Shown: one piece after another, positions 1-64,000 of the stretch
Layout of the letters: every line of letters starts with the position of its first letter
Position numbering within the stretch: position 1 is the first letter of the stretch
Assembly (NCBI GenBank): GCA_964057225.1
Contig: OZ059895.1
Coordinates: 14,570,001 to 14,634,000, forward strand
Direction of reading: 5' to 3'
Origin: Auanema rhodensis
Taxonomy: Eukaryota > Animalia > Nematoda
Length of the DNA: 64,000 bases
Made by a program: the position numbers and the translations under genes
The notes under the pieces: model-generated
The model's input: only the letters and a program-made list of their open reading frames with translations
Databases searched by the model: none
What the model was told of the DNA's origin: nothing

Positions 1-257
1 TTCCGTTTGATCTCATTTATCCTGTCTTATCATAGTTGGACTTTAATGTTTGTAGATAATTCGCAACTTATATTGTTAATTTGTACATTTGTTATTCTTC
101 TACACTTTTTTTGATATAATAATTATGTATATCCCATTACGTGTATAAAACTTACACACTACTCATTACTTGCACTTACCCAATAAGGTCTCAGAATTTC
201 CTCAATATCTTCTTTGTTTTCTTTCCTTGTTGATGATCATTTTATTATTATTCAGAT

Positions 258-1171
258 GAGAGCTAGTGGCAGCGGCTATACGCCGTATGCTTTGTATCCC
301 CCTAATAAACAAGCTGTCAAATGTGTTAAAAGGTAATAAAGACGTTTTATTTTCCGTCTATGTTCTATTATTGTGCTATTTAAGAACAACTGAGAATAGA
401 CCTAATGTTCAAGTAGTCACCTATGTTTATGAAGAAGATGGTTCAAATAAAATTACTTTACTAAAGGTATGTCTATATTATCATAAATATTGTTATAGTT
501 TTCTATTAGGCTGTTCCGCCGATTGATATTCCGCTCAAAGAAGACGAGGAATCAGCTAGTTTATTAGATAGTTCGATACAAGACGATCCAAACATTATAA
601 AAGAGGAGGATGATCGCCTAGGGGAACCCTTATCTCTTGATTCTAAATCAGTTCCTCAAGTAGCTGCTTTTGAAGAAGTTTCTGAACCTTCTTGCTCTAA
701 TAATCAACAAGGACAAGGACCACCAATTCATAGATATCCTAAGTTTGATTATTATAATTGTTCTTGAATTATGCCTGCTTTATCAGAACTTATGTTGAAC
801 GTAGTCGTCGTTGGACTTACAAAAGTGAAGCTTCAGTAGCAACGGCTGATGAAGATGGGTATGTTACTTTCTGTCGTTTTGAATTTTTGATTCATGAATT
901 GTCTTTAAGCCAATTGTATTATAATCCTGATCCATATCGCCCAGCCCCTCCAGCTAAAGGTGCTCCAAGTACTTTAACTCGTATGCATTATGCCGCCCAA
1001 AGAATAGATAATCGCAAATATAGGTTGGAATTATTTTCACTTTTTGCAAAAACTTGTTTTTCAGGGGTCAGAGGACTAAAGCAAGGGCAACTAATCAAAT
1101 GGAAAGTGCCTCTTGTGATAGGTATAGCATTTACGCAAGTTATCGTCAAATTTCTCACGTTTCAGGTGTAA
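258..1171 (+). CDS. Probable multi-exon gene of unknown function (acidic low-complexity segment); boundaries uncertain
   Basis: TTCAG|ATG at 258, plausible short GT-AG introns, open exon AVPPIDIPLKEDEESASLLDSSDKDDP...; no family recognised. Confidence 0.3.
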
Positions 1172-1434
1172 AATGCGTTTCTTTCTTCCATACAATCACT
1201 TTCGATCTCATATATCATATGCTCTTTCAACAAATAGATATGCTTTACCGCTCACCTTTTTCAACTGTCCAGTTTGTCATGCAGATACTCAAATTTTTAT
1301 GTAATTGATATATATATATATGTTATAAAGTTTTATTGTTTTATCTTATATAGTTTTTGGATTGCTATGAAACGTTCTCGTTGTCGTATGCTTACGCAGT
1401 AATGTGGATTGTTTTTCTAATTGAATATTAAAGG

Positions 1435-3203
1435 ATGAGATCGATTCCATCCAAGACAATCCCGAAGAGTACAGTTACTGCTTCCCCTTCAGTGATGCTT
1501 CGGCGAACTGGGCTTTTAGATAAGTAGGTAGAACAAAACAACTTTTCAATGTTTTGTGTTTTCTTAGATCCGATGGGGGACGAGTTCTATCTTCTCCTCG
1601 ATCACTGCGTCTCGCAGCACCAAAATCTGTTGTGGCTCAACAGATTCTTCGAAGAAATGAACCTCGAACTCAGACTCCTAGGCGACCACGACCCAGCTTG
1701 AATACCGCTATCCAGCAAACACCTGTTCAGAAAAAGCCGTCACCAAAAACTAAAACAATTACCATTATAGTAAGCGTTGACAAAGTGTATCTTAACAGCA
1801 GGTTTTCAGGATGAAGAAGCAAAAGAAAAGTTGTTGGTAGCTAGAGAGCTATTATCAGCTACGAAAGAAGAACTACAAGCAACACTTCTCGAGCTAGAAG
1901 AGGTTTTTGTGAAATATCTCTCGTTCAATATGAGAAAGTAGAATTGTAGACTAGACGTACTCTTGACTGTATGAAAGAAAAATATGAACAAGCTGTTGAA
2001 CTCAATAAGAATCTTGAACAGAAAAATCTGGAACAGGTGAATATTCCAAAATAAAAAGAAGGTATATTAAAATAATTAAGGCAAAAGAACTAACGGATAT
2101 AACAAATGAGTTAATTGAAAGAAGACGCAAAAGTACATCGCGTCAGATGTTTGGTAATTTGAAGGTATGAGTTAATTATTTCGGTTATAATATATATTTC
2201 TTCAAAACCTAAATCTAAATTTTTTGGAAAAAAAAAGTTTTTTTGGTCGAAAACTATTTGCATACAACCGATTAGTCGCTCATATTTTTGAAAATGACGT
2301 TTCTGAGCAATATCATGAAATATTCTTTATTTTATGCAAATCAAATGAAGTTGTTGTTTTAACTTATGGTAATATGTTGTAGAGTAACGCTTTCAATGAT
2401 GAGTTGAATGAAGAGCTGCAAGATGAAAATTTAGAAAACTTAATGCTTGTTCAAGCTCAAAAGAAGGTTACTGTCTTGAATGATGAGTTACAAGAAACTA
2501 AAAAAGAATTCCAAAAAAGCAAAGATGAGCATAAATCTCTGATGAAAGATATGCTAGTTGTTGTTCGTGTTGCACAAGCTCAGAAGGAAGAAGCTCAGTC
2601 TGAATTGCTCAAGTAATTTCTTTCTGTCGTCCTCAATTTCAAGTTTTTTTCAGGTTACAACAAAGATCAAAATCAAGCATTGAAACTGATGAAGATATGT
2701 GGGGTAACTTAATGAAGCGATGGAATAGCTCTTCAAGGCGCAATTCTCTGCTTGCATGGGTGCAGGAAGTGTATGCTATTTTAATATTTTTTATTACTTT
2801 GTGCCAAAGACGATGTAAATATCAAAGATAATTCAGTCTCACTGCTTATCTACCTCTGGCCGTGACCAACTTCAGCAGTGATTGGGAGGATGGTAAACTA
2901 TTCTGTGCCCTAATACATCATTGTCGACCTGATCTGGTATGTTCTTCCGACCTTTGTTCGTATAAAAATATTAGTTATCAATTTTGTTGTTCACCTTTTT
3001 TCCTTTAAAATCCCTTTTCCCTTTTATAGCTTAACCGAATGGATCTACAAGGAGATTGTGAAGAGCTAGCTGTTAGTCTTGCTGAGCAACTTGACATCAA
3101 AGCAATTACTGTATCCTTGTTTCAAAGTTCTGTTCCTGACTGGCGTCAAGTTATGATCGCCGTTTTCCAATTGTACAAAATTTCTCAGAGTTTAGAGCAA
3201 TAA
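1435..3203 (+). CDS. Coiled-coil protein with C-terminal calponin-homology domain (cytospin/SPECC1-like)
   Basis: Spliced exons give a Ser/Pro/Arg-rich N-terminus, a coiled coil, then SRRNSLLAWVQ...VTNFSSDWEDGKLFCALIHHCRPDL...PDWRQVMIAVFQLYK, typical of type-2 CH domains. Confidence 0.75.
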
Positions 3204-3616
3204 TACTTAACTTCTGCACGTATTTTTTGATCTCAAGATCTTTTCTGTATTTGAATGTTTTACTTCCTGGCTTTTCCTTGTTTACCATATGGTCTCACAT
3301 AATCTCAGATCTAACATAATGAGTCTCACTTTTTATGATTTTCACGGGCTGGTAAACCGACTTGTTAAATACGCCGAATAATCGTTTTAATCTTTTATGA
3401 ATTTTCAATTGTAATATGAACTCTATTAAATGATAATCCTTCACAGGGTTTAACTCAAAATAACATTGGTTGCTGAGCCAATAATCATATTTGAGCTGAT
3501 TGATAGCAAATAATTCACTATCTTAACTGCTTGTCTTTGCCTGATAACGTTTTCTCCTTGACATTTATAAAGATTTGTGTTTGTTTACGAACTTTTTTCC
3601 AGAGAACTTGGCCAAA

Positions 3617-5669
3617 ATGGTTGGGGTAATTCAATTCATAAAAGATTTGAAGATTACTGTTGAGCCAATCATGTTCCTTTTGGCTGCAGCTAATTCCTTC
3701 AGGTACTGTAGTCTTACTCTTTTTAGTTTTTTAATCTTTTTTCTTGTCAGGCAGATTGTTTCTCCAAAGTTATTAGAAGAAAAAATGAGATCAGTTTATC
3801 CAGCTCCTGCGAACATGTCGGAACATGCTCTGAAAAAGTTTTATAATGCCAAAATGGTGGAATGGGACAACAATTACCAATATGTTAACTTGCCAATTGC
3901 TTGTATAGTTGGTATCATGTATGGTTTGTTAATTATTCAACTTTGTAATAATGTAATGGATCCAAATATTTAGGAGGATTCAGTGATCACTATGGCCGAA
4001 AGTTTCCTTTACTTATTGGTTTGAACAGTTTAATTGTTGAAACAGCATGTCAGTTGTTTAACGATAGTTTCTCAATTCAATAATTGTTTAGTAAGGATGC
4101 TCATGTATTCTCCTGAAACAAATTGGTCAATTGAATGGATATTCCCAACTGCCTTGTTTGCAGGTATATTTTGCGATTTCATCCTTTTTTTTAATTCAAT
4201 CTTCTTCAGGTTTACTTGGTGATCAGTTGCTAACCATGAGTTGTATCAACGCTTATGTAACTGATACATTCGAAAACAAAAAAGTCGTAAGTATTCAAGA
4301 AAACAATTTCTCTGTTTTTATATTCGAAGTCCAGTTTAGCTATCCATTCGGATGATTATCGTGTCCATTATGTTCAGTTTGGGATCTTTTGTTTCTTCAA
4401 GAACTGTAAAAGCTATTCTTAAGGCTAAACTTTTATCTCTAATTGGAATCCTTGGCATAGCTGAAGGTATTTTCTAAAACTATCTATGTGCGGTAAAAAA
4501 TGTTTTACAGGCATGTATTGCTTCACTTTTCTGATTGGAATAGTTATTCTGAAAAATGTGGTGCCAAAAAAAAAGGATACTAGCTTATTAAGAGAAGGAG
4601 ATTCAACAATTCCGAGTGATGTATCTGACGAAGTTGTTGTTGTTCAAACTACAGCAGAAAAGTTTTTTTACTTTATTTTTATTCACTCAAAGAGTTTTTT
4701 CAAGGAAAACATTGGGAGGTATCATATTCTTGTCCTTCTATTCCATTTATGATGCTGCTAAAATATTCTTCATACCCAGAGAAGGCCACAGACGGCTCTT
4801 CTTGTATTTGTGCTTCTTTGCCAATTTCTTAGATCAATTAGTATTTGGCGAAGAAAAAGGTTTAGTTTTCTATAACGTTAACGTAACATAGATCAAAATG
4901 TGTTTAAGGTTTGATTGGAACATATACCAGACTTCCTCCTTTTAATTGGGAGCCTGAAACTTACGCTGAATATAAGTCTTGGCGACCAATAGTCCGTAAG
5001 CGATCTGATTAATGTTTTGGAAACTGTGATTGTTTTTCAGAAATTCTTGGTATGCTTTTTGGAATGCTAGTATTCAAGAACTTATTGAAATTAAAAGATA
5101 CCATGGTTATCTGTTTTGCTATCAGTAGCATGGGTGCTTGCGTCCTCATGATTGGTCTAGCTAAAGTACACTACTAATAGTTTAGCCCTAAGTTATGGTT
5201 TCACTTTAGGCCACCTGGGTGATTTTTGCTAGTATGGCTCCTGGAAGTCTTCACGGCCTTCTGAATCCCTTAACATATTCATTTATGTCGTGTTTAGTTG
5301 AACCGGATGAGGTTAGTGCGAAAGCTAAAGTTCTGCAATAGAAATTTTACTGATATACAATATCATTATTCTTCATGGATTTCTCTTTACCATACTTAAT
5401 TCCACCATAATTACAGATAGGAAAAGCTTATGCTATGAGTACAATTGCTCAGAAACTTGCAGAAATGGCGCAAACAGCTATTTTACAAAATATTTATATT
5501 GCCACTTTGAACTGGTATCAGGTAGAAGATAACATTACAAAGAAATATAATGAAATATACATTACTTCAGGGTTTTGTTTGGATTCTTATGGCTGTTATA
5601 TCATACGTAGCCGTTGTAGTATATGCTGTCGTACATGTATTCGCATTACGAGAAGACATTGGAGCATAA
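3617..5669 (+). CDS. MFS transporter, SLC46 (PCFT/heme carrier)-like
   Basis: KITVEPIMFL N-terminal motif, GGFSDHYGRK loop, VEPDEIGKAYA motif, many hydrophobic exons with GT-AG introns. Confidence 0.8.
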
Positions 5670-6208
5670 TCAATCAGTCAAACATTCTTTTTCAAAGATT
5701 TTGAATTTGAAATATAATTCCATTTAATAAAAATTTATAATAGGAAGCAACTGCTACATCGAATCCCTCTCCCTATTCTTCTGACTTATGTTGACATACA
5801 GCTAATTAGCATAATCGGTAATGTTTAACGTGTGTACAGTATCAACAAGATGATATACTTGACTAGACAACTTAACAATTTTTAAAAAAAAAATTCAAAA
5901 TCTGTATTTAGTTGAAGCATTTCATAAACTTAAATGCTATCCAAACAAACAATTTTAAATTATATATTGACGATTTATATCTAACTGTATAATTATACAT
6001 TTAATTGAAGTTGTTTGTCGTAGAATAAAGAATAACAAATAGTTTATATATTTTTTTACATTAGTTTTCTTAAAATCTTGTAATGTGCATTACATTATTA
6101 ACAGAAAATGTAGAAATACTTACAAATTTACAATTCTTTATATTCTCTACAAACTTTTCACTATTTATATTATCTTTATATATAATTATTCATCATTCTC
6201 CAATTCAA

Positions 6209-7365
6209 ATGTCACCTTATAAATATTTTCTAATTGTTCATTTGATATGGTGAGTTCAACTAATTATTCTATTCAATTCTATATAATTTACAACTTTTAA
6301 GCTTTATATTACAAGATTTTACCATGGGGGTATGCTTGTCATTCATTATATATCCAGAAATTTGGGGATTTCGTCAGATAGGTTTAACATCAATGTTAGG
6401 GATATCTGTTAACTATGCCGTTTATGCGGGAGGCTTTTTCTCTTTTGGTACTGTATGAATTTAAAAAAATCACAATGACTCTAAAGTTGTTGCAGAAGTT
6501 CTTGGCATCTATACACACATGTTAATATTTCGGACAAGAGTTATAATTCCACAATCTCATCCATTTTATTTTAATAAATACATTCATTCCATACTTCTTG
6601 CTTTTTCCCATAGTTTAGGATTTGTTGTTTGCTTTTATATTTATATGGCAACTTCTACGGATTTTCAAGATAAGTACAATCAATTACAGGTCTGTATATA
6701 TCTTCTAATTTCCATCATATATGCAGATTCTAGATTTTCAATATATGTAAGGAAAGTTATGCTTCAATATTAATGAATAATGATGTTATAATCATACTTC
6801 ATGATCAAATAAAATTCGTAACAAACCACTATACTGTTAACATTTCGATTGTTCTAATCATATGGATGACGACATTTGCAGTTTGTTCACATAGTTTATA
6901 TTCTTCGCGTTCTGTTTTATCTAAAAGAACAAGAAAACTACAAAAATCTCTTCTACGAACTTTGTTTCTTCAGGTTTATTGGTATACTGTAATTTTTCAA
7001 ATACTCCCCCACTTATAGATTTTTATTCCATTATCGCTAATGATTGTACCGTCCGTAACGGTACTGTTAATAGATTCGACAGGTTCAATTCTAATTAATA
7101 AGGTCTTGCAACGAAAACAATTTAGTTTATGGGTTTATTGGTGTGCTGATATATTCTACACATGGTATAGCTAATATAATGGTTATGCTATTTGGACACA
7201 GAGAATATCGTAGAACATTGCTTACATGGATCAGAACTTTTTTGGTAAAACCAAGTAGAATAGTTATTAGAAACTCTAGTTTATGCTATTCTTAATTCAG
7301 ATTCAGCCAAAATTTCACTTGGACGTGTCGTTAATCCAACAATCAATACGACCAGTGTTATCTAA
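6209..7365 (+). CDS. Nematode serpentine chemoreceptor (Srh/Str superfamily); 5' end uncertain
   Basis: YKYFLIVHLIW, SKRTRKLQKSLLRTLFLQ|IFIPL and STHG...HREYRR motifs characteristic of the Str/Srh class. Confidence 0.7.
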
Positions 7366-7771
7366 TGATTGAAATGATAGTTACGATAAATGAAAATATA
7401 TTTTTAATTCCAAAATAATTTATACAACTAGTGAAATTACATGAAAAATTAATTTTTATACAGTTTTTATAAGAATTAATATTCTATCAATTATTCTTAA
7501 TCTCCTCGTGCCTAAGTGCAACCGCTCTGTTCGGATTAACTGTTAACAATGCTTCATTTCAAATATATTTGAATCTTTTTCGTCTTAACATATTGATTTT
7601 TGAAAAAAAAGATGTAAGAATATGATTCAAAAACTTTAAAACATATAAGTTGAAACAATGCTTATGATTACATAGCCCACGCATTATCAAACATTTTGCA
7701 AAAGTGTTAGATCTCATTTACAGATTATTACATTGGCTCATTAAGAGAACCATGTTGAAACACCGCCTCCT

Positions 7772-7783
7772 GATATATAAAAG
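7772..7783 (+). promoter_or_regulatory. Candidate TATA box for the Gag-like ORF
   Basis: GATATATAAAAG about 150 nt upstream of the ATG at 7930. Confidence 0.35.
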
Positions 7784-7929
7784 CTTTTCCAAAGATTGGG
7801 TAAGATTCATTAAACACTGATTTGATTCTGCTTACACTTCACTGCTTGCTACTGTATTTGGAGCTATTCGACTACTTGCAACTCCTTCTTCTACAACTTT
7901 TTCTTCGTCATTCAACTGATTTTTGAAGA

Positions 7930-9429
7930 ATGGATTACTATAAAAACAAGTATGCTCCAATTGCTACATTAGCCAATGTGTTGCATAATTATCGACTGAC
8001 ATACACTAATTCTAAAAAATTGTGTAAGACTGCTATTACGACCGCCTCCAGCATTCCATCTAGCTTCAAATTTCCGATAGACAAAGATCTATGTGCTTCA
8101 TATATTGAGAAGATGCGTGGTCTTACTACGCATGCTTATCTCATAATAGCTACATGTCAGAAGATTGTACATTACCATGTATGCGTCTTGAAACAATCTC
8201 TTGCATATCTGGAAGACAGAACTCATCCTCTCTATCCTAAGCAATTCACAGAAGAACTTAGTGAACTGAACAAGCATTTATTACGTATAGCTTTTGATCG
8301 ATTACAAGAACCGTCTTCTCAATCTCAAACCTCATCCATGAGAAATGTCAAACCATATCCCGATACTCAACATGCTCGCAAACCTGAACCTACATCTAGT
8401 GAACCTGCTTCTAATCGTGTTCAAGTTAATCGTACTGTTGAACCTATCTCCGATGTTAAGTCTGAGCTCGATACTAAGCCTATTCACAACGCTAAAGCTA
8501 TACCCAACGCTGAATCCAAGCAAAACACTAAACCAGCTCTCAGTGCTAAGGCCAAACTTAAAACTAAACCTATAATGAATGTCAATCCTATCCTCGATAC
8601 TACATCTCTTCCCGATGTAAAGCCTATTATCGATGCAAAACCTATCCAGAAAACAAAGCCTGTCCAACTTCGTTCTCTCTCATATGCTGATAGATTACCT
8701 GATAACATGAAACACCTAATTGATTCTACTAATATCTTAACTATGCCCATATCTGTTTTAAAAACTCATCCATCCTTATCAAACTTTGTTATGGAATTAT
8801 CAATCAAAGCTCTTGGTAAGAAACATCCAAAGGAAGTTCAAGATATAATTGATGAAATTGGTATAATTAGCAAACAACTGAAACAATCATTATATCCCCA
8901 AGTAGAATTGAATTTTGATAATTTAGTAGAACGACTGAAAGAACTAGATGAAGCACAACTAACTCATGATCCTTCATATGCTGACTTCTTGAAAACAAAT
9001 CCATTAAATGAAAGACTTAAATTCAAAAAAGCCGATATCGATGAAACTTTTGCCGAAACTGTGGAAATTCACTTGAAATATATGCAATTTGATGTTCGAA
9101 ATACTCAAAACCTAATGGATGCAGCAGGCGCTGATAAGCATGAGTCAGTTAGTGATGAGCCTAAGTCTAAAATTCGCAAAACATCAATGATGAAATGTCC
9201 CGCTTGTATGGAATATGGCCATGTTATGGCTGACTGTAAGACATATCCTACAGCCGAAGCCCGAATAGCACAGTGTCGTCTACTAGACATCTGTACCAAC
9301 TGTTTATGGAGACATTCAGTTCTTACTGATAGGTGTAAGTCTGGAACAAGAAGTTCATGTCATTATTGCGAGTCGAATCATAAAAAATCCAAACATCCTT
9401 TTCCCCTTTGTCCCATCCGCTTTTCATGA
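7930..9429 (+). CDS. Intronless 499-aa protein with C-terminal triple Cys/His knuckle resembling BEL/Pao retrotransposon Gag
   Basis: CPACMEYGHVMADC...RIAQCRLLDICTNCLWRH...C...CHYC...HPFPLC; uninterrupted 1.5-kb ORF in an intron-rich genome. Confidence 0.7.
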   Translation: MDYYKNKYAPIATLANVLHNYRLTYTNSKKLCKTAITTASSIPSSFKFPIDKDLCASYIEKMRGLTTHAYLIIATCQKIVHYHVCVLKQSLAYLEDRTHPLYPKQFTEELSELNKHLLRIAFDRLQEPSSQSQTSSMRNVKPYPDTQHARKPEPTSSEPASNRVQVNRTVEPISDVKSELDTKPIHNAKAIPNAESKQNTKPALSAKAKLKTKPIMNVNPILDTTSLPDVKPIIDAKPIQKTKPVQLRSLSYADRLPDNMKHLIDSTNILTMPISVLKTHPSLSNFVMELSIKALGKKHPKEVQDIIDEIGIISKQLKQSLYPQVELNFDNLVERLKELDEAQLTHDPSYADFLKTNPLNERLKFKKADIDETFAETVEIHLKYMQFDVRNTQNLMDAAGADKHESVSDEPKSKIRKTSMMKCPACMEYGHVMADCKTYPTAEARIAQCRLLDICTNCLWRHSVLTDRCKSGTRSSCHYCESNHKKSKHPFPLCPIRFS

Positions 9430-10207
9430 TCTTGTTCTTCTTCGTGTCTCATTTTCATATCCGTTTAGCTTGTTCTCACCTAAGCTAATAGACAAATAAG
9501 GTGAGATATACTTTAAAGAATTCTAATCAAAGTAAACGATTATGATTTCAGATAGAGATGGTATAACATTTTATTTTTTTCATAAACATTATTAATATTA
9601 TTTACCAAAACTGCATGATACTATGGTAAGAATTGGTTTCTATTTTGAAAATTCTATCGAAATTTCTGAAAAAAGGTTGATGATTGATTGGCTGTTTAGA
9701 AAATGTTCGAATTTGGAGATGTAAAGTACTTCAGTACTTAAGTCCAATAAGGAAAATAAACGAATCATTCAAGTTGGAACATAAGAAACCTTGTTACTGT
9801 GAGTTTACATAGCATTTCTTATTAAATTTCTTCTCTACTTTCAGTTATTCATACCAATATACATGCATAAACAAACACATCATATCACATCATGTCACAC
9901 CATATCACATCTCCTCATGCTGCTTAGCCAATGATTAACAGCGTATATCAAGCCTATGCTATACTTCATAAGTACAACCTGTACATATTATATATTATAC
10001 AGTTAATTGTTTCAAAAATAAACATTTTCTCAATTAAAACAACAATCATTTTAATTTAATACATAAGAAAATGTTTTTGATTGTCATACTTGAGCTTTTC
10101 AATTTCAAAAAGTCTACTGTTCATGGAGCGCTATTCGATGAAAACGTTTTGTTTTATGTCGATATTATAGATGAAAGCCACCCAGCCAAGTACATTAGAT
10201 AGAAAAC

Positions 10208-10305
10208 AGCATAATCACTATATTAGCTATACCATGTGTAGGATATGAGCACACCAATAAACCCATAAACTAAATTGTTTTCGTTGCGAGACCTTATCAG
10301 TTAGA
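10208..10305 (-). pseudogene. Inverted, frameshifted fragment of the neighbouring chemoreceptor gene (copy of ~7091-7189)
   Basis: Reverse complement reads AAGGTCTCGCAACGAAAACAATTTAGTTTATGGGTTTATTGGTGTGCT..., matching 7100-7189 with few substitutions and a 2-nt indel. Confidence 0.85.
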
Positions 10306-11744
10306 CTTTCATATACAGGGTTCAAAATGTCTATCAATACCACCTTCTGCAGCAATTTCTTATTATATTACAGCATTTTTCTTGTATTTTATATACATAA
10401 GCATATGAAAAGCATATATGTATGTATAATCCAGTTAAAGATGCTAAGACTGTCTGACGAAATCATCAAATATCTCGATATATCACTAATGATAAACATA
10501 CTCAACAATGAAACTGAAAAGAATGTAATTACGTAATAAGAAGTTAATTAACTAAACTAATGAAGATCAACAATCAAAATATATTTGATACAGAGATTAA
10601 TAACTAATTATATATATATAAAGATAGTAAAAATAATAGCAAATGAATTAAAAATAAAATATGTTGTAGGGAAATATATGTAGGAAAACCAAATTATTCA
10701 TTTAAAATTTATTTGATATAGTCATGTGGGGAACAACAAATACGAATTTCTTAATGATAACTGGAAAATAATTTTTAATTTTAAGTTTATATAAGATATA
10801 TGACATTCTTTTTAAAAATATGTGTTTTATTTCTTTAAAACTTTAATTCAAACAAACCTGAAAAAACAAGAGGAAATATAAAACTTCAAAAAAGGAAATA
10901 TATAAAAATTAATTTTACTTTTAATAACTTGAAAACAAAGCTGTTAAATCTAATGTTATATTCTAATCTAAAATAAATAATATTTCTAATCCTATCAAAC
11001 ACACATTATAATCTCAATACTTAGTAACAGCTTCTCAGCTTAACAGCTTGATAACGTTAAGACGTAGAATTGAGAAGATAATCGCTTTTCTGTAGTGGAA
11101 TTCTTAACCATACTTCGTTCAGTTGTGAGGAATTTTTGTTGAGCGTTACGAGCATGAAAGCCTATCAAACTACAGCTTTGATCAAAACCAAACATCCCCA
11201 TCAGTGTATTATGGAAACTAATAAACTGATATATCTTGGAGAAAATACATGAATTGCATTTCAAATTCTTAAATTTAAGATCATTGTGAACGTATAACTT
11301 TAAAGTTCTAAACATCAGCCTGTTGCTTGTAAAAGTTGGAGCCTTTATAGTTTTCAACTAGCAAATTCACAATTTTTCTCATATAATATAAAGAATGATC
11401 TCATAAGTGGTTTTTTCTTTTTAAATCAAAGAACAATAAAGGTTTCATAATTAATATATATAAATTGCAATTAAATTAATTATATCAGTACTAACATCTG
11501 CTCAATTATAAATTCAATAAGTTATTAATCTTTTTTTCAATTTATGGAGTTTATACTCATTATTAAAGATTAGTTAGTACAATATTTAATTTCCAATTTT
11601 TATTTCAATTATTATTAAAATCCAACGAGCGTTAATTTCAAAAATTATGAATTCTACTGTAATAACCCTCTACAATCACTTACAACAATGATAAACAAAG
11701 CTTAAACTTGGTAAACTAGCTTTCTAACTTCATATAGCTAATGC

Positions 11745-11837
11745 TGCTCTCCAGTGGAGAGCGTTCCAAAATTTAATTCGAACACAGAATGTTTCTGGTT
11801 GAATCAGGAAAGTACCTCAAACTTGGGTAATTAAACC
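11745..11837 (-). ncRNA. sls-1: SL1 spliced-leader RNA gene, copy 1
   Basis: Reverse complement gives GGTTTAATTACCCAAGTTTGAG|GT (exact 22-nt SL1 plus donor), Sm site AAATTTTGG, terminal hairpin GCTCTCC-ACT-GGAGAGC. Confidence 0.97.
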
Positions 11838-12085
11838 GACGAAGCAGTGTCACCCCCCAGTGGCATCAATGCACGTGTCGTATCACAGAGACGTGCTGTA
11901 TCTCTCCCCCTAACATGATAAAGACCGTCTCTCTTGACTAGACACCATGGGTCATACACACGTGTAGGCTACATCTGAACTTGGCTCATCTCAACTATAA
12001 TTCTCAGAATGATTATCATCTTCGTTGATTTTTCAATTTTAAAAATCCAAAGAACTTCATTCATCTAATGATTTTCGATTCATGT

Positions 12086-12178
12086 TGCTCTCCAGTGGAG
12101 AGCGTTCCAAAATTTAATTCGAACACAGAATGTTTCTGGTTGAATCAGGAAAGTACCTCAAACTTGGGTAATTAAACC
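12086..12178 (-). ncRNA. sls-1: SL1 spliced-leader RNA gene, copy 2
   Basis: Same SL1 exon, donor, Sm site and hairpins. Confidence 0.97.
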
Positions 12179-12407
12179 GAAGATGCAGTGTCACCTCCCA
12201 GTGCCGTCAATGTAGGCGCCGTATCCCATTGGGGTGCTGTGTCTGCCTCTAACCCACATAGAGATTGCCGTTTGTGAACAACCTCTCATACAGCCTGAAT
12301 ACAACTGCTCATCTCAACCCCAAATCCAAAAATGATCTTCATCCTCATTGACTTTTCTATTTTAAAAATCAAAGAAACTGATTTATCTAAAGACATTTGA
12401 TTCATGT

Positions 12408-12500
12408 TGCTCTCCAGTGGAGAGCGTTCCAAAATTTAATTCGAACACAGAACGTTTCTGGTTGAATCAGGAAAGTACCTCAAACTTGGGTAATTAAACC
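12408..12500 (-). ncRNA. sls-1: SL1 spliced-leader RNA gene, copy 3
   Basis: Same structure; stem-loop II loop ACG. Confidence 0.97.
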
Positions 12501-12897
12501 GAAGATGCAGTGTCACTGCCCAGTGCCGTCAATCGAAGCGCCGTATCCCATTGGGGTGCAGTGTCTGCCTTTAACCCACATAGAGATTGTGTCTCTTTAC
12601 CAGACAATGACTACTGCATAAGAGCCTGAACCAGAAAGCAGCCTAGATTTGTGACAATTTCCCATAGAGCCTGTGTATAACCGCTCTTTTCTACTGAAAT
12701 TTTAGAAATAAACGGTTATCTTCTTAAATTATATGAGCCTGAGCTACTTAGTACTTAAGTTCGTGAACAACCTCTCATACAGCCTGAATACAACTGCTCA
12801 TCTCAACCCCAATTCCAAAAATGATCTTCATCCTCATTGACTTTTCTATTTTAAAAATCCAAAGAACTTGATTCATCTAATGATTTTCGATTCATGT

Positions 12898-12990
12898 TGC
12901 TCTCCAGTGGAGAGCGTTCCAAAATTTAATTCGAACACAGAATTATTCTGGTTGAATCAGGAAAGTACCTCAAACTTGGGTAATTAAACC
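12898..12990 (-). ncRNA. sls-1: SL1 spliced-leader RNA gene, copy 4
   Basis: Same structure; stem-loop II loop TAA. Confidence 0.97.
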
Positions 12991-13386
12991 GAAGATGCAG
13001 TGTCACCTCCCAGTGCCGTCAATATAGGCGCCGTATCCCATTGGGGTGCTGTGTCTGCCTTTAACCCACATAGAGATTGCCTCTCCACACTAGACAATGA
13101 CTACTGCATATGAGCCTGAACCAGAAAGCAGCCTACGTTTGTGACAATATCCGATATAGCCTGTGTATAACCGCTCTTTCCTACTGAAGTTTAGCAATAA
13201 ACGGTTATTTTCTTAAATTATATGAGCCTGAGCTACTTAGAACTTAGGTTTGTGGACAACCTCTCATACAGCCTGAATACAACCGGTCATCTCAACCCCA
13301 AATCCAAAAATGATTATCAGCTTCGTTGATATTTCAATTTTAAAAATCTAAAGAACTTGATTCTTCTAATGATTTTCGATTCATGT

Positions 13387-13479
13387 TGCTCTCCAGTGGA
13401 GAGCGTTCCAAAATTTAGTTCGAACACAGAATTATTCTGGTTGAATCAGGAAAGTACCTCAAACTTGGGTAATTAAACC
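13387..13479 (-). ncRNA. sls-1: SL1 spliced-leader RNA gene, copy 5
   Basis: Same structure; loop TAA plus one substitution at the base of stem II. Confidence 0.96.
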
Positions 13480-14974
13480 GAAGATGCAGTGTCACTGCCC
13501 AGTGCCGTCAATCGAAGCGCCGTATCCCATTGGGGTGCAGTGTCTGCCTCTAACCCACATAGAGATTGCCTCTCCACAGAATCTTCTATATAACCTGAAT
13601 ATAACCGCTCTTTCCAATTGAAATTTTTGAAAGGAACGCTGTCTAAATTAGAGAGCCTGAGTCTGAGGATAATCTTAAGAAAAGTTGATTAAACTTAATG
13701 TATTCATAAAACTAACAATATAATTTACAAATAAGTTAGTAATAGAAATGTAAAAATCAAATTACATCTAGTGATGTGAAGCAGATCGAATAACTGATTA
13801 GACAGTAAATGCTAATGAAAATTTCAAATTAGGTTTTTTTTTGAATAAATACAGTTTTTCTTCAGTTAAGTTGTCTGAAATTAGTATTTATATGGATGTG
13901 CCAAACTTTTTGAGTATGATTGTAATACATGAATGGACACGTGAATTGACGTGAAACTCATTTTGTTATGTAATTTTTGACTAAACGGCTGTTCATGATT
14001 ATATTGTTCAATCATTTCAGATAAACTTAACCTGTATTATTTCTCTTAACTATATAATTTAGAATTGTTTATCATTGTTTACGCATAATCTCAAAATATA
14101 TTTGTTTTTACACATTATTTTGTATTTTTTAAAAATAAATGCTATTCTCTCTGTTAATATTTTATGTAATAGTTTATTATTCTTAAATTTAAATGATACT
14201 TACATTTTCTTTTTATGCTTTTCATGTGATTACTGTTATATATCAAATTTTAATAAATGGCTTCATAATGACAGTAGTTTTGAAACAAATGCTAGTTTAA
14301 GCATAACTTATTCTGTATAATTTATAAAAAATCTAGAAGTCTAACATTCTCTCGCCTGGTTATTCATTAAAGCTTCGGAAAGTGCCTGAGTCTAATGCCA
14401 CAGGCAAATATAGGCGATGACGAGTGTTAGAAGCCGAATACTAAATAACCCAAAATGATAATAATAAATGAAATAAATTTAAAAAATGTAAGATTTATTG
14501 AGAGGAGAAGTATAATTCATCTTCTTATCCAATGTTTTTCAAGTAATATCGTCAATAACAACAATCAATTTCAACAAATACAAATATTTTGTAAGATCAA
14601 TTGAACATAAATGGAATTATAAGATGAAAATTCCATAGAAAAAAAAGAAAAGAAAACAACAAAGTTAAAACAAATAAATATTGGAATGAGCACATACACA
14701 TACGTCATATGAGATCGAAAAATATATTTGTGTGAGTAAAGATAATTAGAGGATTGGTGCATAGAAGTTCATGACACGATTCATCAGAAAAAAATTGTTT
14801 TTCTATGTCAAAGGCAAGAAGATGGAACAACTACAGGAGCCAAATATGAGAATTACTGTTCCAAGTACTGAGTACCAAATTTTAAAAAATAAAGAAGAAA
14901 TGAAAAAAGAATAAAGGAGTAAAGGAAAATATTGCCCCCAGGGCTTGATATTGGATGTTGTGATTGATTACTAA

Positions 14975-16490
14975 TCACAGAAATAAACGAGAATCAAAGA
15001 ATATTGGTTGGGAATATATGAGATGCTTGAAAGCTGACACATCAACGTTCTGCAAATCTTCTGGAACCGGAAATGCCTGAAAAGGATACACTGTTATGAT
15101 ATGATAAGAGGAAAGACTACCATACCTCAGAAAGATTACACAAGCCACTAAGCGATGGCGCCAGCGAACCTAAGAAAGCTGATGAACTGTCCGGATTGGC
15201 TTCGACATCCATTGCATGGGTTACGATATCCATCAATGCCTATAACAACGTCAACGTGAACACGGTTCAGAATCGTAGAAACAGAAGGCACATATGTTTC
15301 TTCCCCTCTACCCTCTACTCTTCTCTCAATTGGCCTCTAACCTCTCTTCTTCACATATTTGAGTCAAATGTCTCTACTGTAAACGAAACGAGATAGATAT
15401 GACTGTCAGTCGTGTCAATATAATAGAAATGAAGGAAACAACGAAAAAACATGAATATTGCAGTTATTTCTTTGTGAAAAGAATTCCTTTTTCTCTTTTT
15501 TTGGAACACAAAAAAAACTTTTTTTGTGAGTTGTTCAACAGATTCTCCTCTTGTCCATATTCTCTTTATCCTCTATAATTTCAAAACCGTTCTTCTCATC
15601 CCATGTTTGGCATAGGAAGAACAGTCATTGTCATCTACTGACCACATCAGAACCTGTTCCAGCACAGGGTTTTCTTGCCGAGGCATGCAGTGTCAGCCTG
15701 TGCCATCTATTTCGAAGATGTTTCGCTACCTCTTGCAACTCGACTACGGTCGTGTCAACCAAGAACTGGCTGACTAAGAACTTGCCGAAATGTTCAAAAA
15801 AAACTGTCAAGAGAGGTTTCAATTCTCGATAATCTGGCTGACTGAATGACTGGGCAAAATTTAAAGCTTAGCACTTGCAATATTGGGGCATAACTATCAA
15901 ATATCATAAATGTACAGTACCTGCAGAGGATTTTGTTCCGAATTAAGCTGAGGCACCAGATGTCGAAGTTTCTCGAAGACAAGAAGATCACGAGAAGATC
16001 GAATCGCCGGATGAGACACAGAAGGGGAATATGGTAATGAACTTGAGCTGAAAAAGTACTTCCTTATTAACGTGCAAACAAGTGCTGAAGAGATTTCCTT
16101 GACGTATCAAGGGAATCATGTTATTTCCGTTTTTGCTCAAATATTTCTCATAATGGAACTAGTTTTGATATATCAGGGTGCAAAGCGTACAACGATTATT
16201 AAAACTAATGAGAGAAGAAGAGAAAAGTTTTAAATTAAAAATATATTTTAGAAAGTAGACATGAAAATAGATTTACCTATCTGAAGCTGGACTCAATTGT
16301 GAGTATTCTGATGAACATGTAGAGCTTCCACTTAGTTTACGTTGTCGAACTCCTTCATATGGATGAGTACGATTAGACTGTAATATTGAAAATAGGATGA
16401 ATAATGAAATTTTCTTAGTATTACCTGATGAGGCCAGTCGAGAATCATGCGAATTCGCTCAGAAATTTGGCCACGATTTACAGCTTTCTT
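14975..16490 (-). CDS. Small multi-exon protein with an HLH-like segment; start uncertain
   Basis: Spliced exons give ...SPSVSHPAIRSSRDLLVFEKLRHLVPQLNSEQNPLQ|ALMDIVTHAMDVEANPDSS...|AFPVPEDLQNVDVSAFKHLIYSQPIFFDSRLFL*. Confidence 0.5.
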
Positions 16491-17555
16491 CATGTTTAAC
16501 AGCAACGTTTGAGAATATGCAGCACAGTAACAACGACGAATGAACAACGATACAGCGAAATAAAGAAATTCGATTGCAATAATTTCTCAGTTGTTAGTGT
16601 AAAACAGACTGGAGATGATGTATATATAGATAGATAGATATATACTTAATTGGAAAATGCTGCAGCTCAATAGAGAACGAGTGCGAACGACGTTATCGTC
16701 GTCGTCTTCTCGATTCTCCTACAAACACTACTGCTCCGGCGACAAGCCAACCTTAGAATAGACAGGTCTGCTTCTCGACGGCCGGTGCCAGGCTCCGCCA
16801 GTCACTTCTTTTAGCCCTCCGCCCCTAAAATCATCTATAATTTTGAATCTCCTCTTGAATGGCGCTATTTCCAACCTATACACAGATTCGTTACGATGCC
16901 GAACTCCTCTCAAGGCCATGTATGGTAAGAGAGTAGGTGTCGAACTGATCAGACGATGCCCAGCTGAGAGGCAGGCGAAAGAGTAAGATTTTCGAGGAGT
17001 GAGTGTGTAGATGATAGAAAGAGAGAAAGTGCCAAAAACAGAGATGAAAAGAATGAAAGAAAACCGTAATGTTGGAGTTTCCCCAGGCTAGTTAGACTAC
17101 CACATTTCAACATAGCTACTTACACATAGATTTGCTGAATATTTTGTACAAAAATCAGATCGATCCATCAAGATTATTAACACCGCTTGACTTCTTACTA
17201 CTCCGCCAGTTTTGATCTTAGAACCTAAGTTCCCGACAAATCGTCTTCAAACATTAAGCAATTACAGGGTGTTCCCTCTACCTTTTAGCACCAATTTCTC
17301 AATAATTTCCACATCAATTCTTCTTAATTTCTCAATTAAAATGCAACGTCTTTGCTATCTAAATGAACTGAATGATCCCGGCAGAAGCTTCAATTTTGCA
17401 AAAATGTGATCTCATTTTCATACTCATCGCATCTTTGATTACTCAAGAGAATTATGAGGATTCTGCATATACGCGACTAGACTGAACAATCCTAATTATT
17501 TTTATTTTGTTTTGAATAACAAAAAGAAAACAAACAAACAAATAATCTCTATACT

Positions 17556-17952
17556 TTATATTCTACAACCACCATGTTGGCTTAAATCCGGCATTGTGCC
17601 TTCTTCTTTCAAACGTTGTAAGGCTGGCGTCCAATACGATTCTGGTAAATTCCGTAATTCGACTTTCCTTCTTGAATACTTTGGATTATTATCTCTGAAA
17701 GATTAAACTAAAATGTTTATGTTGAATGGGAAAATCGAGAGAAACCTTCTCCATATACGTTCTTTCTTCGTACACTGCCAGACGGCCTCGTCCCAATAAG
17801 AGCATTGTCCAAACATTTTTCCTATAGTAAAAATGTATTGAAATGCTTAAAAATCAAATACCCAATTGTTTTTCTTCATGACACTTGTGCAAGAGATCAA
17901 TCAAAAAGTTACATTCCCTAGTATGAAGATGGGGAGATAAATCAGGTAACAT
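17556..17952 (-). CDS. CMC2: COX assembly mitochondrial protein 2 homolog (CMC2, twin CX9C)
   Basis: MLPDLSPHLHTRECNFLIDLLHKCHEE...KMFGQCSYWDEAVWQCTKKER, three exons. Confidence 0.92.
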
Positions 17953-18607
17953 CTAGAAAAATTGGAAATCTACAAACAATCACGCATTAATAAAATGTGA
18001 ATTATTCAATTGACCCTTAATTGGCAATTAAAACCGTTTACGAATGTTATAAAAAGTAATAATTGCTATGAATACAACTAATAATAAACTAAAAAAAAAC
18101 ATTTTGAAACATTTATTTATGAAATTCAAATATTTCAAACGTTTTTCTTTAATCACTTTCAGTTTCCTTAAAATCTGACTAGTGTTAAACATTAAAAAAC
18201 GAATAAAATCATCTATTGACATAGTTAAAGCTTAGTTCATCACCTGAAACTCAAAAATAATTCTTTTCCTATTCCGTATATATGAATAATTTAGTTGATA
18301 ACAACAACAAATTGATGTTCTCTAAATTTCATTAGGGTATCCTGAGAAGTTGAAGTTGAACGTAAATACAGCTGAATCAAAGTCATATATGACTTTGATA
18401 TATGCATATTCATAAAGATACTTGTTCAAGCAATTCATGAGAAAATCCAATTTCACTAAGCGATGGTAATATCTGAGCTTCTGGAATTAATTAAACATGA
18501 ATTTTAGCTGATTATTCACATAAATGACTTACCCAAACAGGGTGGAGCACATTATATTTCAATCCAGAGGTTGTTTACTGCTTTTCATATATGACATTCT
18601 GATTCGT

Positions 18608-18775
18608 TGAATTATTATTTCTCAAACTTTAATTGGTGTCTTTGATGATAGCTAAAGGTCATTCAGTTTCTTATAGTTTATACTTAGTATTATCATTTAA
18701 TAGAATTATTTTTTGTGATATAGTCACATTAAACAATTCAAAGACACCAATCAAAGTGTAAGAAAAAATCATTCA
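18608..18775. repeat. Imperfect ~38-bp inverted repeat pair (MITE-like)
   Basis: TGAATTATTATTTCTCAAACTTTAATTGGTGTCTTTGA (18608-18645) versus the reverse complement of 18738-18775, about 6 mismatches. Confidence 0.65.
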
Positions 18776-18934
18776 TTATATACATTATTATACAGAAATG
18801 TTAGTATAAAGTATGAAAAATATAAAATGCATTTGAATATTTGAGAAAGAGGGAGAGAGAGATGGTCCACAAACGTATGAGATCAGAAATTGCTCAGCAA
18901 TTCATACCATATTTACAGGTAAAAGAAAGCTCTA

Positions 18935-20030
18935 CATACCTGGTAGTCATTCAATTTGTATTGATCTTGCTTTTCATTCGTTTCTATCAGCTTAACTATA
19001 GCTTTTTGGCTCAACTGCTCCACACCGAAGAAGAAGCAGGAATGGTATGGGCACATATTCTCCCATGGATTTTTTCTTATCACACAGCATGCTTGCAATA
19101 GGCAGAACAGCTCCAGTAGACTTTCTCGGAACATACCTAAATTCATATTTTCAAATTTATAATTAATTAACAAACACAAACCTTCCTCCGTTAGTGTATG
19201 GATCACCGGAAGTTGGTGCTTGCCCCCTAGTAGAGCCAGGAACATAACGTCCGCCGCCAGTGAACAGGTCTTAAAGGCGGAAGAACCTTCCTGACCACTT
19301 CCCTGAGGACAATACCTATCACAACCTAAAAAATTGAAATTTTACAAAAAAATGAAGGAAGAAAGAGACAAACCAGTACAAGGATCACGACAAGAGAACC
19401 TTAGCCATAAATTTAATAGGAAGATTATATTTTTCACAAAATTGTTGAGCATGATAATCAGGGTCATCTCCAGCGTTGTAAGCTAACGACTTCTACACAC
19501 TAGGTTTCTTCAAGTTTCATTTTTTAGCCTGGAATTCAGGGGCTTCTGGTACATTTGCAACAATATAATCCGTGATTTCATTCAATTAAGAAATTGCCAG
19601 ACTATATTACTAAAAAAACAGAAATATGAGAAAAAAAGAAAATAGAAAAACTGCCTGAATGAATTGTTCAGCTGATAATACTAAACAGTATTCTTCTTAT
19701 AATTCAATTCCATGTTAGGTGCAACATCATCCAAAGCAACTTTGATTGTAATTTCATCCCTAGCTACTCATTCTTCTCTCCCCTTTTCCGAAGCAACTCG
19801 TACGGCCAACTAAACAAATAAATAAAATAATAAAGTTAGCATGTTTAGACTTACTTTTCTGTGCATAAGTTCTAGCACTTCAGGCTTAGCCAGGCGAGAA
19901 TGCGAATTGGTATATACATAAATACGACCATCACTAAAAACAAATATAAGGAAAGGAAGTAGAACTGAAAAATTACCTTCCAAAAACAGCAAAGTCATCT
20001 TTGCTCAGTCAAATTACAGACCATGCTCTA
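18935..20030 (-). pseudogene. ufd-3: Partial ufd-3/PLAA (Doa1) pseudogene: end of WD40, PFU domain, DPFTG repeats, start of PUL
   Basis: AWSVI*LSKDDFAVFGSDGRIYVYT, YNAGDDPDYHAQQFCEKYNLP, DLFTGGGRYVPG...GDPYTNGG, KAIVKLIETNEKQD; in-frame stops and frameshifts; introns retained. Confidence 0.8.
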
Positions 20031-20048
20031 AATATGAAAATTCTTATA

Positions 20049-20186
20049 AAGCTAATACATATACAAGCGCAACCAGAAACTATCCAAAAAAAGAAGAAAA
20101 CGTAATCTCACCTTGTGCGGATTTGTTGCTGGGGTAAAGGCATATTCTGCATCATCTCAAATTTATCATTTCCCATCAGATATTTC
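20049..20186 (-). repeat. Inverted near-identical copy of an unc-16 exon end and intron (27484-27621)
   Basis: Direct reverse-complement match over ~138 bp. Confidence 0.95.
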
Positions 20187-20187
20187 A

Positions 20188-20322
20188 TAAAAAACGACAA
20201 TGAGTTCATAAGCTCCGCCTACTTGGCGTGTTTCTTCAGATTACGCTGTTCGACGCACAGGATGTTATAGCTATATTTCTAGCTTGTATATTAATTAATT
20301 ATTATTTATTAATATAAATATC
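20188..20322. repeat. Inverted copy of coq-8/unc-16 intergenic DNA (26255-26389)
   Basis: Reverse-complement match over ~135 bp, about 4 substitutions. Confidence 0.95.
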
Positions 20323-20324
20323 GT

Positions 20325-20830
20325 GAAGTGTTTGCAAATAGCAGTTAATGGTGGAAATGTTGTTGATCCTCAAAATCCGACCGAGGTAGAGCTTAACCAT
20401 ATTCTTAGAAGTTTAGAAGCACATTGTTTTAGTCTAGAACTTCAATCACAGATGCATTAGAACGGGCTAACGTTGTAGCGACGGGAATTAAGACTTTTGC
20501 CCAACTCATTTCTCAAGGTCAGTAAACTAATGATAATTATCTATGGTTTCTTTTCAATTTCAGGGGTACTTCCTGGTAGTGGAGGTTATACTGTAAATTC
20601 GAATGGAGAAAAAGTCTTTGGTGTGGGTAGTCTTCGAACGCCTGACTTAGTTCAAAACTTGACTAGAGTAGCAGATCTTGTGAAAAGCGGAGCTATGCAA
20701 ATTCCTTTAAATGTTTTCCCTAACTTAGAGAAGCTTGGACAATTAGGCTCGAAAAAGGTAGAAGCTGTATCAGCTGCAATGTTCGGAGAAAACATTAAAA
20801 TAGGTGAATTTTGGCTATGAATTCGCACGA
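20325..20830 (+). pseudogene. Inverted near-identical fragment of the coq-8 5' exons and introns (25426-25931)
   Basis: ORFs 20497-20820(+) and 25436-25759(-) differ by one residue; 506-bp match. Confidence 0.95.
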
Positions 20831-21881
20831 AAAAAAATTCGAAAAAATTAATTTATGCTATGGAGTTTTTCAATACTCTTTTCGATAAAAATTTTTTCTG
20901 GTTCCAAACTATTGGGCAGAGCTTGAGAATCACTCTCACCAACAAAACTTTTCGCCTTCAGTCTCCAACCAACATTTCCCTAACCTACTTGCAAAACGCA
21001 TAAGCCTGTATATTCATCTTCTACGTTAAAAACCAAAGATCCCTCACGTAGCAATACACTCTAGGTTTCTTCGAACCAAAAGCTCTACCTCTTAGTACAC
21101 ACACCGTCCTGAATCTCGCGACTCAGCTGCAGTAACAAGAAGCCGAACTCGCACACAAAGTGTCGCTATCATCAACGAAGATAAACCAGAAGACAAGCCT
21201 AACACCGAAAAATTCTACACACCTCGTGCAGGTGCTTATTCTCCTTCACAACATTCCAGCTATCCGGATTACACACCATCTGGAGAAAACGAGACACCAC
21301 GGATCACAGAAGAACACACTTCTAACACTACTAAGAAAGAAAAGCCTTTTAAAATTTTTGAAGTTCAACATGCGGAGCATTTATTTTTGCTTTGCTTTGT
21401 ATACTATAGTAAACTTTAAAGTTATTCGCATACTAACATTCTATCTTATAAACGCAGATATCTAAAATTCTTGCTATGATCAAGATTAACCACAATTTTG
21501 CTTCTCTCGAGGAGGACGCGACATAATCACGAAAAAAAGGGCCGTTCCATTCTGATGATCGATACATAGCAAGAAGGTTAGAAATAGACGACATGAACCA
21601 AGAGTAAATGACACGCCCATAAACCTGTAACAAGACCTCAACTTTGCCCATGGACTAACCATGAACGGCTTGTCATCGCCACAGAGTTCGTTTATAGTTT
21701 ACATCTTTATTTAGTCTTATGTATATTATTGTATTCATGTAGTTATAATAAACCTTTCATATGTCGAGTCTTATGTTATCCTTGTGCTCCATAATAACCG
21801 CTACATTTGGAATACTACTGCGCTCATCTTGTAGGCTACATCGGTCTATAGGATGGATGCGGGAGCATAACGGAACGGCAC

Positions 21882-21980
21882 ATGCCAAAACTGTTTCGAT
21901 TGTAAGGTCTTTCACTGTTCTTGGCGGTACGATCACTATCGGTGTCTTTCTAAATGTTGTCGCATAAACATGCGTGATCC
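21882..21980 (+). pseudogene. Inverted diverged fragments of the tetraspanin gene (22688-22771, plus last-exon ATGCGTGATCCT)
   Basis: AKTVSIVRSFTVLGGTITIGVFLNVVA versus AKSVSIVTSFSVLGGIMTIGVFLTVVA; about 10 mismatches in 84 nt. Confidence 0.85.
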
Positions 21981-21995
21981 TTTCTAATCTAAATT

Positions 21996-22917
21996 ATATC
22001 AGAATAATGTGTCAGGATCTACATTAGGATCACGCATATTTCTAAATCTGTATGCTAGCCAGACTCCAATTAACTAAAAAATTGATATCAAGTAGTCAGA
22101 ATACCTATTGAAATAGCTTACCTCAGTAAAACTGAACACCAGACTCATCATTCCCACACGGGACAAATTCGAGCTAGTTACATATACAATGGCATTGAGA
22201 CATGGAGGGCATCCATTTTCCCAACATGGTAGCTAGAATTATAAGACATAAAAGAAAACTTGAAAGACACAAAAACTTTTCTGCAGTTACTTGGAGAATC
22301 TTTAACATTCTTCAATCCACAGCAGCTGAATGCTTTCTCAGCATCCCATATGACAGGTCGACTGGATCGAGCCCAACCAGCTTCAACAACCTTAAATTAA
22401 AATATAAATCTTATAATAAATTCCATTATTAATGTTGACGGGTATAATAGGTTGTATATAAGCAGGAAGAAATTCAAAATAAAAAAACACCTTGCTTAAG
22501 CTGCTTTCAGAAACATTTCCTAAACAAGCTATTGCAACGCTGAACTGAATGATAAAAAGAACAGCCAGAATAATCATATACTGAAAATTAGTAAGAATGA
22601 ATGAAAATGTTAGGAAAGAGGATATGAAGAAACTCACAAAGAAAAGAGAAGGTTGATGCTGAGTTTTTGCACCATAGACACCCAAGCATGCGACAACAGT
22701 TAGGAAGACACCGATAGTCATTATACCACCAAGAACAGAGAAAGATGTTACAATCGAAACAGATTTGGCATACGTGCCGATAAGTATTAGTATTAGCCCA
22801 ACGAACTGTAAAATTAGGAGAAAGAATTCAGAAAAAATAAAAAATTCGACTTACGACATAGAAATAATTGAGAACAACTAGAGCTTTTCTTGTGAATTTA
22901 AAAGAAAAGTATGGCAT
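21996..22917 (-). CDS. Tetraspanin, TSPAN13/31-like
   Basis: Four TM segments, FSCCG motif, C-terminus LIGVWLAYRFRNMRDPNVDPDTLF*. Confidence 0.88.
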
Positions 22918-23117
22918 CTGCAAAACAGTACGTGAAATGATAAAGACAGCAAATAAAGAACAGAGAAGATATTAATATGTAAGTTATACATATTTTGATT
23001 AAATAATAGAAATAAAACAAATAAATATTATCCATAAACTTTTTAAAAATAACAAAACAAGAAATATACAACAAATCACACCGGCTTTGAGAAAAACCTA
23101 AGAATCAAACTAACTAT

Positions 23118-26068
23118 CTAATCAACTCTATCTATATCTATAGTATTGGAATCATCGCCAAATTTAAAATTCGAATAAATCTCATTATACATTCCACCAC
23201 ATGACACAGTTGCTTTTAGTTTCACTGCAAGTAGATAAGATCCAGCTAACTTGCGATGAAGTGAGTAAATTTCTTCAGGAGGCGAAGTAAGTCTGAGTAA
23301 TAGAAACACTAATAAAAAAAAATAATTAAGAATCGATACCTATTTTCAAGCATGACAGGGATCATTTCATGAATTCGTTTGGTTAAAGTTTGCTTACTGA
23401 AGTCATAGGGATGATCACTTGCTAAGGTTTCACTAATAATTTTAATCGAAGCTATATGAGCTTCCTGCATAATCTGATTTTCATATCCAGTTAAGAAACC
23501 AATATCTTGTGAATATCTAAAGTGAAAGTTTACTATGAGAAAAACTTATCAAGCTAACGAACTCTAATATTTTTTTCTCGTCGGATTCATATGCTGCCTT
23601 TATGATTTTCATGTATTTATCAACGAATTCTTTCCCATAAGAACGAGAAGCTCCAAAATCAAGAAGGATTAGACGGGGCTCCCCTACATAAACATTTGTA
23701 TTAAACAAGTATATGTCATATCAAACCTGTAGTTGGGTGAACGCCTAAGTAGAAATTCGACCAGTTTGGATCTGTTTGCATGAATCTCCACACGAAGATC
23801 TTAAACACAAAAACAAAGTAGTAAAAAAGATATTCAATAATTACCTCGTTCAAACAAAGTTCAATAAATTTGCCAGCAATATAATCTCGGACAACTTGTG
23901 GTTCGTTCAAACACTTATCCACTGGTTTTCCAACAATGAATTCAGTTGTCAAAACTTGATCTGTAGAAAGATTATCAATAACCTAAAAAAGGAAATAAGC
24001 CTTTGAAAAAGAAATTAAAAAAACCTCCGGCACATAATAATCTTTAGAGCCAGCAAGAAGATTTCTAAATTCTCTAGTAGCTCTTGCTTCTCTCAAATAA
24101 TCACATTCTTGGCGTAATTCTCGACGAGCAACCTAATTGAAGGAATTAGTTTTTCATAGATTTAAATTAAATATACTTTAACAAACTCCTCGAGATGCAT
24201 TCCCTTAGGGAAAAGCCCTCCAACAGATAGTACCGAGACAAGATTATCGATGTCACAATCAATGCCTAGTAATAATCAAAAAATTAGAAATCAATATTTA
24301 GAAAGTACCTGCAGCTACACCAGGGTATTGAATTTTAACTGCTACTACACGACCATCTTTCAATACTGCTTTGTGTACCTAAAAATCAACAACTCATATA
24401 ACATGTCTCGATATTTGGCCAATATATTTTTAATTTGAAATTGAGAGTCAAAAATAAATAGAATGACGTAAGTTACACGTGAGAATCATTTCATATTAGA
24501 GCAAGTTAAATAACGGCTGGATCCGCTGTATACAACCAAAAAAGCATGAGAATAAAGTGAGATAACCAAAACAAAGAAAAAATGGGGAAATGAATTACCT
24601 CTCCAATAGAAGCAGCAGCAAACGGCCTTTCCTCAAAGGACTCAAAGTGGTCGCGCCAGTCGCTTCCAAAGGAAGCTTCCATTTGTTGGCTTACCTTTAA
24701 ATAAGTTTGAAATTCGAATTTAAAGCTAATTTCGGCTTACTTGTGCCATTGGCATGAAGTCTGCACTCTGTCTAACCCTCTCAAAAATTTCAAGAAGAGC
24801 TGGAGAAACAGTGTCGGCATCCTGTATCGATAACATTTGACCAAGTTTAAGTGCTGCTCCTCTAACCTAACATTGAATTGTAACTGTTTTTCCTCTTATA
24901 AGCTCCTTACTCTACAAAGAGTTTGCACGATTCTTTCCCCGTTAGCTGTGGAAAGAAAGGGGCTTTTCGTTTCTGCTTTGCCAATCCCGAAAGTTCTTCT
25001 CGTTATTTCTGCTGCTGCTCCTCCCGCTAATCCGATAGCTAATTGACCAAAATTCGCAAATCTAAACAGGATTCAAAACATAAGATCGTATTAATAAACA
25101 AACCTTCCAATACGGGTAGACGGCACTTTGCTTTCTTTGCTATTAGCTAGTATAGCAGATCTATCTTCTGCTTCTACTTTAAAATCTTTGGGGAGAGCAG
25201 GACGGTAAACCTTCAAATGAAATATTCAATATATATAACAATACTATACTATACATTGTCATGAGAGCTCATTAGTTTTTGAACTGCTTCTTCGTCATTG
25301 ACTGACTGTGCTGCTTTAATAAGAAATTGTTCTTCTTCTGGGGATAATCCAGTATCATTGACTTGTTCAGTGGTTGAAACTTGGATTGTAGGAATAGCAG
25401 ACCTTTGAGCTAAATATTCCGCATATCGTGCGAATTCATAGCCAAAATTCACCTATTTTAATGTTTTCTCCGAACATTGGAGCTGATACAGCTTCTACCT
25501 TTTTCGAGCCTAATTGTCCAAGCTTCTCTAAGTTAGGGAAAACATTTAAAGGAATTTGCATAGCTCCGCTTTTCACAAGATCTGCTACTCTAGTCAAGTT
25601 TTGAACTAAGTCAGGCGTTCGAAGACTACCCACACCAAAGACTTTTTCTCCATTCGAATTTACAGTATAACCTCCACTACCAGGAAGTACCCCTGAAATT
25701 GAAAAGAAACCATAGATAATTATCATTAGTTTACTGACCTTGAGAAATGAGTTGGGCAAAAGTCTTAATTCCCGTCGCTACAACGTTAGCCCGTTCTAAT
25801 GCATCTGTGATTGAAGTTCTAGACTAAAACAATGTGCTTCTAAACTTCTAAGAATATGGTTAAGCTCTACCTCGGTCGGATTTTGAGGATCAACAACATT
25901 TCCACCATTAACTGCTATTTGCAAACACTTCCGAGAAATTTTTTTTTCTACTTTACGACCCTCATACCCCAGTTGACTACGAAAAATTAAGCCTACTCCT
26001 TCAAGAATTGGTGAGATCTCCCGTTCACACTGGCGAATCAACGATATTAATCGCTGACCGTTATTCAT
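23118..26068 (-). CDS. coq-8: COQ8/ADCK3-4 atypical kinase (ABC1 family)
   Basis: [72 protein letters not shown]. Confidence 0.95.
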
Positions 26069-26548
26069 TGAGATCTACAAAAAATTCTCATTCATTAAAA
26101 AACTATAAGCATAATAATCTAGATTTAAAGAAAAACATGGAATAACATAGAACAGCACCTGCAGATGAATAATTAGAACAGTAAGAGAAAGTTATTTTTC
26201 TTTCGCAAATTTTTAGACTTTAAGAATATTTGAAAGTAATTATTAATTTTACAAGATATTTATGTTAATAAATAATAATTAATTAATATACAAGCTAGAA
26301 ATATAGCTATAACATCCTGTGCGTCGAAGAGCGTAATCCGAAGAAACACGCCAAGTAGGCGGAGCTTATGAACTCATTGTCGTTATTTACCGTATCTCAT
26401 ATAACCAGCTGAGGCACATGGCATGTATTGATTCAGTGTTCTTTGAGCTTCATAACAACTTGATTTGAATCATATTTGTATTAAAAGCGATTTGTACACA
26501 TATAATTCATTTCAGGAATGTTATAAGAGTGAATATTAGTCTAACATT

Positions 26549-29500
26549 ATGGAGGAACCGTCGTCAAACCCTAGTTCTGAGGTTAGTAATCATTTTATTA
26601 TCCTTTTTTTGGATTGACAGAGTAACTGTAATTGTCACTGTGGAATAGTTAGCAACAGTGGCAATAGCCATGCTGTAATCGTCCCCGGTGACCTTGTTAT
26701 CACTTTCGATAATATTCTGCGTACCCACCCGTTGACAATATGTTTGCATTATTTTGATTGTGTTTTTTCTAGGTGGTTTACGGATCCACTGGGTCTCCAC
26801 TTGGAGACGAAAATCGGGTAATGTCCGAGAAAGTACAAAATATGGCATCAGCCATTTATCGAGAATTTGAACTAATGATTCAAAAACAGGGAGAAGATGG
26901 TGTAAAGGTAGGTTATTATACTTTTTATTCGAGTATTTTGTTATTTTTATAGAATTTGATGCCACTTGTTGTAAATGTTCTTGAAACTCTTGATGTTACT
27001 CTCCTGGAAAGAGACGAAAATGCTGCTGATGTCGAAATTTTGAAAGAAGATAATGAGCAGTTACTGAATATGTTTGAAAGGGAAAAAGCTCTACGTAGGG
27101 CCGCAGAACAGGTTTGTTGTATACAACTTTTTTTACGAGAGCGTTTGCTTTACCAAAACATTTTTATAGAAATATATGGAAGTAGAAGATAATATGGTTG
27201 GAGAGAAGAAGGAACTTGAGAATAAGATACAGTCACTTGAATCAATAATGAGGATGCTTGAATTAAAAGCCAAGAATGCTGCTGATCATGGTATGCAGTA
27301 AATCAATATTCATAGTTTATGCTTTATCTTTTGCAGCTGCTCGTTTGGAAGAAAGGGAAGCTGAGCAGAAGCTCGAATTTGATCGTCTTCATGAAAGGTT
27401 GATACTTCTATTTAACTTTTTAGAAATTCCTTATTCAGATATAATACCCTTCTACGAACTCATGTGGATCATATGGAAAGAACGAAATATCTGATGGGAA
27501 ATGATAAATTTGAGATGATGCAGAATATGCCTTTACCCCAGCAACAACTCCGCACAAGGTGAGATTACGTTTTCTTCTTTTTTTGGATAGTTTCTGGTTG
27601 CGCTTGTATATGTATTAGCTTGATGTTGTGAGTTGGTGATGGCCATGACTGTAATCATAGTGCTGAAAGCTTTTTCTTCTAAAAACCGTTCAGGATGTAG
27701 TAGTGTTCCTTTGTTATAGCTTGTACCTGCCCTCTGGTTTGCAGTATTCGTGAGTTTTGCTACTTGTTTAGGGTGCATGATTTAAGAATCTTCATATTCT
27801 GTGCTACTATTTAGTGTGTTTCTGTTGCTTCTGTGATTTATGTTGTTTTTTTGTTCTTTATGTTAACATATTTTCAATATTTAAAATAACAATTTTTTAA
27901 AATTGATATGATATGTATATCATTCTAACTTTCCTGTTTTAGAATGGGAATGGCTGCTTCCGTTGATGCTTCCAATATTCGTGGTGTATCTGATTTAATC
28001 AGCGCTCATATGACCCAGAGTACCACTATGGATGTTAATCTTGCCAATCACATCACCGAAGGTTAGATACAATATCTGTTCAATCATTTTTTTCGTTTTT
28101 TAGCTGATTGGCAGGACGAGTTCTCTTCGGATGTAGAGCCTTCTCCAAGAGATCTCCCAGCTGAGAAGTTCGAAGTTCCACAAGAAGAGGAGAATCCACA
28201 AACTGAGAAGCGTATTGAACATACTTCACCAGAACATGCTGAAGTGAATAATGGGTATAATTTGAATTTCATGGAGTAATTTCTTGAATTCATTTTTTAG
28301 TGATGGACAAGAAGCCTCAGAAGTTGAAGATACCCTTGGAGCAGACCTCACAGGTATGAGTTTCTCCGTTTTATTACTTGAAAATACACACTCCCTATTG
28401 TTACCATTATTAATTCATAATTCACGTCTTCTTTTCACTATTATCTTTCTAAACGTATAGGAAACATCGTTGATCCTGCAGAATTTGCCTCAGCCGGTAG
28501 GGTTCATGATAATGTAGTAATCGTGAATATTATTATTGTGTTGTCAAGCTTTAAGTTATGTCCTTTTGCACATTTCTTGTGGAATCCCACTTCTATTAGT
28601 TCACTTTTCCCCTTTTGCTTGTTTGCTTTATTTTATCGTTGTGTTGTGTAGATCTATTGGATGAGGACTTCGATTTCGAACCAAAGCATAGGATACGATC
28701 AACATCAGAAGAGTCGGATGATCTGGGTATGATTATTTATGTTTTTCTCGTGGTTGCATGAATGGGTATGAAAGTTGAACTTTAAATTGCACGTCACTGG
28801 CATTTGCACGCTAAGCCATCTAACTTTAATTTTCTATTTTCTAACCTTCTGATTTCAGTTAATGATACATTCATAGGTGGGTTTTTGTTGTGTTGTTCAA
28901 CCATTTGTGTTGTGAAAACAAATAATCTTTCGGAGGGGGTGCGGGGGATTTTTAATATACGAGCGAAAAAACAATTTTATGTTATGAGTCTCAAATCGGT
29001 TATTTATCAGAGATTTTTTTTTAAAAAACTAATCCTGTCATGAAAATAGTTAATTTTGCCAAAAAAAATAACAATTCGTAAAAGCATGGCTTGATCGGAA
29101 GATGTATCTTTCTGGTTTTCTAACAAGGCTCATTCAGGAATGGGACGTGAAGTTGAAAATCTTATCAAAGAAAATACTGAACTTATGGACATGAAGAATG
29201 CTCTTAACATTGTCAAGAATGACTTGATTGCTCGTGTTGATGAGCTGAGCAGGTTGTACCTTTGTTCTAATTTGGTTTTACGTGAATTTCTTTGTAGTGA
29301 GAATGACATTCTCCGTGATGAAGTTCGCAGTCTTGAGATGGTTAGGATTAAGATGGGAGATACAATTGAGAAGTTGGAAGAAGAAATCAAATCATCTAAA
29401 CTAAAATTAACAGAGAAAGAAACTGAAAATGAAGAGGTTAACTTAACACTCAGAATCCTTTTTTATGTATTAGTTCTAGGAAGAAGTACCGAATGCCCAT

Positions 29501-32500
29501 AGGAAGCGATTCACTAGATCCGAAATGCAGAGAGTTCTTATTGATAGAAACTCCTATAAGGTATATCAGCAATTTCTGTTTAATTTTTAGTTGCCGTTTC
29601 TTAGGAAAAACTTATGGAGCTGGAAGAATCTCTGAAGTGGACTGAAATGCAAAGAGCTAGAAAACTTCAACAACAACAAGATATTCCTCCGAAGAAGGGA
29701 GCAGGCATTTGGGACTTGTGAGTACATAGCTATATTTCTTTCATATCATCTTTTTCTTCATTTTAGCTTCTCAAATCTATTTGGAGAAACGGCCTCACCC
29801 CCCCACCGCCGCAGAGCTGGATTTGATGGACGGAAACAGATGACACGAAGTGTAGAGTACATTGATCCTGAAATGTCAGTGGCTCCATAAGAGTTTTTTT
29901 TTTGTGCTTTTAAATTAGTATTACATTATCTCAGGAGTTTTAAAAAAAACATAGTTAGTTTTAGAAAAGGGTCATGGTTTTTTTTGTGTACAAAATAATG
30001 TCTTAGAGTTTGTTATTGAGATGACCGCGGTTTTTCTGTTATATTTGCCATACAAAATTTGTTTTCAACGGGTTAGATTAAGTGACCTTATGGATTTTAT
30101 ATTAAAGATTGATTGTTGTGTTGTGTTGTGAAGTTTGGGCAACTTACTGAATTAATATGTTTAGGATCTCTGAAAGAAGACAAGCTGAACGACGTCAGCA
30201 GTATAAATTGGTTAGGGAACATGTAAAGCGTGATGACAGTGGGCGAATTGAGGTATTCATTTCCATATCCGGAATTTTCACATATCTTGAGCTGTTAGGC
30301 TTATGGCTGGTCTCTTCCTGCAATTGAATCCCTTCCATCGTCGCCGATGGTACCTGTCCCTGTATGTTGTCGACCTTTGATGGATACTCAACCAAATATA
30401 AAGGTTTTCCCTAACATGGAATATGCTATCTAGGTTCAATTTCTAGGTTTGGTGTTCAACTGGGGTCACGTTAAGAGGTGGTCGTAATGAGGACGGGACA
30501 TATATAACAGGAAATCCCGTTTACTTTTCACCTTGTGCCAAAAAATTGCCAAAATCTGAAGATAATGAGAGAGAGCTTGAAACTGAAATCCTGGTACTCC
30601 TTTGTGAATATTTCAAAATTAAAATGCTGTTTCAGAGAGCACATGCTATTGATGCTCGGGAAAGTGAATTAAGAGAATGGGAATCATCGTCTCTCGTCTG
30701 GATAGGAAGTTCTAATCAAGGAAGAAGCTTAGTTGCTATCCTAGATGCTAACAATCCTAATAATGTCATTGATACATTCGAAGCTTGCGAAAGCCATCTG
30801 CTTTGTATGCAGGGTATTCCTGGTGAGTGTATACATTATATTGGTTCAGCTGAATTTATTTGATTTGAAGGTGTATTGGAGGATGATCCACATATTAGTG
30901 AAAATACAGCTAAAAAATACTTGTGTGGAGGAGGAAAAGTAAAGGATTCGCCAACTGGTGAGAGAAAATAGTGTTTACCTATTCAATTTGTTCGTCTTTG
31001 AGATCTGGAAACTATTCCTGAGCTTGGAGCTTGTGAATGGATTGAGTTACGCAAGCTAGAAGATTGTGAAGATGGAATTCCAACGTACTGTCCTAATGAT
31101 GTGAAGCCTAGTCCAAAACGATCTCGTGACTGTTTGTTTCTTGTCTCAATTTAGTTTATACAAATATATTTCAGTTAGTGTATGCGACGCAGAAGCTGCT
31201 ACAGCAACTGCTGAGACCGAAGGTATGATTATTTAATTTTATTCAAGTTAAAGTAGCTTAGTGTATCATGGAAGAAATCTAGTTTTTCTCCTATTTAGCT
31301 AAGGTCGTGCGTATAGAGGAGGCTGAAGAAGCCTGTGAATCTACTGATTATGGGGCAATTCTTCTAAGCCTACCCATTATACCCCTTGAAAAACTGAAAG
31401 ATAGCAAAGGTGGATTATGTGTAGTGTGGTCTTGTGATCTGTCTGCTTTTCTATCTCTTTCAGTTGCTCACATTATTTATTCACACTACTCAATTATTTT
31501 TATTCATTTGAAAGTTATGCTTCAGAACCTGCCGAGAAACCAAAAGTTGGAAGAGCCGCTTTTCCACCCCATATCCGAGACGCTATGAGCAAATATGATG
31601 CATTATCCAGTAACATCACTACAGCTTTGCCAACAGTTTGGCTTGGAAGTCAGAATCAATAGTACGAATTTCACTCACTGAATTATATATTTCAAGTATT
31701 ATTTTTCAGTATATTCGTTCATTCTGCTGTTGGTTCATGGAACAAATGTCTAAGAAGATTGAAACTTCCTGACGCTGTTCTCAGCATTGTGTATGTTTGA
31801 ATTATTATATGCACTATTGAAGTTAACGTTGTTTGTTTAGCCATTTCAAAGGAAGGGTGTTTGCTGCATTAGCCAATGGAACAATAGCAGTATTTCATCG
31901 TGATAAAAGTAATTTTGTTATTAATGATGTAAATTTGAAAACGTATTGTTAAGATGGAGAATGGAGTGATGCCGGATATCATTCAATTAGAGTTGGTAAA
32001 GCGACTTCTTCAGTACGATCACTTTGTGTTGTTGGAGGTGAGCTATTTTATGCCCTGATTCACTTGATTACTTGATTTTAGGTAATATCTGGGGAGCATA
32101 TAAGAACTGTATTGTAGTAATAGATGGGGAAAGCTTACAAGTTGTGGTATGATTATATATGTGGTATAATATTAAAGAATCACATTCTTATAGAAAATAT
32201 TTGCTGCTCATCCTCGAAAAGACAGTCAAGTTCGTAATATGCAATGGGTTGGTGCTGGTGTTTGGATCAGCATCCGCCTCGACTCCTCACTTAGGCTGTT
32301 CCATGCTCATACGTTTGAACACCTGCAAGATGTTGATATTGAACCGTATGTAACGAAAATGCTTGGTAAGTAATTTTGATGTAATTAGTTCAACCGATCA
32401 ATACGCCTTAAATTTAATTTTTTACGTGAGAACTCACGTAATTCTATCAAAATGAATGAAAATATATTTACACGTGAAAGTTCACGTATATTCAAAATTA

Positions 32501-33179
32501 ATTTCAAAGAATTATGTTTTAGGTACCTCGCGGTTAGACTTCTCATACATGAGAATCACTGCCTTACTTGTATCGAACCGTCGTTTATGGATTGGAACGG
32601 GCACTGGAGTTGTGATATCTGTCCCTTTGAGTGATAGTAAGCCAATTATAATAATTCAATATATATGTATAAATTGCTTTCCAGCCCTCGAGCAGAAGGT
32701 GGAGACAGCCTCCCACGAAAGTAAAAAGAGCATTGGTCCCGGTGGTTTGGTGCGGGTGTATGCTAAAAGTTCGACGCCAGGCGGCGATAATCAAGTAATC
32801 GTTCTTATTATATTCAATTATTGAAATATTGAATTTAGACTAAATTAAAATCATCAGGAGATTACATTCCATACTGTAACCTAACGCAGGCTCAATTATC
32901 ATTCCATGGTCATAAGGATAGTGTCAAATTTTTCCTTTCTGTTCCTGGAGAAGCTACTGAAGATGAAACTGAACTTCGTAAGATGCTTGTTATGTCAGGA
33001 GGAGATGGTTACATTGACTTCCGCATGGGTAAGTTGATTATTTCATATTACATATTATATTTTGATTTCTAGGAGAAGAAAATGAACCTGAACGTAAAGA
33101 AGATAAAATACTTGTGAGAGATATGTCTCACCTCATTATTTGGGAAGTTGATGCTGATCTCCCCGTATTATCGTCATAA
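26549..33179 (+). CDS. unc-16: JNK-interacting protein 3 (JIP3/Sunday driver)
   Basis: RH1 region [65 protein letters not shown]40 C-terminus [11 protein letters not shown]...[10 protein letters not shown]. Confidence 0.96.
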
Positions 33180-33555
33180 ACTTTTCTAAATTTGTTTCTA
33201 AAAATGCTTATTAAAGCCATGTTTCTCTGCATGCATTTAGTGCACTATTCGCCCGAACTATGCCAGGTTTTTCTCTTGAATTTATTGTTTTCTATGCAAG
33301 GGAATTAGTTAGATAATCTTTCATATTGGCTTTATGTGGTATTGAAGCCGCGGTCTATGCACTCTTATAACTATTGCTTTCTTTCTAGTCACTTTTATGT
33401 GATTTACACAGTTTACCCTATGTTTGTGATATTTCTCATGTAATTAAACTAATAAACTTTTTTTTTAATTTCCAATTTAGGTTGTTGTTTAATTCAAAGT
33501 CGTATTTAATTTTCTTTTATTTTCCACGAGTACATTTACAAATAGACTGAGACAA

Positions 33556-33952
33556 ATGTTTCGAGTACAGCACTGTTTAAAAGCAAAGGAGTTCTTCGTT
33601 ACATTCGGTAGAAAATTTTTAGTTAAAAGTTATAAAAATGTTATTTATTATAGCTAGCGGCAATAAGGCGTTCTTACAGTATGCGGAATTGCCCGGAAAA
33701 ATCTTAGACTTCCAACATACTTATACCCCTGTTGATGGAAGAGGAAAGGGAATTGCAAAGTTGTTAGTTACTGTAAGTGTTGTTGTTATTACTGAGAATC
33801 AGTTGAGGTAATATCTATAGGAAGGATTCAAATATGCAGCTGACAACAACTACAAAGTTGAGCCCACTTGCACATATGTTGCCAAGTATGTAGATGAAAT
33901 GGCTACTGAAGATGAGAAGAAAATCTCTACCACTTATAAAAGCTCAATCTAA
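33556..33952 (+). CDS. NATD1: NATD1/YjdJ-type GNAT-fold protein
   Basis: LDFQHTYTPVDGRGKGIAKLLV...KVEPTCTYVAKY. Confidence 0.85.
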
Positions 33953-34204
33953 GCAACGATTACATGACGTACTTCCATTCAACTAGTAATTTAATTTTTT
34001 TAATATTATTATAAAATGAGAAATGAAGATGAATATATAGTTAGTAATCAATAGAAATATCAAAAATGAAGTATTTATTCATTAAATAAGGACATGCCAT
34101 GAAAAAGAATATGATACATACTCAAATAAAAAATTAATTTTACAGAAAAACGGAATGTATTAGACGAGTAAAATGCTTTTATCATTGTATTTGTATTGTG
34201 TTTA

Positions 34205-35475
34205 TTACTTCAAACGCGCTTCTTTCCGTTCGTAAACCAGTTGGCACTGCCATCTTTTGTAATTTCCTCCCGAATCTTCTCGTCCGCTTTTGGATCAGTT
34301 TTGGACAAATGACGGAATCCTTCGTCACCAACAAAACAAATTTCATGGTTATCCTTCAAAATAATCGTAAATCATTTCGTTTTGATAAACTTTAGTTTAC
34401 CGGATCTGCCAAAATCAGAACTTGAACACAAGCTTTGCCAGGAGTAGGTAAAGTAACCAGTTCTTTCAAGATAGTTAGCTTTGAAGCCTTCATTTTCTCT
34501 TGAAGAGGAGCAAGCTGGTAAGAATTGGTTGTCATCAAGGGATACAGCAAAGTAACAAACCTTAGCTCCAGGAATCGCAAAAGCAATGCGTCCATATGCG
34601 GAAGCTCGATCAAGAGCAGTACCCTCTTTCAGTTGCCGTAGCTCCCAAATACACTGAAAGTCTATTTTTGCTCTATCGTTAGTACAAAGTTATCGCACCT
34701 GCTTTTCGCCAAATGATAATTGAGCCGTCTTATTAGTTTCGTCATATTTAATTCTTTTCATATTATGTACGCCACACCAATAAGCTGAATTAAAATATGT
34801 TCATTATCAGACTCTAACTTAATTTACCTAAGCTGTTTTCAAGGTTTTCAACGTTTACAGCACATCGAACAATCTTTGATGGCTGGCTAGTCTGGCCATT
34901 AGCAATAAAGAAGCGGTGACCATCAGGATCAACGATCTATAGATGCAAGACTATTTGCAATACGTGAAATATGCTCAACAAACCACAAGTTTTCCACAAG
35001 GACGAACTTCATAATTACCACGAGCTTTGACAGTATTGAAAACTTCTTCAGACTCGATGAAAATGGCCTATGTTTCGTTCATTCGCTTTGAGAAAACATA
35101 TCAAAAAGCCTTACAAACAAGTCATTTCCCTGGGTGTACGACGAGATTTCATAATTGTAAGTAAGTTCAAGTACGAAGTGTTTATCTTCATCTCCATAGC
35201 CAACCATCGTTTTGCTCCATTTTCCATTGTATGGTCTAAATACAACAATTTACTTCTTTGACTTGAATGAGGATAATGTCATACCCATTGCATTCAGCTT
35301 GGCATCCTTCGGTGAATTCTTCATGACGAAGTATCTAAACAAACCTTGAAAACGAAAGTAAAAACTCTAATTATACCTTCATCTTCAAAACTTTGGTGAA
35401 GAAATCATAGGAAGCTTTACGATTTCCAATTTTTAAAACGTAGTGAAGAGAACGGGCCGACATGACTTCAGGCAT
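34205..35475 (-). CDS. glod-4: Glyoxalase domain-containing protein 4
   Basis: [42 protein letters not shown]. Confidence 0.92.
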
Positions 35476-35911
35476 CTCTCAGTCTGAAGTGATGAATCTT
35501 CATTTCAGTCGTCAATTCAATAACAAAATGAAAAGAATCGCGAAGAGGAAATACAATGGAAAAGGTGATATCATATCAAACAAATTTCGCTCGTTTTTGT
35601 GCAAGTATAAAGCACCAACTGATAAACATATCTTTAAAAGTGATGATTAAAAATGTTTATTCTAGTAGAAGTATCTATCTGGATGCCTAGCAACGCTTAG
35701 CAATTATACTATAAAACTTTCTGTTGAAGTCATAAACTTTCCAGAACAAATTTGAAAACAATATATTCTAGAAAATATTTTACTATGTAATAAGAAAAAC
35801 TAAAAATGATATGAAAAATGTCCTGAACACGGTTGATTCAGGAAGTATGACATAACAAATGTTTTGCGCAACAACCTTGTCCAAGCATTATAGGGCCCAA
35901 TTGTGTTGGAT

Positions 35912-37212
35912 CTACTTGCTTTCCTTGAGGAACTGGTAGACAACACCGAAGTCCTTGCCAGAGTACTCGGGAGACTGAGCAAGAAGGCGGTACAGCTGGT
36001 GAGCTAAGGAGCCCAAGGGGGTTGGCGCTTGAACATTGGTGGCTGCATTTTGGGCAAGAGAAAGATCCTATAAATTATATATAATTTAATTTTCAAATTT
36101 AATCAGCTGATAGTACACCATACCTTTGCCATTAATGCGCTACCAAAACCTCCTTGATATCCCTTGCTTGGAGGAATTCCTTCTATTACTCCTGGGACAG
36201 GATTGTATGTGTCAGATGACCAGCATCTTCCGGATGATGTGTTTATAATTGAAGCTAATTGCTTGGGGTTTAATCCCATCCTTAAACAAACAGGATGTAC
36301 CACACGAAAGATAAAAAGCAGTTTTACTTGACTCCAAGATTCATAGTTTCAGCTACTCCTACCATCTCAATACCCAAAAGCATATTGTTGCAGATCTTTG
36401 CAGCTTGCCCGTTGCCAACCTTGCCGCAGTCAACCTAGTAATTTGATTACTAATTTGATCTTTTAGGCAGCAAATGTGCTTACAATGTTCTTGCCCATTA
36501 ATTTGAGATATGTGCTTGCTCGTTCAAAAGTTTTTGGACACTCGCCACTACCAACCATGAAGGTAAGGGTTCCAGCTTGGGCTCCTATACGAGAAAATTG
36601 AATTAAAGTTTCAATCAAACTGATAATATACCACCAACGCCTCCTGAAACTGGAGCATCGATATACTTGCTGGATTTTTTGTTGCATAAAGCAGAAACCT
36701 AAAAAATATTTTTTTAAAATAAAACTTTGCAAAATATGTTGAGTTAATAACCCCAACTATATTTGGAAATCAAAGAGGTGGATAAAGGTAAATTGGCAGG
36801 AACCATTACCTCGAGGGAAGCAACTTGGTCGATGGTTGAGGAGTCCATGCATAAAGTGTCAGGTTGCATAGTTCTATTTTAAAAATAGTATATATCACAA
36901 TCCAAACAGGGGATACTCACTTCAATAGACCAGAATCTCCTCCATAAACCTCACGAACATGTGGGCTACTTGGAAGCATAGTGACAATGTTTTTGGAAGC
37001 AGCAGCAACATCGGCTGGATGTGCAGCAACTTCACAACCGTCAGCCTTAAAGCTAGGGTTCAAGACGAACATAGTTTTCAGGTAATAACCTTAAATTGGT
37101 CAACAGTACTCTTGTTGACATCATAGATGATCAACTTGTGACCATTTCTCATAAGGTTACGGGCCATATGCCCACCCATATTTCCTAGACCAATAAACCC
37201 GACAAGAGACAT
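35912..37212 (-). CDS. HIBADH: 3-hydroxyisobutyrate dehydrogenase
   Basis: [51 protein letters not shown]. Confidence 0.95.
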
Positions 37213-37509
37213 CTAAAACGTTGAGGTAGAAAACTTATTGAAAATGAAAGAATAACAATCACAAGACAAACTGACACAATTTCTAAGAAGACACTATGAT
37301 AAGAACAAATCGATAGTACGGCAACGAACAACTCAAAAAAATAATTTTCGGGAAATCCGATGATAAGAAAAAGTGAACTGAAAAAAATCTTAGCACTATT
37401 TATTCTACTCAGAGCAGTTTAGTGCATCAAGTTCTACAATGTGGCTAATATCTTTATAAACTTTAATGAAAAAAATTGAAAATTTTCATATAAATCAACA
37501 CTAACAAAT

Positions 37510-38155
37510 TTAGGCATAGTGAGCCTTGCAAGCCTTGAAAGCATCATTGAATCCGTTGCAAAGAGCAACATCGGATTGGCTTTGAGAGCTGAAATTGACA
37601 GAAACTTGATTATTTTTTCTAAATATGGATAGCATACCATTCAATGAATTGCTTCCACTCGAACTCGCAAGGTTGGGAATAGGATTGTCCTGGGGCAGCA
37701 ACTGGGGCAGCAGCAGCAGCTGGAGCAGCGGCAGCTTCATTGGAAGATCCTCCAGTGAACATATGACCGATGGTGTGTCCCTAAAACAAAAAAATAGACA
37801 CGTAGCTAAAATATAGCACTTACGACAGCACTTCCAATTGCAACTCCTCCAGCAGTAGCAGCCATTTGAGCCATAAGGCCTGGCCCTTGGGATGGAGCAG
37901 CAGAAGCCATTGGAGATGGGGCAGAAACTGGAGTTGGAGCTGCATGTGTTGGGGCTGGGGTAGGAGCAGCTAAATTATAATAATTAGTAATACAGGTAAA
38001 AATATAATTACTTTAATTTAATTTGAAATTATTGAATAATAATTACCTGGTCTAGAGAATGAAGCTGGAGCTGGGGCTGGGGCAGCTCTGGATACTGGAG
38101 GAGCAGTACGAACTGGAGCAGAAGGCTTAGGTGAAGCAGCACGTCTACGAACCAT
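37510..38155 (-). CDS. har-1: CHCHD2/CHCHD10 homolog
   Basis: MVRRRAASP..., [26 protein letters not shown], twin CX9C ([11 protein letters not shown] / [11 protein letters not shown]). Confidence 0.95.
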
Positions 38156-39598
38156 TCTGTAATAAACACCAATTAAGTACAAATTAAATAATATTAAAGA
38201 TTTGACAATAGCACCGAGCAATTTTTATAAATATAACAGGTAAAATAGATGTGACATTCGCAAAAGAACAAATGCTTAAATAATGCTGCATTATGAAATT
38301 TAAAAAACAAAACACGTCATCCGTACTATTTCAAAATTTATTTGAAGAGCGAAACACGTGATCAAGATCTTTCTAGAAAGTTTGCTGGACACCTGTGGTT
38401 AAAGTAGCTAATGCAATAGTTGGTTGGTATCATTCGGGGCAAAGACGATCGTAATGTGGAATTAAACAACAAACGTTGGGAAAAATTGTTTGACAGATGA
38501 AGCTTATATTCAAAATTGAAATTTAAAAAGAGGTTTATCATAAACAAAAATATTAAAAACTTAATGTAAACAAAATTAAATTACTTCTGAAGTGATATAG
38601 TTTTTTGAGTAGTATTTTCCATTTTTTCAAATTATTTTCCGCGTAGCTAATATACTTAGTACCGTAATTATAACCAGTATTAGAACCAGTTTTCTCTATT
38701 GTCTTATATATGGGTCAGATAAAGAGTGAATGATACGTATATTGGACATCGAACTCATCTATTTATGTATGACTGAGGAATTATCAAAAGTCTTCCTCCC
38801 TCTCATCCCGCTCCGAACCATAATGCAACATTACTCGCAAATTTTATAAATTTTAAATGTTATTGACTGAATGTAATGAAACTTGAGAATATATAACAAG
38901 AACTTTATCCATGATACTGAACTTGCTTGTTTTAAGTTTTATTATTGTCCTTGTTTAACCTACTTTAGTTGAAATAACCGCAATTCTATTTTAATATACC
39001 CTTTTCAAGTCGTTATTAGTGACTGACGGTGTGCTAATGTTTCTCATTATTCGCATAATTTCATTACTATTTCCAATATTCTTTTATATTTTAATCCATA
39101 AATGTGAAGAATAGGCTGCTAGATAACTCTTATGCCCACCCATCTTGTCTTTTGAGAGTTACTATTCTTGAAGACATAAGAAGACTCCTCGTCTTCAAAT
39201 TCTAGTCTTCTTTTGAACTTTTCTGTTCAATGCCAGTGTTCTGATATTTTTTCCAATCGCAGCAATATTTTTATAGTATTATGTGAAATATTTGAATTTG
39301 TATTGATTTGGCTACCATAATCCTTTTAATAGAAATGATAAAATTGTAATGATATTCTTTTAAATAAATGTTATATATTCAAACGTTTATTTAAAGAGAA
39401 TTTGTTAATGCATTATATATTCTAAAGAAAATTCGATATAGGAGAGTCGTATTTACTTTACGCCTGTTCTGTCTTTAGATAACTGTCATTTCACGACTAC
39501 AACCTCCTTGAAAATGTTCGTTATTGCTCTCATTTTTCTTTTTTTTTCTCTTTTCTTTCCCTGTAATCATTATATTTAAAGGATTTTAAATGTGAACA

Positions 39599-41173
39599 AT
39601 GGGTCTTTTTTCTCGTCATGGTTACCGGCTTTTAAAGCCGCGTGGAGTATTCCGGAAGCTTATGCTTAAGTATGATAAAGCTTCCAATTAAAATTAATAT
39701 TGAATATTATTTATCAGGGAAGTAGCAATACCTTTACTTTTTGGTATAGTCTTGGGAATTATTATTGGCCATATAAGCTTCAGTGTTAGTACGGATGACG
39801 CTGAGCAGATGCATGTTAAAGTTAATTTTCATAGTATGTTGATTTGCTTTTATTTAACTTAAAATAAAATTATAGATGAAGAATTTAACAATTCGTCATT
39901 GTTTGTACTAAGATGCGTGATAATGTTAAACCCTTCAGCTAAAGTTAGTTGATTAAACAAACATTCTTTTAAAACTTATTCCAGAAACTTAGTAGTTTTC
40001 TAATGGCCATTCGTGATACATATGGAAGTATGTGTAATCAAACTATTTATTATACTAACGATAAAAAACTATATCGACAAGTTAAAGGTCTTTTAATCAT
40101 AAATTTTTCTTAATTTTTATTTTTTTTTAAATTTCAGACTTGAATATTGTTTACTTAGACAACTCTCAAAATTCTTATGATTGGGACTATTTCTCTATGA
40201 TTGCTCAAAAAAGCTCCCAGGTTTCTTATTAAAATATAGAAATATATTCACAAAATGCCTTACAGCCACCAGCCGCATGGACCATATTTTTGGATGAACA
40301 AAACGCATTATTTGTTGGAAATTTGAGAAAAGCTGTCTTGAACTTCAATCATCAAGAACCTCTAATATTAGCTAGAATTGTCAAAGACATGTAGCTTTAT
40401 GCATGTGATTTTTATAATTCAATGATTGGTTTTCAGGTCAATTTCAAATTATATTTTTCCATTTTGGAACCGTGTGCGCATTCCCATACAAGGTGGCGTT
40501 CTAATGACAGCGTCAGCAATCTCTGCACTGCGATCCTGCACAGATGGCTTTTGGCCACGCTATACTGAATCATCTCTCTATTCATGTGCTCAACAAAAGA
40601 ATATTACATTAATTGATCCCATAGATGAGGTTTAAATGAGTTAATAAGGCTTCAAACAATCTTTTTTTCCAGGAAGGAATGCATTTGTTCAATTACATGA
40701 ACTTTAAAACTGTAGTTTCTGCTGCTTATCAAGCTAAAAACAAAGGAAATAAAGTAAGTTATCTTCTTTGAACTTGTCAACTTTTGCTCCTCTTTCAGTT
40801 GGGCTTTGATTGTTGTTCTGACCATGCTCTAACTTTCGGACAACTAACACATAAAGAAATTAGGATGGCTTTTTATACTTCAAGCAAATTAAAAATCTTT
40901 GGAAAATCGAAAGGTTCCAGTTCAGCTTCACTTTTCATTTAATTTTCTGAATTTATTGCAGACGTTGAATACGTAGACGATGATTATGGATACCCACCGA
41001 AAACCACAACGAAGCCTACCACAAAGAATCCAACAACAAAGAAAATGAGCATAATTAACAAAATTAATCCGAGTACAGGAAAGAAAAGTAATGATACATT
41101 ACTTTCTGGATTAGGTATGTTAAATGATACTAAGGGTGATATTGATAATATTAAAGCGGATATATTGAACTAG
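39599..41173 (+). CDS. GT31/C1GALT1(T-synthase)-like type II membrane protein, probably degenerate active site
   Basis: N-terminal TM, LRCVIM, AIRDTYGSMCN, WTIFLDEQN, GGVLMT, DCCSDHALTF. Confidence 0.7.
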
Positions 41174-41343
41174 AATATTTAAATTTATAAGCTCCAACAT
41201 ATTTTGATGAATGTGTTGATAGGAATTTGAAATTAATCTGTGATTGAAATGCTCCTGTATATAGATGTAAAATTGAATGATTGATAATAAAATTTATTTA
41301 TTTCTAGCATATATTTACAAATAGACCACGACTTATCGTTGCA

Positions 41344-42802
41344 TTAAACAGATGGTGGAGTTTGTACGTTGATAAGTGATCCAATCTTTTGAGGAAGAAC
41401 TTCTAATTCTCTAAGAGTTAGTACTTTATCGTTGTTAATATCCAAAGCTGAGATGACTTTTTCAATTTCTGCGGATGAGATCTGAAGAATTTAAGGGTTC
41501 TTTTATACTTCAAAGCTGTTAATTGTTCTAACCTGTCCGTATTGGTTAGCGAAAGTGTGGATTTCTTCAGCAGACAGCTGATCATCTCTATTGGCGTCAA
41601 TGAAGGAAAGAAGCTGAGCAGCCATCTCGCGGTTGATTTCAGTTTGGCTTCTTGGCTTGTTGAAGAGAAGCTGAGCTTCGAATTCGGCAAAGCTAAGCTG
41701 ACCATCCTTGTTAGTATCAGCAATAGCCAAAACTCCGGTAATAATTCTAGAATTTATTAGTGGTATAAAGAATTTTTCAGAATGAACTCAACCCGTCGTC
41801 GAAAGTTTCACGAGCTTGAGCAATTTCTTGGATATCAACAATTCTGTCATTATTAAGATCCATTCTCTATAAAGTTTGAGTTCAACTTGAGATAAAACTT
41901 TGATTTAAAATCAACCTTGAAAATCTCTTCAGCAGCATCAATTGGTTTCTTGCTTAACTCATAAGCAAGTGGTACGAACTCGGAAACATCAAGCTTTCCA
42001 TCATTGGATTGATCGAAATTCTTGAATGTGCCTTAAATCATTTGAACAAGGTTAAATGAATGACTCATATCTTCATACTTCTGATGAATTCCTCGTCATG
42101 ATCTCTTCTCTTCAACTTATTCCAACGTTCGAATTCATTAAAGTCAATTTCGCCGTTTCCATCAAAGTCAACGTCATCGAATGGAGTAACTAGAATGATT
42201 CATCTTAGTTAGCCTTGTCAGTGAATAATGATTATATAGAAGCTAGAATTTTATTGGATTTATCAGAAGGCATTTGGCCTTGTATACACTAAAATATCGT
42301 GTTCAGCTACATGGTCATCAAAACATTGCTTCACATTTTAGGGGGAATGGGAGTTTATTAACGCGAAAAATTGCGCATCGGCATGAAAAACGGCGGGTCG
42401 TCACTTCATAATCCGGTTTAAGCTACTCTTTGCCAGATAAAGTCCTTTCAATAAATAGCTAAAACAGATATAAACGAGTTCCATATCATGCCCGTATCTC
42501 GATTGAAAAGTTTAGAATTTAAATTTAGTATTTACAGTAAAGTAATATGAAATGAAAAGCAAAAGATTATAGTTTGATAGAATAAGAATTACAGCTATAG
42601 GATGGTGTGCTAATTAAATTCAAGTTATTGGGTAGTGTTATAGAAGAATATAACTAATAGCTTATCTTAGATAAACATATATTATAAACTAGTTAATTTA
42701 GAAAAGAAATTAACAGGAACCATTAGTGTTAGCCATTTCCATATCTGCAAAAACAATAGAAACGCTAACAAAAGCAATCAAAGCCACCAATCGCATTGCC
42801 AT
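41344..42802 (-). CDS. Secreted/ER multi-EF-hand calcium-binding protein
   Basis: Signal peptide MRLVALIAFVSVSIVFA; six DxNxDG-type loops (DFDGNG, DQSNDG, DLNNDR, DTNKDG, DANRDD, DINNDK). Confidence 0.85.
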
Positions 42803-43554
42803 ATCTGAAACGTTTAATGATTGAAATAGAATCAGGAAGATGAAACATGCTGCTAAGCATCATCATTTTTTAATGAAATAGGAGTATATGTTTCTAAAGA
42901 AAAATGCAAGAATGTGAAATTAATGTAAAGATCTTTAATACAAAAAAGGAAGAGAAGGATGGTTTGAGATGGTTCAACTACGTAAAAGGACAACTAATGA
43001 AAATGTTGAAGAAAAAAATAGAAGACAGCCATTTTCTGTAGTAAATAAGTGAATAAGATGTATGACAATAATCTTATTGTATTAAATCCAAGAAACAGAC
43101 GAAATGACTTTCGCGAGGATAGAAGATGGGTATGATGTAAGCGAGATATCTAAGGGGAGGAGGAACTCGTCTCTAAACTCGTTTGTCGCACGGATATGTT
43201 ACCATCAAGGACGAATATTCGTAGTGAAAGCTTCTGTTTATATGTTGATTGAATGGATTTCATTCATCAACTATAAGGACGACATTTTTTAATGCAATTG
43301 ACAAATAATTTGAGAAGAAAGTACTTTTCATAGTAAAATGTATAAAGAACACACAAGATTGCAATCTTTTCCATAGAAGTGACGTTCAGGTTTGTAGACA
43401 ACCGGTCTGCAAGAATGAAATGAGCTAAATGAAAAGTCAAAGATTACATGAAAGTAAATTAGATTTGCGTGAAACTGTTCATTTTTAATTTACTAAAACG
43501 TGAACTCGGTCGTTCATCAGCTAATTCGTTCCATAAAAATTTGAATTTTGAAAA

Positions 43555-45377
<1,823 letters not shown>

Positions 45378-45523
45378 GAAGAAAAAACAACATATAAAAC
45401 TTAACATAAAATTAAAACATAAATTATGAAAGATTCAATAAATTAATTTACAAGAATATGCATATATAAAATCATTTTTGTCATTAAAATACCCTTAATG
45501 AATTATTTACTCATATTCACATA

Positions 45524-47101
45524 TCACAAAACCATTCCAATTTCCCCTGAGTGAGTAGAGTCTGTTAGAGATATATTCTCAGGGCAACATGGCAAGACGA
45601 AAATATCAGTAGACCATGAAACTGTTTCTACATCAATATCTGCAAAATTCAATTAAGCTTATAATCAATTAATCTTAATTATTTACTTATTGGTGCTGAA
45701 GAAAGCCCATATAGATTAGCATCAATTAAATTTTTACTTGTTACAAATTCAAATCTTAAACGCCATTTCAGATGTACTGAAAACAGATCTATAATAACCG
45801 AAAACTTAGCATACTAACCAGTGTCAGTGAAAAACGTGGGATTAGCGTGCATAGGAATGCATAATCGGAATGTTCCATCTTTGGTGAAAGCACATACTTC
45901 TTGACTACTCGCGAGAACGGTTGTTTTACTCTTAAAGCTTCTTCATTTTAAAGTATTATTAACAAGTTTTACTCGATGATTATTGTTTTCTGCTTCTTCT
46001 GCATTTGCAGGTTCGGGAAGGGATTCAACAGATTCTAAGTCAACGGAAAATTGTACACAGTTAACATCAGCATCTAGAATAAGTCTTAAGTTGAATTTTG
46101 ATATATTTAAACAAATGATAACCTCTGAAATCTAAATGTCCTACAATTTCTTCCCCTAATCTGAATACTTTCTTATATAATGTCAGGAATGTGACGCGCC
46201 CATTGGCATTCGTCATACTAAAACTAAAAGGCTTTCTGGGTGCTGTCATTTGATCCACAACTGATGAAACCATCTGAATATTTGCCCCGTTTAAATTTGA
46301 ATGAAAAAAAGTTTAATAGACCTCAGATAAACTATTGCTTGGCGGAGTAATGAAGGGATTTGTACTTTGATCCAGCTTCATATCAAGTGTAACAGATGGA
46401 ATGATTCTGAACAATTTCAGTGAAAAACATGATTAAATCTTGAGAAAAATAAAGTTTTTAAATATTGTATTGATCAAAGTGTAACGTTTCAATCATAATC
46501 ATGTTTTTGTTTGAATTAATATAACAAACGTTAACAAACCTAACTGGAATGTGCATAACTTTGATTGGAGCTCGAACATGTTGTACAGCTATATTAATTT
46601 TACTTAAATACTTAATAAAATGACCCCGAAATGATGGAGGAACACCATTTTCTGGTATCTTTATCTGGAAAAATGTCTTATATCTTCAATAATTCCTGAG
46701 TAATACACAACCTCAGTTTGGAATTGCTTTTGCTCGCCTGGCCCAATATCTAAATCACAAAAAAGAATGAGCGGTAGAGAAGAATATACAGTTGAAGCGC
46801 TCTTAGATATGGCTGTAGTAGGTCTTTCAGATGCTGTATTTTGGGCTCCAAATATTCTTTCTTGAATAATAAACAGATTCGACTATATTAAAATATTTGT
46901 ATTTACCCGATACTAACTGAACACTTCCCCAAGCAAGATTTTCACGGTCTCTCTTCGATATATTTTTTAAAATGACCTAAGAGAGGATCATATTTCCTTT
47001 ACTTTTTGAATAGTATTGAAAGATACCTTAACAGTTATAACTTCTCTTGCTAAAAATACAGCTCTAGGTCGATTAACAAAACCTTGAACTTGTATAGGCA
47101 T
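45524..47101 (-). CDS. RGP1: RGP1 homolog (RAB6A-GEF complex partner 2)
   Basis: VFLAREVI, ENLAWGSVQL, ILFCDL, PPSFRGHFIKY, PTFFTD...WRLRFEFVT. Confidence 0.88.
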
Positions 47102-47309
47102 CTGCAGATGATACAAACTTATAAATTAAGATATTAAAAACTTGAAATATAAATAGTTTAAACTATTGGATATGAAAAATCGTTAACATTGCATTTGATG
47201 TACACATATATGCATAAATAACAATCTGAACAACATTTCCTAGCGTATACGACTTGTACAAACAATCAAATTATACCTCTTCAAATTTTAACAATTAATA
47301 CAAAGCTAT

Positions 47310-48737
47310 TCAAACAGAGATCTTAGACGCATACGAAAATGCTTCTATAAGTTCTAAATTTGTAAAAAATAAAAGCAGAGTATGCTGCAGCTAATGAGAT
47401 AAGCAATATTCACAAACACCACTAGTGAGATTACGCATCTTACCAACTTCTCCTTCGTTATTATTACTAGGTTCTTCTTAAATGATCACATCAAGAATAT
47501 TCAATTTTATTGAATAAACTTACGAAAAGTACGAAGGACGGTTATTAAATCGACTTTCATCCAATCATAAGATGCCAACGGATGGGGTTTGGCATTGGGG
47601 CTACTTGAGATTAAACCTATAGATTACATTATAACCGATGCTAACACATGATTAACATACTATTATTTGTAAAACTAGTACACGAATTAATTGAAAAATC
47701 TACAGGATCAGCAGAGACATCTTCGGCTTTGCTTTCACAATTTTGGTCTTCAGGAGCAGTTTCAACTTCTATGTTCGTAAACTTAGGAGATTCTTCTTCA
47801 GTTGGAGTAAGTGGAAATGACCATGTTTTCTAAGAACAGAAAACATATTTTGGAAAAATATTAAACATTCCAAACCTTAACAACTGTTGTATTACGAGGA
47901 ACTTCTTGAGCTGGTGGTTTTACAGGGGAAGTCTAGAAACACCTCAGTTAAAATAAAACAAAAGGAATGTTATCAACCTTATGTACAGGTGAAACTTGAG
48001 CAGGTTTAGGTAAGCTGTTAAGAGGAATAGCATGCCAACATTTTATTTTACCGCTCATCTTCACCTGAATCATACACATTGATCTAACACCAAAAATTGA
48101 AAAAGTATACTCTGAGCTCATGCTTCATATCTGTAACAGCAGCTGTTCTCCACTTAACATTGCTTTTCATAGTTGGAGCCTGCTCCTTAGCAACAAATCG
48201 GACACTGGATCCAGATGAAAAAATCTGAACAAATAGCTAAACAAGGGAAAATGTGTCTTCCTATACCGAATTGATATTAGCTACTTGTGGTAAAACGTTT
48301 ATTCTTGTACAAAATATATTATATTTGGTTCCTTGCTAAAAATGAATAAATTGAATTATAAAATTAAACAAAAATCGAATTACCGCGGTATGTTCTATGA
48401 AACAAAATTCTCCTTTGGCATCAATATTTAAAACCTTTCCAACACCTTCTATGACCTGGGCATGTTTAATAAACTTAACCTTAGAGGCTTTCCACTTGGG
48501 TTTCCATCCAGAGCTTATATACATTAACTGTTCTTTCTAAATAAATTAAGATTAGATGAAAGAAGATTGGAATGGAAAACTAACACTACTAATAGCTACA
48601 GCATCAAATTCTACAATATCGTCAGGCAAATAATCTCTTTTTATTAACTCTGGAGGAACAATGACCGCTGTGCCTTCATACCTGAAACATAATATTGAGA
48701 AAAAGCTTGAAGGCTGCAAATCTTACCGCAATGCCAT
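47310..48737 (-). CDS. Multi-exon protein of unknown function (beta-rich N-terminal half, possibly OB-like)
   Basis: Series of open exons with canonical short introns (DIVEFDAV...WKASKV, VRFVAKEQ...WRTAAV). Confidence 0.5.
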
Positions 48738-49144
48738 GTAACTATTTAAAGATAAATACATGACAGTGCCCTTTTGCCCAGAGAGCGATGTCATAACTAA
48801 ACCAAATAAGTAACAAAGGGCAGTCTATAAGAAAAGAAAAAAGTTAAAATCAAAAAAACATCTCTAGCAAATAAAGATAGAAAGTCATTTAAATAGTGTT
48901 TGTAAGTGAAAACAATAGTTGCCTTCAAAAAAGAGAAGTTGTCATGGTGATATAGTTAAGTATGATAACTTTCCTATAAATACAAAAAAATGTAGTAAAG
49001 AAAGCAGATGTTTCGAAATAAAAACACGAGCAAGAAATAGCAATATAATAAAGTAAGAGATACAAACGGCTCCAAACCGTTTAATACGAGATGAATAGTC
49101 CAAATCTAAGCTTTATTTTTCTCTAAATAACACGTCTTTTATCA

Positions 49145-50647
49145 CTATTGACTAGATGACATTGAAATAGATTCAGCTTGCCTGTTTTTGAGCACATTTT
49201 TCAAAAAATATTCACCAGCTTTATATGATGAACGAACTAAAGGACCAGAAGCAACATAAAGGAAACCCATTTCTTTAGCAACTTCCGCCCAATAATCAAA
49301 TCTTAATTTGACACAAAATATAAAATGAAAAAGTGGAAAGCACACTCACTTCTCTGGGGTTACCCATTCTTTTACCAGCAAATGACGCTTAGTTGGCTGC
49401 ATATACTGACCAAATGTTACAACATCAACTCCGTGGTCCCGTAGGTCAGCCAAGCTTTGTTTAATCTGGAAATGGAGTACAAATTATCCTAATAATCATT
49501 TTTTTGAAATCTTACTTCGGAATCTTCTTCTCCAAGTCCCAACATTATTGAAGTTTTAGTTATTACTTTAGGATTTGTGTCTTTGACACGGGCAAGTCCG
49601 GCTAATGATTGACGATATTTAGCTCTGGGATCACGTACCCAGGGTGTAAGGCGCTCAATAGTTTCGATATTATGTGCATAAACATCTAATCCACTACTAA
49701 AAAGGTGAAAACGAATTTGATTTTACGCTCAAGGTTAAAGACGCTTACGTTGCCATTAGGTCAATGCTGTTCCAATTTCCCGCAAAATCTGGGAGAAGAC
49801 ATTCAACTAGAAGTTCAGGCTTCTTTTTTTTTAATAATTCAACAGTCTTCCTCAAATGTGCAGCTCCTCCATCTTCTAAGTCATCTCTAAAAATTTACAA
49901 AATATTTTGTTCGAATTCAGCAAATGTTGTTTACCTATCCACCGATGTTAAAACAATATAATCGACACCCCAAGAAGCTACAGCCGATGAAGTATTTTCA
50001 GGCTCCAAAGGATCAAGTGGAGGAGGAAGCCGTGCAGTTTTAACAGAGCAGAATCTATTTTTTTTAAGTTAAATTAGAATTTACCAATGAATTGACAACT
50101 TACCTACATCCTCTCGTGCATGTGTCACCCATAAGCATGATGGTAGCTGTAGATATCGAATCATCAGCGCCACCCCAACATTCACCCAAATTTGGACACC
50201 TAAACAGGAAAATAATTATGAAATTAAATTGTTAATAATAAACCTGGCTTCTTCGCATACTGTGGCTAATTTAAGATGTTTCAGTTGCTTTTTGAGTCTC
50301 GCTACATTATCATTATCACTTGGTAAAGACTATAATGAAAATAAAATAGATAAATAAACAGAAGAAAACATACTTTTTCCTTTTTTAGCCATGGTGGTAG
50401 TCGTAATCTCTTATCTCCTCTTTCCAATTTCAGTTTTCCTTCATACTTTGACACTGCTTCCGCAACACTTGCTAACAATGGGAATGTAAAGATTGTTTTT
50501 TTTAGGTTTCAGCTGCTTACTGCTGGAAACAAAGTCTTGGAAACTTGGGCCATCCTTTATAGTGACTTTTCTTTTGTTAACACTGGAAACAGCTTCAGTA
50601 CAGTAACGAGAACATAGCGAATAAAAGCAAGAAGACCGATGAAGCAT
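49145..50647 (-). CDS. lias-1: Mitochondrial lipoyl synthase
   Basis: [26 protein letters not shown] radical-SAM motif, [14 protein letters not shown]. Confidence 0.96.
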
Positions 50648-51451
50648 TGATCGAAGTTGAAGCCAAAGCCTGAATCGATAGTAAAAGAAATAAAACAAAT
50701 CCATAGATATTTGTGTATAATTATGTGCATTTTTAATAAAACAATATTTGTGTTTTGTTTTTCGAGACAAATACGAAAACAACTAATTAAGTTTTTGAGG
50801 TAATAATTGAGGAATCGCATGTAAGCGTGAATTCAAAAATTAATACGTGAGCTATCAACCAACTGCGTAAATAATGCTTCATCTCCTGTTACCTCCTTAT
50901 CTTCTAATCAAATAGATGAGAAGATGGACAGATGAAATAAGAAAGAAAAAGGTAAAAAACAATCAATTACTTCAGTAAATCAGGATTCCGTTCACTCTTT
51001 TAAAGGCTATCAATCAATAGTGTGTCAGTCAAAGCACAAGTTACAGTGCCATCTAAGAGGTCGTTTTATGCGGTAGCCTTTTTCACGGGGTGTTCTTTGA
51101 TGAGCTAAAAATGAGAAAATTTATTATAAAAGGAAAAGAATAATAGGCCACATTACGCTCTCTGTCTCCATTTTTTGTGATCAGTCAAAGATGCAGAAAT
51201 ATGTGAGAACATGAGTTGAAATAAGATGAAAACATATGCGATATAACAAGCAGCCACAACAACTTGAGCCAGTTTAATATTGATTTTTCAAGCTCAGCTA
51301 GAAATCAGATCTTAGATCTCGGCTTGAACAATATCCATTTTGTTATTCCTATATGTATATTAGTCTATACTATTAATCCTACATTTCCAACCCTATTTGT
51401 ATTCTTGAAGAAAACGAGTAAAACGAATTCAACGTTTCTAAAAAAATTGAA

Positions 51452-52514
51452 ATGAATGCCGATCAAATCAGAGAATTATTTACTTCTATAGCTGTACTAA
51501 GTCAGCAAGGCGACATACCAGGCAAGAACACTCTTATTACTATGATATATAAGTTTTTAATTTAGTTCAAGCCTACTGTATGCTTGTAGGAAATCATTCC
51601 CCTGAATTATTAGCCGACCAACTGCACCAGCGGTGGTTGGCAGATGAAAAATTTGTTAGCATTGCAGCTAATATAGTGCTACATATTCACAAGGTAAATA
51701 GAAAAAAATTAATTAATAGATAATAATGTGTATGAAATATTAAATAAAATAGAAGAATTAAACTATAAATATTAGGCTGATAAAAAGAATATGGCACTAC
51801 CTTCGGCTATACTTGCTCTTTTACTCAATGATTATCGAAATAGGCTAGAAGTGCGTGCAAAATCGTCACATATGTTTAGAAATAGTGTGAGAACATTGTT
51901 TGAGTGAGTAGAACTACCAGTTCATGAAGTGACATATATATATATGTAGCTGTGTATTCTAGAATGTATACAATTTACTTGCAAATTGATGAATATGTTT
52001 CTCAATGTTTCGTGAAACCTATGTTTAAATCGTTGGATATGTTGATTCATCAAGAACCTGATCCACAAGACATTGAGGTTTGAATATATAATTTGAAAAT
52101 AAAAGTGTATGCTATGAAGACAATGGCTCTACTGCTAACAAGGTATGGCAAAAGATTAAATGAGCTGAACTCTCTTTGGATTGATAATCTAATCACAAAG
52201 ATTCGAACGAAATTATGCTCGGATGATCCGGCTATTAGTTCAGATTTAAGGCGGATTCTACTTCATGTAAGTATTAGCAACAAAGCTGAATATAAAGTAA
52301 TCATTGCCAGGTGCACGACCTTTGGTCGTTCGGCTGGAATGAGCTGCAGATCCCGGAGGTTTTGACAGCAAATTATACTGATGAGGTGCCAGATCAGGTA
52401 AGCTTCATAATACCATATTAACTAGAAGATATATACCACATACTTCAGTATCCTATACAAAGGAAGCGTGATATACAGAAGAAAGATTTTGGCAGTAAAG
52501 AAAGTATTGTATAG
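51452..52514 (+). CDS. MIF4G-like domain protein (SLIP1/CTIF/PAIP1-like)
   Basis: Helical domain with LLLNDYRNR and RRILLH|VHDLWSFGW, resembling the MIF4G terminal helix motif. Confidence 0.6.
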
Positions 52515-52829
52515 TAAGTCACAGTACTGCTGTTGCTGCAATAAAATAATTTTAAAATATTAAAACGCGAATTTCTTACAACAATTGATGTTTACAGATT
52601 TTCATAAAACATTTCATAAGGCTTGTTTATAAATTAGTCATCAAGAAAAAAGCGTAGTTTCGCGCTTTTGAATCATATTTCCTTTTTGTGGTCGTTTTTC
52701 TTTTTGATTCAAAACTTGCTGCACGTCGCAGAGCAGGTGACCATCCTGAGACAAAACAGGGAATCAGGCCATTTATCTAATAATAAATTTGAAATTCAAA
52801 TTTTAATTATCTTCTTCTTTATTGAAAAT

Positions 52830-54060
52830 AAAAAAAAATTGTATTTATTGGTAATGAGCAGCAGCCACGGCACCACATTATCGTTTGAGCTATCTTATTG
52901 CCATGTTTTTAAATCGCATCCATATATGTTGTAGTGCTTCTACTTCATGATGATGGCACAGTTAACCATAAGCGACTGCTACAAGAAAACAAGAATCATT
53001 TATATGAATCTGTTGGAAACAAAATAATAAAAAAATTATTTTACAGGTAATATGAACTAGTATCTATAACAGGAATTGTTTCCCTCACAGCACATTCATA
53101 CAATTAAAAACCTCGCCATACAATGTTATATCTTGTCCAGTTTGAGAAAAAGCAGAAAGAGAGGATGGAAAAATCGTGGATTATGGGAGATAATTTCCGT
53201 ACTGCTTCGTGATCTTTTTCAAATTGAGCATGCAATAGCTTTAAGATTGAGATAGATACCTTTAGTAAATTACTTTTCACATAAATATTGCTCGAAACGT
53301 GCTCACCGATAGAAATTTTGCTTTTTTTGGATAGTTGAGTGAGTGAATAGGTTTAAATATTCTCCAAATATGAAAAAGTTAGCTCAGATATACTTTTTAA
53401 TGCTCCGTCAGTTACGAAGCTCACTGAATTTTTGAAGTAAATCATGACCATACTCCTTTGAATGAGCTTGAAAGCTAAACAACTTTTTTATACAATGAAT
53501 ACAAATATAAAAATATGAACGTACGAAAACGTATTCGCTTTACTATTCTTGTTACAATTTTCTAAACTATATATATCTCTGGAAGCGTCCCTCTTATATA
53601 TATCTGAAGATTACTTATACTTTCGGCTGAGGTGTGTTGCAAATTCTTCTCGAACTTTGATAATACCATTGAACAAAGAGAGCAATTCGACGAGGCGCGA
53701 TGGTATTAGAGTGATATTTCACTTTCTCTCTGAAATTAAGAATATTTTGAACTTCGGGAAATTTGACAAAGCTTCTCTTACATCCCTATTGCCTTGAAGA
53801 TTTTGAAAAAGTGATGTTTGATTTAAGGATATTCTTTCTAAACTACACTTCTTCCAAACGAAGAAGTCTGGATATAGCATTCGAGTCAATACACAGAGAT
53901 AAAGAAACTAATTCCCATATGATACCTCCATGTATCATGCCAGCTGCCAAATTGATAGATTGTTCGCAGATCTTACCATACGGCATCTTTGCTTTCTGCA
54001 AACGCTCTCCATATGTTGTGGTGGTTCTTCTTAATGAAGGCACGCTTATCAAATATACAG
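52830..54060 (-). CDS. Probable gene of unknown function; exon structure unresolved
   Basis: Coding-like segments with splice signals, but no consistent full model or family. Confidence 0.25.
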
Positions 54061-54292
54061 CAAATACAAAAAAAACAAGAATTAGAATGAATTATTTGAA
54101 TTTTTAAAAATACAAGCAAGTTATTGAGAAACAAAATTTATATTCATAAGAAAATTTGTGCACAATTCGTATTAAACGGCCAAAAATACAAATTTATCTA
54201 TACCACATTATATTAGTTATATTATAAAACTGTGTTTTAGGAAACGGTAGTTAAGAAGTATATATCAATACGATTAGTGAAATATCAGTTTT

Positions 54293-55763
54293 TTACAATA
54301 AGAAATAATCATCCTTGCTTTGGGAATTCTCTAAGTTTCCAGGAGAGTTTATCATAATTTTTTCATCTTGTTCAGATGGCCTTGTTGTTCGATGATATGT
54401 ACAATTAGCTTCCTGCAAAAAGAATAACAACAGAAATATATTTAAAGCCAAATAAACTGTTTACCATAGGTATATTTCGTGTCTGAGACCATTGTTTATC
54501 ATTGAACATTTGTACAACATCATATTGTAAGTTTAGGGCTGTAACTACACGACTCAAATTCATTGCAACTGAAAAAAAAAACTTTTTTTTCTGAGCATAT
54601 ATGAGCATTTGATTTACCGTGCGCAATATCCTCATGAGCAGCACAATCTTTCAGCCGATTCATGATTCGATCTACGACGTCAGTTATTATATTTACACGA
54701 TGAAGTTCTCTCCAAAATGATACAGGATCTGAAATTGATGACAAAATAATTAGATTTAAAGCTTATTTTTCTCATTACCAATATGTAACAAATTCATAAA
54801 TTGTTGATCAGGGGAATTGATCATACTAGAAAAATCACCGATTCCTAAATCATACGTGATTGTAGTATTATTATTATTATTTAAAATATTGCTATGCGGA
54901 ACATTTTCTGCTGGGAAAATAGATACAGTCCCGCTATCTAAGTTAGATATACTATTAGGACTTAGGAAAAAGGTGTTGCCTGAATAACTTCCTATAATTC
55001 AGTAAATAAGTAGATAAATAAATAAATAAAATACTATACCAATAGGAATGGAAAGTGATGGTAGAGGTACAGGAGTCTCATTAAAAGCGGAATGCTTTGA
55101 TTTCGATCTCAAATATTCGTACGTAATTTGTAAACGAAGAATATATTTTTACCTTAAATCAGATGGTCGGCCTTTCATATGATTTCGGCTTTGGCATTTC
55201 AAAGAACAAAAATCTTGATGATTAAAATAGTCAATCAATCCAAGTTCCATTAACATTCTGTAATTGGGTAATATAATGATTTAATGAATGTTTTACCTGA
55301 TGCTTCGCTTTCCTACGCGAATACTGCCTTTCCAATCTTTTTGTCTATCTTTACAAGCTCTGATGGTAAAATCTTTTGGGCTAACCATGTCAGTAGTGCC
55401 ATCTATCTGTATACAATGCTGATGTATTCCAGGACAAAGAAACATTCGAAAATGTAATTTTCCTGTCAACATTCCACATGTTACCTGTAAAATACGAATA
55501 AAAACAAAATTATACAAATGAAAAAAATTTGTATACATCAAGCACATCATCTGATCGGAATTGATGATGATTAGAACTAATGGGAGAAGCTGTTCGGAAT
55601 TTCAACTAAAATTTTAATATTAATCTACCGTATGCTATTTTAGTAATTAAATTCGAACCTCAAGTATATCTGATTGTGGAGCATCATTTTCTTCGAGCGA
55701 GTTTCTTCTAGATCTATCCAATGGCTCCGTTTTCACCAAAAATGGTGGATTCCATAAACTCAT
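54293..55763 (-). CDS. SAND-domain (KDWK) transcription factor, GMEB-like
   Basis: VTCGMLTGKLH...CPGIHQHCI...SPKDFT...KDRQKDWKGSIR, followed by H..C...C. Confidence 0.88.
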
Positions 55764-56383
55764 ACTGAAAAATAGTTTGACGTGAGAAAAGAAAATTCCA
55801 CACGTGTAACTTCAAATTTCAACAAAAATCATTTGAAATCCACGTTTATGCCATGAAGCGTTCTTTTGATTAGAAATTAGCATACGAAATGAGATATTCT
55901 AATTAGTATATTTACTATTTTACTGATAAACGCACAGAAATAAATAACATAAATTTCTACTATAAATCAAAGAATATTATTGTTTATGAATTTTAATTAT
56001 TATTATTGTTGTTGTTGTTGTTAAAACTTAAGTTGCTTTGTAAGCATTGCTTCTTATAATCTATTTTACTTATACATGTTCTTAATTAAAGTTTATTGTG
56101 AATTAATAGAAATAAGATGTTAATATTACAATTTGGTTTAATAATTGAAGTAAGATCACAGATAACAACAGTAAGGCTTAGTTCATACTTTCTCATCTCA
56201 GAGACCATAAAGTGGAGATCTTCATCCAGCTGTAGTTTCTGGCAATTATCTGGGCATCTTGGATGCCACTTTGTTGTATGGTTCATGAGAAACCATTAAT
56301 GGCTGATTGTGTGATCTTTGATCCAGGTGCTTTCTATTCACAAGATGAGCTGGTGGAGGAATTCGTCGAACGAACTGAAGCGT

Positions 56384-57019
56384 TCAATGTATTCTTAAAC
56401 ATGTATTGTGCAAAAATCTTACAATGCTCTTTCTGATGATGGCTTCATCTGTGTCTGGTTCGAAGTACTGAAATCTCAAGACTCGTCCTCGGCAGAGAAT
56501 ACATCTTATCACCACACCATCAGTAACAACACTATCATCCTTAAGAACATATGATTGCATTAAGCTGTTTGTATCATTATTGATATACCAATAATGAGTT
56601 TATGACGATAGTAGCTGAGCAACTTCGGCATGTAGCATGATGTCCACAAGGCTGAGCAACACATGTTGCTTCCCGTTCCATGCAAATTGAACATTCCTCT
56701 CCGACAGGAACGGGTGGAAGTATTTCCTTAGCACACGAATCAATTAATCTTTTCTAAATGAAATTATAAGATGAGAAGCATGTTGTTTTCAACATCTCAC
56801 CATTCGGAGTATTCTATCTACTCTCATAAACATATGCAAACGTGGACATTTTCCGAACAGATAAGCTTCAACGTTCGGTATTCTATCTCCATTGTCCAGA
56901 AGTCTTGTATTACAATCTTCAATAATTCTACCTTCCAAATTTTTGTACAAATCCTGTCTATTGATACATCCAAAGTATTTTCTAATGCGTGTATAAGTAC
57001 GTTTGAGTAAATCCAACAT
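56384..57019 (-). CDS. C3HC4 RING-finger protein
   Basis: After removing two short introns: CSICMEREATCVAQPCGHHATCRSC...RCILCRG. Confidence 0.7.
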
Positions 57020-57350
57020 TTCTGAAATAATTGAAACTTCTGATGCAATTTGATGTTCGACAGATTCAACGTATATATTCGTTGATAGATTCACACAGAT
57101 AATACTGTAATTCTCGTTAATATTTTTTATGTTTCCATTAAATATATGTATATACAAACATATAATTATTTTCTTTGAAGAGAAAAAAAGAAGAAGAAGA
57201 AAAAACTTGGCGAATGATGCTTTAGGGTTCATCTTTTATGAAATTTCGATGATGATGTTGATGAAAGATGAACAAACAACTTGATTTAGATTCGATATTA
57301 TCGTAGCGTAGTCAATTTCAAAGTCCAAAATATTAAATCAATCATGTCTA

Positions 57351-57395
57351 GTAAGTAGTAATAGTTAACTAATTTAGTTAACTATTACTACTTAC
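57351..57395. repeat. Perfect palindrome, 22-bp arms, 1-nt centre
   Basis: GTAAGTAGTAATAGTTAACTAA-T-TTAGTTAACTATTACTACTTAC. Confidence 0.95.
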
Positions 57396-59417
57396 ATGAA
57401 AAAAAAATTTAAACATTTTTTGAATTTTACACAAAATTTTGAATTTGAAAAAAAAAAAAACAGACGAGTTTTCAACTGAATGCTGTGCAAAAGATGATAT
57501 TTCTGAGTAAAATCATGAAGTTGATAAACTGTGATCATTGACCATTATATAGGAATCTATTTTGTTTTTTTTTTTTTTAATTTTTCAAAATATTTATCCG
57601 AACATCTCAAACGGTACTAAACTCTTGGAAACTATTATGTAGAATTGAAGAAGATAAGAACTATACAAAGCAAACGAAACTTGCTTTTAGATGCCGTTTG
57701 ACTAGACGGGCGATAAACTTCTCATCATGAGAACTTGATAATGAGGCGGCTATTGATGAATGAAGTATTCAAAAGAAAACTAATAGGATTTATGAATATA
57801 AAACAGTAACATATCTTAATTGAAATAAGATTAATGTACTTATAGATAGTGAAATATGTCTTGATTCATCATTCAAAAGTGTCAATGTTGAAAGAGTTGC
57901 AACATGAGAAAGCTTTATAACTTGATAATCATCTTCGAATATCAGTATTATTCAAAATGATAGAATTAATACATATTTGTATGGAAAAAAAGAATTGTAT
58001 TCAAAAATCATATAAGGAAGAAGACGATCACGCTACATCAGCGGTAAAGAGAATGGAAATGAGAATGTTCTCCTCGAACACATTACTATGTTTTCAAATT
58101 TCTTTCATAAAAGGTTATACTGCTTATTCATTCCCATCTTTCTTGTTGTTTTTTTTTTCGTTTAAATGTCTAATTATTAATATTTTGATTATAATGACTA
58201 ATAATATACGTAGATTATTCAGCTTTTTAACCTTTTTTTAGTTCATTTACGTATTTCATTCAGAACTTTTTTCAGGAAAAACTCCAACATGATGAACATG
58301 CTAAACCTTTTTATGTTTGTAAAGTTTAAACTCAATACTTTTCCAATGACTCATTTCAACACATTCAATATCTTTAGCAATTTTTGTTCCAGAATTTATG
58401 ACTTATGTTCTAAATTTATAATTTTTTTATTTCGTTGGAGGAGTGAAAAGTGATGGAGGTGGTACGTGAAGACGGAAAGAGATCTCAATGATGTGACACC
58501 GTCAGTAAATGATGTGAAATTTTAATTTTATAACAAAGTGCATACTAAAAATAGTTTTTTTTTAAAAATATTTTATATAAATAAAAAAAGAATAAATATC
58601 AATATATATATATATTGTATATTATCATTTTTTTATGTTTTAAAGAGGTTAGATGAAAAGAGACGACGCAATTTAACAGACAATGGCGACGAGAAAGTGA
58701 TATATGTATGTATGACGTCGACAGGATGTGAAATGAAAACATAGTCATGTAGGAAGTTGCGATCAAAGTTGATCAAAACGTTATAAGAAGAAGAAGAAGT
58801 TATAGATAGATAGATAGATAGATATAGGTATGAAAACCTTGAAAAATGGAACCCTTTCTCTCTCTTTCTCTCTCTCTCTCTCTCTTAGCCCTGAACTAAA
58901 TAGTATTTATTCATTTAGAGTGTTGTCTTCATCTGATACTTTCCCATGTTCCTTGGAATACTGAATTTCGACAAATTTCAAATATGTATGATGACTAACT
59001 ATGTGAAAGTTAGTTTGAGTTGTTAGCTAACTATATCAACTAAATATAAATTGATAATTTGGTTTTGTTTTTTTGGATTTTACACAGCGTGCATAAAGGA
59101 AAAGTAGAGCACATGCAATCTTAGGATAAGTAATCTCTCTCTCTCTCTCTCTCTCTTTCTTCTCTGTCCCTCTTTAGGAAATCTAAACAATAATAGTTCA
59201 AGTGTTTCATTTTTATATTAAAAACTATGAAAACATAGATCAAAATACTAAAAATAAGTTGTATTAATGTCGTCATTACTGAGTATATCTGATGATCATT
59301 GTGACATGAATTCAAATTTAATTGTACCAGATATCCGTATATAAGCTGGAAGGAGGAGGCTGACAGGCTGAATGCTCAAGCACAACAACCATGTCGATGA
59401 CGTTTGTGTTGCTGATG

Positions 59418-59419
<2 letters not shown>

Positions 59420-59471
<52 letters not shown>
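59420..59471. repeat. (CT)n microsatellite (others near 58856, 59133 and 60103)
   Basis: Direct observation. Confidence 0.95.
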
Positions 59472-59472
<1 letters not shown>

Positions 59473-59626
59473 GTGCTACTTCTTGGGAGGGTGGAGGATA
59501 AAGAAGATAAGCAATGTGGGTTCTGGAGTGTGGGTGTCGTATGGAATCAGATCACATCCTCCTTTTGTTCGTTCTGCCCATTCTCCTCAGCATCCTCCCT
59601 GGCATCATGTCTCATTGTATTAGCTA

Positions 59627-60100
59627 ATGGTGTTTAGTTATTTTGCTCTCACTTTCTTTTACCTCATCTTTGCATAAACTGCTAAAACTTGGCTCATTTT
59701 CGTCATCACTTCAAATCTTATAGGTCATTTCCACATGGCTGATTTTTCCCAGCTTGCTTCTCAGCATTCTAGCTTTAAGCTCTATGTATGTGTTACTACC
59801 ACCTTGCAAGTCATTGAATCCATCGTACCTACGAGAAAGTAAACGTTGTATCTTGATCATCTAGCCGTCATCCTATTTCCATGAATGTCATTTAGCTGCA
59901 TATCGGAGTATTGGACCTTTCGTTTGGTCTATGAATTTTTCAAACATTTGACCCGTCTTTGACGTCATTACATTAAAATGTGCACACACATTCATACTTC
60001 ATATCATCCGAATAAGTATATTGTATCATATCGTATTGTACGATTATGATTTTCAATGAATTCATGTATATTAAGAGGGAGAATGAGAGGGAATGGTTCG

Positions 60101-60133
<33 letters not shown>

Positions 60134-61155
60134 CACGGAGAGAAATTGTGAAAGAAAGCTCCGGACTTCGTATCAGCTTCTCATAGTCGTGTTGTACTTC
60201 AGCTATCATTATTTGTATCTTCTCTTAACTTACTCATATATCTAATATATACATTTTTGCAGATAATGCAATACAGTTTTGGCGCAATTAGTCTTCAACC
60301 AACATTTTCTACACTTCGAGGTATATAGTTAGCATAATTAGTAAGGTAAATAAAATAGTTTATAGTTCGATTGAATGTATTACTCGTAATTATCATACTT
60401 TACGCTGTAAAAGATGTTCAAGCAGGCCCACATTTTGTTGCACTTCGTTCGGAATCATCGAATAACTGTCGAGTTAGTTCAATAATGACATATTACAAAA
60501 ACTTTAAATTATATTCAGGTTTATTCAAAACCAGCCTTACATGAAGCTCTTGATAGAATTTGTTCAATGTGCCACGAGATGTTTTCCCATAACCGTCCAA
60601 ATATGAGAGCAGAATGCCGATCAAAATGCTTCAGAAATGAGCATTTTCGGTAAGATATTTACATATAATTAAGTTAAAAATAATATATTTTATTCTTGTA
60701 GATTATATAATAATTTTTAAAAATATTCTTAATATATTTAAAAGTTTGAGTTAAATATTGAAAAGATAGTTAAGCTTCAGTATCATATAGGATTAAAAGT
60801 AATAACATTTCTGCTCAATAACTCACTATGGCTTATATTTATCTGATTCAACTTTGAACATACACAAAAATAGTACTGAAAATGCTTATATACAACCGTT
60901 TATCTCTGATTCTCAAATAAAAATGAGTTTTAACCATGTTTACGTGCTTTCACGTGTGTTATTCTAATGACGTTGAAACGCTTTTGTCAGCTAATCCGCA
61001 TGCCAGAAAAGCATTTATTTCTTTTCAAGACAAGCCATTTCTAATCTAAATAGTAAAACTTTTTTTTTTCTAATTTCAGGGGATGTTTGAGTGTATTTGC
61101 TCCAGGTATATCAGTGAACATGTTTGGTGCAGCAGGACATCCCGGATCCGGATAA
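59627..61155 (+). CDS. CHH/MIH/ITP-family neuropeptide precursor; first exons tentative
   Basis: NCRVYSKPALHEALDRICSMCHEMFSHNRPNMRAECRSKCFRNEHFRGCLSVF has the six-Cys CHH pattern; candidate signal exon VISTWLIFPSLLLSILALSS. Confidence 0.85.
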
Positions 61156-61998
61156 TTGTATTTCATCTTGTATTATTATGTTTTTATTTGGCTAAAAATA
61201 GAATTACGGGTTTTTAATCGTTTTATTTTTTATTTAAAAAAAAAAAATATATATATATATATATTGTTCAAATTTTATATACTATACCCTATAATTTTAA
61301 TAGTATAAAATAATAAAAAAAATTAATAAACAGTTAATAGAAAAAAAAATTGAGAAAAAAACCAGTTTTTTTCGAGCTACGTATGTATGTTCAATCATAT
61401 CAAATAATGATAAATGCCCCTTAATTCATCATAAATATTATAGAAAAGAAATGATCATTTTTCAAATTTCTTAATTAATCTTTCATAATGTAAAAGAAAA
61501 TAAAAGAAAAGAATAAAGAAATTCTTTTTATCTAAAAATTAAAAGTTTTTTTTTATAAAATTATATAAATAAAATAAAATTATATATAGTATATATAGTA
61601 TATAGTATATATAAATAAATAGAAATATCTTCTTTTCTTTTATTTTCTGCTTTTTGTTGTTGTTGTTGTTTTTTTTTTTGAGAACATAAACGAACAACGA
61701 GGTTAAGCAATGAGATGCTCTTCTGTTCCTACTCTACATGTATTAGAAAGATTAGCATCTGTTTCATATGTATTTATAGAATTATTTAGATTTTTAGTAA
61801 AGAAAAAAATAAAAATAAAAGGATATCTTTAGAAATATTAAATATAAATGTTATATATTTAACTATATTGTAGTTTATAGAAAACCCTTTTTTTTTCGTA
61901 AACTTTTAATTAATTATGTGTAATTCTTTGAATCTTTTTATTTATTTGAAAAAAGAATGTATTGTTTAATGATTAAAATACAAGAGAGAGATATATAT

Positions 61999-62008
61999 AG
62001 AGAGAGAT

Positions 62009-62055
<47 letters not shown>
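61999..62055. repeat. (GA)n microsatellite
   Basis: Direct observation. Confidence 0.95.
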
Positions 62056-62059
<4 letters not shown>

Positions 62060-64000
62060 TTAGTAAGTATAGTACAGGTGAGAAAAGAATGAATTACATC
62101 TCGTAACTGATGGAATTTTTGTGGAAAAAAGTTCTTTCACTGGAATTCTTGGCTTTAAAAGTTTTTTTTTGTTTTATTTGGTATTGAAATATCATCATAT
62201 ATGACATGTATTAGAATGTTCATCTTTGAATATCTTCCCCCCCCCCACCATCCTTCTCTCTCTCTTTCTCTCTCTTCTACTTCGTCGTCTGTGATGACCA
62301 GACTGGTCTTATCAAGATAATTAAGCCAAAACCACGTGTTGTCCATGTGTATTTTTTCTGATTTCTAGAAAACAAATAAGGAAATCACTTGCTTCCGAGT
62401 AACTACATCGAATTACAAAGATTGTTGAACATAAATCATTTTTGAATAGTTTACATCTTCCTTAAACTTATATTTAACTAGATTTATCTTTTAAACTTTT
62501 TTCTTTTAAAACTTTGTACATGAAACAATAAATGATTGAGTATTTTTCATTTCTTATATGGTAAATCTTATAAACTTTGGGAGAAAAAATACAGAAACTA
62601 TGCTGGAACCATGTATGTGATCAGCAGATCAGAATCACACACACACACATACTGAAACTCAATTGACGATATCCAAGAAGGCTGAAAGCTGGGATAAAGC
62701 AATAATTTTTGATAAAATATTCCTTTTTTTCAGAAGATATTGAGCTCAATTAGATGATATTTCATTGATCAGATCCGTTTATTCAGATGGAAATGAGATA
62801 AAATGGTTTTATTGATAGGAAATGCCATGTGCTGATGATGTTAGTTGTCTAGAAATACATATCTGGGGTCTGTGAATTCTCAATATATCTGAATTTTCTT
62901 TCCAGTTCTGTTCTTGTTGGCCTTTATTCTGAGATAATTTATCAATGTCAGTTCGTTCAGCAACCTAACCAAGCCTACTTCTCCTTCGAATTCACATTCT
63001 TCTCAGGTGTCTGCTATTTCTGCTGATTCTCTTGTTGCTGTTAGCATTGCTGCTGATGTGTCTGCTGATGCTGCTACTGCTGCTGCTGATGTTGCTGCGT
63101 TTTCTTCAAATGCATCTCTCATCTGAAGTCCTGACAACTCATGGCGACAACTATGATGGCGTGGCTGATGATGACGAGATGTTCAATCGACCACAATACT
63201 CTCCATTAAAATAAATTTTACTACCAACTGCATCCGTCATTTGCTGCGTTCATGTCGTTGTCACTGTCGTCGTCACGGATTTCTGTATTTACAACGTGTC
63301 GATGAAATCGTCCAACTCTACTTCACGTGGTTTACTTATAACAAGAAGATAATGAACTGCATCAGTTCTTTTAGTAAATTGGGAACAAAAATGTATTTGC
63401 AAATCTGCATACCGTCTTTTCGTGTTAGAAAAGAAGTTTCAAATTTGATATTTCATCGAACAACTACATCTGTCATGTCGGACACCGCTCACGAATCAGT
63501 TTGTTGCCAAAAAAACTATCTTTCGGTCTACCGAGCAATTTAGCCTGAAACTTAACTTCAGCTCAGCCTTATTACACGCAGAATCAAGGTAAGGTATGGT
63601 TATCCGTTATAGCTGTCTCAAAGATTCCGAAGAAGGCTCCATCGTTGAGCCGACCTGATTGTCTACTTCTGGAGACAAATGTCAATTAATTATCAATATA
63701 CGCAAATAGGCGTAGCCGTGTGATTCCACTTTCATTGAAACGTAGTTCAATTCAGCGCCGACTGATTGAACCCTCATCACGTGAAGAATGTTGGACGTGG
63801 ACGGAGATGACGACAATGTCTCACAGAAAGTTGGATAGACATAGAGAGGGTGGGGATGGGGCTGATGGGCTGGGTCTGAGAGTTGGGTTGGGGGCAGCCC
63901 ATTTCTGGCTGGTAGTCTATCGTCTTACCCAGCCCTAAATCTACCCATTGCCATATAAATATATTATCTAGATATTGATAATGGTTATATATACGGGTCT

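Follow-up and report, generated by a model that had tools for sequence, protein, structure and literature searches.

Five inverted pieces of DNA lie beside a tetraspanin-like gene in the stretch of 64,000 nt of nematode DNA that was analysed (the window). With a probability of roughly 60%, they form a compound fold-back duplication that was generated at the DNA level, most likely left behind by break repair as a neutral scar, and not a dedicated small-RNA gene. The scar is called neutral because its anatomy suggests so.

Mirror-order pieces, parent genes and surroundings

An inverted-repeat search and pairwise comparisons revealed that the five inverted pieces flank a spacer of 44 nt in exact mirror order (Table 1). 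The window contains no long inverted repeats other than the four long pairs. Genome-wide, the copied pieces were found nowhere but in the copy and its source, and the spacer is single-copy. The initial annotation had claimed inverted pieces of unc-16, intergenic DNA, coq-8 and tetraspanin in mirror order, as well as an interrupted palindrome with the tetraspanin stop codon at its centre. Both claims were borne out: the centre of symmetry lies at about 22003, and the stop codon (TGA at 22001-21999, minus strand) is located inside the spacer. Two other parts of the description had to be amended. The region from 20831 to 21881 is no empty spacer; it holds a fragment of a dispersed repeat and the remnant of an LTR retrotransposon, both of which had been missed. 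To the left, a fragment of a ufd-3 pseudogene had been missed as well, and with it the patchwork reaches 18934. A lenient BLAST search yielded no additional weak homology between the mosaic and the remainder of the window, no Rfam families were detected within 18-28 kb, and no terminal inverted repeats flank the mosaic.

The three outer pieces (141 + 138 + 506 nt) form a block of 785 nt with 8 mismatches, i.e. about 99% identity to the sources. Their parental pieces have a single polarity and are separated by 1,094 and 320 nt. The inner arm consists of 16 + 84 nt and is 88% identical. The skips that interrupt the arms range from 320 to 2,650 nt.

Table 1. Features of the mosaic and of the parental region, with the comparison of each copy to its source
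Feature	Position	Strand	Remarks
Decayed ufd-3/PLAA-like fragment (PFU-domain region)	18934-20031	-	sense on minus strand
Inverted copy of unc-16 piece (27484-27624)	20046-20186	+	antisense to unc-16 on plus strand; 141 nt, 2 mismatches, E 5.5e-52
Inverted copy of intergenic piece (26252-26389)	20188-20325	+	source between coq-8 and unc-16; 138 nt, 5 mismatches, E 4e-48
Inverted copy of coq-8 5' part (25426-25931)	20325-20830	+	coq-8 sense on plus strand; 506 nt, 1 mismatch, E 0
coq-8 intron kept in copy	20518-20563		46 nt; GTCAGT...TTTCAG read in sequence
Short dispersed repeat fragment	20830-20900	.	contains run of eight A
LTR-retrotransposon internal piece	20906-21344	+	just upstream of gag
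LTR-retrotransposon internal region, 3' end	21382-21541	+	polypurine run
Complete 3' LTR	21542-21877	+	terminus ...CATAACGGAACG abuts tetraspanin copy
Old inverted copy of tetraspanin exon piece (22688-22771)	21882-21965	+	84 nt, 10 mismatches, E 1.9e-21
Inverted copy of 22026-22041 (last tetraspanin exon)	21966-21981	+	16 nt, 1 mismatch (15/16 complementary)
Fold-back loop/spacer	21982-22025	.	last tetraspanin codons + stop codon
Tetraspanin-like gene	21999-22916	-	carries parental arms 22026-22041 and 22688-22771
coq-8-like ABC1 kinase gene	23118-26068	-	carries parental arm 25426-25931; ORFs, stop codon
Parental intergenic piece	26252-26389	.
Parental unc-16 piece (exon end + intron start)	27484-27624	+

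The domain searches that underlie the labels of the parent genes were performed per exon and not with a joined spliced model. A Pfam scan detected the ABC1 domain (PF03109) in exons of the coq-8-like gene at 23520-23952 on the minus strand. The label unc-16/JIP3-like is based on an RH1 domain in exons at 26773-27189 on the plus strand, with both exon pieces just below the Pfam cut-off. The copied unc-16 piece comprises about 75 nt from the end of an exon and about 66 nt of the following intron. The label tetraspanin is based on a CCG motif, transmembrane segments and the N-terminal pattern; exon-by-exon Pfam scans and a word search with the open stretch of 152 residues gave no match that would confirm it. 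The start codon of this gene (ATG at about 22916) is located directly 3' of a TTTTGCAG acceptor, about 200 nt past the coq-8 stop codon. The two genes are neighbours on the same strand, and the acceptor at the ATG of tetraspanin is trans-splice-like. This arrangement is operon-like, and therefore, a single pre-mRNA may span both genes.

The neighbourhood downstream of the tetraspanin-like gene is gene-poor and repeat-rich (ufd-3 pseudogene fragment, dispersed repeat, tandem repeats, few open frames), and left of the mosaic, between 9.5 and 18.9 kb, no gene was found, just repeats and short open frames. To judge from their sequence, the surroundings of the mosaic are junk DNA. In the ufd-3 fragment, two deletions of about 105 nt each separate three blocks. 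The fragment matches G000:C5:6740547-6741852 with 90-95% identity, and it is judged to be a copy from this other chromosome, where the ufd-3/PLAA-like gene has WD40-like exons and a PFU domain (PF09070). A 'CG' filler common to both deletions was rejected, as they are plain deletions with one adjacent substitution each. Four loci on C1, C4 and C5 match the dispersed repeat fragment with 78-88% identity and are mutually similar over about 170-200 nt. The run of A at 20831 is part of this repeat, and a poly(A) tail following the coq-8 piece was thus rejected.

The retrotransposon piece at 20906-21344 is 70-82% identical to many copies, and in a full copy it is situated immediately 5' of an ORF with the domain Retrotrans_gag (PF03732). 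At least about 800 nt of the element are absent between this piece and the 3' internal piece. All copies of the LTR have a sharp common end at the terminus that is given in Table 1, and their flanks are unrelated. In the full element, the two LTRs are 99% identical over 347 nt, and a TGG... primer-binding site follows the 5' LTR. The classification of the 'B' repeat as the end of a LINE or Helitron was rejected, because the LTR pair, the primer-binding site and the gag domain identify it as an LTR element.

Arm ages and the origin of the copies

The mismatch frequencies of the arms are very different, with 8 mismatches in the 785 nt of the outer block versus 10 in the 84 nt of the inner piece (Fisher p = 1e-6). 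Mismatches cluster close to junctions, e.g. three of the five in the intergenic pair are at most 12 nt away from one. After trimming of 12 nt beside the junctions, the three outer pieces were homogeneous (p = 0.12). Judged from divergence, the arms are of two ages, an old inner arm and a young outer block. The LTR terminus ends exactly against the tetraspanin copy, and therefore, the inner arm is older than the retrotransposon insertion. That two clearly different ages exist had been overlooked in the initial annotation.

The intron of coq-8 was retained in the copy, and the junctions of the copied pieces are not splice sites (not GT..AG), which indicates that the copies were made at the DNA level. 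An origin by splicing or as a processed retrocopy was rejected for the same reasons and because a poly(A) tail is missing. A different RNA-mediated route would be that the reverse transcriptase of the retrotransposon switched from the element RNA to unspliced RNA of the coq-8 region and generated a chimeric cDNA. Indeed, the coq-8 piece and the element share the sense orientation on the plus strand, with the host block 5' of the element remnant and the 3' LTR. However, the intron is retained and the jumps occurred away from splice sites, the run of A after the block belongs to the dispersed repeat and is no tail, and the plus strand carries the unc-16 and ufd-3 pieces in antisense orientation. 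In addition, the best genomic match of the element part is 82% identical, in contrast to about 99% for the host block and its source, and no family member with more than 95% identity to the element in the window has been seen so far in the genome. This route is thus very improbable. Gene capture of the Pack type or by a Helitron was also rejected, as the 3' LTR stands alone and the host pieces are located outside of it or 5' of the truncated interior.

The junctions of the outer block include a single orphan base at 20187 and overlaps of 1 nt at 20325 and at 20831, and by these features they look like products of end joining. The following history is proposed. An old fold-back event would have mirrored the 3' part of the tetraspanin gene around the 44-nt loop. 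An LTR retrotransposon would then have integrated into this copy arm, and deletions would have followed. Much later, a break in the junk DNA may have been repaired by synthesis of low processivity, templated by the opposite strand at a distance of 4.6-7.4 kb, i.e. by the unc-16 exon/intron, the intergenic DNA and the 5' part of coq-8. Synthesis would have hopped twice, with overlaps of 0-1 nt at the joins, and would have yielded the 785-nt block.

Alternatively, all pieces could stem from one old inverted duplication of a 5.6-kb segment (22026-27624), which was shrunk by deletions and the retrotransposon, while conversion kept the longer arms near-identical. A single event would be expected to produce a mirror order of all five pieces, whereas a break-repair scar needs a coincidence, or an older homology that has since been lost, to account for the mirror-side position of the young block relative to the old arm. 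The identity declines with arm length, from 506 nt via 141 and 138 nt to 84 nt, as length-dependent gene conversion predicts. Furthermore, the LTR integrated into an arm that was already present, and frequent deletions at the locus are evident from the remnants of ufd-3 and of the retrotransposon. Nevertheless, the edges of the outer block are sharp; the identity of about 99% drops to no detectable diverged homology beyond any edge, while conversion tracts should end within older homology of about 88%. This absence of residual homology favours an inserted young block over a converted old arm. Conversion would also have to be postulated separately, and recently, for the pieces of 138 and 141 nt, leaving the intervening parental DNA unrestored, and a single low level of divergence is common to the outer three pieces. 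A single old duplication is therefore regarded as unlikely.

An assembly artefact, e.g. a chimeric or fold-back read, would be expected to produce a perfect, uninterrupted palindrome. The arms vary in identity from 88% to 99.8%, they are interrupted, and they contain an integrated LTR and other repeats. The locus lies in the middle of a contig (at 14.59 Mb of 24 Mb), and the HiFi coverage of Auanema rhodense is 236-fold in gene-rich regions, with reads that exceed the whole structure of 7.6 kb. Misassembly is thus extremely unlikely.

Can the mosaic form a hairpin RNA?

The initial annotation had proposed that transcription of the minus strand would traverse the coq-8 copy in antisense orientation, and the geometry turned out to be correct. 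Read-through from the coq-8/tetraspanin unit might thus pair with the arm of 506 nt and, via Dicer, be a natural source of endo-siRNAs against coq-8. The orientation, the near-perfect arms and the operon-like gene order, which may place both genes on one pre-mRNA, are in favour of this possibility. In C. elegans, 31% of the double-stranded regions overlap endo-siRNA loci, and many are found in unannotated 3' extensions less than 1 kb away from genes (PMC4408787), so that read-through is not implausible, a point that counts against a mere repair scar. In Drosophila simulans, new hairpin loci were born near the parent gene from inverted exon fragments, some of them in existing 3' UTRs, and like the locus analyzed here, such loci combine an inverted exon fragment near the parent gene with transposon fragments (PMC10317233).

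However, 1,170 nt, with AATAAA signals at +292 and +618, lie between the tetraspanin stop codon and the start of the antisense arm of coq-8. A coq-8 duplex would therefore form only in one pre-mRNA that spans coq-8 and tetraspanin and, ignoring two poly(A) signals, continues for another 1.2-1.7 kb or more. Within the mosaic (18934-21981), no internal inverted repeat of at least 25 nt was found, and thus, the mosaic is not a self-contained hairpin locus, whereas the described hairpin loci contain both arms. In the Drosophila loci, both arms reside in one transcript that is separate from the target (PMC10317233), while here the parental gene constitutes one arm. Of the features that characterize hairpin-RNA loci, homology of the arm to the target gene is present for coq-8, but the mosaic does not hold both arms within one defined transcription unit. 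Nor is there an evident benefit if the pre-mRNA of an essential single-copy gene were to silence that very gene. The anatomy, i.e. the distance, the AATAAA signals and the absent internal repeat, makes a coq-8 hairpin RNA less likely, and altogether the locus is quite unlikely to be a source of such siRNAs.

For tetraspanin, a single transcript that holds both arms is plausible. To go by the gene structure, its 3' UTR probably carries about 100 nt that are antisense to its own coding exons, and exons and UTR are predicted to be able to fold into an imperfect duplex of 84 bp + 16 bp. The pairing was present in the minimum-energy fold as well as in the centroid fold, with a predicted duplex energy of -117 kcal/mol and perfect runs of not more than 15 bp. 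This predicted self-antisense duplex would be likelier to be transcribed than the coq-8 duplex. It is of the same general type as the ADAR-edited duplexes in 3' UTRs and long introns of C. elegans (PMC4408787, PMC6239182). In contrast to those, it is imperfect, and one of its arms lies in a coding exon of the gene itself, whereas the C. elegans cases are mostly transposon-derived, non-coding inverted repeats. A working cis-regulatory hairpin, either with siRNAs from read-through that tune coq-8 or with a tetraspanin mRNA that regulates itself by editing or Dicer via the exon copy in its 3' UTR, is quite unlikely as well.

Comparison with known rearrangements

MMBIR and FoSTeS are forms of template-switching repair. 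The mosaic shares with them and with polymerase theta end joining, which in C. elegans germ cells is marked by single-nucleotide homology and templated inserts (PMC4490562), the abutting blocks from nearby non-contiguous templates, the joins with 0-1 nt of homology or a 1-nt filler, and the substitutions near junctions. However, the inserts of polymerase theta stem from sites close to the break, and blocks of 138-506 nt with sources 4.6-7.4 kb away exceed its typical templated inserts in size and distance, which speaks against a simple repair scar of this type; the enzyme cannot be inferred from the sequence.

A single-copy spacer that separates inverted arms is a mark of fold-back duplications (PMC3907307), and short templated inverted insertions at breaks are known in yeast (PMC11724301). 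The mosaic has the mirror-order arms, the short single-copy spacer and the complex breakpoints with extra copied pieces in common with these cases. It differs from them in being tiny and interstitial instead of terminal, and in the long skips within its arms. No clear inverted microhomology was noticed at the spacer edge. The spacer ends (TTCTAA.../...TACATT) are non-complementary, GGATC/GATCC recur near the edges, and at a divergence of about 12% the original junction is unreadable.

Taken together, the anatomy suggests that the mosaic is a product of fold-back and template switching, and at present it is a structural curiosity. The locus lends itself to clean dissection as a natural example of break repair that assembles mirror patchworks beside parent genes; its two events can be separated by age and ordered against the insertion of the retrotransposon. 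In flies, patchworks of this sort served as raw material for hairpin-RNA loci. If RNA or small RNA were produced over the arms, the locus would represent an early stage of this process in a nematode, with an essential gene involved, and the cis-regulatory hairpin, if real, would show the birth of a hairpin locus that has the parental gene as one arm.

Inverted gene pieces around a tetraspanin-like gene

A repeat search combined with BLAST detected five inverted copies of neighbouring sequence downstream of a minus-strand tetraspanin-like gene, all in exact mirror order to their sources. The centre is a 44-nt spacer (21982-22025). The initial annotation had described a fold-back mosaic of gene pieces centred at the tetraspanin stop codon, and this description held, as the TGA (22001-21999, minus strand) lies inside the spacer. 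No long inverted repeats beyond these pairs were found in the 64-kb window, which spans C3:14570001-14634000, and in a search of the whole genome (180,911,798 bases, 112 contigs), copy and source were the sole occurrences of each piece. The structure is real, and it is more complex than had been described. A misassembly is unlikely, as the arms are unequal and interrupted, the locus lies mid-contig, and the HiFi depth argues against it; the PacBio HiFi and Hi-C germline assembly of A. rhodense APS4 (180.9 Mb) has 236-fold HiFi coverage in gene-rich regions (bioRxiv 10.64898/2026.08.27.747507).

Features of the mosaic (window positions)
Feature	Position	Source	Length (nt)	Mismatches	Family matches
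Inverted copy, unc-16	20046-20186	27484-27624	141	2	
Inverted copy, intergenic DNA	20188-20325	26252-26389	138	5	
Inverted copy, coq-8	20325-20830	25426-25931	506	1	
Dispersed-repeat fragment	20830-20900				
LTR-retrotransposon family sequence	20906-21344 and 21382-21877				at least 40, 70-82% identity
Complete 3′ LTR	~21542-21877				
Inverted copy, tetraspanin	21882-21965	22688-22771	84	10	
Inverted copy, tetraspanin	21966-21981	22026-22041	16	1	

Judged by its ABC1 kinase exons (Pfam PF03109), the minus-strand gene at 23118-26068 is coq-8-like. The plus-strand gene starting at about 26800 contains an RH1 domain in two exon pieces, each slightly below the Pfam cut-off, and is by this measure unc-16/JIP3-like; its copied piece comprises the final ~75 nt of an exon and ~66 nt of the following intron. 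In the minus-strand gene at 21999-22916, the N-terminus is tetraspanin-like, and a CCG motif and several hydrophobic segments are present. Neither Pfam scans of its exons nor a word search yielded a match, and "tetraspanin" stays a name given at motif level. The coq-8 stop codon (23120-23118) and the tetraspanin ATG (~22916) are on the same strand about 200 nt apart, the ATG is immediately preceded by a TTTTGCAG acceptor, and the spacer (22917-23117) lacks a canonical AATAAA. We infer that the two genes form an operon-like pair.

To the left, the inverted block directly adjoins a region (18934-20031) that is 90-95% identical, in three blocks, to a gene on the chromosome-scale contig C5 (6740547-6741852). 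Its WD40-like exons, together with a PFU domain (PF09070), class that gene as ufd-3/PLAA-like. In the window fragment, intron sequence is still present and parts of exons are gone, removed by two deletions of ~105 nt each; it is therefore read as a decayed pseudogene fragment copied from C5 at the DNA level. Further left (9.5-18.9 kb), there are tandem repeats, and open frames are scarce; one repeat (11697-13638) consists of 4-5 units, spaced ~320-490 bp apart and 60-93% identical. Together with the pseudogene fragment, this places the mosaic within a junk-DNA stretch of about 12 kb. Two stretches of ~170 nt (18035-18201 and 18608-18775), AT-rich and self-complementary (~64-65% identity with lenient BLAST settings), may be decayed small fold-back elements; one of them has 38-nt arms with 87% complementarity. 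An uninterrupted 499-aa ORF (7930-9429, plus strand) with a cysteine/histidine-rich, zinc-knuckle-like C-terminal end had no Pfam match and may be transposon-derived.

A retrotransposon remnant and the DNA-level origin of the copies

The interval 20831-21881, left unfilled in the initial annotation, contains a dispersed-repeat fragment and the remains of an LTR retrotransposon. All family copies stop sharply at ...CATAACGGAACG, with unrelated flanks. A full element of ~10.8 kb (C3:3323566-3334370, loci L023/L004), inserted in a satellite of ~295-bp period, has two 347-nt ends, a TGG... primer-binding site after the first LTR, an ORF with Retrotrans_gag (PF03732) and a 538-aa ORF without a Pfam match. 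The 99% identity between its LTRs marks it as young. On the basis of these hallmarks, the window remnant is assigned to an LTR retrotransposon and consists of three parts: a fragment from upstream of gag, the 3′ end of the internal region, which has a polypurine run, and the complete 3′ LTR; at least 800 nt of the interior and the 5′ LTR are missing. The family is also inserted in or beside long tandem arrays of intact tRNA genes, namely tRNA-Leu(AAG) (C7:12372000-12381999; 40 genes in 10 kb, 167-bp period), tRNA-Glu(CTC) (L008; period ~271 bp) and tRNA-Ile(AAT) (L006), consistent with the 19,554 tRNA loci reported for A. rhodense.

The coq-8 copy retains a canonical 46-nt intron (20518-20563), and no mosaic junction coincides with a GT..AG border. 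The eight A residues in a row after this copy were ruled out as a poly(A) tail, as they belong to a short dispersed repeat also present at four or more other loci. These three features show that the copies were templated by DNA. An origin as a chimeric cDNA, produced by the reverse transcriptase of the retrotransposon, would fit the sense orientation of both the coq-8 piece and the element, but this explanation fails: the intron is retained, the tail is missing, the unc-16 and ufd-3 pieces are antisense, and the element is at most 82% identical to any relative, whereas the host block is ~99% identical to its source.

Two ages of the mosaic

Between the inner tetraspanin piece and its source, 10 of 84 positions differ, mostly with a change of amino acid, versus 8 of 785 for the outer three pieces (Fisher p = 1e-6). 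Four of the eight fall no more than 12 nt from a junction, and after their trimming the outer pieces were homogeneous (p = 0.12). The ~99% identity of the outer block gives way at each of its edges to nothing detectable. Gene conversion of an old arm should leave older homology, here ~88% identical, past the converted tract. A single old arm homogenised later is thus less favoured, as no such homology was detected beyond the block edges. Because of the unequal divergence and the sharp edges, two events are favoured: an old fold-back that copied the 3′ part of tetraspanin, and the recent arrival of the three-piece block. The LTR terminus and the tetraspanin copy meet exactly. This is an integrase-type junction, and the copy arm is therefore older than the element insertion.

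The young-block junctions (a 1-nt orphan base and two 1-nt overlaps) are of the type left by end joining that uses little microhomology and involves templated synthesis, a pattern attributed to polymerase theta in germ cells of C. elegans (PMC4490562); however, the window blocks are bigger, and their sources more distant, than for the inserts of that study. The event would work like template-switching repair, and the claim goes no further. A single-copy spacer separates the arms, which is the hallmark of fold-back duplication (PMC3907307). The mosaic is best read as a two-stage break-repair scar in junk DNA beside three ordinary genes: a fold-back would have copied the tetraspanin 3′ part in mirror image, the retrotransposon would have landed in this arm, and a recent repair would have inserted the block copied from unc-16, intergenic DNA and coq-8.

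Potential for double-stranded RNA

As proposed initially, a transcript of the minus strand would include antisense coq-8 sequence at 20830-20325, so the orientation is right for a hairpin RNA formed by read-through. Read-through is not absurd, as C. elegans has many edited double-stranded regions in unannotated 3′ extensions less than 1 kb from genes, 31% of which overlap endo-siRNA loci (PMC4408787). Nevertheless, the hairpin is improbable: the coq-8 arm starts 1,170 nt past the tetraspanin stop, beyond two AATAAA signals at +292 nt (21711) and +618 nt (21385), and no inverted repeat internal to the mosaic was found, in contrast to described fly hairpin loci, which carry both arms within one separate transcript (PMC10317233).

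A duplex between a tetraspanin exon and the 3′ UTR, absent from the initial annotation, is the likelier one. The first ~240 nt past the stop contain no poly(A)-signal-like hexamers, and therefore the 3′ UTR probably includes 21981-21882, antisense to the gene's own exons. In minus-strand RNA from 22790 to 21690, the predicted minimum-energy and centroid structures alike pair 22771-22688 with 21965-21882 (74 Watson-Crick and 2 G-U pairs, 8 mismatches; -117 kcal/mol). As perfect runs do not exceed 15 bp, this duplex is predicted to be a poor Dicer substrate; it is a possible editing substrate.

In summary, the two-stage scar is a structure of a kind already known, of which this locus would be a further case, and the mosaic has candidate double-stranded RNA potential.
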